DNA of 48,325 nucleotides from contig JAGHCA010000043.1 of the NCBI GenBank assembly GCA_021160725.1, positions 1 through 48,325 on the forward strand, written 5' to 3'. A program made the translations under genes and the position numbers. The notes beneath the pieces were generated by a model that did no database searches, was not told where the DNA came from, and saw only the letters and a program-made list of their open reading frames with translations. Source of the stretch: Dehalococcoidia bacterium. Its GTDB lineage: Bacteria > Chloroflexota > Dehalococcoidia > GIF9 > AB-539-J10. Positions 1 through 48,325 of this stretch are shown piece by piece. How positions within the stretch are numbered: the stretch's first letter is position 1; the number at the start of each line of letters is the position of its first letter.

Positions 1-2
1 CC

Positions 3-278
3 TTGAGTCGCTGGAGGGAGCCTATCTTAAACCACTTTGATAATGGCACCACCAATGGTTTTACTGAAGGCTGTAATACAAAGATCAAGATGCTAAAGAG
101 AGTCTCTTATGGTCTGAGAAATGTAGAGGTTTACTGGAGGAAAATGCTCCTGGGATTTGTACCATCTCGTAGCTATTTCCACACAATTCGACAAGGAGCC
201 GACTATATCTTGACAAGTCTCGCTGCTAGACGTATGATAGTAAGCCAAAGAAATCCAATTGGAGGTGGTAAACCATGA
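3..278 (+). mobile_element. ISL3-family transposase, C-terminal fragment (5' part lies outside the window)
   Basis: Translation ...NGTTNGFTEGCNTKIKMLKRVSYGLRNVEVYWRKMLL matches the conserved C-terminal block of DDE ISL3 transposases as I remember the family. No IS terminus identified. Confidence 0.6.
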
Positions 279-595
279 CTGAGAAACAAGCAGGGCAACC
301 ATATGCTATGGAAGAAATACTTTCTTTCGACCGCATTAAGAGAGCTATGACAAGCAGGGTTTTGGATAAAATAGAAGATTTATGGCAAGGGAAAAAGCCA
401 ATAAGTGTTGAACAGATGAACGAAGTAATCGCGGATGAATGGCAGAGAGTAAAAGAGGCAGTAAGGTCATCTCCAGCAGCAAGAGAAGCCTTTCGTAAGT
501 ATTTGGAACGTACCATCTCTGAACAAATAGACAAGTTGATGCAAGAAGATAAAGCTGAGTTAGAATCATTGGGCGTTGTAGAGAAGAGTCTATAA
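275..595 (+). CDS. hypothetical protein (106 aa)
   Basis: Open frame whose ATG overlaps the upstream stop (ATGA). Charged helical-looking sequence, no motif recognised. Confidence 0.4.
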   Translation: MTEKQAGQPYAMEEILSFDRIKRAMTSRVLDKIEDLWQGKKPISVEQMNEVIADEWQRVKEAVRSSPAAREAFRKYLERTISEQIDKLMQEDKAELESLGVVEKSL

Positions 596-596
596 A

Positions 597-836
597 TTGG
601 TTTCGCAAGATAAAGCTAATCCAAGCAAACAAGTCAACCGGGAGCTGGATATGAGGCAGTTAGCTAAGCGCCTCGATATGTTAGATGCGAGGCTAGATAA
701 CATGGATTCTATAGTAACATCACTTGTAGAAAGAGTGATGGGAAGGCCTCTTGTTATGGAAGTGAGTTGCCCTAATTGTGGTCAAACTATACAGGTTAAT
801 ATCACCAGCGGTGTAAGGCTGCGAGGTAAAGAATAG
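597..836 (+). CDS. hypothetical small protein with C-terminal CPNCG zinc-ribbon-like knuckle
   Basis: ORF from TTG at 597. An alternative ATG at 651 is preceded by GGAG. Function unknown. Confidence 0.35.
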   Translation: MVSQDKANPSKQVNRELDMRQLAKRLDMLDARLDNMDSIVTSLVERVMGRPLVMEVSCPNCGQTIQVNITSGVRLRGKE

Positions 837-961
837 GCACAGCCGGCATTCTACTTTATCAATGTTTAATTTCTAAGTCGTTCAATGGCAAGTAATCTGC
901 TGATTTTTCTATCTTATTAAAGATTTGCCCTGTTTAGTCATGTTTGCTACAATCACCAAGC

Positions 962-1034
962 GGGCGGTTAGCTCAGTGGTTAGAGCGCTGCGTTGACATC
1001 GCAGAGGTCACTGGTTCAAGTCCAGTACTGCCCA
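962..1034 (+). tRNA. tRNA-Val (anticodon GAC)
   Basis: All four cloverleaf stems pair when folded by hand (GGGCGGT/ACTGCCC acceptor, GCTC/GAGC D, CTGCG/CGCAG anticodon, ACTGG/CCAGT T). Anticodon loop is TTGACAT, T-loop TTCAAGT. No encoded CCA. Confidence 0.9.
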
Positions 1035-1085
1035 TTTTTTGATGAAATCATAGTTGACTTCTGGATTCATACTGAAAGATTCAAG

Positions 1086-2816
1086 ATGAGCTCGAAAAAA
1101 CAGGATGACTACATGGAAAGGATGCGACACTCCGCGTCTCACATCATGGCTGAGGCAGTACAGCACCTTTTCCCCGATGCCAAATTTGGCATCGGGCCGA
1201 CAATTGAAGATGGCTTTTATTATGACTTTGAGTTGCCGCGCCCATTAACACCGGAAGATTTGCCTATAATCGAGAATGAGATGAGGAAGATTATTAGTCA
1301 AAATGTACCATTTATTGCAGATGAGATGAGCAAGGATAAAGCACGTGAGCTTTTTGCTGCTCAGCCTTATAAATTGGAGTTAATTGACGAAATCCCCGAT
1401 AGCAGCGTAACTATCTATAAGCAAGGTTCTTTCATTGATTTATGCCGTGGTCCTCATCTAGCTTCTACCGGTGAGGTAAAGGCATTTAAACTTACTCGTA
1501 TAGCTGGAGCCTACTGGCGTGGTGATGAAAAACGGCCCATGCTACAAAGGATTTATGGTGTGGCTTTTGAAAGCCAGGAAGAGCTTGATAACTATTTTTC
1601 ACGACAAGCTGAAGCCACTAAGCGCGACCATAGGAAGCTGGGCAAAGAACTTGACCTCTTCAGTATTCACGAAGAGATTGGTCCGGGTCTAATTTGCTGG
1701 CACCCCAGAGGTGCTATGATTCGACAAGTTATCGAGGATTTCTGGAAAGCAGAGCACAGAAAGCGAGGCTATGATATCGTTTACACCCCCCACATTGCAA
1801 AGCTAGATTTATGGAAAACTAGCGGGCATTGGGAATTTTATCGAGATTATCTGTTCTCACCGATGGAAATTGAAGGACAGCAATATATGCTGAAGCCTAT
1901 GAATTGTATAGGACATATTCTGATTTATAAAAGTAAATTGCGCAGCTATCGTAATTTACCACTGAGATATGCCGAATTGGGCACAGTATATAGATATGAG
2001 CGAACCGGTGTGCTATATGGTCTTGCCAGAGTCAGGGGATTTACTCAAGATGATGCTCACATTTTTTGCCGACCTGATCAGATTGAAGAGGAAGTGTTGG
2101 AGGTTCTGAATTTGATACAATTCATGATGTCAAGCTTTGGCTTCGATGAGTATGAGTTGTTGTTATCAACGCGTCCCGAGAAGTATGCTGGTACAGTTTC
2201 AATGTGGGAGGAGGCAACAGGATCTTTGAAACACGTTCTAGAGAAACTGGACTTGCATTATGAAATAGACCCCGGCGAGGGGGTTTTCTACGGGCCTAAA
2301 ATTGATATTAAACTCAAAGACGCCTTAGGGCATGTTTGGCAAGGCCCTACCATCCAGGTCGATTTCAATTTGCCACAACGCTTTAATGTCTGCTATATTG
2401 GTGAAGATGGCTTGGAGCATAATGTGGCGATGATACATCGCACAGTTTTGGGTAGCATGGAACGTTTTTTGGCTTGTCTTACAGAGCATTATGGTGGTGC
2501 CTTCCCAGTATGGTTATCGCCGGTTCAAGCACTAATAATCCCCATAGCAGACCGTCATGTTAGCTATGCACATAAGATAGCAAGCAGTTTTAAGAATGAT
2601 GGTATCCGAGTTTGTGTTGACGACCGCTCTGAGAGGATGAATTTGAAAATAAGAGAGGCTCAACTGGAGAAAGTGCCGTATATGCTTATAGTCGGTGATA
2701 AAGAAATGGCTACATCCGGTGTCTCAGTTCGTTTAAGGAGTGGCGAGGATCTGGATATAAAAGCTCCGACAGAAGTTAAGAAGAGAATAAGAGCAGCTAT
2801 TGAGGCTAGGTCATAA
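1086..2816 (+). CDS. thrS: threonine--tRNA ligase (short form starting in the editing domain, no TGS domain)
   Basis: HSASHIMAEAV editing motif, class II core and C-terminal anticodon-binding domain. Start placed at the first ATG after tRNA-Val, because the longer ORF from 993 overlaps the tRNA. Confidence 0.9.
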   Translation: MSSKKQDDYMERMRHSASHIMAEAVQHLFPDAKFGIGPTIEDGFYYDFELPRPLTPEDLPIIENEMRKIISQNVPFIADEMSKDKARELFAAQPYKLELIDEIPDSSVTIYKQGSFIDLCRGPHLASTGEVKAFKLTRIAGAYWRGDEKRPMLQRIYGVAFESQEELDNYFSRQAEATKRDHRKLGKELDLFSIHEEIGPGLICWHPRGAMIRQVIEDFWKAEHRKRGYDIVYTPHIAKLDLWKTSGHWEFYRDYLFSPMEIEGQQYMLKPMNCIGHILIYKSKLRSYRNLPLRYAELGTVYRYERTGVLYGLARVRGFTQDDAHIFCRPDQIEEEVLEVLNLIQFMMSSFGFDEYELLLSTRPEKYAGTVSMWEEATGSLKHVLEKLDLHYEIDPGEGVFYGPKIDIKLKDALGHVWQGPTIQVDFNLPQRFNVCYIGEDGLEHNVAMIHRTVLGSMERFLACLTEHYGGAFPVWLSPVQALIIPIADRHVSYAHKIASSFKNDGIRVCVDDRSERMNLKIREAQLEKVPYMLIVGDKEMATSGVSVRLRSGEDLDIKAPTEVKKRIRAAIEARS

Positions 2817-2845
2817 ATACTACTCCAGGAGGTAGAAAGGGCATA

Positions 2846-3385
2846 ATTAAAGAATTACCAATTAACGAGAGAATCAGAGCTAGAGAAGTTCGCCTCATTG
2901 GAGAAGACGGGAAGCAGTTTGGCGTAGTTCCTCTGCAAAAAGCATTACAAGCTGCTCGTGAGCGCGGCCTTGATTTGGTGCTGGTAGCAGTAGCGAATCC
3001 GCCAGTATGCCGCCTTCTTGATTATGGCAAATATAAGTATGAACAATCCAAAAAAGAACGCAGAGCCAAGAAGAGCCAGAAAGTTGGCTTGCTCAAGGAG
3101 GTTCGTTTAAGACCAAAGATAGAGGAACATGATTTACAGGCAAAAATTAGAACGACAAAGAAATTATTGGAGCAAGGCAATAAAGTAAAGTTAGTATTGA
3201 GGTTTAGAGGACGTGAAGTTGTTTATCCTGAACTGGGTTGGAAGGTGCTGCGTAAAGTAGTTGAAGCCTCGAAAAATATAGCTGTAGTAAGCAGTTCCGC
3301 TAATGACCAGAGGAGTATAGCCTTGGTCTTATCCCCGGTTTCTCTCAAAAAGGCAAAGGAGACAGAGACAGATGCCAAAACTTAA
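2846..3385 (+). CDS. infC: translation initiation factor IF-3 (non-AUG start: ATT 2846 or ATA 2843)
   Basis: The conserved N-terminal sequence KELPINERIRAREVRLIGEDGKQFGVV lies upstream of the first ATG/GTG/TTG in frame. GGAGG at 2828-2832. The 3' end overlaps the rpmI start. Confidence 0.85.
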   Translation: MKELPINERIRAREVRLIGEDGKQFGVVPLQKALQAARERGLDLVLVAVANPPVCRLLDYGKYKYEQSKKERRAKKSQKVGLLKEVRLRPKIEEHDLQAKIRTTKKLLEQGNKVKLVLRFRGREVVYPELGWKVLRKVVEASKNIAVVSSSANDQRSIALVLSPVSLKKAKETETDAKT

Positions 3386-3569
3386 AACTCATAAAGGAGC
3401 GAGGAGCCGCTTTCATGTAACAGGTAGTGGCAAGCTCATGCGTGCTAAATGCGGTAAAAGTCACTTAAGACGGAAAAAGGCTCCTAGAACTAAGCGCCTC
3501 TACGATGAAATGATCATGACATCCTCAGCGGATAAGAAGAGAGTAAAGAGACTTTTGCCCTATAAATAG
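3372..3569 (+). CDS. rpmI: 50S ribosomal protein L35
   Basis: MPKLKTHKGA...RFHVTGSGK signature. Sits in the infC-rpmI-rplT context. Confidence 0.9.
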   Translation: MPKLKTHKGARSRFHVTGSGKLMRAKCGKSHLRRKKAPRTKRLYDEMIMTSSADKKRVKRLLPYK

Positions 3570-3583
3570 TTGAAGGAGGAGAA

Positions 3584-3916
3584 ATGCTAGGTCTTTTAAT
3601 TCCCATTTTTGGCATAGTCTTTGGTTGTGGAATAGCTTTACTGGCAATCTGGACTGAATACAAGAGAGATAGAGCCTTAATCGAGAAGGGATTATATCAG
3701 CCCGAAAAACCAAGGCCGTTGGGCCCTCCCGGTTGGGGATTTCTAATCGTTGGTTCTATCATGGCTGGGGTAGGCTTAGCACTCATTGTTAGTACTGTTG
3801 TTTTCCAAATAGGCAAAGCGACTGGTATACCTGGATTCATTTTTCTATTTATTGGTATTGCGCTGTTGCTAATTTCTTTTGTTGCTAAAAAGAAAGATAC
3901 AATGTCCAAAAGTTAA
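3584..3916 (+). CDS. small integral membrane protein (about 3 TM helices), unknown function
   Basis: Strong SD (GAAGGAGGAG) 5 nt before the ATG. Three long hydrophobic stretches separated by the charged segment EYKRDRALIEKG. Confidence 0.65.
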   Translation: MLGLLIPIFGIVFGCGIALLAIWTEYKRDRALIEKGLYQPEKPRPLGPPGWGFLIVGSIMAGVGLALIVSTVVFQIGKATGIPGFIFLFIGIALLLISFVAKKKDTMSKS

Positions 3917-3928
3917 AGGAGGAAGAAC

Positions 3929-4294
3929 TTGCCACGAGCCAGAAGCGGAAAAGTCACCCACAAGCGACATAAAAAAGTACTCGAGCTGACTAAGGGACAT
4001 CGAGCGGCTAGACACAAGCTTTATAGAATTGCTCACGAGTCCATGCTTCATGCCTTAGATTATTCCTATCGTCATCGTCGCGAGCGAAAAGGTGATTTCA
4101 GGAAGCTATGGATTGCGCGCATTAATGCTGCAGCACGGGAGAGAGGACTTACATATAATCAATTTGTGGCGGGATTGAAAAAAACAAATGTAGAAATCAA
4201 CCGCAAGATGTTAGCTGAGATGGCAGTTAAAGACCCTGCAGGATTTGATACATTAGCAGCTTCGATAATCGAGAGTAACTCGTCTCGCCCGTAA
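3929..4294 (+). CDS. rplT: 50S ribosomal protein L20 (TTG start)
   Basis: [32 protein letters not shown] is typical L20. AGGAGG lies upstream of the TTG. Confidence 0.9.
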
Positions 4295-4353
4295 TGATGT
4301 TACGCTTGAGAATTCTAGGAATTTTGAACAAGGATAACATTACTTGACAGTCA

Positions 4354-5388
4354 ATGCTGAAGCAACTCAGAGATCTTCACGCGCAAGCTCTCGATGAGCT
4401 AGATAAAGTTGATAATTCTCGAGAGCTAGAGTTGTGGCGTGTTCGTCACCTAGGGAAGAAAAGCACTTTAACTGAAATTCTACGTTCTTTGGCTACTTTG
4501 CCCCTGGAAGAACGACCCAAAATAGGCGCACTAGCTAACGAAATTAAGAAAACTTTAGAGTCAAGCCTGGAAGAGAAGAAAAAATTACTACAGGAGGCTC
4601 TTTTGAGCTCTCCTCAAAAATCAGCAAGATTAGATGTTACCTTGCCTGGTCGGGCTCTACCGATAGGTCGTCTTCACCCCACCACTCAAATACTTAATGA
4701 AATTTGTGATGTTTTCAAAAACATGGGCTTTCAAGTAATTGAAGGACCCGACGTGGAGTGGGATTACTACAACTTTGAAGCCCTAAATATTCCTGAGCAC
4801 CATCCGGCACGGGAAATGTTTGCTACCCTATGGATAGATACAGATGTGGGAGGCAAAGCCAGACTTTTGCGCACCCACACTTCCCCAATGCAGATCAGGA
4901 TGATGGAGAGAGAACGTCCGCCAATAAGAGTTATAGTACCGGGGCGAGCTTACAGGTATGAAGCGACTGATGCCACTCATGAGTCGATGTTTTATCAGGT
5001 TGAAGGTTTAGCTGTGGATAAGGGCATCACCCTGGCTGATTTAAAAGGCACTTTATTTGACTTATGCCGCTGCCTTTTTGGTGAGGAACGGAAAGTGCGC
5101 TTCCGCTGCGATTACTTTCCTTTTGTGGAACCAGGAGTGGAGGTGGCTATAGGATGTTCAGGTTGCGATGGAGCTGGCTGCCGGTTGTGTGGCTACAGCG
5201 GCTGGATTGAAATATTGGGAGCGGGGATGGTGCATCCCGACGTCCTGGCACGCGTCGATATCGATCCCGAGCTTTACAGTGGTTTTGCTTTCGGGCTGGG
5301 GGTCGAGCGTATACCTATGCTGCACTATGGTATAGACGACATCCGCCTCTTTTATAGCAATGACCTCAGATTTTTGAGGCAGTTCTAA
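4354..5388 (+). CDS. pheS: phenylalanine--tRNA ligase alpha subunit
   Basis: Class II motifs ([29 protein letters not shown]). Confidence 0.93.
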
Positions 5389-5404
5389 ATTTTAAGGTAA
5401 CAAC

Positions 5405-7864
5405 ATGAAAGTTTCTCTCAAATGGCTCAGGGATTATGTTGACATAATACTTCCACCCAAAGAATTAGCTGAAAGATTAACCATGGCTGGTATGGAGGTC
5501 AAAGCCATACATACCATTGGCAACACCTGGGACAAGATGGTGATAGGGGAGGTGGTAGCTGTAAATCCTCATCCTAATGCCGACCGCCTTAAGTTAGCCA
5601 CAGTTGAACTTGGCACTGAACAAATCACTGTAGTGTGTGGTGCCCCCAATGTCAGAGTTGGCCAGAAGGTTCCCTTTGCGCATGTAGGAGCCCGGCTTAT
5701 AAATGGTCATACCGGAGAAGCTATGTCTCTAAAACCGGCTAAAATTCGTGGCGTAGTTTCCGCAGGCATGATTTGCTCCGAGAAGGAGCTGGGGATTTCT
5801 GAGAATCACGAAGAGATTTTGGTATTGCCTCCAGACGCGCCCATAGGCATGGCTCTTAGTGCTTACCTGGGCGATGTAATTTTTGACTTAGATATAACAC
5901 CTAACCGCCCGGATTGCTTATCGGTAATCGGTATTGCAAGAGAGATTGCGGCTTTAACCGGTGAACCACTCCGTTTGCCCGAAATTCATTATACCGAACT
6001 AGAAGATTCAATAGGCTCTTTTGCTTCTGTTGACATAGCAGAGCCAAACCTATGTCCCAGGTACTGTGCTAGTTTAATCACCGGAATTAAGATAGCCCCT
6101 TCCCCGAGCTGGCTACAGCGCCGTCTGAATAGCTATGGAATGCGTCCCATTAACAACGTGGTTGATATCACTAATTATGTGATGCTGGAATATGGACAGC
6201 CTTTGCACGCTTTTGATTATCATAAGCTCAAGGGGAAACAGATTATCGTTCGCAGAGCCGGAAATGGTGAAACCATAACTTCGCTCGATGGAACAAAGCG
6301 CACTCTTAGCTCGGATATATTGGTTATCGCCGATAAAGAAGAGGCTGTTGCTGTAGCCGGAATCATTGGTGGTCTGAATTCTGAAGTTACAGACAAAACT
6401 GATACTATCCTCCTGGAGTCAGCAAATTTTGACCAAGCAGTCATTCATCGAGGCTGTGGGTATCTACAACTTCAGAGCGAAGCCTCGGTTCGTTTTGGCA
6501 AAGGGCTTAATAGTGAGCTTCCGCCATTGCCTCTGAAGCGTGCTACTCAATTAATACTAGAGCTAGCCGGCGGCAGAGCAGCCAAGGGTGTAATTGATGT
6601 TTATCCCGGAAAATCAGCCCCAAAGCTCATATCACTCACCGCCCGGGAGGTGGAGCGCCTTTCAGGCTTGAAGGTCAATATTGCTGAAGTTATTAAGGTC
6701 TTAAAAGCTTTGGGCTTTGAGTGCCAAGAGAGCAATTCAGATTTGCAGATTTCGACGTCCAGTCCTTATTGGCGCAGCGACATTAAATGTTCTGCTGACC
6801 TTGTGGAGGAAGTAGTTCGCATCATTGGTTATGAAAAAATCCCAATTACCAGACTCAGTTCTCCTTTACCTTCACAAAAGTCAAAACTGTCACCAGCAAT
6901 CCGGCAAAGGGACTTCAAGGATAAATTGCGCAATATTCTGACTGGCTTTGGCTTCCAAGAGATATTGACTTATTCGCTGGTCAGCCTGAAAAATTTGCAA
7001 AATCTTTCCCCAAATCTTAAGTTGAAAACTATGCCGTTAAAGGTAGCTAACCCTATGACGAGGGAACAAGAATATCTGCGTATCACTTTACGGGCTGGTC
7101 TGCTGTCCACATTAGCACATAACCAAAAATTTGAATCGGCAGGCATAAGACTGTTTGAAATTGGCAAGGTATTCTTACCGCAGCACCCTCCTGTCATTGC
7201 AAGCGAAGCGAAGCAATCTCAAGTAGAAAGGGAACTACCCAAGGAAAAAGAGATGCTCTGTGCTGTACTCAGCGGATTAAGATCGGAATTATCCTGGCAT
7301 ACTACCAAAGAGGTGCTCGATTTCTTTGACGCCAAAGGGATAGTGGAAAATATCTTGAACCAATTGGGGTTGAAGGTGAGTTTTGATATTAGTGATGATG
7401 AAACTTTATTCCCGGGAAGAGGAGCTAACGTAATCGCTGAAGGTGACAAGGTGGGTATTGTAGGAGAGTTACATCCTAAAGTGGGACAAGCCTTTGAGCT
7501 TTCTGGCACTGCTTGCCTTATAGAAATTGACTTGGAAAAAGTGTTGACCAAAATTACGGATATAAAGAGATACCAACCTATTCCGCGGTTTCCTAGTGTA
7601 ACCAGGGATATCGCTTTAGTAGTAGATGAGCAAGTTAACTATGGAAGAGTAGAAGAAATAATCCAAAGGTTTCCACTGGTAACAAAGGTAACTCTCTTTG
7701 ACCTCTATCACGGGGAGCAAATACCCCAGGGCAAGAAATCTTTTGCCATAAGGATTATCTACCAGTCGCCCAGCCATACCTTGACCGACGAAGAAGTTGA
7801 CCAAACCCAAGAACAGATGCTCGCTAGGCTAAATCAGGAACTGGGCGCTACTCTGCGGGACTGA
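5405..7864 (+). CDS. pheT: phenylalanine--tRNA ligase beta subunit
   Basis: MKVSLKWLRDYV N-terminus, tRNA-binding, B3/4, B5 and FDX-ACB domain order. Adjacent to pheS. Confidence 0.93.
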   Translation: MKVSLKWLRDYVDIILPPKELAERLTMAGMEVKAIHTIGNTWDKMVIGEVVAVNPHPNADRLKLATVELGTEQITVVCGAPNVRVGQKVPFAHVGARLINGHTGEAMSLKPAKIRGVVSAGMICSEKELGISENHEEILVLPPDAPIGMALSAYLGDVIFDLDITPNRPDCLSVIGIAREIAALTGEPLRLPEIHYTELEDSIGSFASVDIAEPNLCPRYCASLITGIKIAPSPSWLQRRLNSYGMRPINNVVDITNYVMLEYGQPLHAFDYHKLKGKQIIVRRAGNGETITSLDGTKRTLSSDILVIADKEEAVAVAGIIGGLNSEVTDKTDTILLESANFDQAVIHRGCGYLQLQSEASVRFGKGLNSELPPLPLKRATQLILELAGGRAAKGVIDVYPGKSAPKLISLTAREVERLSGLKVNIAEVIKVLKALGFECQESNSDLQISTSSPYWRSDIKCSADLVEEVVRIIGYEKIPITRLSSPLPSQKSKLSPAIRQRDFKDKLRNILTGFGFQEILTYSLVSLKNLQNLSPNLKLKTMPLKVANPMTREQEYLRITLRAGLLSTLAHNQKFESAGIRLFEIGKVFLPQHPPVIASEAKQSQVERELPKEKEMLCAVLSGLRSELSWHTTKEVLDFFDAKGIVENILNQLGLKVSFDISDDETLFPGRGANVIAEGDKVGIVGELHPKVGQAFELSGTACLIEIDLEKVLTKITDIKRYQPIPRFPSVTRDIALVVDEQVNYGRVEEIIQRFPLVTKVTLFDLYHGEQIPQGKKSFAIRIIYQSPSHTLTDEEVDQTQEQMLARLNQELGATLRD

Positions 7865-7976
7865 GTTGGTCAAGGAAGGGTAAAACATCTATATTTATAT
7901 CTAGCCATAGCTTGCTTTATTTTTGGAGCATTTTGATATACCTTGCTGCTCGACTACAACAGTAAGCTAAAGCCGA

Positions 7977-9692
7977 TTAGGATTGCGAGCTCGCAGTCTC
8001 GTCTAGAAGCTTCTTCACCCGTACCGCCAAATTATCCAAAGGCAAAAGCTGGACTTCTTTCTCCCTGCGCCACTTAGCCTCTACACTCTGGCTCTGTAAA
8101 GTGCGTGGAGACAAGGTCAATCGCAGTGGTATTCCCATAAGATCAGCATCGTTGAATTTGATGCCGGGGGAATCATCACGGTCATCAAAAAGCACTTCGA
8201 TGCCTTCGCTCTGTAATTCTTGATAAATTTTCTCTGCCGTAGGGAGGACTGCTGACTTCTCCAAATTCAGAGGGCAAAGGTAGACTTGGTATGGAGCGAT
8301 ACAGAACGGCCAGATGATACCTTTGTCGTCGTGGCTTTGCTCCACTATAGCTGCCAACAGACGCCCCAGTCCAATGCCGTAACTGCCCATAACGATAGGT
8401 TGGGATTTGCCATCCTTATCTAAGAAAGATGCCCCGAATTTCTCACTGATGAAGGTTCCCAGCTTGAACACGTGGCCCACTTCGATGCTTCGGGTACAGG
8501 AAAGTTTGTTGCCACACTTGGGGCAGCTATCGCCGGAGCGTGCCAGGGCGATATCAGCCATGAGGTCAACCTGGAAGTCTCTGGGGAAGTTGGCATTCCT
8601 GAAATGATATCCCGGCTTATTAGCGCCAACCACGAAGTTGGAGCCCAGAGTTATAGAATCATCAGCCACAACCTTGATTCTCTTGACATCGATGGGTGAA
8701 GCAAATCCAGCTACAAGTCCGGCTTCGCCTACCTCTTCTTCCGTGGCTAATCGAAGGTCAGAACATTTTAGCTTATTTCTTAGTTTCGTTTCGTTGACTT
8801 CTAAATCACCCCGAATGACAACAAAGACAAATTCCCCGTCAGCATAGTAAAACACAGCCTTAAGAGTTTGACTTGATGGTACACCCAGGAAACCCGCTAC
8901 TTCCTCTATAGTTTTTGTCGCCGGCGTGGCTATTTCTTCCAAAGGGAGCATGAATTCAGCATTGGTTCTTGTCTTTATAAATTGAGCCTTCTCGGCATTG
9001 GCGGCATATCCACAGTTGGAACAATAGGTGACTTCGTCCTCACCATCCTCAGTGAGGACCATGAACTCGTGGGAGTCCTTGCCCCCTATAGCACCGCTAT
9101 CAGCCTCCACCATCAACGCCGGCAAGCTGAGACGAGCATAGATGTTCTTGTAAGCCTGGCACATCTTCTGGTAACTCTCATCCAGTCCAGCTTCATCAGC
9201 ATCAAGGCTGTAAAGATCTTTCATGATAAACTCGCGGACTCTTAACAAGCCGCCGCGAGGTCGGGGTTCATCACGAAGCTTGGTCTGTATTTGATAGGGC
9301 AGGAGAGGAAGGTCGCGATAGCTCTTCACATAGCGGCGGGCAAGGTCAGCGACGACTTCCTCGTGTGTCGGTCCCAGAGCCAGCCGACGCTCTTTGCGAT
9401 CGGTCAAAGTGAATAGAGACTTGCCGAAAGACATGTACCGGCCTGATTGCTGCCACAGCTCAAGAGGTTGTAACACGGGGAGCATCAATTCCTGTCCGCC
9501 AGCCTTATCCATTTCCTCTCTGATTATGTTCTCTATCTTTTTTAGTACCCGCCAGCCCATAGGCAAGTAACAGTAAATTCCGGCTGCCTCCTGAGCAATC
9601 ATACCGCTTCTGAGCAATAGCTGATGGCTTACGCTCTCCGCCTCTGCCGGCGTTTCTCTTAAAGTCTTGCCAAAAAGTTTAGAAAAGCGCAT
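7977..9692 (-). CDS. proS: proline--tRNA ligase (bacterial type with INS editing domain)
   Basis: MRFSKLFGKTLRE N-terminus, class II motifs, about 570 aa. Confidence 0.92.
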   Translation of the reverse strand: MRFSKLFGKTLRETPAEAESVSHQLLLRSGMIAQEAAGIYCYLPMGWRVLKKIENIIREEMDKAGGQELMLPVLQPLELWQQSGRYMSFGKSLFTLTDRKERRLALGPTHEEVVADLARRYVKSYRDLPLLPYQIQTKLRDEPRPRGGLLRVREFIMKDLYSLDADEAGLDESYQKMCQAYKNIYARLSLPALMVEADSGAIGGKDSHEFMVLTEDGEDEVTYCSNCGYAANAEKAQFIKTRTNAEFMLPLEEIATPATKTIEEVAGFLGVPSSQTLKAVFYYADGEFVFVVIRGDLEVNETKLRNKLKCSDLRLATEEEVGEAGLVAGFASPIDVKRIKVVADDSITLGSNFVVGANKPGYHFRNANFPRDFQVDLMADIALARSGDSCPKCGNKLSCTRSIEVGHVFKLGTFISEKFGASFLDKDGKSQPIVMGSYGIGLGRLLAAIVEQSHDDKGIIWPFCIAPYQVYLCPLNLEKSAVLPTAEKIYQELQSEGIEVLFDDRDDSPGIKFNDADLMGIPLRLTLSPRTLQSQSVEAKWRREKEVQLLPLDNLAVRVKKLLDETASSQS

Positions 9693-9703
9693 TGTTTCTA
9701 CCT

Positions 9704-10765
9704 CTACTCTAATTCTTTTCTATCGAGAGAGCCTACTTCTGCCATCAAGGCATTCAGGAAGCCTTTTTCTTCCACTATGTTAACTACCTCTCCTTTCCTA
9801 AATATAGCACCTTTGCCCTTGCCACAGGCAATACCCACGTCGGCATCCTTAGCCTCGCCAGGGCCATTGACCACACAGCCCATAACTGCCACTTTGATAG
9901 GTTTGTTTATTTCTTTAAGGCGTTCACTCACTACCTCAGCTAGGGCAATGATATCAACTTCAGCCCGGCCACAGGAAGGGCAGCTTACCAGAATTGGACC
10001 TCGCTGGCGAAGTCCCAGGCTTTTAAGAATTTCATACGCTACGAATACTTCTTCACAGGGATGAGCGGTGAGGGAAACGCGTATGGTGTCGCCAATCCCT
10101 TGATAGAGAAGTATGCCGATTCCTATAGTGCTGCGTATGGCTCCTGTCCGGGGAAGCCCAGCTTCTGTGATGCCCAGATGTAGGGGATAGGGCATTTTAT
10201 CGGCAATCAGTTGATAAGCCTGAATGGTGGTAAGAACATCAAAGGCTTTAAGGGAGACCTTGATTAAATCAAAGTCCAGGCTTTCTATAAGCCTTATCTG
10301 CTCTAATGCCATGTTGACCATGCGCTCAGCCGTTGGAGCATCAGGCTGAAAATTGGCAGGTAAACTGCCAGCATTGACTCCGATACGGATAGGTACTTCT
10401 CTCTCTTTGGCAGCAGCTATCACCCTGGCAATCTGTTCTTTGTCTCCTATGTTGCCGGGATTGAGGCGCAGCCCATCAACACCAGCCTTCAGTGCATCCA
10501 GAGCCAAGCGGTAGTCGAAATGTATATCGGCGATAATAGGTAGCGAGACGCTTTTCTTTATAGTGGCTATGCTTTCAGCCGCTTCTCTGTTAGGGACTGC
10601 CACTCGAACAATTTCACAACCAGAGTCCTCCAATTCCTTAATCTGGTTTATGGTGGCAGGGATATCACGTGTATCGGTCTTGGTCATGGACTGCACCACG
10701 ATAGGAGCACCGCCACCAACAGTTGCTTTACCAATTTTTAAAGGTTTGGAGGTTCGTCTAATCAT
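9704..10765 (-). CDS. ispG: 4-hydroxy-3-methylbut-2-en-1-yl diphosphate synthase
   Basis: TKTDTRD, TEAG and CPSCGR ... GCVVNGPGE Fe-S motifs typical of GcpE. Confidence 0.92.
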   Translation of the reverse strand: MIRRTSKPLKIGKATVGGGAPIVVQSMTKTDTRDIPATINQIKELEDSGCEIVRVAVPNREAAESIATIKKSVSLPIIADIHFDYRLALDALKAGVDGLRLNPGNIGDKEQIARVIAAAKEREVPIRIGVNAGSLPANFQPDAPTAERMVNMALEQIRLIESLDFDLIKVSLKAFDVLTTIQAYQLIADKMPYPLHLGITEAGLPRTGAIRSTIGIGILLYQGIGDTIRVSLTAHPCEEVFVAYEILKSLGLRQRGPILVSCPSCGRAEVDIIALAEVVSERLKEINKPIKVAVMGCVVNGPGEAKDADVGIACGKGKGAIFRKGEVVNIVEEKGFLNALMAEVGSLDRKELE

Positions 10766-12066
10766 AATCCGAAACCCTTCGGTATGCGCCAGATGTCTAC
10801 AAAGGTTATTAGAATTACAAGTGCAATTAAGAAGGCAGTGCCGATAGTATATGCCAGATGCACAGTTCGAGGGGAAAGACGCTTTCCGCGTCTACACCCC
10901 TCAATGAACGCCACAAGCATCCCTCCTCCATCCAGAGGAGGGATGGGGAGGAAATTAAATATAGCTAGACCCAGGCTGATCATACTGGCCATAAATAGCA
11001 TGCTGCTGAAGCCAGAAGAACGCACTACCTCCACCGTTAACTGACCAGCACCTATCGGCCCTACCAGTGCCTTATCGGGAGATTCTATGATTTGAGGAAT
11101 AGCCTCTATTATGAGTACAGGCATATAAATAATGTACCTGGCTCCCTGATAGGCTGCCTTCCACACGGGAAGTCGCTCTTGTTCGATATGAGCCCCTTCC
11201 ACCCATTGTAGCTCTACACCGGGCAGGGTTTCGTAGCCGTTATTGGTCAGAGAAATTGAAACCGCCTCCCCGTCGCGAAGCAAAATCATATTTATTTTTT
11301 CACCTTTCGCAACAGGGCTCAAGACACTAGACATACTGTCTTCGTTGTATATAAGCTGGCCATTGATGCTGTGGATAGCATCACCGGGTCTGATGCCAGC
11401 TTTGTAAGCTGGTGAGCCTTCCTCTACTTGACTCACAATATTCCACCAAAGATAGACGCCGATTTTTAATTGCTGCGATTCTGGATCGAGTTCCGGCTTC
11501 AACGAGATTTCCTCTTCTTGCCCGTTACTCAGCAGATGTAAAGTTATGTCTTCCCCTTCTTCGGCTGAATTTAGTATATCCTGCACATCTCCCTGTGTAT
11601 GAACAGGTTGCCCCTCCACCTCCAAGATTATATCCCCAGGCTCAATACCAACTTCTTCTGCAGGAGAATTTTCTGCTACAGCACGCACCATGAGTCCATT
11701 GCTGGCGATAACAGATACAGGTAGCGCAATAAAAGCACAGAGGAGAACAAACGCCAGAAAGATATTGACCAGCGGACCGGCAGCATAGATTCCTAACCTG
11801 GTCCAGGGTCCTTTGCCAGCCAGGCTTCGAGGCACAGTAGGGTCATTTTCTCCAGCAACCTTAACAAAGGCTCCTATAGGTATGGCGTTAATTGAGTATA
11901 TTGTCTCACCACGTTTAATAGCAAAAAATCGTGGAGGAACACCTATGCCGAATTCTTCTACCTTGACTCCGGCACGCCTAGCAGTAATGAAATGCCCTAA
12001 TTCATGAAGACACATTGCCACGAATAGAGCTACTATAAAGAGAATAATAATTACAGCAATGTTCAT
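10762..12066 (-). CDS. rseP: RIP site-2 metalloprotease RseP (M50, two PDZ domains)
   Basis: HELGH motif in TM1, two PDZ-like repeats, C-terminal LPIPPLDGG motif. 4-nt overlap with ispG. Confidence 0.88.
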   Translation of the reverse strand: MNIAVIIILFIVALFVAMCLHELGHFITARRAGVKVEEFGIGVPPRFFAIKRGETIYSINAIPIGAFVKVAGENDPTVPRSLAGKGPWTRLGIYAAGPLVNIFLAFVLLCAFIALPVSVIASNGLMVRAVAENSPAEEVGIEPGDIILEVEGQPVHTQGDVQDILNSAEEGEDITLHLLSNGQEEEISLKPELDPESQQLKIGVYLWWNIVSQVEEGSPAYKAGIRPGDAIHSINGQLIYNEDSMSSVLSPVAKGEKINMILLRDGEAVSISLTNNGYETLPGVELQWVEGAHIEQERLPVWKAAYQGARYIIYMPVLIIEAIPQIIESPDKALVGPIGAGQLTVEVVRSSGFSSMLFMASMISLGLAIFNFLPIPPLDGGGMLVAFIEGCRRGKRLSPRTVHLAYTIGTAFLIALVILITFVDIWRIPKGFGL

Positions 12067-12069
12067 CTC

Positions 12070-13239
12070 TTATCTCTCTATCCCAGGATTGCTCCGCTGT
12101 TCAGGCTCCGGAAAGTAACCAGGGGAAAGGTGTGCGGCGTATTCTCTTGCCCAAGCATCAGCAGCCAGTATTTCCTCTAATGATGGTTGGGGGATATTCC
12201 GATGTTGCTCCAGCGTTTTTTGTACAATTTTGGCTATATCAGTAAAACTTATTCTGTGGCTGAGAAAAAGCTCTACAGCCACCTCATCCGCGGCGCAAAG
12301 CACCGCCGGGTAAGTTCCTCCTGATTTGCCAGCATCCATTGCCAGTTTGAGACAGGGAAATTTCTCATAGTCCACAGGTTCAAAGTTCAGTGACTGGATT
12401 TTCTCCCAATCAAGACGAGGGAGTTCTGAATTAGACCATCTACGGGGATAAGAAAGAGCATATTGAATAGGCAGCCGCATGTCAGGCCAGCCAAGCTGAG
12501 CTTTCAGAGAGCCATCTATAAACTCCACCATGGAATGAATGATAGACTGGGGATGAATTAATATTTCAATACTATCAAAGGGAAATGAGAAAAGCCAGTG
12601 AGCTTCGATAACCTCTAATCCCTTATTCATAAGGGTTGCTGAATCTATGGTTACCTTCCTTCCCATCTTCCATACAGGGTGTTGAAGGGCTTGCTCGGGA
12701 GTTACCTCGGTCAATTGTGATTGTGAATAATGATAAAAAGGTCCACCAGAGGCTGTTAAAAAAATCCTCTGAGGTTTACTTTCTTCCCCTTGCAAGCACT
12801 GCCAGATGGCACTGTGTTCACTATCAATAGGCAGGATTTGTGCTTGGTGGAGGCTGGCTTCACGAGTAATAATTTCACCAGCCATCACCAATACCTCCTT
12901 ACTGGCTAGAGCAACCGTCTTGCCTGCCTGTAAAGCCGCTAGAGTAGGTCTTAGTCCTGCCTTACCCGCAGTGGCTACGATAACGAAGTCGACCTCAGGG
13001 TGACTGGCAATTTCTTCTGCAGACAAAAATTTCCCGCCGTAGCTAATGTCAGGCTTAGCAGAGGAATAAAACATTCTGGGCCGAAATTCCTTGATTTGTC
13101 TTTTCAAAAGCTCAAGATTTTTATTCCCTGTCAGGGCTACTACTTTTAATTCGTCAGGCAGGGCACGGATTACATCCAGGGCTTGCCGTCCTATGGAGCC
13201 AGTCGAGCCCAGGACAGCTATCCTTTTCACACCACCCAT
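12070..13239 (-). CDS. dxr: 1-deoxy-D-xylulose 5-phosphate reductoisomerase
   Basis: KRIAVLGSTGSIG NADPH motif, LPIDSEHSAI, NKGLEVIEA. Start could instead be the ATG at 13254. Confidence 0.9.
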   Translation of the reverse strand: MGGVKRIAVLGSTGSIGRQALDVIRALPDELKVVALTGNKNLELLKRQIKEFRPRMFYSSAKPDISYGGKFLSAEEIASHPEVDFVIVATAGKAGLRPTLAALQAGKTVALASKEVLVMAGEIITREASLHQAQILPIDSEHSAIWQCLQGEESKPQRIFLTASGGPFYHYSQSQLTEVTPEQALQHPVWKMGRKVTIDSATLMNKGLEVIEAHWLFSFPFDSIEILIHPQSIIHSMVEFIDGSLKAQLGWPDMRLPIQYALSYPRRWSNSELPRLDWEKIQSLNFEPVDYEKFPCLKLAMDAGKSGGTYPAVLCAADEVAVELFLSHRISFTDIAKIVQKTLEQHRNIPQPSLEEILAADAWAREYAAHLSPGYFPEPEQRSNPGIER

Positions 13240-13420
13240 AGTACATATTATCATTCAATAAACGATGAATTACAACCTTTGGAACAGGTATTTGAAGGCA
13301 AACCTCACTTGGAACAATTGCTAGACAGGTTAGGGGGAAAATTTAGGCTATTAATAGTTTATATGAAGGATTAACATTAATTGCAGTAATGTAAAACTCA
13401 ACAAGATGTCATTTGCCAAG

Positions 13421-13880
13421 GCTGAGATACATGGGTAACACTTATAGTATGTTTATCCCGATATAATCGGGTTTGCCATGAGGAGTCATCAGTATGAGAA
13501 AGCCAGCCAGCTTCTACTCCGATGAAATCGGAGAAAGCCCATTGTCCCGACAAGTCTGGAGCAGACAGATAATGGAAGTGAGTTTTCCCGAGCGTTCGAA
13601 ACGGCTATCGCCAGGTTAGGTATTCAAAGGTACTTCTCCAGGGTCAAAACCCCAAAGGATAACCCGGAAATAGAGAGGTTCAATGAGACCTTAGAGTATG
13701 AATGGCTTTACAACTTCAATCTATCTTTAGACCCTGAAGAGTTCAATCCCCGGCTGACCGAACGGCTTATAGAATATAATTTCCACCGCCCGCACTAATC
13801 TCTTGCCTATTTTACTCCTGTAGTATATTGAAAAGAGACTTGCTAAAATCCGCAATCCAGTGTTACCTATGTATCTCAGC
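13421..13880. mobile_element. internally deleted IS remnant bounded by 22-bp terminal inverted repeats
   Basis: GCTGAGATACATGGGTAACACT (13421-13442) is the reverse complement, 21/22, of AGTGTTACCTATGTATCTCAGC (13859-13880). A transposase remnant lies between them. Confidence 0.7.
13526..13831 (+). pseudogene. DDE (rve integrase-core, IS481/IS3-like) transposase C-terminal remnant with in-frame stop
   Basis: Frame reads ...TDNGSEFSRAFETAIARLGIQRYFSRVKTPKDNPEIERFNETLEYEWLY...YNFHRPH*SLAYFTPVVY. It has the TDNGSEF and PxxNxxxER motifs but lacks the N-terminal two thirds. A TAA interrupts where HQSL is expected. Confidence 0.75.
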
Positions 13881-14171
13881 CACGCAGTTTGCTATTTTCT
13901 TTGATGTGTGCTAAAATACAAATAAGCTGGCGTTTGGAATTGGAAACCACGGCAGATCGCGCCTGTGAGTCCTGTAAGCTTGCGGCAGATCACAGGCCAT
14001 GCCTAGAACCTACCAAGTTTCGCCCACAATAGTTGACCGAGATTTACGTAATCAACTATATCAGGCCAACGACTATACTGAAGAGTCCATATGGCTAATA
14101 ACGCCATAAACTAACTTCATTATACGTAATACTACATAACGCTAAGTAAGGATAAGAAAGGAGAGCAGAGA

Positions 14172-14321
14172 ATGAAAAGAAGCAAAGAGGAATTCTTTGA
14201 AGACGCCAAGACAAGGGCAATAATTTACCTGCTAGGTATTGGAGGAGTTTATCAGTATGCCTCAGATTTGCCCAAAGAAAAAATCTTTAAGATTATCTCC
14301 CGTCATAGTAAATTAAGCTAA
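14172..14321 (+). CDS. possible small ORF (49 aa), unknown function
   Basis: ATG preceded by AAGGAGAG. Below the ORF-track size cutoff, no motif recognised, lies beside the IS remnant. Confidence 0.25.
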   Translation: MKRSKEEFFEDAKTRAIIYLLGIGGVYQYASDLPKEKIFKIISRHSKLS

Positions 14322-14468
14322 AAATAGAAGAAGGGGAACAGTGCAGGTAAAGACCAAAGTGGATTTACAACCATATGTGAAGATTTGGCATGATGTAGTG
14401 CCTTATTCACTAAAGCACGATTCAGATTATAAGTCATTGTTTGATAATACCCCATTGAATGATAACAA

Positions 14469-15311
14469 TTACAAGGCATTGATTGATAATACATAATAGT
14501 ATATCACTGCCCCGACAAATATGAGGCTATCGAAGCGGTCAAGAATGCCACCATGTCCCGGTAGCAAATTACCTGATTCTTTCACCCCCATATTACGCTT
14601 GAGCAATGATTCAACCAGGTCACCGAGCTGAGCAAAGAGGCTGACAAGAAAGCCGAGGAGTACAATTTGCCAATATTTAAAAACAAAAGGAGCCCCCAGC
14701 TTAAGAGAGATGAGGTTAAGGATCATTGCTGTTACAATCGCCCCCAGAATGGCACATGTTAAGCCTCCTATCGCTCCTTCCCAAGTTTTAGACGGACTTA
14801 TAGCGGGAGCCATTTTATGCCTGCCTCTAGCCCGGCCGATAAAAAAAGCACCTGTATCGTTGGCAAATGTAGTCAACATGGCTAAATAAACCCAATTTCG
14901 ACCATACTCTGAACCATCTCCTAAACCACGTAAATTCAGCCAGTAGCTGAGCATCCAACCTACATAGAGGACACCCGCTATTGTCCACGCCCAGTTGCGG
15001 AATGTCTTTTCTCTTGATGGACGGCATAATAGCCAAATCAGAGAAATCAACGTAGTGGCAGTAATAACCACAGGTAAAACATCAGGGCTCCTGTAAAGAT
15101 AATGAGGGCTTAAGACAAGTGCCAGCGCCCATAGTAAGCCCAAATAAAGCAAAGGCTCTCTCCTGTCAAAATTGGCCATCCGATAGAACTCGTATGTGCC
15201 GCCTAATGCTGCTGCAGCTATAAGAATAGTAAACCAGGGGATACCAAACCAGATGGCAAAAACAAGGAGGGGCACACCAACAGCGGCAGTGGTGACTCTT
15301 TGTTTGAGCAT
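14469..15311 (-). CDS. cdsA: phosphatidate cytidylyltransferase
   Basis: Multi-TM protein with the SxxKRxxxxKDxxxxxPGHGGxxDRxD signature (SLLKRNMGVKESGNLLPGHGGILDRFDS). Confidence 0.88.
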   Translation of the reverse strand: MLKQRVTTAAVGVPLLVFAIWFGIPWFTILIAAAALGGTYEFYRMANFDRREPLLYLGLLWALALVLSPHYLYRSPDVLPVVITATTLISLIWLLCRPSREKTFRNWAWTIAGVLYVGWMLSYWLNLRGLGDGSEYGRNWVYLAMLTTFANDTGAFFIGRARGRHKMAPAISPSKTWEGAIGGLTCAILGAIVTAMILNLISLKLGAPFVFKYWQIVLLGFLVSLFAQLGDLVESLLKRNMGVKESGNLLPGHGGILDRFDSLIFVGAVIYYYVLSINAL

Positions 15312-15669
15312 AGCTCTATTTTAACAGCTTTTGAGCCGCTGTAGGCTTGCTAATATCTAGTCTCGTAAATGCGTTTCATCAGGTGAGCATCATGTCAGAT
15401 ATGTTGTCCTGAACAGTAGCGACAGCTCTCTCAAGTCTTTGCTATCTCTCAAAATGGTAGCTCTCGTGAAAACTATGTGTGATATACATAGCCCATCTTT
15501 CAGCTTTCCTTAAGCCATAATAAATTCTGGAGAAATCTACAGTTCCTTCACAAAAAGGGATGCCTTGAGCTAAATACTACTATCAAGTCCGCTGGAGCAG
15601 TTCCACTGCTCCTTGTTGTATCTCTAACCAGTTATTGCGAGCCTTTTTCCCGGCTATCAATGAGGAGAA

Positions 15670-16227
15670 TTATATTTCCCGTATTTCTCTTTCCTTATTC
15701 TGCCCCAATTCACTCACCTTATCCACGCAAACCTCTGTAAGCTGGTCTATTTTCTTAGTATTATTTTTAAGTTCATCTTCCGATATTTCTTTGTTCTTCT
15801 CCATCGCTCGTAACTTCTCAATGCCGTCTCTTCTTATATTGCGTATAGCAATCCGCCGTTCTTCCACCCTCTTAGCCACTAGCTTGACCAATTCATTACG
15901 CCGTTCTTCACTGAGGGGTGGAACTACCACCCGAATTACATTGCCATCATTCATAGGATTAAGGCCGATGTTAGCTTTAAGAATGGCTCTTTCAATGTCG
16001 CGTAATGATGTACGGTCCCAGGGTTGAATAATAATTAAATTAGCCTCAGGTATGGACATGGTAGCAAGCTGATATAGCGGGACAGGAGAGCCATGATAGT
16101 CGACTACGATGTTGTCAAGCAGAGCTGTAGTAGCACGCCCAACCCGGATGGCAGCTAACTCTTTAACTAAACCATCTATGGCCTTCTGCATTCTGAGGTT
16201 CAGTTCAGTTAGTAATTCATCCAACAT
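15670..16227 (-). CDS. frr: ribosome recycling factor
   Basis: 185 aa with typical RRF sequence (IRVGRATTALLD, NPMNDGNVIRVVVPPLSEERR). Confidence 0.92.
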   Translation of the reverse strand: MLDELLTELNLRMQKAIDGLVKELAAIRVGRATTALLDNIVVDYHGSPVPLYQLATMSIPEANLIIIQPWDRTSLRDIERAILKANIGLNPMNDGNVIRVVVPPLSEERRNELVKLVAKRVEERRIAIRNIRRDGIEKLRAMEKNKEISEDELKNNTKKIDQLTEVCVDKVSELGQNKEREIREI

Positions 16228-16230
16228 GGC

Positions 16231-16740
16231 TTAGTGATCAACACCAAGCTCGAACCTGGCAAACCTGCGTACTTTTATATTCTCGCCTACTTTCGCAATT
16301 GTTTCGGTAATAATTTCGTTAACGGTTTTAGCAGGTTCCTTAATAAAAGGTTGACTGAGAAGGCAAACTGCTTGTGGGTCCATTTCTGCTTTTGGTGGCA
16401 TCTCTTCAATAGTGACGAATTGTGGGGAAGCAGCAGCCACCTGCATAGCCAGGTCGCGAGCAAGTTCTCTAAATTCAGCGGTTCGGGCTACAAAGTCGGT
16501 TTCACAATTCAACTCTACCAATGCTCCTATGCGCTTAGTATGATGGATATAAGCTTCGATTATGCCCTCAGTGGTAACCAAATTCTTCTTCTTTTCAGCG
16601 ATTGCTATCCCGCGCTGCTTCAAGAGTTCAATTGCCTTTTCTATATCACCATTTGCTTCCAACAAAACCTTATTGCAGTCCAATATGCCTGCATTAGTTC
16701 TATTTCTCAACTCCTTTACTGCTTGAACTGAGATTTTCAT
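16231..16740 (-). CDS. tsf: elongation factor Ts (short form, 169 aa)
   Basis: [40 protein letters not shown]-like N-terminus, and ETDFVART. Confidence 0.88.
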
Positions 16741-17609
16741 GTAGATGCAATTTCTCCTTCTGTTTGCTTTGGCTTCCCCGATTCATCTGGTTTCTTTGGC
16801 TCATCATGCTCTTTCTGTTCGTCCGGTTCCTCCGGCTCAAAGGTATAAGAGCCTAGAATCTCAACCGCTTCTTCACGCTCTTCTTCAGCAACCAATTTAG
16901 CAGCTCCTGCCTCTGCGGAAAACGCCTCAGCTTTACCTTCAATTACAGCATCAGCTATTTTGCTACAAATCAATTTAATCGCCTTAACAGCATCATCATT
17001 AGCAGGAATAGGATAGTCGATGCCATCGGGGTTACAATTGGTATCCACAATAGCAACTACGGGTATACCCAATTTTTTTGCTTCAGTAAAGGCAATCTTA
17101 TCTTTAATAGGATCAGCAATAAAGAGGGCTCCAGGAAGAGTAGTCATTTCCTTAAATCCCCCCATTTGAGTATTTAGGTGAAAAATTTCCTTTTCTATCT
17201 TCACACGTTCCTTTTTGGGTAAGAGGTCAAGTTCGCCTTTATCTCTTTTATTTTCTAAACGAACTAAGTGATCGATCCTAGCTTGTATAACAGCAAAGTT
17301 AGTTAACATGCCACCTAGCCATCTTTGATTAACATAACTCATACCACATCTTGTAGCCTCTTCTTCTATGGTTTGCTGCGCCTGCCTCTTGGTGCCGACG
17401 AAAAGAATGCTTTGCCCGCGAGCTGCTAAATCCTGGACAAAAGCGCAGGCTTTTCCTAACATGTCAACTGTCTGCTCCAAATCAATGATATGAATGCTAT
17501 TGCGCTGGGTAAAAATATATTTCTTTGCTTTGGGATGCCAGTAGCTTGTGTGATGCCCAAAGTGGGCACCAGCTTCTAGTAACTGTTTTAACAAAGTATT
17601 ATTTATCAT
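16737..17609 (-). CDS. rpsB: 30S ribosomal protein S2 with acidic/lysine-rich C-terminal extension
   Basis: [18 protein letters not shown] motif. ATGA overlap with tsf. Confidence 0.92.
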
Positions 17610-17782
17610 AACTATAATTTCAGATGATATTTATCAGCAAAATCGGTATAATGTAACATGATTGGTTTAGTTAATGCAACAGGGCAAGTATTCCAACTGT
17701 CCTGGATTAGTCATTGGTATTTAAAAATAATTCTGGCAAATATTTTGCTGCTCAGTTGATGATTTCAAGGGTTGTGTTTTAG

Positions 17783-17811
17783 TTGACATTGCATTTACTC
17801 TTATTTATACT
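17783..17811 (+). promoter_or_regulatory. candidate sigma-70 promoter for the tRNA-tuf cluster
   Basis: TTGACA (17783-17788), 17-nt spacer, TATACT (17806-17811), about 28 nt upstream of the first tRNA. Confidence 0.45.
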
Positions 17812-17838
17812 ATTGAGCCAAAATTTGAGGTGAAAGTT

Positions 17839-17911
17839 GCCCGAGTAGCACAATGGTAGAGCAACCGACTTGTAATCGGTAGGTTGGTGGGTTCGAATCC
17901 CCCCTCGGGCT
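17839..17911 (+). tRNA. tRNA-Thr (anticodon TGT)
   Basis: Acceptor GCCCGAG/CTCGGGC, anticodon stem ACCGA/TCGGT, loop CTTGTAA, T-loop TTCGAAT. My hand fold shows one apparent mismatch each in the D and T stems, so it needs tRNAscan-SE confirmation. Confidence 0.75.
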
Positions 17912-17947
17912 AGGTTTTCAGGATATTTTATGATAAGCTTATATCAA

Positions 17948-18032
17948 GGAGGGGTGCCGGAGTGGTTAATCGGAGCAGACTGTAAATCTGCCGCCTGTAC
18001 GGGCTACGTGGGTTCGAATCCTACCCCCTCCA
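17948..18032 (+). tRNA. tRNA-Tyr (anticodon GTA), class II long variable arm
   Basis: Acceptor GGAGGGG/CCCCTCC, anticodon loop CTGTAAA, long variable arm, T-loop TTCGAAT. Confidence 0.88.
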
Positions 18033-18048
18033 TTAAAAAGCGCAGGAG

Positions 18049-18121
18049 GCCCACATAGCTCAGCAGGTAGAGCACGTTCTTGGTAAGAACGGGGTCACCA
18101 GTTCGAATCTGGTTGTGGGCT
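18049..18121 (+). tRNA. tRNA-Thr (anticodon GGT)
   Basis: All stems pair (GCCCACA/TGTGGGC, GCTC/GAGC, CGTTC/GAACG, ACCAG/CTGGT). Anticodon loop TTGGTAA. Confidence 0.9.
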
Positions 18122-18142
18122 TTGAGATAAAAGGAGGTTAAA

Positions 18143-19345
18143 ATGGCTAAAAAAGTTTATGAGCGTGTTAAACCACATGTAAATGTGGGCACTATAGGGC
18201 ATGTCGACCATGGGAAGACCACGTTGACTGCAGCTATAACTCAGGTGTTATCTAAAGCGGGTCTTACGGACTTCCGTAGCTTTGATTCTATCGATAATGC
18301 TCCTGAAGAAAAAGCTCGTGGGCTAACGATAGCTATTTCTCATATCGAGTATGAGACTGAGAAGCGTCATTACTGTCACGTGGACTGTCCTGGACACGCT
18401 GACTACATCAAGAATATGATAACAGGAGCTGCTCAGATGGATGGGGCTATTTTAGTGGTCGCTGCTGATGACGGTCCTATGCCGCAAACCAGAGAACATA
18501 TCCTTCTGGCTCGGCAAGTAGAAGTTCCCCGCATAATAGTAGCCCTCAATAAAGCAGACCTGGTGGATGACCCCGAGTTATTAGACCTGGTGGAAATGGA
18601 AATCAGAGACTTATTGAAAAAATATGAATTTCCCGGCGACGAAGTACCAATTGTGAGATTAAGTGCTCTCAAAGCTCTGGAATGCGGCTGCGGTAAAAGA
18701 GATTGCTCTTGGTGTGGATCTATATGGAAATTGATGGATGCCATAGACGAGTATATTCCTCTACCACAGAGAGAGCGTGATAAACCCTTCCTGATGCCAA
18801 TAGAAGACGTGTTCAGCATAAAAGGGCGAGGCACGGTACCTACAGGCCGAGTGGAACGGGGAGTAATCAGAGCCGGCGACGAAGTGGAGATAGTGGGATT
18901 AAAGGAGACAAAGAAGACAGTAGCAGTTAGCTTGGAGATGTTCCATAAGACCATGGAGGAAGCGGAGGCTGGCGATGCTGTTGGAGTTCTGTTGAGGGGC
19001 CTAGATCGAGGTGAAGTAGAGCGAGGACAAGTACTAGCGAAACCTGGCACGGTCAAGCCTCACACTGAAGCCGAGGTTGAAGTATATATTTTGACCAAGG
19101 AGGAAGGGGGCAGGCACACACCTTTCTTTAATGGATATAAGCCGCAGTTCTATATTAGAACTCTGGACGTTACGGGCGAAATAATACTTCCCGAAGGCGT
19201 GGAGATGGCCATGCCTGGTGACAGTCTGGCTCACATGAAGATTAAAACCATCGTACCTGTGGCTATGGAGGAAGGCTTGCGCTTCGCCATCAGGGAAGGC
19301 GGCAGGACAGTCGGTGCTGGTGTCATTACTAAAGTTATATCGTGA
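18143..19345 (+). CDS. tuf: elongation factor Tu
   Basis: [14 protein letters not shown] and NKAD GTPase motifs, 400 aa, AGGAGG SD. Confidence 0.95.
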
Positions 19346-19383
19346 GCACAGTTTACTAAAAATTTGCGGACACTTAGACGAAA

Positions 19384-19554
19384 GTGGCTAAGAAAAAGGG
19401 CGACCTACGTGTAATTATTCATCTGGCTTGTAAGCAATGCCTGCGGAGGACGTATACTACGGTTAAGAACAAGAAGAACGATCCGCAGCGGCTAGAGTTA
19501 AATAAATTCTGCCCTCATTGCCGTAGCTATGTTCTTCATCGAGAAACAAAGTAA
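19384..19554 (+). CDS. rpmG: 50S ribosomal protein L33 (GTG start, 56 aa, below the ORF-track cutoff)
   Basis: Manual translation gives [55 protein letters not shown]. This is a CxxC...CxxC L33 in the usual position between tuf and secE. Confidence 0.85.
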
Positions 19555-19557
19555 CTT

Positions 19558-19794
19558 ATGACAAGCCATACTAAGAAAGCTCCAGGGACTAAGTCTGCCC
19601 CAGCCAGAAAGTCGAGATTCAGTTTCTTTCGCGAGGTAGTAGCAGAACTGCGAAAAGCACACTGGCCAACGAGGCAGGAAGCTTTAAGGCTGAGTCTTCT
19701 AGTTCTCATTGTGTGTGCTGCCGTGGGAGCTATTTTGGGTGCTTTAGATTATGGCTTTTACAGATTGTTTACTGATTTAATTCTAGGTGGTTAG
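19558..19794 (+). CDS. secE: preprotein translocase subunit SecE
   Basis: Basic N-terminus, FFREVVAELRKAHWPTRQE motif, single C-terminal TM. Context rpmG-secE-nusG. Confidence 0.88.
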   Translation: MTSHTKKAPGTKSAPARKSRFSFFREVVAELRKAHWPTRQEALRLSLLVLIVCAAVGAILGALDYGFYRLFTDLILGG

Positions 19795-19800
19795 TAGTCA

Positions 19801-20328
19801 ATGGTTAATGGAGAATGGTATTTATTGTATGTCTCTTCAGGTCATGAGGAGCAGGCTAAGAGGAATTTAGAGCAACGTATCAAATATATGGATGCGGGTG
19901 ATAAGATATTTAATGTGGTGATACCCACAACAAAAGAGATTGAAATCAAAGCTGGAAAGCGGCATACAATGACTAAGAAAGCTTTCCCAGGTTATATCAT
20001 GGTGAACATGAAATTAGACGAACATAGCTGGGATATGGTACGTAATACCCCTGGCGTTGCAGGATTTGTAAATGCCGGTGTTAAACCTGTTCCTCTACCC
20101 GAACATGAGGCGAGTGCTATCTTGCAACGCATGGAAGAAGCTCCTACCGAGGTTAAAATGAATTTCAAGGAGGGAGATAGCGTGCGTGTAACAAGTGGGC
20201 CTTTTATTGACTTTATCGGCAAAGTGGAGCAAGTGAACCTGAACAAAGGTAAGGCGATAGTTTTGCTATCAATCTTCGGCCGGGAAACGCCTGTAGAATT
20301 GGACCTCTTGGGGGTAGAAAAAATATAG
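19801..20328 (+). CDS. nusG: transcription termination/antitermination factor NusG
   Basis: NGN domain (WYLLYVSSGHEEQAK) and KOW domain (GDSVRVTSGPFIDFIGKVEQV). Confidence 0.92.
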   Translation: MVNGEWYLLYVSSGHEEQAKRNLEQRIKYMDAGDKIFNVVIPTTKEIEIKAGKRHTMTKKAFPGYIMVNMKLDEHSWDMVRNTPGVAGFVNAGVKPVPLPEHEASAILQRMEEAPTEVKMNFKEGDSVRVTSGPFIDFIGKVEQVNLNKGKAIVLLSIFGRETPVELDLLGVEKI

Positions 20329-20376
20329 TGTGCCCCGATTAGATGTTCAGAAAATTAATGAAAGAGAGAATCGGCA

Positions 20377-20799
20377 ATGGCGAAGAAAGTTAAAGCGGTT
20401 ATTAAGTTGCAGATACCCGCAGGTCAAGCTACTCCTGCACCCCCCGTCGGGCCTGCTTTAGGGCAACATGGGATTAATATTATGGCTTTTTGTAAGGAAT
20501 ACAATGAGCGAACTTCCTCTCAAGAAGGTTTCATCGTTCCTGCTGAGATAACTGTATATGCGGATCGGTCTTTTAGCTTTGTGACCAAGATGCCACCTGC
20601 TTCTGATCTATTACGACGTGCTTTGGGAGTGGAAAAGGGTAGCGGAAATCCTGTGAGCGAGAAAGTAGGGAAGATAAGCAAAGATAAACTTTATGAGATC
20701 GCACGAAACAAAATGAAGGATCTCAATACGACTGATATTGATAAGGCAGCTAGCATTGTTGCCGGCACGGCTCGGAGCATGGGAGTTGAGATAGAATGA
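20377..20799 (+). CDS. rplK: 50S ribosomal protein L11
   Basis: [34 protein letters not shown] signature. Confidence 0.95.
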
Positions 20800-20842
20800 T
20801 TTTGAGTTCTCAAAAATTGTAGGATTTTGAAGGTATAAGTAA

Positions 20843-21565
20843 ATGGCAAAACATGGTAAGAAATACCAGGAAGCTAGTAAGCTTCTAGATAAATCGAAAT
20901 CTTATTCACCTGAAGAAGCAATCGAGTTAGCTAAAAAGGCTTCCTACGCTAGATTTGATGAAACAGTTGAACTCCATTTGAAGATGGGAGTCAATCCACG
21001 TAGTGCTGATCAACAGGTGCGTGGTGTAGTTCTACTGCCTAATGGGCTGGGGAAAAAGACTCGGGTGCTTGTCTTTACTCAAGGTGAAGGGATAAAGTTG
21101 GCACAGGAAGCAGGCGCTGATTATGCCGGAGCGGATGAACTTATTAAGCAAATAGAAGGTGGCTGGCTTGAATTTGATGTGTCTATTGCCACTCCTGATA
21201 TGATGCCCAAAGTAGCCAAGCTCGGTCGTATTTTGGGGAGGCGGGGATTGATGCCTAATCCCAAGGCTGGAACTGTAGTCCCCCCTCAGGACTTGCCTCG
21301 AGTTATAAATGAAGCTCGTAAAGGTAGAACTGAATTTCGTTTGGATAGAACAGCCATCATCCATTTGCCTATCGGAAAAATCAGCTTTGATAAAGACAAA
21401 CTCATAGAGAACCTAGCAGCGGTAGTGGAAGCCATTGTTAAAGCAAAGCCCAGTGGAGCTAAGGGGCAATATATCAGAAGTGCTTCCCTGTCCACTAGCA
21501 TGGGGCCGGGATTCAATCTGGATATTACATCTCTGTTGGCTGTGTCAGGTCTTTTAGGCAGGTAA
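20843..21565 (+). CDS. rplA: 50S ribosomal protein L1
   Basis: Typical L1 sequence ([24 protein letters not shown]). Follows rplK. Confidence 0.93.
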
Positions 21566-21592
21566 TTCAGTCCAGGCTGTAATGCACCCTCC

Positions 21593-21853
21593 ATCTATAT
21601 CTCCGTACATCACGGCAATACTGAAAAGATTGTCAAGGTAATGGCGAATGCTCTTAATGCCGACTTATTACGGGTGAAGCAAAGGGATACAAGTATGCTT
21701 GAGCAATATGATTTAATCGGTTTTGGCTCAGGGATTTATTTTGGCAAATATCATAAAAGCTTACTGGATTTCGCTGATATACTACCCATGCTTAGAAATA
21801 AAAAACGTTCATTTTTTCGACAACTTGAGTGGGTAAGTGGCTCCTGCCGATGA
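21593..21853 (+). pseudogene. flavodoxin-like protein remnant (no start codon, frame disrupted near 3' end)
   Basis: Frame reads IYISVHHGNTEKIVKVMANALNADLL...YDLIGFGSGIYFGKYHKSLLDFADILP..NKK. The expected KKxFIFSTxG continuation (KKTFIFSTT*) appears only in a shifted frame after an A6 tract. No Met precedes the conserved N-terminal strand. Confidence 0.55.
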
Positions 21854-21907
21854 AGCAATCCTAAAACTCCGGAGCTCGGTAACCCCTCTCCAATTGCAAA
21901 CTTAGTA

Positions 21908-22525
21908 TTAATCCCACCACTTTTTAGCAATAGGCATGGCGATTATTTCTTTTATCTCTAGTCTCTTCGCAGGATCTTTGTCGAATAGAGACGCAGGGTA
22001 GGTAGCTCGAAGTATAATGGCTGTATCCGCTCCTTTTCCCGATCCACCAACACCTATAACATCTTGGTAAGGAGCCACATAACCACAAGAAACTGCGGTC
22101 AAGGCAACATCCACGGCTACTTTCATTCCCTGACCAAAGCAATACAGTGTTTCCTTCACCAGTCGCTCGGGAGAAGTATCGGACCACCTGGCTGCTTCCA
22201 CTACCGAGCTATGGAAAATGTAGGGCACCTTCTCCATGATGGTGACTCCGAAACTTTCTAACTCTTGCCTGAATTCCTGCTTGAGGCAAGGCCATTCCTC
22301 ACCCCATTCCCGCCTGTATGGCGCTTCCGAGACACAAAACAACTCGGCTTTGCCTTTGAGGCTGCGGGCAAACGCAACAGCAGTTTCACCAGAGGTACTA
22401 GCGATGATGACTTGCTTGATTCCGGCAACTTCTAGCCGATGTGAAACGGCTTCGATTACCCCCTGTGTATTTTGTTCTCCCGCTTCGTCGAAGTAATAGA
22501 CTTGTCTTTTGACCATTTTACTCAT
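21908..22525 (-). CDS. pyruvate kinase alpha/beta (PK_C)-domain-like protein, standalone
   Basis: YFDEAGEQNT..., VIIASTSGETA, CFGQGMKVAVDVALTAVSCG and GGSGKGADTAIIL resemble the standalone PK C-terminal-domain family (from memory). Confidence 0.65.
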   Translation of the reverse strand: MSKMVKRQVYYFDEAGEQNTQGVIEAVSHRLEVAGIKQVIIASTSGETAVAFARSLKGKAELFCVSEAPYRREWGEEWPCLKQEFRQELESFGVTIMEKVPYIFHSSVVEAARWSDTSPERLVKETLYCFGQGMKVAVDVALTAVSCGYVAPYQDVIGVGGSGKGADTAIILRATYPASLFDKDPAKRLEIKEIIAMPIAKKWWD

Positions 22526-22898
22526 TGTTCCCCCTCCTGATGGTTATTTTCATTCCAGCGGCAACTTTCTTGAACATAGTAGCATCGCCGTGAATTTTAC
22601 CGAATACAGTGACTGGGCTTGCTGGGCGAATTTCATCTCCATGACTTACAGGAGTAGGTCCGAAGAAGATGCAAAGGGCATCACCTTCAGGCCAATAGCC
22701 CAGCTCGCCGATGTGTACAATCTCTTGCCCGGTCTCTAGCCCAATGCTGAGAGGAATCGAGAAATATATTTCGTCTCCCCAAAGATTGGCGCGACTTTCA
22801 ATCGGCAGTATTTCCCAGATTGCCTGAGCTGTCCTGGTATCATTCAGCTCCGCCTCTGCTTCAATCGCTCCTGCTTTTATATGAATTTTCTTTCCCAT
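22518..22898 (-). CDS. cyclophilin-like fold protein (TM1367 / PF04126-like)
   Basis: ANLWGDEIYFSIP...IGELGYWPEGDALCIFFGPTPVS...PASPVTVFGKI closely parallels the TM1367 family sequence as I recall it. 8-nt overlap with the downstream gene. Confidence 0.75.
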   Translation of the reverse strand: MGKKIHIKAGAIEAEAELNDTRTAQAIWEILPIESRANLWGDEIYFSIPLSIGLETGQEIVHIGELGYWPEGDALCIFFGPTPVSHGDEIRPASPVTVFGKIHGDATMFKKVAAGMKITIRRGNNE

Positions 22899-23337
22899 CG
22901 TTTTTGCCCTCCTCAGTAAGCTGGGGCGTCGGTTAAGACTGTTTCACAAAATCTCATATCCCCGGAAATAAGCTTAATCCCGTTTCCGTGCAGCAGTGTT
23001 GCTGTAACTCCGCTACCTACCTGAGGCCGGCTTTCCTTGAGAACAAGCCATTGTACATCCTGCCACAGCAACAAGAATGACTTCCCGCTTTACCAATGAA
23101 TTCTGTTATACCAAACAACCTCGGCTATTTGCAACGTTTCCTCAGCCCTGTGGACAAACTGTGCTGTTACATCCTTGCCTTTACTATGGACGACGCAACT
23201 TTTGCTGCTGAGAGCACTCTTCCTTTTGCCATCCTGAATCTCCTAAAGATGGTGAGGCAAAACTTTTTTGAGCAGCGTTCAGGGATACAACCGGTTGCTT
23301 TCCTCAGAAAAACCATTATAATGCTAATCTACAAAAA

Positions 23338-24288
23338 ATGCCCAACAATATCAAAGCTATCGGACTCCTCTCGGGTGGCCTTGACTCTGTACTAGCTTTA
23401 AAACTGGTTAAAGACCAGAATGTAGAGGTGATAGCGGTACATTTCTTGTTGCCTTTTGCTGATGACAAGCAGGACTATGCTGGATATCTAGCCAGTCAAC
23501 TGGGTACGCCTCTTATCAAAGTGAAGGCTGCTGAAGATTATATAGAATTGGTAAGGCATCCTTCTCATGGTCGTGGCAGTGGAATGAACCCGTGCATTGA
23601 CTGTCGGATTTATATGCTCCGTCAATCCTGGCAAGTTGCTCAGCAAATCGGAGCTCGTTTTCTCGTCACTGGCGACGTTCTAGGGCAAAGACCTATGACT
23701 CAACGCCGAGGCAAACTAGCAGTTGAAGAGAAAGAATCTGGACTAGAAAAGCTTATTTTGCGCCCACTTTCCTCGAAGCTCCTTCCCAAGACTTTGCCTG
23801 AGGAAGAGGGGTGGGTGGATAGGGAACGGTTCCTGGCACTAGAGGGCAGAAGCCGCAAACCACAACTGGCATTGGCACGCGAGTTAGGCATTCAAGGTTA
23901 CCGCACGCCAGGTGGAGGATGCCTTTTAACCAACAAGGAAATTTCCTTTCGACTCCAAGAACTTTTCCGCCGGTACCAGGCGGTCACGGAAAAAGACATC
24001 GCGTTGCTCAAAATAGGCAGGCATTTCTTTCTCTCAGAAGCCCATATTATTGTAGGGCGGAATGAGAAAGAAAACCATCAGCTTCTAGAGCTGAGACGGC
24101 CAGACGACCAAGTCTTTGAAGTTGTCGGCCATCGCGGCCCGACGACTATCCTTCGTGGCGCCAAAACAAAGGAAGCTGTAGAATTCGCTACTCAGCTCAC
24201 AGCACGCTATTCTAAACAACGCTCATCTGTGCAGCCTGCAGAGCATTTAGTCATAAGTTCACAATTCAATTTGCCTCCTGAAAACTAG
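23338..24288 (+). CDS. PP-loop ATP pyrophosphatase family protein, tRNA sulfurtransferase-like (ThiI/MnmA-related)
   Basis: SGGLDS PP-loop at the N-terminus, NPCIDCRIYM, GGGCLLT motif. Confidence 0.6.
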   Translation: MPNNIKAIGLLSGGLDSVLALKLVKDQNVEVIAVHFLLPFADDKQDYAGYLASQLGTPLIKVKAAEDYIELVRHPSHGRGSGMNPCIDCRIYMLRQSWQVAQQIGARFLVTGDVLGQRPMTQRRGKLAVEEKESGLEKLILRPLSSKLLPKTLPEEEGWVDRERFLALEGRSRKPQLALARELGIQGYRTPGGGCLLTNKEISFRLQELFRRYQAVTEKDIALLKIGRHFFLSEAHIIVGRNEKENHQLLELRRPDDQVFEVVGHRGPTTILRGAKTKEAVEFATQLTARYSKQRSSVQPAEHLVISSQFNLPPEN

Positions 24289-24407
24289 TAAAACAGGTGA
24301 CTGGCGTGATGTTCTTGTATTCCGTGGCAAGGTAGGATACCATTTCTATTTGAACGTGCTGTACTTGAAATACGTGGCGAAATCAAATTTCGATTGGGAG
24401 AGAGAAG

Positions 24408-25982
24408 ATGAAAATAGCTAAAGTGGACGAAATGAAAGACCTGGACAGGCGTGCTATAGAGGAGTTTGGCATCTCAGAAGACCTCTTGATGGAGAATGCC
24501 GGGCAGGCAGTATATTTTGTTATATTGCAAGAATTCGGTATAAAGGACAACAAATTTGTTATCCTGTGCGGTGGCGGTAACAATGGTGGAGACGGGTTGG
24601 TTGTTGCCAGGAAGATTCACTCCAATGGTGGTGAAGCAAAAGTCTTGCTTTTGGGCAATGAAACTAAATTTAGAGGTGCAGCAAAAAAGAACTTTGAAAT
24701 AGTATCCAAGATGCCAATAGAAATCCTCAGGGTTAATTCAATTGACTCCATAATATTCGAGGTTCTTGATGCCGATGCCATCGTGGACGCTATATTTGGT
24801 ACAGGCCTTACCAGGGAAGTCAGCGGGCTATACAAAGATGCCATCCAACTGATAAATGAGAGCCAAGTAACAGTATTTAGCGTTGATATTCCTTCAGGCA
24901 TAAATGGCGATACCGGGGAGGTGATGGGTGTGGCAGTCAAGGCAGATTACACCGTGACTTTCGGGCTTCCCAAGCTGGGGAATATACTTTATCCCGGGTA
25001 TGAACACTGTGGAAAGTTGTATGCTTCTCACATATCTTTTCCACCTGCCCTCTATAATTCCCCTGCCATAAAGGTAGCAATCAATAATCCCGTAGAGCTT
25101 CCGGAGAGAGCCAGAGATACCTACAAGGGAAGCTATGGAAAAGCTCTCTTTATTGCCGGCTCTTCAGGTTACTTTGGTGCACCATATTTTTCAGCGTTGT
25201 CTTTTCTTAAAGCAGGAGGTGGGCTTTCCTACCTGGCAACACCCAAATCTATTTCACCATCCATAGCCAGCAAGGGAAGCGAGATTGTCTTTATTCCTCA
25301 GAAAGAGACGCTTTCAGGAAGCATAGCACTGGAAAACAAGGACGAGCTCTTAGAATTCTCCCAAACGGTGGATATGGTAATTCTGGGTCCCGGTCTTTCT
25401 TTAGCCAGTGAGACACGAGAGCTGGTACGGCAGCTAATCCCCAATATTAACAAACCTCTGCTCATAGATGGTGACGGAATTACTGCCATTGCTGAAGACT
25501 TAGGGAAAATAAAAAACAGGAAAGCGCCAACGATACTTACGCCCCATCTGGGTGAGATGTCCAGAATTACCAAACTGGAGATAAGTGAGTTAAATAAGAA
25601 CAAGATAGACGTTTTACAACACACGACAAGAGAACTGAATGCCATAATTATTTTAAAAGGAGCCCATTCCCTCATAGGCTATCCCGATGGAACTATTTTC
25701 ATCAACACAAGCGGCAACTCTGGTATGGCCACGGCAGGGAGCGGCGATGTCCTGACAGGAACTATCGCGGCAATGTACTGTCTGGGACTATCCCTTGAAG
25801 ATGCGGCGAGGATGGGCGTATTTATCCACGGATTTTCCGGCGATGTTGCTGCCGTAGATAAAGGTGAGGACGGCATAACAGCGCAGGACATACTGGACTC
25901 TCTCCCCGAAACAATGAAGCTCTACAGAGATAATTTTGCCGAAATTTCGGAAAATCTTTACGATAGTATTTTTATGGTGTAG
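24408..25982 (+). CDS. nnr: bifunctional NAD(P)H-hydrate epimerase / ADP-dependent dehydratase
   Basis: YjeF_N (GGGNNGGDG) fused to a carbohydrate-kinase-like C-terminal domain (GSGDVLTG). Confidence 0.88.
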   Translation: MKIAKVDEMKDLDRRAIEEFGISEDLLMENAGQAVYFVILQEFGIKDNKFVILCGGGNNGGDGLVVARKIHSNGGEAKVLLLGNETKFRGAAKKNFEIVSKMPIEILRVNSIDSIIFEVLDADAIVDAIFGTGLTREVSGLYKDAIQLINESQVTVFSVDIPSGINGDTGEVMGVAVKADYTVTFGLPKLGNILYPGYEHCGKLYASHISFPPALYNSPAIKVAINNPVELPERARDTYKGSYGKALFIAGSSGYFGAPYFSALSFLKAGGGLSYLATPKSISPSIASKGSEIVFIPQKETLSGSIALENKDELLEFSQTVDMVILGPGLSLASETRELVRQLIPNINKPLLIDGDGITAIAEDLGKIKNRKAPTILTPHLGEMSRITKLEISELNKNKIDVLQHTTRELNAIIILKGAHSLIGYPDGTIFINTSGNSGMATAGSGDVLTGTIAAMYCLGLSLEDAARMGVFIHGFSGDVAAVDKGEDGITAQDILDSLPETMKLYRDNFAEISENLYDSIFMV

Positions 25983-26069
25983 GAAGCTGTCAGAAATTCC
26001 TCTACTTGTGGGGGATGGCTCATAAGAAAAAGATTGCTTTCCCGGCAACTTTAATTTATAGGAGAGATT

Positions 26070-26729
26070 ATGAATGGGAATTGTTCAAAATGGCAGCAAT
26101 GCGAGGCGTTTAAGAAGCGAAAAGATTGCTTTGGTTGCAGCTACCAGCACTTTGAGCCACTTCTAAAGGCTCAAGGGAGTAAGGGGTTCCTGAAGGATGT
26201 GGGAGATAAGCTTTTTGATGCGAGCTCAAAAAGAATGGGACGGGGGGGCAGGATAGACAAACCAATAAGAGAAGCAATATCCCAATTGTTTATAAAGGAG
26301 TTAGAGGAATTCAAGATTAGAGAACTTCCTAACAAAGAACTTAACGGGCAGATCGTTAATATTGGAGAGGAACTCAAGGTCAAAAGTGACGGTGCATTCC
26401 AAGTTCAAATTCGAGGTAAGACTGTGTATATCTTCTACGAAGTAAAGGGTTATGGTGATAACTCCAATGATATATTGTCGGCTATTACGGCAGCTCACTT
26501 AGTGAAGGAGATGCCCAAATTTGAACATTCTCTCTATTACTACATTGGTGTGAACTCGAGCAGAGACAAAAGTGGTTTCACCAGGAAATCACTCAGTAAG
26601 GGAATTAAGCCTTATATTAAGTGGGCAGAAAGCAAGGAGTTTCTGTGGTTTTACGGCATAGTTGAGGTCGATGAGCTTCTTACAGATATTGGGAAAAGGT
26701 TAACAAGTTGGCAAGTGAGGAAAAAATGA
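26070..26729 (+). CDS. hypothetical protein; N-terminal Cys4 cluster plus PD-(D/E)xK nuclease-like core
   Basis: C5/C11/C20/C23 at the N-terminus. SDGAFQV...(13 aa)...FYEVKG resembles a D...ExK restriction-endonuclease-fold motif. Its stop overlaps the ATG of the next gene (ATGA). Confidence 0.5.
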   Translation: MNGNCSKWQQCEAFKKRKDCFGCSYQHFEPLLKAQGSKGFLKDVGDKLFDASSKRMGRGGRIDKPIREAISQLFIKELEEFKIRELPNKELNGQIVNIGEELKVKSDGAFQVQIRGKTVYIFYEVKGYGDNSNDILSAITAAHLVKEMPKFEHSLYYYIGVNSSRDKSGFTRKSLSKGIKPYIKWAESKEFLWFYGIVEVDELLTDIGKRLTSWQVRKK

Positions 26730-27742
26730 AAGCGATGGTGCTTGAGAAAATCTCTGCGATTGAAGAAAAACCTCTGAGGCTGGTGGATTTGCCTGAACCT
26801 GCTCCCGGCCAAGGTCAAATTCTGGTCAGAGTCACTGCCTGCGGAGTCTGTCACACCGAGCTTGACGAAATTGAAGGCCGGGTTGCCCCTTCCAGATTTC
26901 CCATGATTCTGGGTCATGAAATTGTTGGTAGGGTAGAAGCCTTGGGGCTGGGAGCAAGCAAATTCAAAAAAGGCGATAGAGTGGGGATTGCCTGGATTAA
27001 TTGGGCTTGCGGCCGTTGTTCCTTTTGCTTTAAAGGTGAGGAAAATCTCTGTGGTATGGCAAAATGGACGGGTAAGGATGCCCACGGAGGCTATGCTCAA
27101 TATACCGTAGTATCAGAGGATTTTGCCTATTCAATTCCCAAAAGCTTTACCGATGTGAAAGCTGCCCCTCTGTTATGTGCTGGGGTGATTGGCTACCGTG
27201 CCTTAAGACTCTCAGGGATGGAGGATGGCAAAGTGCTTGGGCTCTATGGCTTTGGAGCCTCTGCCCATATCGTTATCCAGGTGGCTGAATATAAATACCC
27301 CGACGGCAAAATTTTTGTCTTTACCCGACCCCACCAGAAAGAGCACCAGAATTTAGCCAAGGAATTGGGGGCGGACTGGATTGGTGCTACAGACGATACT
27401 CCCCCGGAAAAGCTCGACTGTGCCATTGACTTTACCCCTGTAGGAGTGCCGGTGCGTGAAGCTTTAAGGAATTTGCAAAAGGGAGGGAGAGTGGTCATAA
27501 ATGCCATTCGCAAGATAACGCCTATTCCGGAGTTAGACTACACCGAGCATCTCTGGTATGAGAAAGAATTGAAAAGTGTGGCTAATGTCACCAGAAGGGA
27601 TGCTCAGGAATTTCTTCCCCTGGCTGCCGCAATTCCCATTATCCCTGAAACCCAAGAATTTAAACTGGAAGAGGCCAACGAAGCCTTGATTCTGCTCAAA
27701 GAAGGGAAAATGCGCGGGGCAGGAGTCCTGAGAACAATTTGA
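26726..27742 (+). CDS. zinc-dependent alcohol dehydrogenase family protein
   Basis: CGVCHTELDEIEG catalytic-Zn motif, the structural-Zn Cys cluster CGRCSFCFKGEENLC, and the GFGASAH Rossmann motif. Start placed at MKAMVLEK with a GAGGA SD. Confidence 0.85.
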   Translation: MKAMVLEKISAIEEKPLRLVDLPEPAPGQGQILVRVTACGVCHTELDEIEGRVAPSRFPMILGHEIVGRVEALGLGASKFKKGDRVGIAWINWACGRCSFCFKGEENLCGMAKWTGKDAHGGYAQYTVVSEDFAYSIPKSFTDVKAAPLLCAGVIGYRALRLSGMEDGKVLGLYGFGASAHIVIQVAEYKYPDGKIFVFTRPHQKEHQNLAKELGADWIGATDDTPPEKLDCAIDFTPVGVPVREALRNLQKGGRVVINAIRKITPIPELDYTEHLWYEKELKSVANVTRRDAQEFLPLAAAIPIIPETQEFKLEEANEALILLKEGKMRGAGVLRTI

Positions 27743-27830
27743 TTTTCTGGTTGCTTCAGCAATCCCTGCAATGTTAACATGATTAGTACAAAATTTTGCA
27801 GTACTACTGCGATCACTTTACGGAGTAAGT

Positions 27831-28400
27831 ATGATACGAGATTTAATATCGAAAAACAGAAGCTATCGGCGGTTTTATCAGGAAGTTGACATAAAACTTG
27901 ATACATTGAAAGAACTTGTTGACCTTGCCCGGCTCTCTGCATCGGCAAGAAATGCACAGCCTCTCAAATATATCCTCTCCTGCCAGCCCCAGAAGAATTC
28001 GCTGATATTCCCGCACCTGGGCTGGGCTGGTTATCTCACCAATTGGCCCGGCCCAAGTGAAGGGGAAAGACCATCAGCATACATTATCATTCTGGGGGAC
28101 ACAGAGATAAGTCAGTCTTTTGGTTGCGACCACGGAATAGCCGCCCAAAGTATCCTGCTGGGAGCGACGGAGAAAGGTTTAGGTGGTTGCATGATTGCCT
28201 CAATAGCAAGGCAAGAGCTGCGTCAAGCCTTAGAAATACCGCCCCGATATGAGATATTGCTTGCCTTGGCTCTGGGCAAACCCAAAGAAACAGTAATGAT
28301 TGAAACGATTGGACCGAATGGAGATACTAAGTACTGGCGGGATAGCAAAGGGATACATCATGTCCCAAAGCGCGCTCTGGATGATATAATCATAGACTAG
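27831..28400 (+). CDS. nitroreductase family protein
   Basis: NRSYRRF, SASARNAQP and GGCMIAS motifs, about 190 aa. Confidence 0.75.
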   Translation: MIRDLISKNRSYRRFYQEVDIKLDTLKELVDLARLSASARNAQPLKYILSCQPQKNSLIFPHLGWAGYLTNWPGPSEGERPSAYIIILGDTEISQSFGCDHGIAAQSILLGATEKGLGGCMIASIARQELRQALEIPPRYEILLALALGKPKETVMIETIGPNGDTKYWRDSKGIHHVPKRALDDIIID

Positions 28401-28494
28401 ATACACCTCGAGTTGTCTTCTGCAGGGTGAACGTGAACTTCAATGGTTTGACAGTGTGCTTAATTGCATCGTTAGTGAGAAAGGCAATAGCATT

Positions 28495-29811
28495 ATGGTG
28501 CGCTATTTTATTTGGACCATCGGCTGTCAGATGAATAAGGCAGAATCCCAGCGAATAGCGGGCTACTTAGATGTTGCTGGCTATCAGGCTGCAGCTTCTT
28601 TTTCCGATGCCGATTTGGTAGTGCTCAATACCTGCGTGGTAAGACAAAGCGCTGAGAATAAGGTTTTAGGCACCCTGGGTTTATTGAAAGGCTTAAAAAA
28701 TGAACATCCCAATCTTCAGATACTGGTTACTGGCTGTTGGGTCAATTCCAACGCCCAAGAATTGAAGAAACGCTTTCCTCACGTTAATTTACTATTCAAG
28801 CCCGGCGATTATCATGAGCTGATTGCCTGGGGACAAAAGCAAGGCATGCTTGTTGAAGAGAGACCTCTTCACTATCCCTTCCCAGCACTCAAGACTTCAA
28901 CTCATTACAATGACGCTCGGATGACTTCCTCGCCATGCACCTTTGTCCCCATCATCCAGGGCTGTGATAATTTTTGCTCATATTGCATTGTCCCTTACAG
29001 GAGAGGAAGGGAAGTGAGTCGCCCTATGGAGGAGATAGTCTATGAAGTGAAGGAGCTGGTGAGACAAGGCATAAAAGAAATAACTTTACTGGGACAGAAT
29101 GTTGATTCCTACGGACATGATTTGCCCAAGCATCCCGACCTCGCTGATTTACTGAACGAATTGAACAACATAGATGGCCTTGTCAGGATTCGCTTTCTGA
29201 CCAATCATCCCAAGGATATAAGCCTGAAGCTAATTGACGCTGTAGCTTCTCTAAACAAGGTTTGTGAGCATCTGGAACTGCCTGTTCAAGCCGGCGATGA
29301 TGATATATTGAAAGCTATGAGGCGAGGGTATAATGTGGAACGCTATAGAGAACTTGTTCACACCATTCGCCGCGAGATATCTCAAATATCTCTGGGAACG
29401 GATATAATCGTCGGCTTTCCTAGCGAAACAGAGGAGCAGTTTGAACATAGTCTATCTCTAGTCAAGGATATAAAGTTTGATGTTGTTCATGTGGCAGCTT
29501 ACTCTCCTCGCCCCGGCACACTTGCCTGGCGGGAATATCAAGATAACATTCCTGCCTCAGTTAAGAAGGATAGACTCAATAAAATTGAGGAACTTCAAAC
29601 GGCTGTAGCTAGCGAGATTAACTCGCAACTCCAGGGCAAAGAGGTAGAGATACTGGTGGAAGGCAGGAAGAAGGGGAAATGGTTTGGACGTACCCGGAGC
29701 AATAAGCTGGTATTCTTTGAAGATGCTGGCGACTGGCTGGGACAGTTAGCAATAATCCGGATTGAAAAAACAAGTCCTTGGTCGCTGAGAGGCAAAGTTA
29801 AAAATAATTAA
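28495..29811 (+). CDS. miaB: tRNA-2-methylthio-N6-dimethylallyladenosine synthase
   Basis: TIGCQMNKAESQ N-terminal cluster, CDNFCSYCIVP radical-SAM motif, C-terminal TRAM domain. Start taken at MVRYF. Confidence 0.85.
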   Translation: MVRYFIWTIGCQMNKAESQRIAGYLDVAGYQAAASFSDADLVVLNTCVVRQSAENKVLGTLGLLKGLKNEHPNLQILVTGCWVNSNAQELKKRFPHVNLLFKPGDYHELIAWGQKQGMLVEERPLHYPFPALKTSTHYNDARMTSSPCTFVPIIQGCDNFCSYCIVPYRRGREVSRPMEEIVYEVKELVRQGIKEITLLGQNVDSYGHDLPKHPDLADLLNELNNIDGLVRIRFLTNHPKDISLKLIDAVASLNKVCEHLELPVQAGDDDILKAMRRGYNVERYRELVHTIRREISQISLGTDIIVGFPSETEEQFEHSLSLVKDIKFDVVHVAAYSPRPGTLAWREYQDNIPASVKKDRLNKIEELQTAVASEINSQLQGKEVEILVEGRKKGKWFGRTRSNKLVFFEDAGDWLGQLAIIRIEKTSPWSLRGKVKNN

Positions 29812-29825
29812 GTAAAGGAGGAAAT

Positions 29826-30125
29826 ATGGAAGGCAACAGTCTAGGGATATGGCCAATGGTCATCTTTTTGGTAGCAATTTTTGCCATTATGTATTTCTTG
29901 ATGATCAGGCCGAGGCAGAAGCAACTAAAGCAACACGAAGAAATGACGAAGGAACTTAGAGTGGGAGACAAGGTGATTATAGCCGGCGGGATTTACGGAA
30001 CAATCGAGAGTCTTGATGAAGATACTGTGATTCTGAAGATAGAGTCAGGAGCAACAATGAGGGTTGCCCGAGGTAGTGTACTTGGCAAACAAGATATTGA
30101 GGAAAGCGGCAGAGGAGTATTCTGA
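29826..30125 (+). CDS. yajC: preprotein translocase subunit YajC
   Basis: Single TM followed by MIRPRQKQLKQHEEM...GDKVIIAGGIYGTI. Confidence 0.85.
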   Translation: MEGNSLGIWPMVIFLVAIFAIMYFLMIRPRQKQLKQHEEMTKELRVGDKVIIAGGIYGTIESLDEDTVILKIESGATMRVARGSVLGKQDIEESGRGVF

Positions 30126-30255
30126 CATTAGGAACTCGAGGCGTCAGTTAACTACCATTAAATTAAGTAGCGAACGTGATACGATTCCGAAGCCTCTTCG
30201 GTCTTTGCGGAACTCTGTACTTGTGTTCACCTGTGGATAAAGGGAAATAGCGTAA

Positions 30256-31815
30256 ATGAAGCACTATGACTATATCATAGTTGGCAGTGGCATTGCCGGA
30301 CTTTATATTGCCTTGCTTGCTATAAAACAGGGCAGCACCCTTATCCTGACTAAGGGAAGCATAGACGATTGCAACACCAAATATGCCCAAGGTGGCATCG
30401 CTGTTGCCATTGGCAAGAATGATTCCCCTGAGCTACACTTCAAAGATACTATGGCCGCTGGAGATGGCTTATGTGATGCCGAGACAGTGCGTATTTTGAC
30501 CGATGAGGCTGCTGATTGTATTGCTGACTTAATCAAGTTTGGAGTACCCTTTGACACTTTAGATGGTGAAATCACTCTGACCAGGGAGGCAGCACACAGT
30601 GTTTCCAGGGTTATGCATGCTGGTGGGGATGCCACTGGAGAGCACATCGAGGTTACCTTAAGCCGCCAGGTGCGCTCCGCTCCCATCAATGTCCTGGAAA
30701 ATTGCCTTGCTCACGAAATTTTAACTCAGAATGGCAGGGTACTTGGTGTGAGGGCTCTTGATTGCCACACAGGCTCTATAGAAGAGTATCACTGCCAATT
30801 CCTTATTTTAGCTACTGGTGGGGCTGGAAAGTTGTTTAAATACACCACTAACTCCGATGTAGTCACTGGCGATGGTATAGCTCTGGCTTTTGAAGCTGGT
30901 GCCGAAATAAGCGATATGGAATTTTTCCAGTTTCACCCCACTGTTCTCCGCTTGCCCGGAGTAGCTCCTTTTCTCATCTCTGAAGCAGTCAGGGGAGAGG
31001 GTGGCATACTCAGAAATGTGGAAGGACAACGCTTCATGCCAGACTATATTGCTGAGGCTGAACTGGCGCCGAGGGATATCGTAGCTCGCAGCATCGTCCG
31101 AGAGATGCAGAAAACCCACAGCGATAGAGTTTTTCTGGACGTTACACATTTGCCCCCTCGGCTGATTACCACTCGCTTTCCTCACATATATCGTTTCTGT
31201 CTGGAGCATGGCTTGGACATTACCAAAGGACTTATCCCCGTTGCCCCGGCTGCTCACTACCTTATGGGAGGGGTGAAAGTCAATAGTTGGGGGGAGACAA
31301 ATATCTCGGGGCTATTTGCTGCTGGCGAGACCGCCTGCACTGGAGTACATGGCGCTAACAGGCTGGCATCAAATTCCTTGCTCGAGTCAATTGTTTTCGG
31401 CAAGAGGGTAGTGCAAAGAACTGAGGTGGCTGCCTCTCCCGAGAGCAATCAGCCAACAGTTGTTAGTTGTCTGTATTCCCTTCCCAAACGCGAACAATCC
31501 CAACTTGTCGGGACTGTCCCACCGCTTAATCTGCCCAACTTGCAGTCTCTCATGTGGGATAAAGTTGGAATCATCCGTTCTGGCGAAGCCCTCAAAGAGG
31601 CATCAGACATCCTAGCTACCTGGCAAAGCCTCCTACCTCAACCCAGTGACCGCTCCTCTAATGAACTGAATAATCTGGTACTATGCGCCAGGCTTACAAC
31701 TGAGGCCGCTTTGCTCCGAGAAGAAAGTCGCGGTGCTCACTTTCGCACAGATTTCCCCAAGGCTTCACCAGAATGGCAGAGGCATATCGTTTTCAGGAAA
31801 AATGACAGCACTTGA
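30256..31815 (+). CDS. nadB: L-aspartate oxidase
   Basis: DYIIVGSGIAGL FAD motif, HYLMGG, ESRGAHFR. Adjacent to nadC. Confidence 0.92.
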   Translation: MKHYDYIIVGSGIAGLYIALLAIKQGSTLILTKGSIDDCNTKYAQGGIAVAIGKNDSPELHFKDTMAAGDGLCDAETVRILTDEAADCIADLIKFGVPFDTLDGEITLTREAAHSVSRVMHAGGDATGEHIEVTLSRQVRSAPINVLENCLAHEILTQNGRVLGVRALDCHTGSIEEYHCQFLILATGGAGKLFKYTTNSDVVTGDGIALAFEAGAEISDMEFFQFHPTVLRLPGVAPFLISEAVRGEGGILRNVEGQRFMPDYIAEAELAPRDIVARSIVREMQKTHSDRVFLDVTHLPPRLITTRFPHIYRFCLEHGLDITKGLIPVAPAAHYLMGGVKVNSWGETNISGLFAAGETACTGVHGANRLASNSLLESIVFGKRVVQRTEVAASPESNQPTVVSCLYSLPKREQSQLVGTVPPLNLPNLQSLMWDKVGIIRSGEALKEASDILATWQSLLPQPSDRSSNELNNLVLCARLTTEAALLREESRGAHFRTDFPKASPEWQRHIVFRKNDST

Positions 31816-32710
31816 GCTCCAGATTGAAGAAATTATCGACCGCGCCTTAGCTGAAGACCTTGGTAGAGGCGATATTACTACTGATGCTTTGATACCCAAT
31901 GACCAACAAGGGAGTGGTCTTGTTGTAGCTAAAGAGGAAGGCATCCTGGCTGGTATAAATGTAGCTAAACAGGTTTTCCAGCGGGTTGATCCGCAATTAA
32001 AAGTGGAAATTCTCCTAGAAGATGGGGCTAGAGTCAAGCCAGGCAACAAAATAGCCAAAGTGTCGGGCAGCATTGCCAGCATTCTTAAGGCCGAGAGAGT
32101 AGCCCTAAACTTTCTCCAGCGCTTGAGCGGCATTGCTTCAGAGACCAGTCGTTACGTGGCAAGAGTAGAAGGGCTGCCGTTGCATATTATGGATACCAGA
32201 AAAACCACCCCAGGCTTGAGGTCGCTGGAAAAGTATGCCGTCAAGATAGGCGGTGGGGAGAATCACCGTATGAATTTGGGCGATGGCATACTTATTAAGG
32301 ATAATCATCTGGTGGCGCTCCATAATCAGGGGTTAAACCTCAAGGAAATTGTAGCCAAAGCAAGACACAATGTTCCATCGTCATTGCATGGAGCCCCGCT
32401 ACAATCAGAGCGACGAAGCAACCTCCAGGTAAGGCAACCTCAAGTCGAGGTGGAGGTTAAAACCGTGTCAGAAGCTTTAGAAGCCGTTGAAGCTGGGGCA
32501 GATATCGTCATGCTTGACAATATGAACATCGAGGATATGCGTAAGGCGGTAAAATCTATTCATGGCCATGCCTTAATCGAAGCCTCAGGTGGAATTACAC
32601 TGGACAATGTCCGGGCTGTAGCTGAAACCGGCGTTGATTTTATCTCTATTGGTGCCCTTACCCACTCCTCCAGAGCTTTAGACATCAGCCTTGAGATTGA
32701 AGCTCAATGA
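31802..32710 (+). CDS. nadC: nicotinate-nucleotide pyrophosphorylase (carboxylating), with an approx. 18-20 aa internal insertion
   Basis: ALAEDLGRGDITT, TRKTTPGLR, VEVEV...GADIVMLDNM and SGGIT motifs. Start at MTALE overlaps the nadB end. Confidence 0.9.
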   Translation: MTALELQIEEIIDRALAEDLGRGDITTDALIPNDQQGSGLVVAKEEGILAGINVAKQVFQRVDPQLKVEILLEDGARVKPGNKIAKVSGSIASILKAERVALNFLQRLSGIASETSRYVARVEGLPLHIMDTRKTTPGLRSLEKYAVKIGGGENHRMNLGDGILIKDNHLVALHNQGLNLKEIVAKARHNVPSSLHGAPLQSERRSNLQVRQPQVEVEVKTVSEALEAVEAGADIVMLDNMNIEDMRKAVKSIHGHALIEASGGITLDNVRAVAETGVDFISIGALTHSSRALDISLEIEAQ

Positions 32711-32824
32711 GGTAAGGAGTCATAGATTCTGCGGGAATCTGGAATAATAAACGGAATTACTCCCCTCAGTAAAGTAATCCACCTTCACAGATTTTGGGAA
32801 TATAAGCTGCGACCAACCGCAGCG

Positions 32825-33139
32825 CTAGCTTACAGTCGTCTCTACCTTTTTAGCACTCTTTTTCAACACTCCCTTGGGATCGCTGACCACTAGCACAATT
32901 TCCCACACGAAGAGAGCAAAAACAATTACCGCAACTCCAAGCAACGTTGCATCTAGATTTATTTCGAAAAACTCTCCCCCTTCGGTTATATAGGCTATCA
33001 CGTGGTCAACTAACCACATGATCGTTGCTCCCCAGAAAAGCAAGCTTAATAAGCCCAACTTATATTTGTCTTCTGGAGCCTTTACATACCATATCGCTGT
33101 TGCGATTACCGCGGCTAGCGCCGTCATTATGAGCCACAT
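32825..33139 (-). CDS. small membrane protein (3 TM), unknown function; paralogous to its upstream neighbour
   Basis: Hydrophobic 104-aa ORF. FWGATIMWLVDHVIAY...GGEFF resembles LWGGTILLALEHLWHGE of the adjacent ORF. Its start overlaps the neighbour's stop. Confidence 0.6.
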   Translation of the reverse strand: MWLIMTALAAVIATAIWYVKAPEDKYKLGLLSLLFWGATIMWLVDHVIAYITEGGEFFEINLDATLLGVAVIVFALFVWEIVLVVSDPKGVLKKSAKKVETTVS

Positions 33140-33540
33140 CAGGCACCTCCGCTGGCAGGATTCTCTCTTACTTTGGGCATAGCCGCCTTAGCCTTTAGTT
33201 CAGCAACCAAAATCATTATTCCCCAGACGACTGTTATGGTTATAGCCATAGCTCCACCAAATATCGCCATCTCATGAAGCATTGGAGATACATTTGCCGG
33301 ATTTTCCATTGCTGTCAAAAAAGGCGGCCAGGGGACAACTTCTCCATGCCATAAATGTTCCAATGCCAACAGTATAGTACCACCCCATAATAGTTTATTC
33401 AGCCAGCTCAACCTCCGGCTCCAGCTCAACCCTGTTTTTTTAATCCTTTCCTCACCAACCTTCTTCTCTCTGTTCTCCACAACCTTCTGCACAGCCGTTG
33501 CCACAATAGCTTCTCCCATTGGTACAAGAAAACATGCCAT
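33139..33540 (-). CDS. small membrane protein, unknown function
   Basis: 133-aa ORF with AAGGAGGT SD, hydrophobic segments and the motifs EHLWHGE and PMLHEM. Confidence 0.6.
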   Translation of the reverse strand: MACFLVPMGEAIVATAVQKVVENREKKVGEERIKKTGLSWSRRLSWLNKLLWGGTILLALEHLWHGEVVPWPPFLTAMENPANVSPMLHEMAIFGGAMAITITVVWGIMILVAELKAKAAMPKVRENPASGGA

Positions 33541-33633
33541 ATCTTTTTACCTCCTTATTGTATTTTCTAAGTGCTCAGTCGATTCTATGTCAATGATATG
33601 GACTTTGTAACATTTCTCACCTCCTTACACGTC

Positions 33634-33666
33634 TTGCAAATAATTGCAACAGCAGTCAATTGCAAT
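33634..33666. promoter_or_regulatory. candidate Fur-family operator (box a): TTGCAAATAATTGCAA plus an extra ATTGCAAT half-site
   Basis: 33634-33649 matches the perfect palindrome at 37382-37397 in 15/16 positions (reverse complement). A further ATTGCAAT lies at 33659-33666. It sits about 95-125 nt upstream of the 33540 start. Confidence 0.5.
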
Positions 33667-33711
33667 ATAAATTAAAAAATTTGCCAAGTTTAAAAACTCA
33701 TTATTTAAACA

Positions 33712-34311
33712 TCAGCAGGCGCTCTTCTCAGCAATAACCAAATATCGTTCTGGGACATCCTCAAAATGGGTTATCCTCAAACCGGCTTGCTTTATCAGCC
33801 CTTTTAACTGGAACTCGTCGGGCAGAAGGTCATTGGCGATCGCGCCACCGATGGATTGATGAAGTTGGTTAGTCATCTCTCGGCTCATGGTGTGGCAGAT
33901 GACCAGCCGGCCATTATTCCTGAGCACCCTAGCTATTTCCTTCAATGCCTTGCACTTGTCGATAAAATGAGGAAAGGCACTGTTGCATATAGCCAGGTTC
34001 ATAGAATCGTCAGCCAGGGGAATAGCCATACCATCGGCTTGAACAAAATCAACGATGGATAGGGAGCTTTTGGCTTTTCCTTGGACTAGCATCTCTGCGG
34101 AAAAATCCAGGGCGACAATTTTCCCTTCATCACCCAGCTCTGCGATTAGAAAGGGTAACAGGATGCCAGTGCCGCTGCCAATATCAAGCACAGAATATCC
34201 GGGTTTAATGCCTAATTCCTTGACGATGTTTTTCAGACACTTCAACCTCTCCGGGGTAAGCTCTTTATCCCAGGTTGGAGCTAGTTGGTCGAAATATTCT
34301 TGAAGTTGCAT
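33712..34311 (-). CDS. class I SAM-dependent methyltransferase
   Basis: VLDIGSGTGILL motif I and the methyltransferase type 11 pattern. Start taken at MQLQEYF just after the permease stop. Confidence 0.75.
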   Translation of the reverse strand: MQLQEYFDQLAPTWDKELTPERLKCLKNIVKELGIKPGYSVLDIGSGTGILLPFLIAELGDEGKIVALDFSAEMLVQGKAKSSLSIVDFVQADGMAIPLADDSMNLAICNSAFPHFIDKCKALKEIARVLRNNGRLVICHTMSREMTNQLHQSIGGAIANDLLPDEFQLKGLIKQAGLRITHFEDVPERYLVIAEKSAC

Positions 34312-34313
34312 AT

Positions 34314-35168
34314 CTAACCTGCTAACGGAGCTTGCTGCCATCCCTTCACTTTTCTCTTAGGAGAGAATGCTGTTGCCAAGCCAAATATAATGGCAGAAGT
34401 TATCACTATGGCGGCGCCGGAGGGAATGTCGAAGAAATATGAAGCTAAAAGTCCAACCCAGCAAGAAATAACACCAAAAGCTACAGCAATAAGGAGCATC
34501 CGCTTTAAGCTATAAGTAAGTTGATAGGCAGCGGCTGCGGGATTGAGAATAAGGCTGTAAATAAGCAAACCGCCGATACTTTGTAACGAGGCAGTTATAG
34601 TCACACCGGTGGAAAACAACAAGCCGTAGAAAATGATTGTTGCTGGTATGCCCACGGCCAGAGCTACCTCCCGATGGCAAATCACTGCTTGAATTTCCTT
34701 ATAGAAGGCAGCCACCAGCCCGCCTATTACGCCTGTTATAACGGCTAAGAAGATGATATCCTGTTGCGTGACGGTCAATATGCCCCCCCAGAATAGGTTT
34801 AAGGCTTCGGTCCTGGCTCCAGGCATTAGCCCCATGAAAAGAAAAGCAAGTCCTAGCATCAGGGAGAAAACAATGCCGATGGAAGTATCGGGATTTAATT
34901 CACCACGGTCAGCCACAGGCCCGATAATGGCTGCCGAAGCCAGGCTGAATAGCAAGGCGCCAATTAAGGGATTAAACCCCAGCCAGAGACCAAGGAGAGC
35001 CCCAGCAAAAGCAGCGTGGGCAATGCATACTCCGATGAAAGAGAGATGCATGGTAACCACGAAGACGCCCACCACAGAACATGTTATACCCCCGAATAAC
35101 CCGGCTAGAATGGCGTTTTGCATGAAATGATACTGTAAAATAGAAAAATCCATTCCGACACCTGCCAT
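34314..35168 (-). CDS. metal ABC transporter permease (ABC-3, ZnuB/TroC-like)
   Basis: About 8 TM segments and the typical ABC-3 layout. TAATG overlap with the upstream ATPase gene. Confidence 0.8.
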   Translation of the reverse strand: MAGVGMDFSILQYHFMQNAILAGLFGGITCSVVGVFVVTMHLSFIGVCIAHAAFAGALLGLWLGFNPLIGALLFSLASAAIIGPVADRGELNPDTSIGIVFSLMLGLAFLFMGLMPGARTEALNLFWGGILTVTQQDIIFLAVITGVIGGLVAAFYKEIQAVICHREVALAVGIPATIIFYGLLFSTGVTITASLQSIGGLLIYSLILNPAAAAYQLTYSLKRMLLIAVAFGVISCWVGLLASYFFDIPSGAAIVITSAIIFGLATAFSPKRKVKGWQQAPLAG

Positions 35169-35956
35169 TATGTCTGAAGTGGAACAATCTCAGTTGGCAC
35201 TGAGGCCGGAGCTTCGTAAAGCTGACTCAACACCTCTTCCTTGAGCATTGACTCCGGGCTACCTTGCTGCCATATCCTGCCATCCTTCATTAGAATCAGT
35301 CGCTGGCAAATAGAGGGCAGCGTTCTCAGGTCATGGGTGACAAATAGAGTTGTCATATGATACTCCTTGTGAATGAGCTGTATCAGATTTAAGATTTCAC
35401 CTTGAGCTTTTTTATCTATTGAAGCTGTCGGCTCATCGAGAAGTAATATCTCAGGCTGCTGGACTAAAGCTCGAGCAATGGCTGCCCTCTGGTATTCGCC
35501 CCCGGATAGATGACCTATTGGGCGTTGGGATAAATGAGCCATGCCTACCATTTCCAATACCTTATCTACTGTTTCCCATTGAGCCCGTGTTGGCCGACGG
35601 AATAGTCCCAAGCGACCATAACAGCCTACCATTACCGTCTCTCTAACATTGATGGGCAACCTGGGGTCGATATTTTCCACCTGAGCCACGTAGCCTATGC
35701 GCTTCCTCAAATTACTGCCACCTCTCCCGTTTAACAGCGACCCCAGTACCCAGGCTTGTCCATGAACCAGTTTGCCCAGGCCATTAATCACTGTGAGTAA
35801 GGTAGTTTTGCCGGCGCCATTAGGTCCGATAATCCCTATGAATTCTCCTTTCCTCACCTCCAGAGACACGCCCTGTAAAGCCACATCTTCCCGGTAGGAA
35901 ACCACAGCATCACGAATCTTGATAACCGTGTTATCCATATTGTTCCGCCCATTCAT
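35168..35956 (-). CDS. metal ABC transporter ATP-binding protein (ZnuC/TroB-like)
   Basis: Walker A GPNGAGKTT, signature LSGGEYQR, Walker B LLLDEP. Start may be the ATG at 35938. Confidence 0.85.
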   Translation of the reverse strand: MNGRNNMDNTVIKIRDAVVSYREDVALQGVSLEVRKGEFIGIIGPNGAGKTTLLTVINGLGKLVHGQAWVLGSLLNGRGGSNLRKRIGYVAQVENIDPRLPINVRETVMVGCYGRLGLFRRPTRAQWETVDKVLEMVGMAHLSQRPIGHLSGGEYQRAAIARALVQQPEILLLDEPTASIDKKAQGEILNLIQLIHKEYHMTTLFVTHDLRTLPSICQRLILMKDGRIWQQGSPESMLKEEVLSQLYEAPASVPTEIVPLQT

Positions 35957-36788
35957 TCAAAGCTTCCAGCAGTAAATCAACGTTCTTATCTATTGTCTTC
36001 TCCCAGGTTTCGGTGTTTTCCAATCCACCGGGGAAGTTGGATATGGTTACCGGAATGGCTTCAATATCTTGTTCCATAGATGCGCCTAATGTCGTGGAAC
36101 CGCTCTGGAGGTTATCGATGATCAAAGCCGCACCGGCTTCTCTAGCTTCGGTTATCAATTGCTCCACATCGGCCGGGCTCAGCTCTTCAGGCCGACCGAA
36201 AGTAGCCGTGATATTAAACCCGGCCCACTTTACAAACCCCTGTTGCATCTCAGCGCAGAGTACTTTTACTCCGTCTACTCCCGCGTCTTCCAATGTTTGT
36301 TTTACCTGGTCGCCATAATCTAAGATAGCCTGCACCCTCTGTGCAGCTCTATCCTGATAGTATGCGGCGTTCTCAGGGTCTATCTCGCCCAGGGCTTCAG
36401 CAATTTTGTCTACTGCTTCAGCTTGGACCGTGGGTACCATCCAATTGCCCGTAACGTTGAGGACCGTGATAACAAGGTTGGGGTTTTCTGCAGCGTCAAT
36501 CGCTCCATTGATATTTTGGAAATTTTGCTGGTAATCGTGGATGAAAAGGGCTTTGCTGTTAGCCAGTGCTTCGATATCGCTCGGCTTTACATCATAATGT
36601 CCCGGACACACACCCGGTGGTATAAGGGTGCAGATTTCCATTTTATCGCCAGCTACATCCTGAATAATGTCGGTGATAAGCGAGCTCCCGGCCATGATGT
36701 CAGCCGATTGTTGGGCACTGAATAAGAACGTAAATAAAATTGCCAAAACAACTACTGCTACAATGCCTGGTACAAGCTTTCTCTTCAT
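35931..36788 (-). CDS. metal ABC transporter substrate-binding protein (TroA/ZnuA cluster A-I-like, compact, non-canonical ligands)
   Basis: Signal/anchor helix, CPGHYDVKPSDIEAL (the usual dPHxYExxPxD position), long linker helix (PENAAYYQDRAAQ). Confidence 0.7.
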   Translation of the reverse strand: MKRKLVPGIVAVVVLAILFTFLFSAQQSADIMAGSSLITDIIQDVAGDKMEICTLIPPGVCPGHYDVKPSDIEALANSKALFIHDYQQNFQNINGAIDAAENPNLVITVLNVTGNWMVPTVQAEAVDKIAEALGEIDPENAAYYQDRAAQRVQAILDYGDQVKQTLEDAGVDGVKVLCAEMQQGFVKWAGFNITATFGRPEELSPADVEQLITEAREAGAALIIDNLQSGSTTLGASMEQDIEAIPVTISNFPGGLENTETWEKTIDKNVDLLLEALNEWAEQYG

Positions 36789-36812
36789 AGAACCTCCTTA
36801 ATCAGTCAATAG

Positions 36813-37364
36813 TTAGTGCCTGTTCTCTGAAGCCTGGGCAAATTCCCTTTCTATTTGTTCCATCCATTTGCTTACTTTCACTTCCCTTATAGTATAGTAG
36901 CTAGGAGTATAGGGCTTGATATCAATCACAGGACTGCCATCAATAGCATCCAAGCATTTTACCTTCAGAAGATTCCCTTTTCGCTCAAGCAAGGGAACTG
37001 CCGACACACAGATGGGGTTAGGTCGGACAGGGCTACAAGTAGCAAAAATGCCTACCTCTGGCAGGTCCTTTCTACCCATAGGATGAGCTTTGATAAGGGA
37101 ACGGTCTTCTTCTGAAGCCAAATGAGCCCAGTAGAGGACAAGAATGTGAGAGAAATCCTCTATCCCATCGAGAATACCGGTGAAGTCATCAGAGATCAAA
37201 ATCTCCGATATCATGCTTTGCTCTTTCCTCGCATCCCCTAACACTCCCTTCCACTCTAAGTCACGCCACTTAACAACCAAGCTAGGCTCTTTTATCTGGT
37301 TTTTCACTATCCCCACAGGCCTTATCTTCATTCTGGGCAAATCTTTACCACCCTTTCCTGTCAT
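36813..37364 (-). CDS. TrmO/TsaA-like (UPF0066) SAM-binding domain protein
   Basis: MKIRPVGIVKN..., HILVLYW and CSPVRPNPI motifs typical of the TsaA/YaeB family. Start chosen at MTGKGG (GGAG SD); the longer ORF start would overlap the operator. Confidence 0.7.
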   Translation of the reverse strand: MTGKGGKDLPRMKIRPVGIVKNQIKEPSLVVKWRDLEWKGVLGDARKEQSMISEILISDDFTGILDGIEDFSHILVLYWAHLASEEDRSLIKAHPMGRKDLPEVGIFATCSPVRPNPICVSAVPLLERKGNLLKVKCLDAIDGSPVIDIKPYTPSYYTIREVKVSKWMEQIEREFAQASENRH

Positions 37365-37380
37365 CTTAACGCTCCGTCTT

Positions 37381-37398
37381 ATTGCAATTAATTGCAAT
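37381..37398. promoter_or_regulatory. candidate Fur-family operator (box b): perfect 18-bp palindrome ATTGCAATTAATTGCAAT
   Basis: The sequence is identical to its reverse complement. It lies between the CooT-like gene and the TrmO-like/ABC transporter genes, 17 nt upstream of the chosen start. Confidence 0.6.
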
Positions 37399-37414
37399 TA
37401 TCAGGCAAAAAAAA

Positions 37415-37600
37415 TTAATCCTCTTCCAGTTGTATCTGAGACTTTAAGAAATCTATCTGCTGCACCTTTCCTTGGAAAACCCTCTTTTCTCCGAAAAGGG
37501 TCTCTACTTCTACTCGCCGGTCAGCAATTATCATGCGTGCGATGTCCTCCAGAATTGGCTTGTCACCTTCTTTAGCCTCATAAAGTTTAGCCATACACAT
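37415..37600 (-). CDS. CooT-family nickel-binding protein
   Basis: 61 aa beginning MCMAK, like Rhodospirillum CooT as I recall it, with the small beta-barrel pattern ...TLFGEKRVFQGKV. Confidence 0.75.
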   Translation of the reverse strand: MCMAKLYEAKEGDKPILEDIARMIIADRRVEVETLFGEKRVFQGKVQQIDFLKSQIQLEED

Positions 37601-37601
37601 C

Positions 37602-37820
37602 CTAGTACCTCCCCTTGCTCTTTGGCAGAGCCTGCTTTGCTTTCGTTAGTTCGTTGCTAACCGCAGCCATCTTAGCGGCTGCTTCTTGTAACTGTTGGGC
37701 TACCTCAGTGGATAACGAGACAACTTTATCAGCCCAATCACGGAACTCTTTCTCATGCTCGCTGTTGTGTTCAATCCAGTAGTCCAGCAGAATGCGCAGT
37801 TTTTCTCGAACGTCATCCAT
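37602..37820 (-). CDS. small helical protein with HNSEHEKE motif, unknown function
   Basis: 72-aa ORF tightly packed between the Fur-family gene and the CooT-like gene. Confidence 0.5.
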   Translation of the reverse strand: MDDVREKLRILLDYWIEHNSEHEKEFRDWADKVVSLSTEVAQQLQEAAAKMAAVSNELTKAKQALPKSKGRY

Positions 37821-37847
37821 AGCAATGCTTTCACCTACAATGGTCGG

Positions 37848-38276
37848 TCAGACTTTGTGACCTTTTTTTCGGCGGCACCCGCTGCATTCTCCTGAAATGG
37901 CCAGGTGCCTTAAATCGGCATCAAAACCAAATTCCTGAAGCAAGGTCTCTTTTAATGGATATAGTGTAGATTCCTCCAGGTCTATTATCTTGCCGCAGCT
38001 ACGGCAAACGAGGTGATGGTGATGTCCTTTCTCTGCAACATGATAGCGGACACGTCCCTCGCCAAAGTTAGTTTCCGTAACTAAATCTAATTTTTTCAGT
38101 AGTTCTAGGGTGCGATAGACAGTGGATATATTGGCATAGGGATAGCGAGTATGTAACTGCTCGTAGATTTCTTCAGCGCTGATGTGCCCGTCGGCATTAT
38201 GAAGTGCCTCGATGACCAGCATGCGCTGGGGAGTTAAGCGATGTCCCGTTTCTTGAAGAGTTACGTGGCAGCTCAT
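37848..38276 (-). CDS. Fur-family transcriptional metalloregulator (Zur/Nur-like)
   Basis: RLTPQRMLVIEAL winged helix, HHHHLVCRSCGK...CSGC structural-Zn motifs. First ATG at 38276; the TTG extension to 38306 overlaps the predicted promoter. Confidence 0.85.
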   Translation of the reverse strand: MSCHVTLQETGHRLTPQRMLVIEALHNADGHISAEEIYEQLHTRYPYANISTVYRTLELLKKLDLVTETNFGEGRVRYHVAEKGHHHHLVCRSCGKIIDLEESTLYPLKETLLQEFGFDADLRHLAISGECSGCRRKKGHKV

Positions 38277-38288
38277 TGGCAGGGGAGT

Positions 38289-38327
38289 ATTATAACAAGG
38301 TAGCAAAATTATTGCAACAAGTTGCTA
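38289..38327 (-). promoter_or_regulatory. candidate autoregulated promoter of the Fur-family gene, with box c
   Basis: Minus strand reads TAGCAACTTGTTGCAA (38327-38312, 12/16 to box b, symmetric). Its TTGCAA serves as the -35, then a 17-nt spacer and TATAAT (38294-38289). The ATG lies 12 nt downstream, giving a very short leader. Confidence 0.5.
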
Positions 38328-38333
38328 ATGCGA

Positions 38334-38783
38334 TTATTTTCTCGTTTTGCTTTCCAGCGATATGGTGACCGGCCCATCATTATGGATTTCCACCAGCATA
38401 TGCTCTTGGAAAAGCCCTGTTTCCACCTTGAGCCCTGTGGCGCGAACTTGCTCCACGAAAACCTCATATAGTTCCTTAGCCAGATCCGGTGGGGCGGCGT
38501 CAGTAAAGCTGGGTCGCCTCCCCTTGCGTGAATCAGCCAGAAGAGTAAACTGGCTTACTACTAAAATGTCTCCCCTTGTTTCCAGCGCAGAGAGAGAAAA
38601 ATGACTTGACTCATCAGCAAAAATACGCAGGTTAACCACTTTGTTTGCCAGGTAAATGGCATCTTCCTTCGAGTCACTCTTAGCAACGCCGAGAAAAACC
38701 ACCAGCCCCCGCCCAATCTCGCCTACGACATCGTCATCCACGCTCACTGAGGCTCTGGAAACCCGCTGCACTAATGCTTTCAT
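38334..38783 (-). CDS. dtd: D-aminoacyl-tRNA deacylase
   Basis: MKALVQRV...GRGLVVFLGV...SQFTL...GRRPSF motifs, 149 aa. Confidence 0.9.
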   Translation of the reverse strand: MKALVQRVSRASVSVDDDVVGEIGRGLVVFLGVAKSDSKEDAIYLANKVVNLRIFADESSHFSLSALETRGDILVVSQFTLLADSRKGRRPSFTDAAPPDLAKELYEVFVEQVRATGLKVETGLFQEHMLVEIHNDGPVTISLESKTRK

Positions 38784-38835
38784 CTTGATTTAGCTCACAT
38801 AATTATGCCACCATCTCAAATTTATTTCCGCCTGA

Positions 38836-38876
38836 GTATTCTGGGGACATAATACCTGATTTGCAGTAGACCTAAT
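38836..38876. repeat. direct repeat copy 1 (41 nt), island boundary
   Basis: GTATTCTGGGGACATAATACCTGATTTGCAGTAGACCTAAT matches 41738-41778 in 38/41 positions in the same orientation. Weaker similarity (ATGGT..GGAATTT) continues after an indel. Confidence 0.8.
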
Positions 38877-38956
38877 CCCTCGCAAGGTGAAGAATGGTAT
38901 CTCTGGAATTTACAAACTACTTACTTCTACGCTGGGATTTTGGCTTGGCCACAAGC

Positions 38957-39199
38957 TTAATAACGTTTTTTTTGGTTGATGGTGACTTTGCGAACCACCC
39001 TTCCATAGGATTTTGCCATTGGCATAGAAAGACCAACTCGTGTACCTTGACGCATCTTAGACTGAAGGCGACGTTTGGCTGCCAGTCCGCCCCTTTGACG
39101 TAACTCGGGAGCATCCAGACCAGCTATTCGCACATACTCACCACCCTTAAGCTGAAAGGTGTCTCCATCAACAACCCTTCTGACTTTGCCTCTGGGCAT
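38957..39199 (-). CDS. thermonuclease (SNase)-like protein, short/truncated
   Basis: VVDGDTFQLKGGEYVRIAGLDAPE resembles the SNase N-terminal motif. The ORF ends right after an A8 tract (T8 on plus, 38966-38973), and a shifted frame continues about 20 codons. Confidence 0.5.
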   Translation of the reverse strand: MPRGKVRRVVDGDTFQLKGGEYVRIAGLDAPELRQRGGLAAKRRLQSKMRQGTRVGLSMPMAKSYGRVVRKVTINQKKRY

Positions 39200-39220
39200 A
39201 GCGTCCGCCTTCTTAAGCAG

Positions 39221-40018
39221 TTAACTACCAATCTTCTGCAGTCTAGAAATTCGGTTCGAAATAGAGGGATGTGAATAGGTATCACGCCTGACATCAGCAC
39301 ATTTCGCTTCTGCGAGTTTCCTCAATCCTTTTATCACTGGGTTAATGCCCACAAAGGTGGCGGCGATTGCGTCAGCCTCGTATTCAAAGCGCCAGCTCAC
39401 CATTGGCAAGATTAACCCGTAAGCAGAGAACACCAGTAACAGATTGACAAGGCCGGGCAAGTGTAAGAATGAGATAAGCAAAAGAACCGGTATAAGCGTC
39501 AGAAACAACACTATGGCATTCTTCATAGAATGTTTGGCTTTAAGATGAGCCAACTCACGTGCCAGAATACCTTTGCGTGTTTCTCTATCGAATTCATCGG
39601 CAACGGCTTGGCCTAAAATAATCTTGCCATCGATAGTAGCTCCTGCATTCAACCACTGCGGCACCATCTTCAAAATGTCTTCTCCTTTCAAACGGACACC
39701 CATCACCTTGGCAAGATTTGAAAGCTCTTCTACAAGCGCAAATGAATATGTTCTTCTTGCCCCAGATATTGTGATTATCTCTCGTAGTTTCTCGGGAAAA
39801 GAGACAACACACTCTGTTAGTGGCACCACTACAAACCCACTCGTGACGGCTAACGCTAGACCGAAGATTATTTTTAGACTGAGGATGTCCGTAACCGCAA
39901 AGAGGAAAACTGAGGCGAGCGTAGACAGAAAAACCCAACGAGTTGTGTTGAAAGCGAACCCTTGGAATTTCGAGCGAAGAGTAGATTCAATTGACGTGGT
40001 GGCAAATCTCCTTCTCAA
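39221..40018 (-). CDS. M48 (HtpX-like) membrane peptidase homologue with RELAH in place of HExxH
   Basis: 2+2 TM topology, FEYEADAIA and SHPSISNRI motifs typical of M48. The zinc motif reads ILARELAHLKAKH. Confidence 0.55.
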   Translation of the reverse strand: MRRRFATTSIESTLRSKFQGFAFNTTRWVFLSTLASVFLFAVTDILSLKIIFGLALAVTSGFVVVPLTECVVSFPEKLREIITISGARRTYSFALVEELSNLAKVMGVRLKGEDILKMVPQWLNAGATIDGKIILGQAVADEFDRETRKGILARELAHLKAKHSMKNAIVLFLTLIPVLLLISFLHLPGLVNLLLVFSAYGLILPMVSWRFEYEADAIAATFVGINPVIKGLRKLAEAKCADVRRDTYSHPSISNRISRLQKIGS

Positions 40019-40024
40019 ACTTGA

Positions 40025-40553
40025 CTATCCTCCTCTCTTGATGACCGATAGGTACTCAGTGAAAGAGGCCGCCGGCAGTTTCCTTTGCTTGGAGAGCATT
40101 CCCGCCCAGATTTCATCAGCTTCATCCAGATTTATAAGTCCTGTTTTATAAGCCTGACGTAATACACCCGCTGTTGTCAGCAAGCACTTTTTATTTTTGC
40201 TACAGAATGCTTCAACATCAGACAGGTTATTACTTGCCAGAATGCCATCGTGTTGTGTTAGATATGCCATGCAAGACGCCTCTCCGCTGCCGTATCTGCC
40301 AGACTCGAGGAATTTTGCCAATTGAAGAGCTTCGGAGGAGGCAGCAAGCATCGCCTCACTTCTTATATGCCCGTTTTTTTATGGATAGTTCCACCCTTGA
40401 TGCTAAATGTGGCACCCTTCTCAATTCCTCTAATACCTCTTCCAGTACAACCATTCGTTTTGAATACAGCCCTTCCAAAATGTCCAGTCGCTTGCCCCAG
40501 GCAAAACTGGATAAAAAATCCGAATCAAGAATGATAGGAGGCTCAGTCGACAA
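40025..40553 (-). pseudogene. PIN-domain nuclease-like gene split by a frameshift at an A7 tract
   Basis: ORF 40356-40553 (PIILDSDFLSSF...) and ORF 40025-40351 (...GSGEASCMAYL...ILASNNLSDV...) together resemble one PIN-like protein. Removing one A from the A7 run (T7 on plus, 40374-40380) fuses them as ...SIKNGHIRSEAMLAASSEAL... Confidence 0.55.
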
Positions 40554-41280
40554 CGTCGAGCTCCTCCGATGCCTCCATTACTTCTTCTAGTAAGTCTGCA
40601 TCAGCTAAGATTTCTTCGTATCTCGAATCGGTGATAAGATTCTTCTGTAACGCTTCGTTTGCCTTTTCAGCATAATCTGAGATTATGACCTTGTCATCGG
40701 TTGTCATGTACAAGTCAATGTTCTTACCAAGTGACCTAGCGCTCTGGATAACGTTGATGCAATATTTTTCGCTCTGTTCGCGTGTGATGAACTTCAAATC
40801 TTCCAGCCTCCAACAGATCGCCTTTCTGCTTACGCCGAAAAATTGCTCCAAATTTATGATGTCTGCCAACGTTAGCTTCATGTCCAGTTTCTTGCGCAGC
40901 CGAAGCTGATTCAAGATAGCATCTTCCGGCATGAGCAGATACACTGCAAACATATTAGCAACCTGCTCGATGCCTCGACTCTGGCCAAAAGCCTCCGTTT
41001 TGCACGCACGGCTAACGAGATTTTCATCATAAAGGCAGTGGTAAAGCTCATGAGCAATCGTGAAATTCTGGTGTCCCAGAGTCTTTGAGGAATTTATCAG
41101 AATTACCTTGACTTTATTTGTCTTGAGGGTTGCGCCCGAGATGCTGCTTTCTAATGGCCTCTTGACACAGGTTATCCCCAGTGACGTCACAGCCCTGTAG
41201 ACATCGAAGTACTCGGTTGACTGTAGTCCGAGCGTCAGGCGAGTATCAATTGCCAGTTGATGTGCTTTGCTTTCTTTCAT
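40543..41280 (-). CDS. ImmA/IrrE-family metallopeptidase (COG2856)
   Basis: FTIAHELYHCLYDE HExxH motif and typical length. Directly downstream of the XRE gene. Confidence 0.8.
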   Translation of the reverse strand: MKESKAHQLAIDTRLTLGLQSTEYFDVYRAVTSLGITCVKRPLESSISGATLKTNKVKVILINSSKTLGHQNFTIAHELYHCLYDENLVSRACKTEAFGQSRGIEQVANMFAVYLLMPEDAILNQLRLRKKLDMKLTLADIINLEQFFGVSRKAICWRLEDLKFITREQSEKYCINVIQSARSLGKNIDLYMTTDDKVIISDYAEKANEALQKNLITDSRYEEILADADLLEEVMEASEELDVVD

Positions 41281-41283
41281 GAT

Positions 41284-41622
41284 TCACTCTCCAAGTAGAC
41301 GGTACAAGCTATCTAGATTACGTGCTATCTTCTCTACTTGAGCGATAATCGGGAGGTCGCTGTCGTTCAAATCTGAAACTCTGAAAGCCATAAACACCTG
41401 AGGCCCCTCATCTTTTGCAGACTCATCCACGAAATATGAGAATTTGTAGCCATAGAGGTCAGCAAGCTTCCGTAACATCAACGTGCTTACTGGTCTGGCG
41501 CCAGTCTCAATGTAAGAGATAATTTCTCTTTTAATTCCTAGATACTTTGCAACTTGCTCTTGAGTGAAGCCAATAGATTCTCTAACGGATTGCAAACGTT
41601 TACCAATAGTTTTGTTATCCAT
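41284..41622 (-). CDS. XRE-family helix-turn-helix transcriptional regulator
   Basis: IGKRLQSVRESIGFTQEQVAKYLGIKREIISYIETGARPVS HTH_3 pattern. Start at MDNKT with a GGGGGAG SD. Confidence 0.8.
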   Translation of the reverse strand: MDNKTIGKRLQSVRESIGFTQEQVAKYLGIKREIISYIETGARPVSTLMLRKLADLYGYKFSYFVDESAKDEGPQVFMAFRVSDLNDSDLPIIAQVEKIARNLDSLYRLLGE

Positions 41623-41669
41623 TGCTGCTCCCCCTTCAGTGTTACACATATATGTGGAATATTGAATCT

Positions 41670-41698
41670 ATTGTAACATTTTCGTTACATGCTGTCAA
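41670..41698 (-). promoter_or_regulatory. candidate promoter of the XRE-ImmA operon with embedded palindromic operator
   Basis: Minus strand reads TTGACA (41698-41693), 17 nt, TACAAT (41675-41670). The palindrome TGTAAC-N6-GTTACA (41672-41689) covers the spacer and -10. A related GTGTAACAC lies just downstream. Confidence 0.5.
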
Positions 41699-41737
41699 GG
41701 GGAGGATATATGACCAGTGTTGTGAGAATTCCATCGG

Positions 41738-41778
41738 GTATTCTGGGGACATAATACCGGATTTGTAGTAGGCCTAAT
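41738..41778. repeat. direct repeat copy 2 (41 nt), island boundary
   Basis: GTATTCTGGGGACATAATACCGGATTTGTAGTAGGCCTAAT, 38/41 identical to 38836-38876. Confidence 0.8.
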
Positions 41779-41892
41779 TGATATGGTGCCACGGAATTTG
41801 CTGGGGTTATTCAAGGACATGGGGGAGATTATAACTGCATTTTGAAGCTGGTAGGGTAGTTTTACCGGTCACTTAGAGCATGGCATTTCTAT

Positions 41893-42126
41893 TTACTTCC
41901 ATGATCTATCCAGCCACATCCCTTCAATTTCTCCACTTTCTGCATCAACCGCAAAAGACCCTATCTTTCTAATGGCTCGACGGGCATGATCATACTCAAA
42001 GCTTACTTTCCACTTTCCATCAGCTTTTAGTGCGTATGTAAGTTGTAACTCGGAATAATCCATAACACCCAGGATATATAGAACTTTCTCAGCTATTCTT
42101 TTTAATTCTTCTGCTTGTACACTCAT
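41893..42126 (-). CDS. hypothetical small protein (about 77 aa)
   Basis: ORF with a GAGGGGGG SD before MSVQAEEL. No motif recognised. Confidence 0.45.
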   Translation of the reverse strand: MSVQAEELKRIAEKVLYILGVMDYSELQLTYALKADGKWKVSFEYDHARRAIRKIGSFAVDAESGEIEGMWLDRSWK

Positions 42127-42288
42127 AGTCTCAACCCCCCTCAAGGAAGAGTTTGTTGTCTATCTCACCACAAAATTCATTTTCCGCACATATATATATT
42201 CGCAATTGAACAGTAGTGTATCTCACTCGCAACACTCAGTGCTAGAATAGCGATAGCTGCGGAGGCTGGACATACTTTTGATATTCCG

Positions 42289-43410
42289 CTAAATTGAAAG
42301 GAGCTCTCGGGGATAAGTTGTTAGCATTTCGGCTCCCGACTCCGTTACTAAGACAGTATCTTCTAGCCTGATGCCCAAGTTCAGGACTTTGCCCTGTTTT
42401 ACTGAACATTGGAAAAAAGCCAAAATGTTGTTCTTCTCAATCTTTGCTTCCGGGTTCGATTCCCCATTTCTCATTAGGAACGGTTGTTCCTCAACAGCCA
42501 GGCCGATATTGTGTCCCACCACAGGCCCTACCATAGGGAATTCAGAAGTTTTAGCAAACTCTCGCGGTATTGCCTGTATTTCATTTATGGCTATTCCAGG
42601 GCACAATTTTTCTAACATAATACTCTGTGCACCTCGTAATGTTTCATAAGCTTTTTGTAGTTGTTCGGGAGGTTTTCCGATAAAAAAGGTTCGGGCAATG
42701 TCACTGGTATAACCATGAATGACAGCTCCCATGTCTATTGTAACAATCTCCCCGGCAGATATTTTCTTTTGAGTGGCACGAGGATGGATGAGTCTGGCAC
42801 GGGGTCCGGATGCTACATAAATAGTATGCTTAATAGCATCGGAACCCAACGTTACCATTCGATGTTGTGCTAAGGAGGCAACCTCAAGTTCCGTCATTCC
42901 TGGTTTCATTGCTTCTGCTACTGTTTTCATACCGGCATCTGCAATTTCGCAGGCTCTCCTTATGAACTCTATCTCTGTTTCAGATTTTACTGACCTGATT
43001 TGTTCTTCAATCGCCTCGGTAACATCTACAACTTCTACTTCAGGTAAATTACACTTGAATGAATCTCCTAGTTCTGTCATAGCTGTAGTATCCATAGCAA
43101 CCGGTCCTTGTATTCCACCCAATTGTTTCAATACCTTTAGTACTTCCTTTCCCTGACTAGCCATAGTATAAGTTTTGACATTTACCCCTTTTGTTTGCTC
43201 AACTGCAGTATCTTTCTCAACCCAAAGTACAGCGAACACAGCTTCTGATTCCTGGGTTATGATAACTACGCCGCATGTTTGCATACTGGGTTCAGTGACA
43301 TCGGTGAAATATTGTATGTTTTGAGGAGTGGACACCACTAATCCACTATAACCATTACGCCGCATGAAATCACGCGCTTTTTCTTGCCTTTGTACAATTT
43401 CGTTTATCAT
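42289..43410 (-). CDS. M24-family Xaa-Pro aminopeptidase / creatinase-like peptidase
   Basis: Creatinase_N-like N-terminal domain. Pita-bread metal ligand pattern DMGAVIHGYTSDIARTF, GHNIGL, EDTVLVTE. Confidence 0.8.
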   Translation of the reverse strand: MINEIVQRQEKARDFMRRNGYSGLVVSTPQNIQYFTDVTEPSMQTCGVVIITQESEAVFAVLWVEKDTAVEQTKGVNVKTYTMASQGKEVLKVLKQLGGIQGPVAMDTTAMTELGDSFKCNLPEVEVVDVTEAIEEQIRSVKSETEIEFIRRACEIADAGMKTVAEAMKPGMTELEVASLAQHRMVTLGSDAIKHTIYVASGPRARLIHPRATQKKISAGEIVTIDMGAVIHGYTSDIARTFFIGKPPEQLQKAYETLRGAQSIMLEKLCPGIAINEIQAIPREFAKTSEFPMVGPVVGHNIGLAVEEQPFLMRNGESNPEAKIEKNNILAFFQCSVKQGKVLNLGIRLEDTVLVTESGAEMLTTYPRELLSI

Positions 43411-43703
43411 ACTGTTCCTTCTCTTCCAGGTAAGCTACGCCTAATTTGATTACCTTTAACAATATTGCTAGCAGAAACTCAACGATACTACCATTGCTTG
43501 GTTAGAACAGTCAATCTCACAATTTAAATCGTGGCATTTACAACGGACGTCTATTCTCATATAATAAATAATATGCAGCTAGTTGCTAGGGCATTGCTAG
43601 GCAAAGTTTTACCCGTAGCTAAAAATGGCATATCTCAGAAAGTAACGCTGTTTTAACGCTAAATACAATTGTGATGTTGAGCATAAACTAAAATATGGCT
43701 TCC

Positions 43704-43780
43704 GTCCCTGTAGCTCAGCTGGACAGAGCGGCTGCCTTCTAAGCAGCGGGTCGTGGGTTCGAATCCCTCCAGGGACGCCA
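43704..43780 (+). tRNA. tRNA-Arg (anticodon TCT), CCA encoded
   Basis: Acceptor GTCCCTG/CAGGGAC, anticodon stem GCTGC/GCAGC, loop CTTCTAA, T-loop TTCGAAT, 3' GCCA followed by a T-run. Confidence 0.88.
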
Positions 43781-43878
43781 TTTTTTGAAGCCAAAATGAA
43801 CCCGATACTAAAGCTATGGCATGGGGCTTAATCATTAAATGGCACTAATTTGGCACTGATGATATTATAAACTAGGCG

Positions 43879-44469
43879 ATGACTGATAAGTATGACATAG
43901 AGGTGAAATTACTTGCCGTCACTCCTGATGCTGAAAAATTGATAGAGACGGCAGGTAGGCTATGTTGGGGCACGCAGGATAAAACAGGCACTGTACCCGA
44001 CCGAATTCAGAAGTGGCTGGAGGTCGGGCACGAGTCAATGATTGAACATGCTTGCGCTACCTTCTACATTCGTGCCAGCCGCGTCCTGACCCATGAGCTT
44101 GTCAGGCACAGATTGGCAAGTTACAGCCAGAGAAGCCAGCGATATGTGAAGGAGACCGAGCCAAGATACGTCGAGCCACCTCCAATTAAAGACAACGAAC
44201 CCGCCCATAAGCAGTTCGAGGAGGCAATGACGGCTTGCTGGCGAGCCTATGGTGACTTATTAGCCAAGGGGATAAAAGCTGAGATTGCTCGCTATGTCCT
44301 TCCCAATGCCTGTGAGACCCAGATAATCTGCACCTGGAATTTCCGCGAAATTCGCCATATCATCAAGCTGCGCACATCCAAGCGAGCGCTTCCCGAGTTT
44401 AGAGCTGTCGCCGAAGAAATACGGAAGATAGCGAAGGAAATAGCTCCCCAGGTATTTGCAGATTTATGA
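43879..44469 (+). CDS. thyX: FAD-dependent thymidylate synthase (short form)
   Basis: RHRLASYSQRSQRY ThyX signature. Confidence 0.88.
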   Translation: MTDKYDIEVKLLAVTPDAEKLIETAGRLCWGTQDKTGTVPDRIQKWLEVGHESMIEHACATFYIRASRVLTHELVRHRLASYSQRSQRYVKETEPRYVEPPPIKDNEPAHKQFEEAMTACWRAYGDLLAKGIKAEIARYVLPNACETQIICTWNFREIRHIIKLRTSKRALPEFRAVAEEIRKIAKEIAPQVFADL

Positions 44470-44483
44470 TTTGTAGAGCGGAA

Positions 44484-45158
44484 TCATTTCCTGGAGCTCT
44501 TATCGCTGACCTCCTTCGGATACCAGCGTTCATTAAAATCAGGAAGGTTTTTGCTATGGGTTAAGATGACAATCTCGTCGCCTTTATGGAGTTTTGTATC
44601 GTCATCAGCAAAGTGAAATTTATTGTCGCGATAGTAAAAAATAACCTTCGCATCTTTGGGAAGTCCAAGTTCACTAACACTAACTGCGTCCTCCTCACCA
44701 GCCGTAAAAGTAAAAAACCTGGCTTCTTCCTTTAACAATGTAGATAGATTGATATTATCAAGTCCGCGTACCATATTGTCCAAGTGACGGCTCATCGTCC
44801 ATACCGGGACAATGGTATCTTCAAGCCCGAGTTCACGGCATAATTGCACCAAATCCGTATCTTCGATGCTGGTTATAACGCGCTTAAAGCCCATCGAGCG
44901 TCCCAGCAAGGATGTGATGATATTAATCTGGTCGCTATTGGTCAGGCAAAATAAAATATCGCTGTTTTTAGGGTCAACTTGACTGAGTATTGCCGGTCTG
45001 GCTGAATCGCCATGCAGGAAGCTGCAATCCAGTTCATCTGAAATCTGGTCGATTTTTTCCTTGTCGACTTCTATAATAATCACTTCGTGTCCCTGCTTTA
45101 TAAATGTTTTAGCTGTTATAATCGTTAATGGGCTGGCTCCTGAAAACACAATCCTCAT
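44484..45158 (-). CDS. trkA: Trk/Ktr potassium uptake regulatory subunit (RCK N + C domains)
   Basis: MRIVFSGASPLT...HEVIIIE Rossmann-like N-terminus with a degenerate glycine motif, TrkA_C-like C-terminus. The ATG overlaps the trkH stop. Confidence 0.75.
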   Translation of the reverse strand: MRIVFSGASPLTIITAKTFIKQGHEVIIIEVDKEKIDQISDELDCSFLHGDSARPAILSQVDPKNSDILFCLTNSDQINIITSLLGRSMGFKRVITSIEDTDLVQLCRELGLEDTIVPVWTMSRHLDNMVRGLDNINLSTLLKEEARFFTFTAGEEDAVSVSELGLPKDAKVIFYYRDNKFHFADDDTKLHKGDEIVILTHSKNLPDFNERWYPKEVSDKSSRK

Positions 45159-46609
45159 ATTATTTCCTCCAGTCTCCTTCCAATCCAAGTCCGGGGATAG
45201 AATAGCACTAACCAAGCAATAATTTCCAATCTCCCAAGAAGCATATCTGCACATAGAACTCCTTTAAGGAGCGGATGCAGTTCGGGAGCAATTATTCCAG
45301 TCGATAATCCGACTGTGCCAACCGCCGACACAACCTCGAATAACGAATCAAGTGGGTTATACCCCATGCCTACAAATACCAGCCATGAAATCGCAATGGA
45401 CGCCATAAAAATAAAAATGATGCTGAGGGCGTTCTGTATCTCGTCTGTTTCCAGCCGGCGCCTGCCAAGACTGGCTTCGACAACAGCTTGCTTGGGCATA
45501 CCGGGACGCTGCAGAAAGATATAAAGTAACTGCCCCAAAATTAATAAGCGTAGAATCTTGATGCCTCCGGCAGTAGATCCGGCGCCGCCGCCCACAAACA
45601 TGGAAAAAATGAGTGTAAGCTTTGCACCAGCGTTGAGCTGAGAAATATCTAATGTAGAGAAGCCGGCCGTTGATTGAGCAGAGAAAGCATTTAATATTCC
45701 ATGGCGCAGTGCTTGAATCCAGCCGAAACCATCTTGGGTGAGAAACCATGCTATAAGTAACGCTGTCACCAAGCCGGCTATAAGAAGCCCCTGCAACTGG
45801 CGGTCTCGCAATAATATTCTTCCACCCTCTTTAAATGAACGAAAGTATAGGACCAAGGGAATAGCGCCTGCCACTGATAGCAATATCACCATCGCTTGTA
45901 GCCACGAACTACTAAGTCCTGCCAGGCTGGCATCGTGAGGTGAAAACCCTCCAGTAGATACTGCGGAAAGAGAGTATATTACGCTATTGAACCATCCGGC
46001 GCCCATCAACTCTAATGCAACAATGCCGAAACCGGTCAGAATTGAGTAAACGATAATCACACGGCGAGCATGTGCCCTGGTACTACCGACCAGGTCATCC
46101 TCATAGTCTTCCAAATCGCCAATGCGCTTGGCCGCCAGCCCCGGCCGTATCATGGTTGCCACGAAAAGAATCACGATACCCAGCCCCCCGGCCCACTGCA
46201 TCCAGGCACGAGAAAATAGAAAAATAGCCGATTTATCTGCCACCGAAACCGTAACGCTCAAACCTGTTGTTGTTACGCCGGAGATAGTCTCGAACAGCGC
46301 ATCTGCAAAGCTTAAGCCGGAAGCCATGATAGGCCAGGTCATCACCAGCGGCGCAAATAGAAACACCAGAGCGGTAACGACCATGGCTTCGTTCGTTTGG
46401 ATGCGTTTGGGAGTCGGCAACCTTTGCAGGAAGAAACCTGTCGCAAAGACACCCACCACAACAATGGCATATCGGAGGGTAACACGGTAATCGCCGAGTA
46501 GAATGGATACAACTAACGGCACCAGCGTAAGCACTGCCAGAACAATGCAGAGTTGGCCGAAATATTTCAGTACCGGCCGAGGTCGAACGGAATACCTCAG
46601 TGCACGCAC
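45155..46609 (-). CDS. trkH: TrkH/KtrB-family potassium transporter
   Basis: 484-aa polytopic protein with repeated selectivity-filter-like motifs (TTGLS, STGGFS, STAGFS, GTVGLSTG). Confidence 0.85.
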   Translation of the reverse strand: MRALRYSVRPRPVLKYFGQLCIVLAVLTLVPLVVSILLGDYRVTLRYAIVVVGVFATGFFLQRLPTPKRIQTNEAMVVTALVFLFAPLVMTWPIMASGLSFADALFETISGVTTTGLSVTVSVADKSAIFLFSRAWMQWAGGLGIVILFVATMIRPGLAAKRIGDLEDYEDDLVGSTRAHARRVIIVYSILTGFGIVALELMGAGWFNSVIYSLSAVSTGGFSPHDASLAGLSSSWLQAMVILLSVAGAIPLVLYFRSFKEGGRILLRDRQLQGLLIAGLVTALLIAWFLTQDGFGWIQALRHGILNAFSAQSTAGFSTLDISQLNAGAKLTLIFSMFVGGGAGSTAGGIKILRLLILGQLLYIFLQRPGMPKQAVVEASLGRRRLETDEIQNALSIIFIFMASIAISWLVFVGMGYNPLDSLFEVVSAVGTVGLSTGIIAPELHPLLKGVLCADMLLGRLEIIAWLVLFYPRTWIGRRLEEII

Positions 46610-46866
46610 TATTAACCCCGTCTCATTTCAATTCTATACATTGATATCGCCTCCATATCTGATCCTTGATAACTATATGAGCTGAGAGATGCAAGTCGGA
46701 TATGAAGTATATGTGTCAATTACACCCTATTATAGCTCTTTTACACAAGATGCAGGGTGGAAAGAAACGCAACTGAGTGTTGCGCAGACCACTGTTACAA
46801 TGGTGGTAGCATATTTTGAAGAAGGCTAATGTGAGTTTCATATCCACATGTCACGAGACCGAGAAA

Positions 46867-46948
46867 TGGGGAAGGGGGGACTCGAACCCCCACGCCTTTC
46901 GGCACATGATCCTAAGTCATGCTCGTCTGCCAATTCCGACACTTCCCC
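46867..46948 (-). tRNA. tRNA-Leu (anticodon TAG), class II
   Basis: The reverse complement folds with acceptor GGGGAAG/CTTCCCC, anticodon stem CATGA/TCATG, loop CTTAGGA, long variable arm, and T arm GGGGG-TTCGAGT-CCCCC. Confidence 0.88.
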
Positions 46949-47373
46949 ATGAAGCTAGGTTAGCTACAGGTGGTGCCACAGAAGAAATTAACCAGCGACA
47001 TATTAGAAGCTTTCTTAAAGCCCAAAAGACGAGGCATACCCAAAACAACACGTTTTTATTCTACCAAAGATGCCTTGCCAAAGCCATCGAGCGTGATTTG
47101 ACATCTGTAATTATATACTGGTTTCTTTCTACCTTAAGCTGCAAGAATGGCAAATTTGCCTACTATAGAGGATGGCAGAGTGTTGTGTAACTGGCTTTAT
47201 CGGCAAGGTTACTTTGCAGACAATCTTATCAGGTTGGGAGACAGCCTGAGCGTGGCTAAAAAGCTGTTTTTATTGCTAGGGTATTATCGTTTTTATCCGT
47301 TAGCTTCAGGGTATACGTAGAAGTTTGGCGTTTTTATGCATATAGCGACCTGCTGGGACATCTGGCACAGAAC

Positions 47374-47411
47374 TAGAAAGCAGCCGCCCTGTCTAGCTGA
47401 GCTACAGGGAC
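47374..47411 (-). pseudogene. 5'-half fragment of tRNA-Arg(TCT)
   Basis: The reverse complement GTCCCTGTAGCTCAGCTAGACAGGGCGGCTGCTTTCTA matches nt 1-38 of the intact tRNA-Arg at 43704 in 35/38 positions. No 3' half follows. Confidence 0.75.
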
Positions 47412-47464
47412 AACCACATTAACTATAGCATGATGGGGCTGGAACGTTAACAATAAAGAGTGCG

Positions 47465-47584
47465 CTAGCCTTTGTGAGTCTGTGCTACATGCTTCTGCCA
47501 GCACTTCTCATGCACATAAACGGCACATTTGGCGCAGTAGTAAACATGGACTCTTGCTTCTTTGCCACAGACAGGACACTTCAT
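47465..47584 (-). CDS. 39-aa Cys/His-rich zinc-ribbon-like protein (not in the ORF track)
   Basis: Manual translation gives MKCPVCGKEARVHVYYCAKCAVYVHEKCWQKHVAQTHKG. Its ATG overlaps the stop of the upstream gene (ATGA at 47581-47584). Paralogous to the N-terminus of the 94-aa ORF. Confidence 0.6.
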   Translation of the reverse strand: MKCPVCGKEARVHVYYCAKCAVYVHEKCWQKHVAQTHKG

Positions 47585-47823
47585 GACCTACTACCTCCGC
47601 TATCTTTTTCTTTTAACCCTGCCGGATTAGCTCCTTTTCCTCTTTCTGCCCTGGAGTCGGTTACATAAAAACCCGGCCCGTTAAATATGATGGGGACTGG
47701 ACAGAATAGGCGACGAGCAACTCCATGGCAGGTAGGACAATCAGCTATCGGTTTATCGTTAAAGCTCTGCCTGAGCTCAAATTGCAGGTTGCAGTTCGAG
47801 CAGCGGTATTGATAAATAGGCAT
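47581..47823 (-). CDS. FmdB-family zinc-ribbon protein
   Basis: MPIYQYRCSNCNLQFE...CPTCHG...GPGFYVTD is the classic FmdB/putative-regulatory zinc-ribbon pattern. AAGGAGGA SD. Confidence 0.8.
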   Translation of the reverse strand: MPIYQYRCSNCNLQFELRQSFNDKPIADCPTCHGVARRLFCPVPIIFNGPGFYVTDSRAERGKGANPAGLKEKDSGGSRS

Positions 47824-47839
47824 TTATTTGTATCCTCCT

Positions 47840-48124
47840 TTATTCCAGAAGAGGTGTTGTTTCTTCCTTTGAGTTTTGCTCTTCTGAGTTTTGCTCCTCT
47901 GAGCTTGGTTCTTCTGGGCCTGGTTCTTCTGAGGCTTGTTCCTCCACTTTGCTCTCTCGCGCTGTAAATTCACCATCCAAATTGACGGTGCCTATCTCAA
48001 AGGATGGTTGATGGGCCTGTAATACATGCGCATCCCAACAGTAGGCGTGCACAAAGACACCACAAGAACAATGGAAAACAACCCTGTCGTAGAGTAATGG
48101 ATTGCCACATACAATGCAATTCAT
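47840..48124 (-). CDS. 94-aa protein: N-terminal Cys/His zinc-ribbon-like domain plus acidic repetitive tail
   Basis: MNCIVCGNPLLYDRVVFHCSCGVFVHAYCWDAHVLQAH followed by an E/S/P-rich tail. AGGAGG SD 7 nt before the ATG. Confidence 0.7.
   Translation of the reverse strand: MNCIVCGNPLLYDRVVFHCSCGVFVHAYCWDAHVLQAHQPSFEIGTVNLDGEFTARESKVEEQASEEPGPEEPSSEEQNSEEQNSKEETTPLLE
47870..47944. repeat. 5 x 15-nt imperfect tandem repeat inside the 94-aa ORF
   Basis: Units TGAGTTTTGCTCTTC, TGAGTTTTGCTCCTC, TGAGCTTGGTTCTTC, TGGGCCTGGTTCTTC, TGAGGCTTGTTCCTC. They encode the (E-E-x-x-S/P)-type acidic tail on the minus strand. Confidence 0.8.
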
Positions 48125-48141
48125 CTACTTACCTCCTGTGA

Positions 48142-48168
48142 TTAGCACTCTTGCTACCAAAGTGCTAA
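48142..48168. promoter_or_regulatory. CIRCE element (HrcA operator)
   Basis: TTAGCACTC-ttgctacca-AAGTGCTAA, a 17/18 match to the consensus TTAGCACTC-N9-GAGTGCTAA. Confidence 0.8.
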
Positions 48169-48196
48169 TTATAGCGCGCTGATACAGTTTTCGCAA
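48168..48196 (-). promoter_or_regulatory. sigma-70-type promoter directly abutting CIRCE
   Basis: Minus strand reads TTGCGA (48196-48191), 17-nt spacer, TATAAT (48173-48168). The last base of the -10 is the first base of CIRCE. Confidence 0.6.
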
Positions 48197-48325
48197 GACT
48201 GCGATTTGAATCATCTAAAATCTAACCCAAGGGGGAGTTATTAAATCACGAAAAATCTAACCGAAGGTATTAAGATTTGGCCCGGTTACTACTGCTGTAA
48301 AGGAGGTAAAACCGGGCCATGGAAA

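Follow-up and report, generated by a model that had tools for sequence, protein, structure and literature searches.

The window analysed here, a 48,325-nucleotide stretch of DNA from a Dehalococcoidia bacterium (GCA_021160725.1 JAGHCA010000043.1:1-48325), contains a locus in which all genes lie on the minus strand and three intergenic regions carry a recurrent palindrome. The locus opens with the gene for a Nur-like, 142-residue Fur-family regulator (37848..38276; PF01475 over residues 9-120, 111.4 bits, cut-off 23.1, E 4e-32), followed by genes for a conserved 72-residue protein, p72 (37602..37820), and a 61-residue CooT-family nickel-binding protein (37415..37600; PF10133, 45.4 bits, cut-off 27, E 1e-11). 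Searches of p72 against Pfam and NCBIfam profiles gave no match, and its gene sits at the same place, between the regulator gene and cooT, in most orthologous loci. CooT binds nickel via Cys2 (PMC6006190), and this residue is present in the N-terminus encoded here, MCMAK.

The transporter operon that follows begins with a TrmO_N-domain protein (36813..37364; PF01980, TIGR00104), whose start was set at the ATG at 37364 with a GGAG 7 nt 5' of it. Among the orthologous loci only L017 shares a TrmO-like gene at this position with the window; in L002 a TrmO_N domain is fused to a DGC domain within a NikA-type operon. Downstream lie genes for a divergent ZnuA/TroA-family substrate-binding protein (35931..36788; PF01297), an ABC transporter ATPase (35168..35956; PF00005), an ABC-3 family permease (34314..35168; PF00950, E 6e-58) and, last in the operon, a class I SAM-dependent methyltransferase (33712..34341; PF13847 and PF08241). 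The methyltransferase also resembles the DVU_1556 methyltransferase family, with a score below threshold, and its gene stands 3' of the permease gene in most loci with this transporter. The locus closes with two membrane proteins of 133 and 104 residues, mem133 (33139..33540) and its partner mem104 (32825..33139). Family profile searches gave no match for mem133; its 358 relatives in metagenomes, which keep the N-terminal MAC where aligned, are paired with mem104 in nearly all loci long enough to tell, and a Fur-like gene often adjoins them.

All three palindromes and the extra half-site reported in a preliminary description of this DNA were found where it had placed them, and, as every gene in the region is on the minus strand, the boxes lie upstream of the genes named there. 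O1, ATTGCAATTAATTGCAAT, is a perfect 18-bp palindrome (37381-37398, no strand assigned) made of ATTGCAAT-TA-ATTGCAAT, with 17 bp separating it from the cooT stop region on one side and from the TrmO-like ATG on the other. O2 is also without an assigned strand; its copy at 33634-33649, TTGCAAATAATTGCAA, agrees with the 16-mer at 15 of 16 positions, is itself an exact TTGCAA-N4-TTGCAA and, with the nearby half-site ATTGCAAT at 33659-33666, forms a three-hexamer array, TTGCAA-ATAA-TTGCAA-N10-TTGCAA (33634..33665). O3, the predicted autoregulatory operator (38312..38327, minus strand), reads TTGCAACAAGTTGCTA on the plus strand and TAGCAACTTGTTGCAA on the coding strand, that is, TAGCAAC-TT-GTTGCAA. 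The three intergenic regions, all within 4.7 kb, hold two exact TTGCAA-N4-TTGCAA boxes and one with a single mismatch.

These numbers are far above expectation. Two exact boxes were observed against 0.012 expected per window, and two or more occurred in none of 1000 dinucleotide shuffles; with up to one mismatch, three were observed against 0.29 expected, and at least three occurred in 3 of 1000 shuffles. Looser pattern searches of the window, at up to two and up to three mismatches, were not significant, and exact hexamer pairs at other spacings from 0 to 11 were absent except at gap 10, which appears because the site at 33634 has a third hexamer. The signal resides in the near-exact copies and their positions, and a chance origin of the boxes is excluded.

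The position of the boxes relative to promoters differs between the three sites. The proposed TTGCAA-17-TATAAT promoter overlapped by O3 was recovered as the best-scoring promoter of the region (minus strand, 38317 to 38289), with 10 of 12 matches, a 17-nt spacer and a TGn-TATAAT extended -10, and the promoter-proximal hexamer of O3 forms its -35. The regulator ATG follows 13 nt past the -10, leaving a very short leader, and the promoter consensus TTGCAATAAtTtt..N..TGnTAtAaT is kept across regulator orthologs. Two further minus-strand hexamers flank O3. TTGCTA (coding strand; 38301..38306), with one mismatch, lies 5 bp 3' of the -35 hexamer, forms a 6-5-6 arrangement with 38312-38317 and is weakly conserved in orthologs as taattttgct/gtt; it may serve as an additional half-site. 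TCGCAT (38328..38333) abuts O3 immediately 3' of the dtd stop codon and has the ortholog consensus TTGCAT (TtGCAt-TaGCAAC); gap-0 hexamer pairs are enriched across the comparison loci. At O2, a candidate promoter of the mem133-mem104 operon can be read from the sequence (33659..33687, minus strand), with a -35 TTGGCA (33687..33682), a 17-nt spacer and a -10 TGCAAT (33664..33659) that falls inside the distal hexamer. The consensus promoter scan missed it, as the second base of the -10 is a G, and orthologs carry a counterpart, TTGACA-17-TGCAAT, at the same place. At O1 the scan of this window gave no convincing sigma-70 promoter, and the box there may control transcription that reads through from the operon upstream.

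Phylogenetic footprinting backs all three positions, and with them the proposal of a Fur-family regulon with three operators. The comparison loci, among them 80 orthologous Dehalococcoidia loci (1.03 Mb; regulator 60-93% identical), were picked via the regulator gene or via mem133, so that the co-occurrence of box and regulator is partly built in. Up to one mismatch, the 80 loci contained 96 box matches at gap 4 against 7, 6 and 5 at gaps 3, 5 and 6; 46 of the 96 are upstream of the regulator gene, mostly 45-51 bp from the start codon, and others lie directly 3' of cooT (25), of the regulator gene (11) or of the methyltransferase gene (3). Counted by locus, a box stands 45-51 bp 5' of the Fur-family start codon in 42 of 72 cases (56 of 72 with up to two mismatches), a fixed placement that supports the suggested autoregulation. 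The transporter site, within 100 bp past cooT or past the regulator gene where cooT is missing, holds a box in 52 of 76 loci (up to two mismatches), and the position equivalent to O1 in 25 of 42 (up to one). Similarly, 25 of 66 metagenome loci have a box with up to one mismatch 5' of the mem133/mem104 genes, and three-hexamer arrays with the 32-bp span of O2 recur 5' of mem133 in orthologs (e.g., L007, L082, L084, L091, L092, L097 and L098). The families encoded immediately 3' of boxes are the regulator (66), mem133 (32), the ZnuA-like protein (21) and NikM (8). Random or intragenic scatter had been named as evidence against the motif; instead, 134 of 153 matches (88%) are non-coding, compared with about 20% non-coding sequence (p ~1e-72).

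It is very improbable that the repeats are no protein operators at all and just serve as promoter elements, form RNA hairpins or terminators, or reflect AT-rich symmetry that arose by chance. One hexamer does double as a -35, but the dyad keeps its 4-bp spacing while its placement relative to -35 and -10 varies across three promoter classes. The palindromes could fold into short hairpins (-7.6 to -10.9 kcal/mol), yet these are no more stable than those of shuffled sequence (z from -0.6 to -1.7), and terminator calling at the palindrome positions gave none. Chance symmetry is contradicted by the shuffles and by the non-coding bias.

The regulator itself resembles a known nickel sensor. Its best match among solved structures is 3EYY, Nur of Streptomyces coelicolor (115 bits, E 3e-32), against at most 89 bits for other Fur, PerR and Zur structures and 63-66 bits for actinobacterial Zur/FurB; judged by these scores and by pairwise identity (44%), its closest characterised relative is Nur and not Fur, Zur or PerR. 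The recognition helix, NISTVYRTLELL, with its DNA-contacting Tyr-Arg, is identical to that of Nur and varies hardly at all among orthologs 55-93% identical. Nur is a nickel-dependent repressor of nikABCDE and nikMNOQ (PMC2691836; PMC7055735), acting as the holo-protein, a mode that may also apply to the Dehalococcoidia regulator. The Streptomyces Nur box, tTGCaa-N5-ttGCAA (PMC2691836), has the same half-site with a 5-bp spacing, compared with 4 bp here (6-4-6, or 7-2-7), and its 6-5-6 spacing is not matched in the 1.03 Mb, where gap 5 accounts for 6 matches against 96 at gap 4.

Within the protein, 73 regulator orthologs share without exception the two CxxC pairs (C91, C94, C131, C134), which in many Fur-family members make up the structural Cys4 site, the M-site residues H33, H88 and H90, H81 as a possible alternative ligand, and one more His, at position 89; all but this last His are noted as common to Nur. 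The M-site H86 is replaced by Gly; a Nur H86A mutant retains DNA binding (PMC2691836). The Ni-site of Nur is not conserved: H126 is retained in 73/73, H70 is Glu in 73/73 and H72 is Asp, Asn or Ala, although according to a review this site is possibly a crystallisation artefact (PMC7055735).

Binding of the palindromes by another regulator encoded elsewhere, rather than by the adjacent Fur-family protein, appears improbable. The linkage is inflated by the choice of loci via the regulator gene, and the operon also encodes p72, a small protein with no family match. Against this, Nur has the same half-site, as defined by footprinting, and the same recognition helix, and the box keeps its place at the promoter of the regulator gene also where identity falls to about 60%. 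Moreover, loci chosen via mem133 again show an adjacent Fur-like gene with a box at its promoter, even in a clade only 38-50% identical. To our knowledge the box is unlike the operators of NikR or RcnR, that of NikR being unrelated to TTGCAA-N4-TTGCAA.

The content of the predicted regulon points to nickel. The CooT gene is part of the regulator operon in most loci, and in related genomes the box precedes CbiM/NikM, PDGLE, CbiQ and ATPase genes or NikA-type SBP_bac_5 transporters. It is also flanked there by a transporter operon on one side and, on the other, by the divergent genes larB and larE of the nickel-pincer cofactor, both of which exceed NCBIfam cut-offs. With operator and regulator as proposed, the effector could instead be zinc, in a Zur-like system with a ZnuABC-type importer, or cobalt, with CbiMNQO-type targets, a possibility that we regard as unlikely. 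The main local target is of the ZnuA/ABC-3 type, whose other members are known to handle Zn, Mn or Fe, and the regulator gene adjoins znuABC-like genes, the arrangement classically seen for Zur. The Ni-site specific to Nur is not conserved, and the predicted regulon includes FmdE-domain proteins that carry a C4 zinc ribbon. The ECF targets match the Pfam 'cobalt' families CbiM and CbiQ, and CbiM-type transporters can carry cobalt in place of nickel. The CooT gene and the divergent larB and larE speak against either metal, as do the Nur-over-Zur structure scores against zinc, and uptake of free cobalt is less expected because Dehalococcoidia salvage corrinoids. The binding protein also appears to lack the canonical Zn/Mn His ligands. 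Only its N-terminal part aligns with characterised Mn/Zn binding proteins, it reads CPGHY where the motif DPHEY is expected (pairwise alignment), and in 38 orthologs C61, C178, H84, M117 and D225 are conserved while H64 is not strongly so; the remaining ligands were mapped through motifs, the canonical set being His/His/(His or Glu)/Asp.

Compared with known systems, nickel-dependent control of NikMNQO- and NikABCDE-type importers, predicted here from box position, would be shared with Nur. The system differs in its host (Chloroflexota instead of Actinomycetota), in the predicted autoregulation and co-transcription of the regulator with the CooT gene, in targets that include a ZnuA-type transporter and membrane proteins of no known family, and in that no sodF/sodN target was seen. 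NikR-controlled nik operons would be functionally equivalent (PMC7055735), but NikR belongs to an unrelated family (ribbon-helix-helix). Zur-znuABC loci likewise have a Fur-family repressor gene adjoining a ZnuA/ABC-3/ATPase importer, with control predicted here, whereas in the present system the binding protein has conserved Cys61 and Cys178 and appears to lack the canonical His ligands, the same regulator and box occur elsewhere at NikM- and NikA-type transporters, and a CooT gene is in the operon. The classical Fur, PerR and Zur boxes, 7-1-7 inverted repeats such as TGATAAT-N-ATTATCA (described in part in PMC2691836), are also AT-rich, overlap promoters, are bound by Fur-family dimers (as predicted here), occur in overlapping or adjacent arrays and are commonly autoregulatory. 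The boxes described here have the half-site TTGCAA[C/T] and an even 2-bp centre in place of a single central base. The earlier statement that the palindrome differs from the classical Fur box is right as to the half-site, but incomplete in that the Nur box has this very half-site (PMC2691836).

Taken together, the three palindromes probably serve as operators for the Fur-family repressor encoded next to them, which would be a nickel sensor of the Nur type. Under nickel sufficiency, the metal-loaded dimer would bind TTGCAA-N4-TTGCAA, overlapping core promoter elements (the -35 at the regulator promoter, -10 to about +25 at the membrane-protein promoter), and block RNA polymerase, with the flanking hexamers probably recruiting a second dimer. 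Repression, rather than activation, would then affect the regulator-p72-CooT operon, the TrmO-like/ZnuABC-type transporter/methyltransferase operon and the mem133-mem104 operon. Nickel limitation would derepress all three in order to acquire and deliver nickel, the presumed effector and the putative substrate of the ZnuABC-type and mem133/mem104 systems. The best reading is therefore a nickel-responsive, autoregulated regulon under a Nur-like repressor, and the palindromes are most likely the signature of a nickel-uptake regulon of uncultured Dehalococcoidia that has so far gone undescribed.

The three predicted operator sites share the pattern TTGCAA-N4-TTGCAA (the 6-4-6 box); all are intergenic and span 4.7 kb of a stretch in which every gene lies on the minus strand. 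As the preliminary description had reported, a perfect 18-bp palindrome, ATTGCAATTAATTGCAAT, is found at 37381-37398 (operator O1), TTGCAAATAATTGCAA at 33634-33649 with an additional ATTGCAAT at 33659-33666 (operator O2, 33634-33665), and TTGCAACAAGTTGCTA at 38312-38327 of the plus strand, where the coding strand reads TAGCAACTTGTTGCAA (operator O3). Because the genes are all on the minus strand, each box does stand upstream of the genes to which it had been assigned. In their direction of transcription, dtd (38334-38783) is followed by O3 with its promoter (38289-38327) and by the genes for the Fur-family regulator (37848-38276; PF01475), p72 (37602-37820), a 72-aa protein of no known family, and CooT (37415-37600; PF10133). 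Beyond O1 come a TrmO_N-domain protein (36813-37364), a ZnuA-family binding protein (35931-36788), an ABC ATPase (35168-35956), an ABC-3 permease (34314-35168) and a class I SAM methyltransferase (33712-34341), and beyond O2 a pair of small membrane proteins that belong to no known family, mem133 (133 aa; 33139-33540) and mem104 (104 aa; 32825-33139). The remainder of the window holds housekeeping genes. Homologs are labelled Dehalococcoidia and Chloroflexota, and the window sequence is present in hydrothermal-vent and sediment metagenomes, all of them DNA; a search of RNA-seq data returned one unrelated metatranscriptome with 5% of the sampled words and otherwise only DNA metagenomes.

Exact boxes number two in the window vs 0.012 expected, and at least two arose in 0 of 1000 dinucleotide-preserving shuffles, on which count chance is rejected as the origin of the palindromes. 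With one mismatch allowed there are three vs 0.29 expected, and at least three arose in 3 of 1000 shuffles. Pattern-tool counts in the window with up to two or three mismatches are not significant alone, and the signal is carried only by the near-exact statistics and the box positions, not by loose matches. The sole further 6-4-6 match in the window, TTGCAAACGTTTACCA at 41590-41605 with two mismatches, lies within an XRE-type gene and is taken to be chance. This locus (40543-41649, minus) encodes an XRE-type HTH protein of 121 aa and, after it, an M78 peptidase-domain protein of 245 aa that is IrrE/ImmA-like; close by are the gene of a membrane protein of the M48 peptidase family (39221-40018) and a pair of small family-less ORFs. 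Adjoining a tRNA gene (43704-43777), the stretch looks like a small accessory island.

Phylogenetic footprinting was based on 80 Dehalococcoidia loci with regulator orthologs of 60-93% identity (1.03 Mb in total), in which 96 boxes with at most one mismatch were found. Nearly half (46) are upstream of the regulator gene, mostly 45-51 bp from its start codon, while 25 lie directly past the cooT stop codon ahead of the next operon, 11 directly past the regulator gene in loci without p72 and cooT, three past a methyltransferase gene and about 11 elsewhere, several of these ahead of further transporter genes. When two mismatches are allowed, a box occurs in the 50-bp interval upstream of the regulator gene in 56 of 72 loci and within 100 bp past cooT or the regulator gene in 52 of 76. 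The half-site gap is sharply defined, with 96 matches (28 exact) at a gap of 4 in these 80 loci vs 7, 6 and 5 at gaps of 3, 5 and 6; minor peaks at 0 and 10 stem from extra hexamers flanking the dyad. Over 160 loci and the window, 134 of 153 matches are non-coding vs about 20% non-coding sequence (p ~1e-72), by a crude gene call of which several of the 19 'coding' matches are artefacts, so the motif is not scattered at random and inside genes, the pattern that the preliminary description had named as speaking against a regulon. That the motif exists, is conserved and takes these positions is a matter of observation.

For O2, a further 80 metagenome loci were fetched through mem133. The mem133-mem104 pair is present in nearly all of those long enough to show both, a Fur-like gene shares the locus in roughly 40 of the 80, and a box with at most one mismatch lies within 400 bp upstream of mem133 in 25 of 66. 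Close relatives retain the three-hexamer array with the 32-bp span seen in the window. There are also three MAGs with two regulator gene copies each (loci L021 and L041; L031 and L050; L039 and L054), a pattern that may be genuine paralogy or may stem from mixed strains in the bins. The DAITOK01 MAG carries two full regulator-p72-cooT cassettes; a ZnuABC-type operon comes after one and a NikM-type ECF transporter after the second.

The placement of the dyad relative to promoter elements differs between the three kinds of site. At the regulator promoter, where the ortholog consensus is TtGCAt-TaGCAAC-TT-GTTGCAA-TAAtTtt-N-TGnTAtAaT, the overlap of box and -35 noted earlier is borne out: the -35 is the promoter-proximal hexamer, 17 nt separate it from an extended -10, and the start codon lies about 13 nt further on. 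The transporter sites have the consensus TAA-TTTTTTTgCc-N6-TTGCAAtTAaTTGCAa-aTGCAt, with a -10-like element next in most genomes. At the predicted mem133 promoter, orthologs have TTGACA-17-TGCAAT, with a -10 that falls within the first hexamer and the remaining hexamers downstream of it; the window has TTGGCA-17-TGCAAT. Such differing registers to the -35 and -10 speak for an operator role of the dyad over that of a mere promoter element. In some relatives the regulator promoter carries a pair of adjoining 6-4-6 dyads, as would fit the binding of two dimers. In the window and in locus L017, a TrmO-like gene is inserted after the transporter box, and no good sigma-70 promoter was found at O1 by consensus scan of the window, nor is one evident in L017; the target of O1 may therefore be the weak promoter candidate TTGCCT-16-TGCAAT or transcription reading through from the operon upstream.

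That the palindromes instead act as RNA hairpins or terminators is rejected, since their folds are weak and no terminator was called at these positions. In an Rfam scan of the whole window only tRNAs were matched; no riboswitch, of the NiCo class or any other, turned up near the operators. Some 90 nt of leader separate O2 from the mem133 start codon (about 33541-33628, minus). The nucleotide sequence of this leader is conserved, as GGAGGTGAGAAATG...AAGGAGGTAAAAAG-ATG, in loci L082-L085, L091, L092, L111, L112 and L120; more distant loci instead show, right at the ribosome-binding site, a degenerate box, TCGCAATTAATCGCAA. The leader had suggested an RNA element or a leader peptide, but RNAalifold of 13 sequences yielded essentially no shared structure (-0.24 kcal/mol, no compensatory pairs), Rfam had no match and the short ORF is not conserved; it was rejected as a riboswitch candidate.

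The closest solved structure to the regulator is that of the Streptomyces coelicolor nickel sensor Nur (3EYY, 115 bits; 44% identity), followed by Fur and PerR at no more than 89 bits and actinobacterial Zur/FurB at 63-66 bits. Twelve recognition-helix residues, NISTVYRTLELL, are identical to those of Nur, the DNA-contacting Tyr-Arg included, and the helix is nearly invariant in regulator orthologs of 55-93% identity. The footprint-derived Nur box, tTGCaa-N5-ttGCAA (PMC2691836; PMC3919588), has the same half-site as the Dehalococcoidia box and differs only in spacing (6-5-6 vs 6-4-6). These protein similarities are likewise observed directly. Of the two metal sites of Nur, the M-site keeps H33, H88 and H90 in the regulator and has Gly for H86, whereas the Ni-site keeps H126 and has Glu and Asp/Asn for H70 and H72. 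Nur with the H86A mutation retains DNA binding (PMC2691836), and it has been cautioned in a review that the Nur Ni-site may be a crystallisation artefact (PMC7055735). By analogy, the Dehalococcoidia regulator would be Nur-like in its working, while lacking the 6-5-6 spacing as well as the histidines of the Ni-site, both of them Nur-defining.

If the box were bound by an unlinked regulator, the match of both recognition helix and half-site to Nur would be hard to account for, and the linkage is still seen where identity of the Fur-like gene has dropped to 38-50%, in a clade that keeps TTGCAAC-N-GGTGCAA after TATAAT; binding by an unlinked regulator is thus unlikely. Sister clades of the regulator show the same half-site in other arrangements (L086-L090, L093, L100, L121, L132; L108, L123, L124, L128, L130, L153). 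Where identity is 65-73%, the -35 region carries either a pair of adjoining 6-4-6 dyads or TTGCAA-N10-TTGCAA, and where it is 38-50%, with the helix NKSTVYRTLELL, the element fills the short interval that runs from the end of TATAAT nearly to the start codon.

The genes linked to the box point to nickel. CooT, encoded in the operon of the regulator (the window protein begins MCMAK), is a nickel-binding protein that binds via Cys2 (PMC6006190). In other genomes, the box in the same position precedes ECF transporters of the CbiM/NikM, PDGLE, CbiQ and ATPase type, and boxes also precede NikA-type SBP_bac_5 ABC transporters and FmdE-domain proteins. In loci L002 and L016, the box adjoins larB and larE, genes of the nickel-pincer cofactor, both of which score over the NCBIfam cut-offs. 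The ZnuA/ABC-3 transporters to which that of the window belongs otherwise carry Zn, Mn or Fe, and the main rival reading is that the effector is another metal (Zn or Co), which is considered rather improbable. Two genomes (L038:13617-15352 and L053:3092-4812) have a box ahead of a Cys-rich 55-aa ORF (MCAP...GGxVSGCTGxCQ...), beyond which come genes for a radical-SAM/SPASM enzyme and for a membrane protein of 190 aa; the cassette is RiPP-like and would share the putative nickel control.

Only the N-terminal part of the ZnuA-family binding protein aligns with characterised Mn/Zn binding proteins; its usual first His motif, DPHEY, reads CPGHY, and C61, C178, H84, M117 and D225 are conserved in place of the usual His set in 38 orthologs of 37-82% identity, which suggests a different metal site. 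SAM-methyltransferase-like genes recurrently accompany the ZnuABC-type operon; in most loci the gene that comes after that of the permease encodes a class I methyltransferase. As first gene downstream of the box, the window and L017 have that of the TrmO_N protein, and L001 (1820-2320), L024, L025, L111 and L112 have one for a PEMT/ICMT-like membrane methyltransferase; a DGC+TrmO_N fusion lies within a NikA-type operon (L002:15811-16827). A literature search for a link between TrmO and nickel transport returned nothing relevant. No Pfam or NCBIfam match was found for p72, mem133 or mem104, even at E up to 5. The latter two have about three TM helices each and 358 detected relatives, often adjoin a Fur-like gene and are the commonest genes downstream of the box after the regulator gene itself; mem133 starts Met-Ala-Cys in aligned relatives, and the pair is a candidate new nickel permease. 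The p72 protein is helical with the motif LLDYWIEHNxEHExEFRxWA, has its gene flanked by those of the regulator and CooT in the majority of orthologous loci, and could be a metal-binding partner.

From the analogy with Nur, a nickel-dependent repressor of nikABCDE and nikMNOQ (PMC2691836; PMC7055735), and from the gene content, we infer that the regulator binds the box, in which direction it regulates and to which metal it responds. A nickel-loaded regulator dimer would sit on the 6-4-6 dyad, with additional dimers on flanking hexamers, and would occlude the promoters of three units, namely the operon of the regulator itself (regulator, p72, CooT), the TrmO-like/ABC transporter/methyltransferase operon and the mem133-mem104 operon; nickel limitation would relieve the repression.

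To date, Nur of Streptomyces is the sole member of the Fur family described as responding to nickel (PMC7055735). A 2009 survey of nickel and cobalt utilisation does not mention Nur, and no description of Nur or of a Fur-family nickel regulon in Chloroflexi or Dehalococcoides was found in the searchable literature. Our reading, put forward tentatively, is of a clade-wide Dehalococcoidia nickel regulon with a Nur-like sensor lacking the histidine Ni-site, a 6-4-6 box and undescribed kinds of nickel-acquisition system. Candidates for such systems are the ZnuA/ABC-3 importer with a Cys-containing site, always together with SAM methyltransferase-like genes, the mem133/mem104 two-protein membrane system with its conserved N-terminal Met-Ala-Cys and, in some genomes, the Cys-rich 55-aa peptide with its radical-SAM/SPASM enzyme.

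If true, a second, distant nickel-responsive Fur lineage would be a natural experiment on metal specificity and half-site spacing, as it shares recognition helix and half-site with Nur, differs in spacing and has no equivalent of the proposed Ni-site. Dehalococcoidia are widespread in sediment and the subsurface, mostly uncultured, and rely on nickel enzymes, hydrogenases and CODH/ACS among them. The proposed regulon brings new candidate nickel-acquisition genes into view, and the box would offer a simple sequence tag for nickel-homeostasis genes of Dehalococcoidia, reaching transporter candidates that homology alone labels zinc/manganese importers or hypothetical proteins.

Follow-up and report, generated by a model that had tools for sequence, protein, structure and literature searches.

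A probable nickel-acquisition regulon with a ZnuABC-like importer and a rewired binding protein in a Dehalococcoidia bacterium

The window, a 48,325-nt stretch of a contig from an uncultured Dehalococcoidia bacterium (genome G000), carries eight genes that run from a Fur-family regulator through a 72-aa protein, CooT, a TrmO-like protein and the three components of an ABC importer (substrate-binding protein, SBP; ATPase; permease) to a class I SAM methyltransferase (Table 1). The description of these genes in an earlier note as co-directional and packed proved correct, coordinates included, with all eight ORFs on the minus strand. According to the ORF coordinates, successive genes are separated by 27, 1, about 50 and 24 nt from the fur-family gene to the SBP gene, and overlap by 26, 1 and 28 nt from there to the methyltransferase gene, the 28-nt overlap being that of the permease and methyltransferase genes. 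The likeliest start codon of the TrmO-like protein is ATG 37364, preceded by a GGAG Shine-Dalgarno sequence; TTG 37397 lies inside an operator box. The transcription unit probably extends past the methyltransferase gene through two small membrane-protein genes to a terminator-like hairpin. Homologues of the 133-aa membrane protein were found between the fur and SBP genes in one related locus (L019) and 5′ of NikR-TBDR-SBP genes in two others (L105 and L114), and this protein is part of the same system as the transporter locus.

Table 1. Genes and other features of the locus, with positions in the window.
Feature	Position	Strand	Evidence or remarks
Fur-family gene	37848-38276	-	PF01475, E 5e-32; 142 aa from ATG 38276, start set via orthologues
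72-aa helical His/Glu protein, motif YWIEHNSEH	37602-37820	-	
CooT with Cys2	37415-37600	-	PF10133, E 1e-11, residues 1-59; begins MCMAK
TrmO-like, single-domain TrmO_N (TsaA-like)	36813-37364 (as ORF 36813-37397)	-	PF01980, E 6e-27; TIGR00104, 111 bits
SBP, ZnuA-family, membrane-anchored	35931-36788	-	PF01297, E 6e-27
ABC ATPase	35168-35956	-	PF00005, E 2e-34
ABC-3 permease	34314-35168	-	PF00950, E 6e-58
Class I SAM methyltransferase	33712-34341	-	Methyltransf_31/11/UbiE matches
133-aa membrane protein	33139-33540	-	Pfam family: none
104-aa membrane protein, paralogue of the 133-aa protein	32825-33139	-	
Terminator-like hairpin	32806-32823	-	Directly 3′ of the 104-aa gene
Mini-ORF, 7 codons (MLQSPYH), strong Shine-Dalgarno	33590-33613	-	3′ of box 3, 5′ of the 133-aa gene; read off the sequence
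Operator box 1, TTGCAA-N4-TTGCtA, one mismatch	38312-38327		On the fur-family promoter, overlapping the -35 hexamer
Operator box 2, perfect TTGCAATTAATTGCAA	37382-37397		Intergenic, cooT/TrmO-like gene
Operator box 3, perfect TTGCAAATAATTGCAA	33634-33649		5′ of the small membrane-protein genes

The closest solved relative of the Fur-family protein was Nur of S. coelicolor (3EYY; E 3e-32, 115 bits), followed by Fur/PerR at 89 bits, with Zur not above 89, and the recognition helix, NISTVYRTLELL, is identical in the two proteins. Using the functional residues and the box published for Nur (PMC2691836), we found that the M-site (His33, His88 and His90) and both CxxC pairs are retained, whereas the nickel-specific site His70/His72/His126 reads Glu68/Asn70/His124 in the window regulator, with two of its three His lost. 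The half-site TTGCAA is common to the Nur box and the boxes in the window, although the spacer is 4 bp here and 5 in Nur. Perfect TTGCAA-N4-TTGCAA boxes occur only twice in the entire 1.45 Mb genome, both times at this locus, and a third box with one mismatch sits on the -35 hexamer of the fur-family gene, where the region also has its best promoter-like site (TTGCAA-17-TATAAT, 38317-38289, minus strand). Among related loci, the box before fur is kept in L013, L014, L020, L021 and L023, an equivalent of box 2 stands 5′ of the SBP gene or the gene in the TrmO-like slot in L013, L014, L022 and L023, and L019 has a box 3-like site 5′ of its homologue of the 133-aa protein gene. On this sequence evidence, the Fur-family gene probably encodes an autoregulated Nur-like repressor; two further Fur paralogues in the genome are available for iron and zinc. 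Nur is known to control sodF, nikABCDE and nikMNOQ (PMC2691836), none of which is a ZnuABC-type system like the one here.

The transporter shares the three-part PF01297, ABC-3 and ATPase architecture of the cluster A-I importers (ZnuABC, TroABCD, PsaABC, MntABC and YfeABCD), and its SBP likewise folds into two lobes joined by a long helix. In a Foldseek comparison, the AF2 model (pLDDT 94.9) matched PsaA, MntC, YfeA, ZnuA and FpvC with TM scores of 0.68-0.76 at 15-21% identity. Within cluster A-I the SBP belongs to a large and distinct clade, with 152 cluster representatives at E<1e-30. In contrast to the four canonical ligand columns of cluster A-I, profile alignment to PsaA placed His67 on Gly63, His139 on Gly114, Glu205 on Glu180 and Asp280 on Ser250, beside Asn251. 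The earlier note had read the canonical set as missing apart from a recognisable first ligand. The motifs it listed (CPGHYD, GNW, LCAEM and SNF) were all found in the SBP and the set is indeed missing, but the first ligand is not in place either: because PsaA His67 aligns on Gly63, His64 is offset by one from the canonical position. Clade-wide, these columns hold Gly at 63 and 114 and Ser/Thr at 250 and vary at 180, so that Gly stands for two canonical His ligands, and the residues conserved instead are Cys61, His64 and Asp66 of the Cys-Pro-Gly-His region, His84 and several Asn/Gln. In the permease, Cys30 and His51 are invariant among 41 family members.

We surveyed 80 loci at species level, drawn from more than ten phyla. 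The core Fur-SBP-ATPase-permease-methyltransferase neighbourhood is retained throughout the order and the SBP-ABC-methyltransferase module over many phyla, in agreement with the conservation in relatives that the earlier proposal called for; the ATPase gene adjoins the SBP gene in 76 of 81 loci. NikR was the commonest linked metal regulator, being encoded within 5 kb in 17 of the 80 loci (NikR_C was confirmed in four), and the other linked regulators were one DtxR and three Fur-family proteins. Characterised NikR regulators are nickel-responsive, and the NikR-linked SBPs show the same residue signature as the SBP in the window. The regulators linked to this clade are NikR or a Nur-like protein, in place of the Zur, MntR or TroR of the known cluster A-I importers. 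NikR-controlled importers (NikABCDE and NikMNQO/CbiMNQO) would do the same job as the one proposed here, high-affinity nickel import under nickel-sensor repression, but they are of the family-5/Opp or ECF type rather than cluster A-I with ABC-3, and the window itself is without NikR although its relatives adjoin it.

These data bear on the possibility that the locus is an ordinary zinc (or manganese/iron) uptake operon under a Zur/Fur-type repressor with incidental neighbours, which we consider highly unlikely. The canonical zinc/manganese columns are replaced throughout the clade, no His-rich loop was seen in the SBP sequence, the regulator linked in 17 species is NikR and not Zur, and the box half-sites are those of Nur, even though the nickel-specific site of Nur is incompletely kept in the regulator. 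JGI labels homologues as 'zinc transport system substrate-binding protein', and published accounts assign only iron, manganese and zinc to cluster A-I (PMC8811889). The window permease is the sole strong ABC-3 match in G000 (the other, on contig C94, is weak at 28.7 bits), and the transporter could therefore also serve zinc or manganese; however, G000 encodes a ZIP transporter, and two relatives hold a second, canonical ABC-3 system, which in G030 forms a separate operon, together with a Zur-like gene and a ZnuA of the His3Asp type, besides the CPGH-type operon, and which is likewise retained in G004.

A nickel role is consistent with the enzymes encoded in the genome, which include large subunits of at least four [NiFe] hydrogenases, a CdhA-type CODH and CdhC, with the CODH/ACS genes on contig C70. 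In line with the expectation that nickel enzymes would be accompanied by no dedicated nickel importer, CbiM/NikM, NiCoT and HupE/UreJ were not found in this genome, but four family-5 (Opp/Nik-type) binding proteins encoded elsewhere in it could be nickel importers. The assignment of CooT was upheld by its Pfam match and N-terminus; it also matched C. hydrogenoformans CooT (6FAN, E 0.005), is the only CooT of the genome, and has counterparts adjoining the SBP gene in three further loci (L060, L071 and L086). Cys2 is present as in the CooT of R. rubrum cooFSCTJ, but here the gene is part of a transporter operon and distant from those for CODH/ACS, and cooC is absent from the locus. Judged by its sequence, this CooT-family protein is a candidate cytosolic nickel chaperone.

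The 72-aa protein, a candidate cytosolic metal-binding protein, had no match in our local Pfam copy; at least 120 of its 911 homologues are labelled PF26551 in precomputed annotation, and its gene accompanies cooT within the same genus only. Its similarity to hemerythrin-like helices is weak (E 0.25). As a small helical His/Glu protein encoded beside CooT it recalls CooJ, and its motif YWxxHxxxH presumably resembles the CooJ motif H(W/F)X2HX3H. However, the His-rich tail is absent from the 72-aa protein, and its PDB matches included no solved chain named CooJ.

In the congener G004, the same box lies 5′ of a CbiM+PDGLE ECF gene (CbiM/NikM-type), itself directly 3′ of the methyltransferase gene. 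This gene, the Nur-like regulator with its TTGCAA half-sites and the presence of NikR at 17 loci support the earlier idea of a TroA-type system for the uptake of nickel specifically (or of a soft metal), which also allowed for coupling to a step that modifies a small molecule. The CbiM family carries cobalt or nickel, and CbiM-type transporters and CooT-like proteins alone cannot tell the two apart; moreover, a Cys/His site fits several soft metals and the Nur M-site also accepts zinc (PMC2691836). Import of cobalt, or of a broad nickel/cobalt/soft-metal range, is nevertheless unlikely given the many nickel enzymes of the genome, the predominance of NikR among the linked regulators and the nickel Kd of 9 nM that R. 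rubrum CooT attains through Cys2 (PMC6006190). Taken together, we consider it reasonably probable that the locus is a nickel-acquisition regulon built on a ZnuABC-like importer with a rewired binding protein, the metal being the one that we infer from the sequences and their context.

Both SAM enzymes described previously in the operon are present, but they differ in conservation. Of 45 complete loci, 33 have the methyltransferase gene next to the transporter genes, on either side, in more than ten phyla and down to 27% SBP identity, and its overlap with the transporter gene is conserved among loci. The single fusion of permease and methyltransferase, in L071, may stem from a one-base error of assembly inside the normal gene overlap, and a search for longer fusions found none. 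The protein has its own invariant set of His125, His150, Arg154 and His161, with C119 in at least 90%, and its AF2 model (pLDDT 94.9) has a small-molecule methyltransferase fold. To our knowledge, no role in metal uptake has been described for such SAM-dependent methyltransferases. By contrast, the TrmO-like gene was not found in eleven related loci (L013-L023) and is a variable accessory in the genus, not a conserved operon member. TrmO/TsaA is the tRNA m6t6A37 methyltransferase. The window protein shares the TrmO_N domain with it and with the single-domain archaeal AF_0241, its best solved match (2NV4, E 1.5e-23), and exceeds the TIGR00104 cut-off (111 against 93 bits); unlike TrmO/TsaA, however, Pfam matched the N-terminal domain only, and close to the N-terminus the protein has some 25 inserted residues that are also present in the G036 orthologue. 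A second, higher-scoring TrmO-like copy is encoded on contig C34.

Even if the metal is right, the two enzymes could be passengers with no role in metal uptake, namely housekeeping enzymes that modify quinones or tRNA and whose genes share a transcript in a compact genome. Besides the patchy TrmO-like gene, the methyltransferase is missing from many NikR-TBDR-linked loci and is therefore not required by every clade member, its fold matches are generic, its best NCBIfam match (DVU_1556) is under the cut-off, and a characterised relative was not found. We regard this as improbable, since the methyltransferase shows the adjacency, overlap and invariant residues described above, and TrmO-like genes, among them the orthologue and more distant relatives of the one here, keep similar company elsewhere: they occur within metal ABC importer operons, immediately next to importers of three types (L059, L062, L098 and L024), or as fusions to a CooC-like ATPase (L079) or FmdE (L026). 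In addition, a membrane PEMT/ICMT-type methyltransferase occupies the TrmO-like slot in G001, and L079 and L098 have additional O-methyltransferases.

In the nickel-acquisition regulon that we propose, the Nur-like repressor would bind the three boxes, at its own promoter, before the transporter genes and before the small membrane-protein genes, and nickel scarcity would derepress all three units. The membrane-anchored SBP would then capture Ni(II) or a small nickel complex, which the ABC-3 permease and ATPase would receive from it, and CooT, through Cys2, and the 72-aa His/Glu protein may accept the nickel and supply CODH/ACS and the [NiFe] hydrogenases with it. The class I methyltransferase is a conserved, translationally coupled accessory of the transporter clade, and metal ABC importers have a mobile accessory in the TrmO-like protein. 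We conjecture that both enzymes most likely act on a small molecule linked to the metal that is taken up, such as a ligand whose modification would be needed for nickel to be released or handed over.

All eight ORFs of the operon in the earlier note were found on the minus strand, each with the family named there. The window is contig C4 of a Dehalococcoidia genome bin of 1.45 Mb with a completeness of 96%. The first five ORFs are separated by gaps of 27, 1, about 50 and 24 nt; the overlaps from there on measure 26, 1 and 28 nt. CooT matches its family model over residues 1-59 (45 bits, cut-off 27) and has Cys2, the role of which in CooT is taken from PMC6006190. It does not lie in a coo (CODH) operon: the sole CooT of the genome is in this transporter operon, and CODH/ACS is encoded on contig C70. 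The 72-aa protein may resemble CooJ in its motif; it was not assigned to CooJ, because no solved CooJ-named chain was found among its PDB matches. Two small paralogous membrane-protein genes without a Pfam family lie behind the third of three putative operators (boxes), with a terminator-like hairpin 3' of the 104-aa one. In another genome (G030) these two genes are located between fur and the gene for the binding protein (SBP), and they are therefore part of the same system. The pair was also seen directly upstream of operons with NikR, a TonB-dependent receptor and the SBP in two WOR-3 genomes, and these small membrane proteins are linked to the transporter clade across phyla. The mini-ORF that precedes the 133-aa membrane-protein gene (MLQSPYH) has a perfect Shine-Dalgarno sequence and may encode a leader peptide.

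Features of the locus and of related regions, with their positions
Feature	Location	Description
Eight-ORF set	window 38276-33712, minus	genes listed in the next seven rows, in order
Fur-family regulator	minus	heads the set
72-aa protein		motif YWIEHNSEH; no match in local Pfam copy; precomputed family label PF26551
CooT		PF10133, E 1e-11; N-terminus MCMAK
TrmO_N/TsaA-like protein	likely start ATG 37364	TIGR00104, 111 bits (cut-off 93.25); PF01980, 94.6 bits
ZnuA-family SBP		PF01297, E 6e-27, 95 bits (cut-off 29)
ABC ATPase and ABC-3 permease	permease 34314-35168	PF00005 and PF00950; directly downstream of SBP, overlapping
Class I methyltransferase		Pfam Methyltransf_11/25/31 matches
Box 1	window 38312-38327	one mismatch; on -35 of the region's best promoter-like site, TTGCAA-17-TATAAT
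Box 2	window 37382-37397	perfect; gap between cooT and TrmO-like gene
Box 3	window 33634-33649	perfect; upstream of mini-ORF and two small membrane-protein genes
Mini-ORF, 7 codons	window 33590-33613, minus	between box 3 and 133-aa membrane-protein gene
Two small membrane-protein genes	window 32825-33540	paralogous
Further one-mismatch box	same genome, C87:1191-1206	2.8-kb contig
Zur-like gene and membrane-protein gene	same genome (C78), L119:1310-2377	membrane protein 4 nt after the Zur-like gene
CbiM+PDGLE fusion	G004 (C3), L014:10182-11251	338 aa, N-terminus MHIPDGY
TrmO_N+FmdE fusion	G004 (C3), L026:4517-5425	302 aa
Closest TrmO-like orthologue	G036 (C5), L024:5292-10912	in Nik/Opp-type operon
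Stand-alone FmdE-domain gene	L033:4063-4464	NikR-linked locus
TrmO_N+P-loop ATPase fusion	L079:4183-5427	414 aa; Desulfotruncus arcticus DSM 17038
Permease-methyltransferase ORF	L071:9563-11017	484 aa
Nucleotidyltransferase/HEPN-like pair	L043:6913-7761; L097:6661-7510	two Desulfotomaculia
Small membrane-protein pair	L105:3675-4345; L114:4983-5662	two WOR-3 genomes

According to a recent account (PMC8811889), the metals carried by cluster A-I proteins are Fe, Mn and Zn. The SBP scored far below all NCBIfam equivalog cut-offs, and a search of 1.84 billion cluster representatives yielded 152 relatives at E<1e-30 and 557 when the threshold was relaxed to E<1e-10. The motifs CPGHYD, GNW, LCAEM and SNF read by eye in the earlier note are all present, and profile alignment to PsaA bore out the claim that the full set of canonical metal ligands (His, His, Glu/His, Asp) is lacking. 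PsaA His67 and His139 fall on Gly63 and Gly114, which are Gly in 106 and 114, respectively, of 131 full-length clade members; Glu205 falls on Glu180, a position with Glu or Asp in only 62 of the 131, and Asp280 on Ser250 (Ser or Thr in 124). The residues kept in the same set are Cys61 (129), Pro62 (131), His64 (117), Asp66 (123) and His84 (108); Gly114, Trp116, Pro119, Gln182, Asp225-Asn226-Leu-Gln228-Ser-Gly, Ser/Thr250-Asn251-Phe-Pro and Asn269 are also conserved. Judging from these residues, two Gly at former His positions, together with the many conserved Asn and Gln, would also suit a metal plus an extra small ligand. The AF2 model (pLDDT 94.9, with a long helix at 138-168) matched PsaA, MntC, YfeA, ZnuA, AztC and FpvC in Foldseek at TM 0.68-0.76 and 15-21% identity, with a probability of 1.0 for the first four. 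Family match, two-lobe fold and the partner ABC-3 permease and ATPase in the operon all agree with cluster A-I and the canonical ligands are lost, so the SBP shares the cluster A-I fold but not its metal site. In the permease, Cys30 and His51 are invariant across 41 members of the transporter clade; a translocation path with a Cys would probably be atypical of Zn/Mn ABC-3 permeases.

The neighbourhood is conserved in related genomes, as the core fur-SBP-ATPase-permease-methyltransferase is kept within the order, including the overlap of the permease and methyltransferase genes. The 72-aa gene and cooT were found in the same genus only (five of six loci), and a TrmO-like gene between cooT and the SBP gene in the window only; in G001, another of the genomes compared, this slot is filled by a membrane PEMT/ICMT-type methyltransferase, also behind a box. 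A scan of one genome per species gave 80 related loci, whose hosts include Hydrogenedentota, Nitrospiraceae, Moorellaceae, WOR-3, Elusimicrobiota, Margulisiibacteriota, Latescibacterota, Desulfobacterales, Thermoplasmata, Methanothrix and Desulfotomaculia (Desulfofundulus, Ammonifex, Desulforudis, Desulfoscipio and Desulfotruncus). Using profiles built from our own sequences, we counted neighbours within 5 kb of the SBP in 81 loci including the window, and in 1.5-4 kb windows of 45 related loci with a complete core and at least 1 kb of flanks. The methyltransferase was present in 50/81 and 33/45 loci, followed by a TonB-dependent receptor (24/81 and 16/45), NikR (17/81 and 11/45), a prepilin-like DUF1559 protein (13/81 and 7/45), TrmO-like proteins (5/81 and 3/45), CooT (4/81 and 2/45) and the Fur family (3/81 and 2/45); the two small membrane proteins, counted in the larger set only, were found in 3/81. 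The methyltransferase is still found beside distant SBP members, at 27-46% identity. All 17 NikR genes are at related species loci (17/80), with none in the window, and the SBPs linked to them have the same residue signature as that of the window. NikR_C was verified by Pfam in four loci (L081, L091, L105 and L114), as were the receptor, CooT and the prepilin-type protein near related loci. Near the 80 loci we found a single DtxR-family gene and no further Fur/Zur genes. In two Desulfotomaculia, a gene pair recognised by eye, on its N-terminal sequences, as nucleotidyltransferase/HEPN-like lies just upstream of the SBP gene.

Each box of the locus is made up of two copies of the palindromic hexamer TTGCAA with four bases between them, and the three occurrences are kept at the same positions in orthologous loci. 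Boxes 2 and 3 are the only two perfect matches in the whole genome. With up to one mismatch there are 11 sites, compared with 2-9 in shuffled genomes, so that most of the other one-mismatch boxes are probably noise. Those on contigs C14, C47, C71, C74, C94 and C99 were discarded, as their number is within the shuffled expectation and several are inside called ORFs. Of the one-mismatch boxes outside the locus, only that on C87 (CTGCAACTAGTTGCAA) looked plausible. It precedes a ChlI/BchI-like AAA+ gene by about 40 nt and marks a possible further regulon member; a CobN-like protein is induced by nickel limitation in a methanogen (PMC12350162). The position of box 2 indicates the likely start of the TrmO-like gene listed in the table, behind GGAG.

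Among solved structures, the regulator is closest to S. coelicolor Nur (3EYY; E 3e-32, 115 bits), ahead of Fur and PerR (next, at 89 bits) and Zur (66 bits or less). Taking residue roles from the Nur study (PMC2691836), the recognition helix NISTVYRTLELL is identical, and the common metal site (His33, His88 and His90) and both CxxC pairs are kept. In contrast, the nickel-specific site His70/His72/His126 corresponds to Glu68, Asn70 and His124, the last alone being kept. The Nur box (6-5-6, tTGCaa-N5-ttGCAA; same study) has the same half-site as ours, whereas our spacer is one base shorter (6-4-6). We class the regulator as Nur-like, by its sequence and its operator, and not as an established Nur. 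Two further Fur paralogues are present in the genome, one of which resembles the Zur-like gene heading a canonical ZnuABC operon in G030. At C78 a Zur-like paralogue is followed by a His-rich 207-aa polytopic membrane protein, with no ZnuABC operon there; this protein could be a zinc-regulated importer.

The genome encodes nickel enzymes, for which the earlier note had suggested a check: [NiFe] hydrogenases (at least four large subunits), a CdhA-type CODH together with CdhC, and another gene of the Prismane family. CbiM/NikM, NiCoT and HupE/UreJ were not found in it. Four family-5 binding proteins are present, which may themselves serve nickel import; none of their genes has a box with up to one mismatch. 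The genome also has a ZIP transporter, and the locus contains its only strong ABC-3 permease. In the congener G004, a CbiM+PDGLE fusion gene with CbiQ/O-like partners lies directly downstream of the methyltransferase gene and 53 nt behind a CTGCAATTAGTTGCAA box, so that an established Ni/Co importer of the ECF class and the ZnuABC-like operon have the same operator there. Both G030 and G004 have a second, canonical ABC-3 system, which in G030 starts with the Zur-like gene and includes a ZnuA with a His-rich loop and complete His/His/His/Asp motifs. Where the two systems occur together, zinc is therefore served by one of its own.

The methyltransferase has intact SAM motifs, with D53, G57, G59 and D79 invariant in its family, and it has the Rossmann-like fold, the GxGxG motif and the acidic residue after strand 2 of class I SAM-dependent enzymes. 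His125, His150, Arg154 and His161 are family-specific invariant residues among 36 diverse members, and at least 90% of these have Cys119. The nearest folds of its AF2 model (pLDDT 94.9) in Foldseek are small-molecule methyltransferases, with the uncharacterised 3DH0 on top, then RebM/AtmM, MitM, Coq5 and UbiG, and ArsM lower. No NCBIfam model reached its cut-off (best DVU_1556, 81 versus 155 bits; UbiE, 70 versus 216), and we found no literature on DVU1556. An ArsM-like enzyme was ruled out by its low rank in the fold search and by ArsM model scores of 66-71 bits against cut-offs of 263-510. At one related locus (L071) the ABC-3 permease and the methyltransferase are encoded by a single ORF, either through a natural fusion or through an assembly error of one base where the two genes usually overlap. 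A search for longer forms of the methyltransferase returned only two chimeric-looking proteins, and we therefore treat this ORF as a possible frameshift artefact and give it little weight.

The TrmO_N domain of the window's protein exceeds the curated cut-off; its gene is a second copy in the genome. As candidate for the cell's tRNA m6t6A37 methyltransferase, the copy on C34 scores higher (122 versus 95 bits). The closest orthologue of the window's protein (G036, 177 bits) is located between a family-5 binding protein and permeases in a Nik/Opp-type operon (BPD_transp_1, oligo_HPY), about 4 kb from which a ZIP gene was observed. TrmO-like cousins were found in three settings: in a Bacillota bin (L059), directly upstream of an SBP with the Cys-Pro-Gly-His motif (CPGH-type); at L098, following the methyltransferase and preceding a family-5 system; and at L062, next to a Peripla_BP_2 system. 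In Desulfotruncus arcticus (L079), TrmO_N is fused to a CooC/MinD-type P-loop ATPase (Pfam CbiA) that adjoins an O-methyltransferase and the CPGH-type transporter genes; extra O-methyltransferases are present at both L079 and L098. About 23 kb from the operon of G004, TrmO_N is fused to FmdE, and a stand-alone FmdE-domain gene occurs at a NikR-linked locus.

Taken as comparative evidence, the links to NikR, a Nur-like regulator, CooT and a CbiM-type gene support the nickel uptake suggested in the earlier note, and the transporter would best be described as a novel type of cluster A-I ABC importer linked to nickel. In the mechanism we propose, repression at the three boxes would be nickel-dependent, the Cys/His site of the SBP would capture Ni(II) or a nickel complex for import by the ABC-3 system, and the nickel would be passed to CooT and the 72-aa protein; by conjecture, the methyltransferases could act on a small molecule that binds the metal or hands it over. 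More tentatively, and as a possibility that we consider rather doubtful, many anaerobes may have an undescribed SAM-dependent step in nickel uptake, with a dedicated methyltransferase coupled to the nickel-type cluster A-I importer, for which TrmO-like, PEMT/ICMT-like and O-methyltransferase genes act as backup or replacement. Such enzymes would chemically alter either a nickel ligand that is taken up ("nickelophore") or a molecule used for hand-over, leading to nickel release to CooC/CooT-type chaperones, and the two Gly in the SBP would make room for the complex.

In carbon- and hydrogen-cycling anaerobes, Dehalococcoidia among them, the supply of nickel sets a limit on hydrogenases, CODH/ACS and related enzymes. 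Textbook nickel importers are NikABCDE, NikMNQO/CbiMNQO, NiCoT and HupE/UreJ, whereas cluster A-I ABC systems are listed for Zn, Mn and Fe. Our literature search found no paper in which a cluster A-I or ZnuABC-like system is assigned to nickel, and none in which a methyltransferase is described as part of a metal importer. The persistent pairing with a SAM enzyme points to metal-acquisition chemistry without a described precedent. If true, the nickel-linked cluster A-I clade would be a new importer class in more than 10 phyla, including cultured Desulfotomaculia, and the systematic mislabel "zinc transport system" would be corrected.
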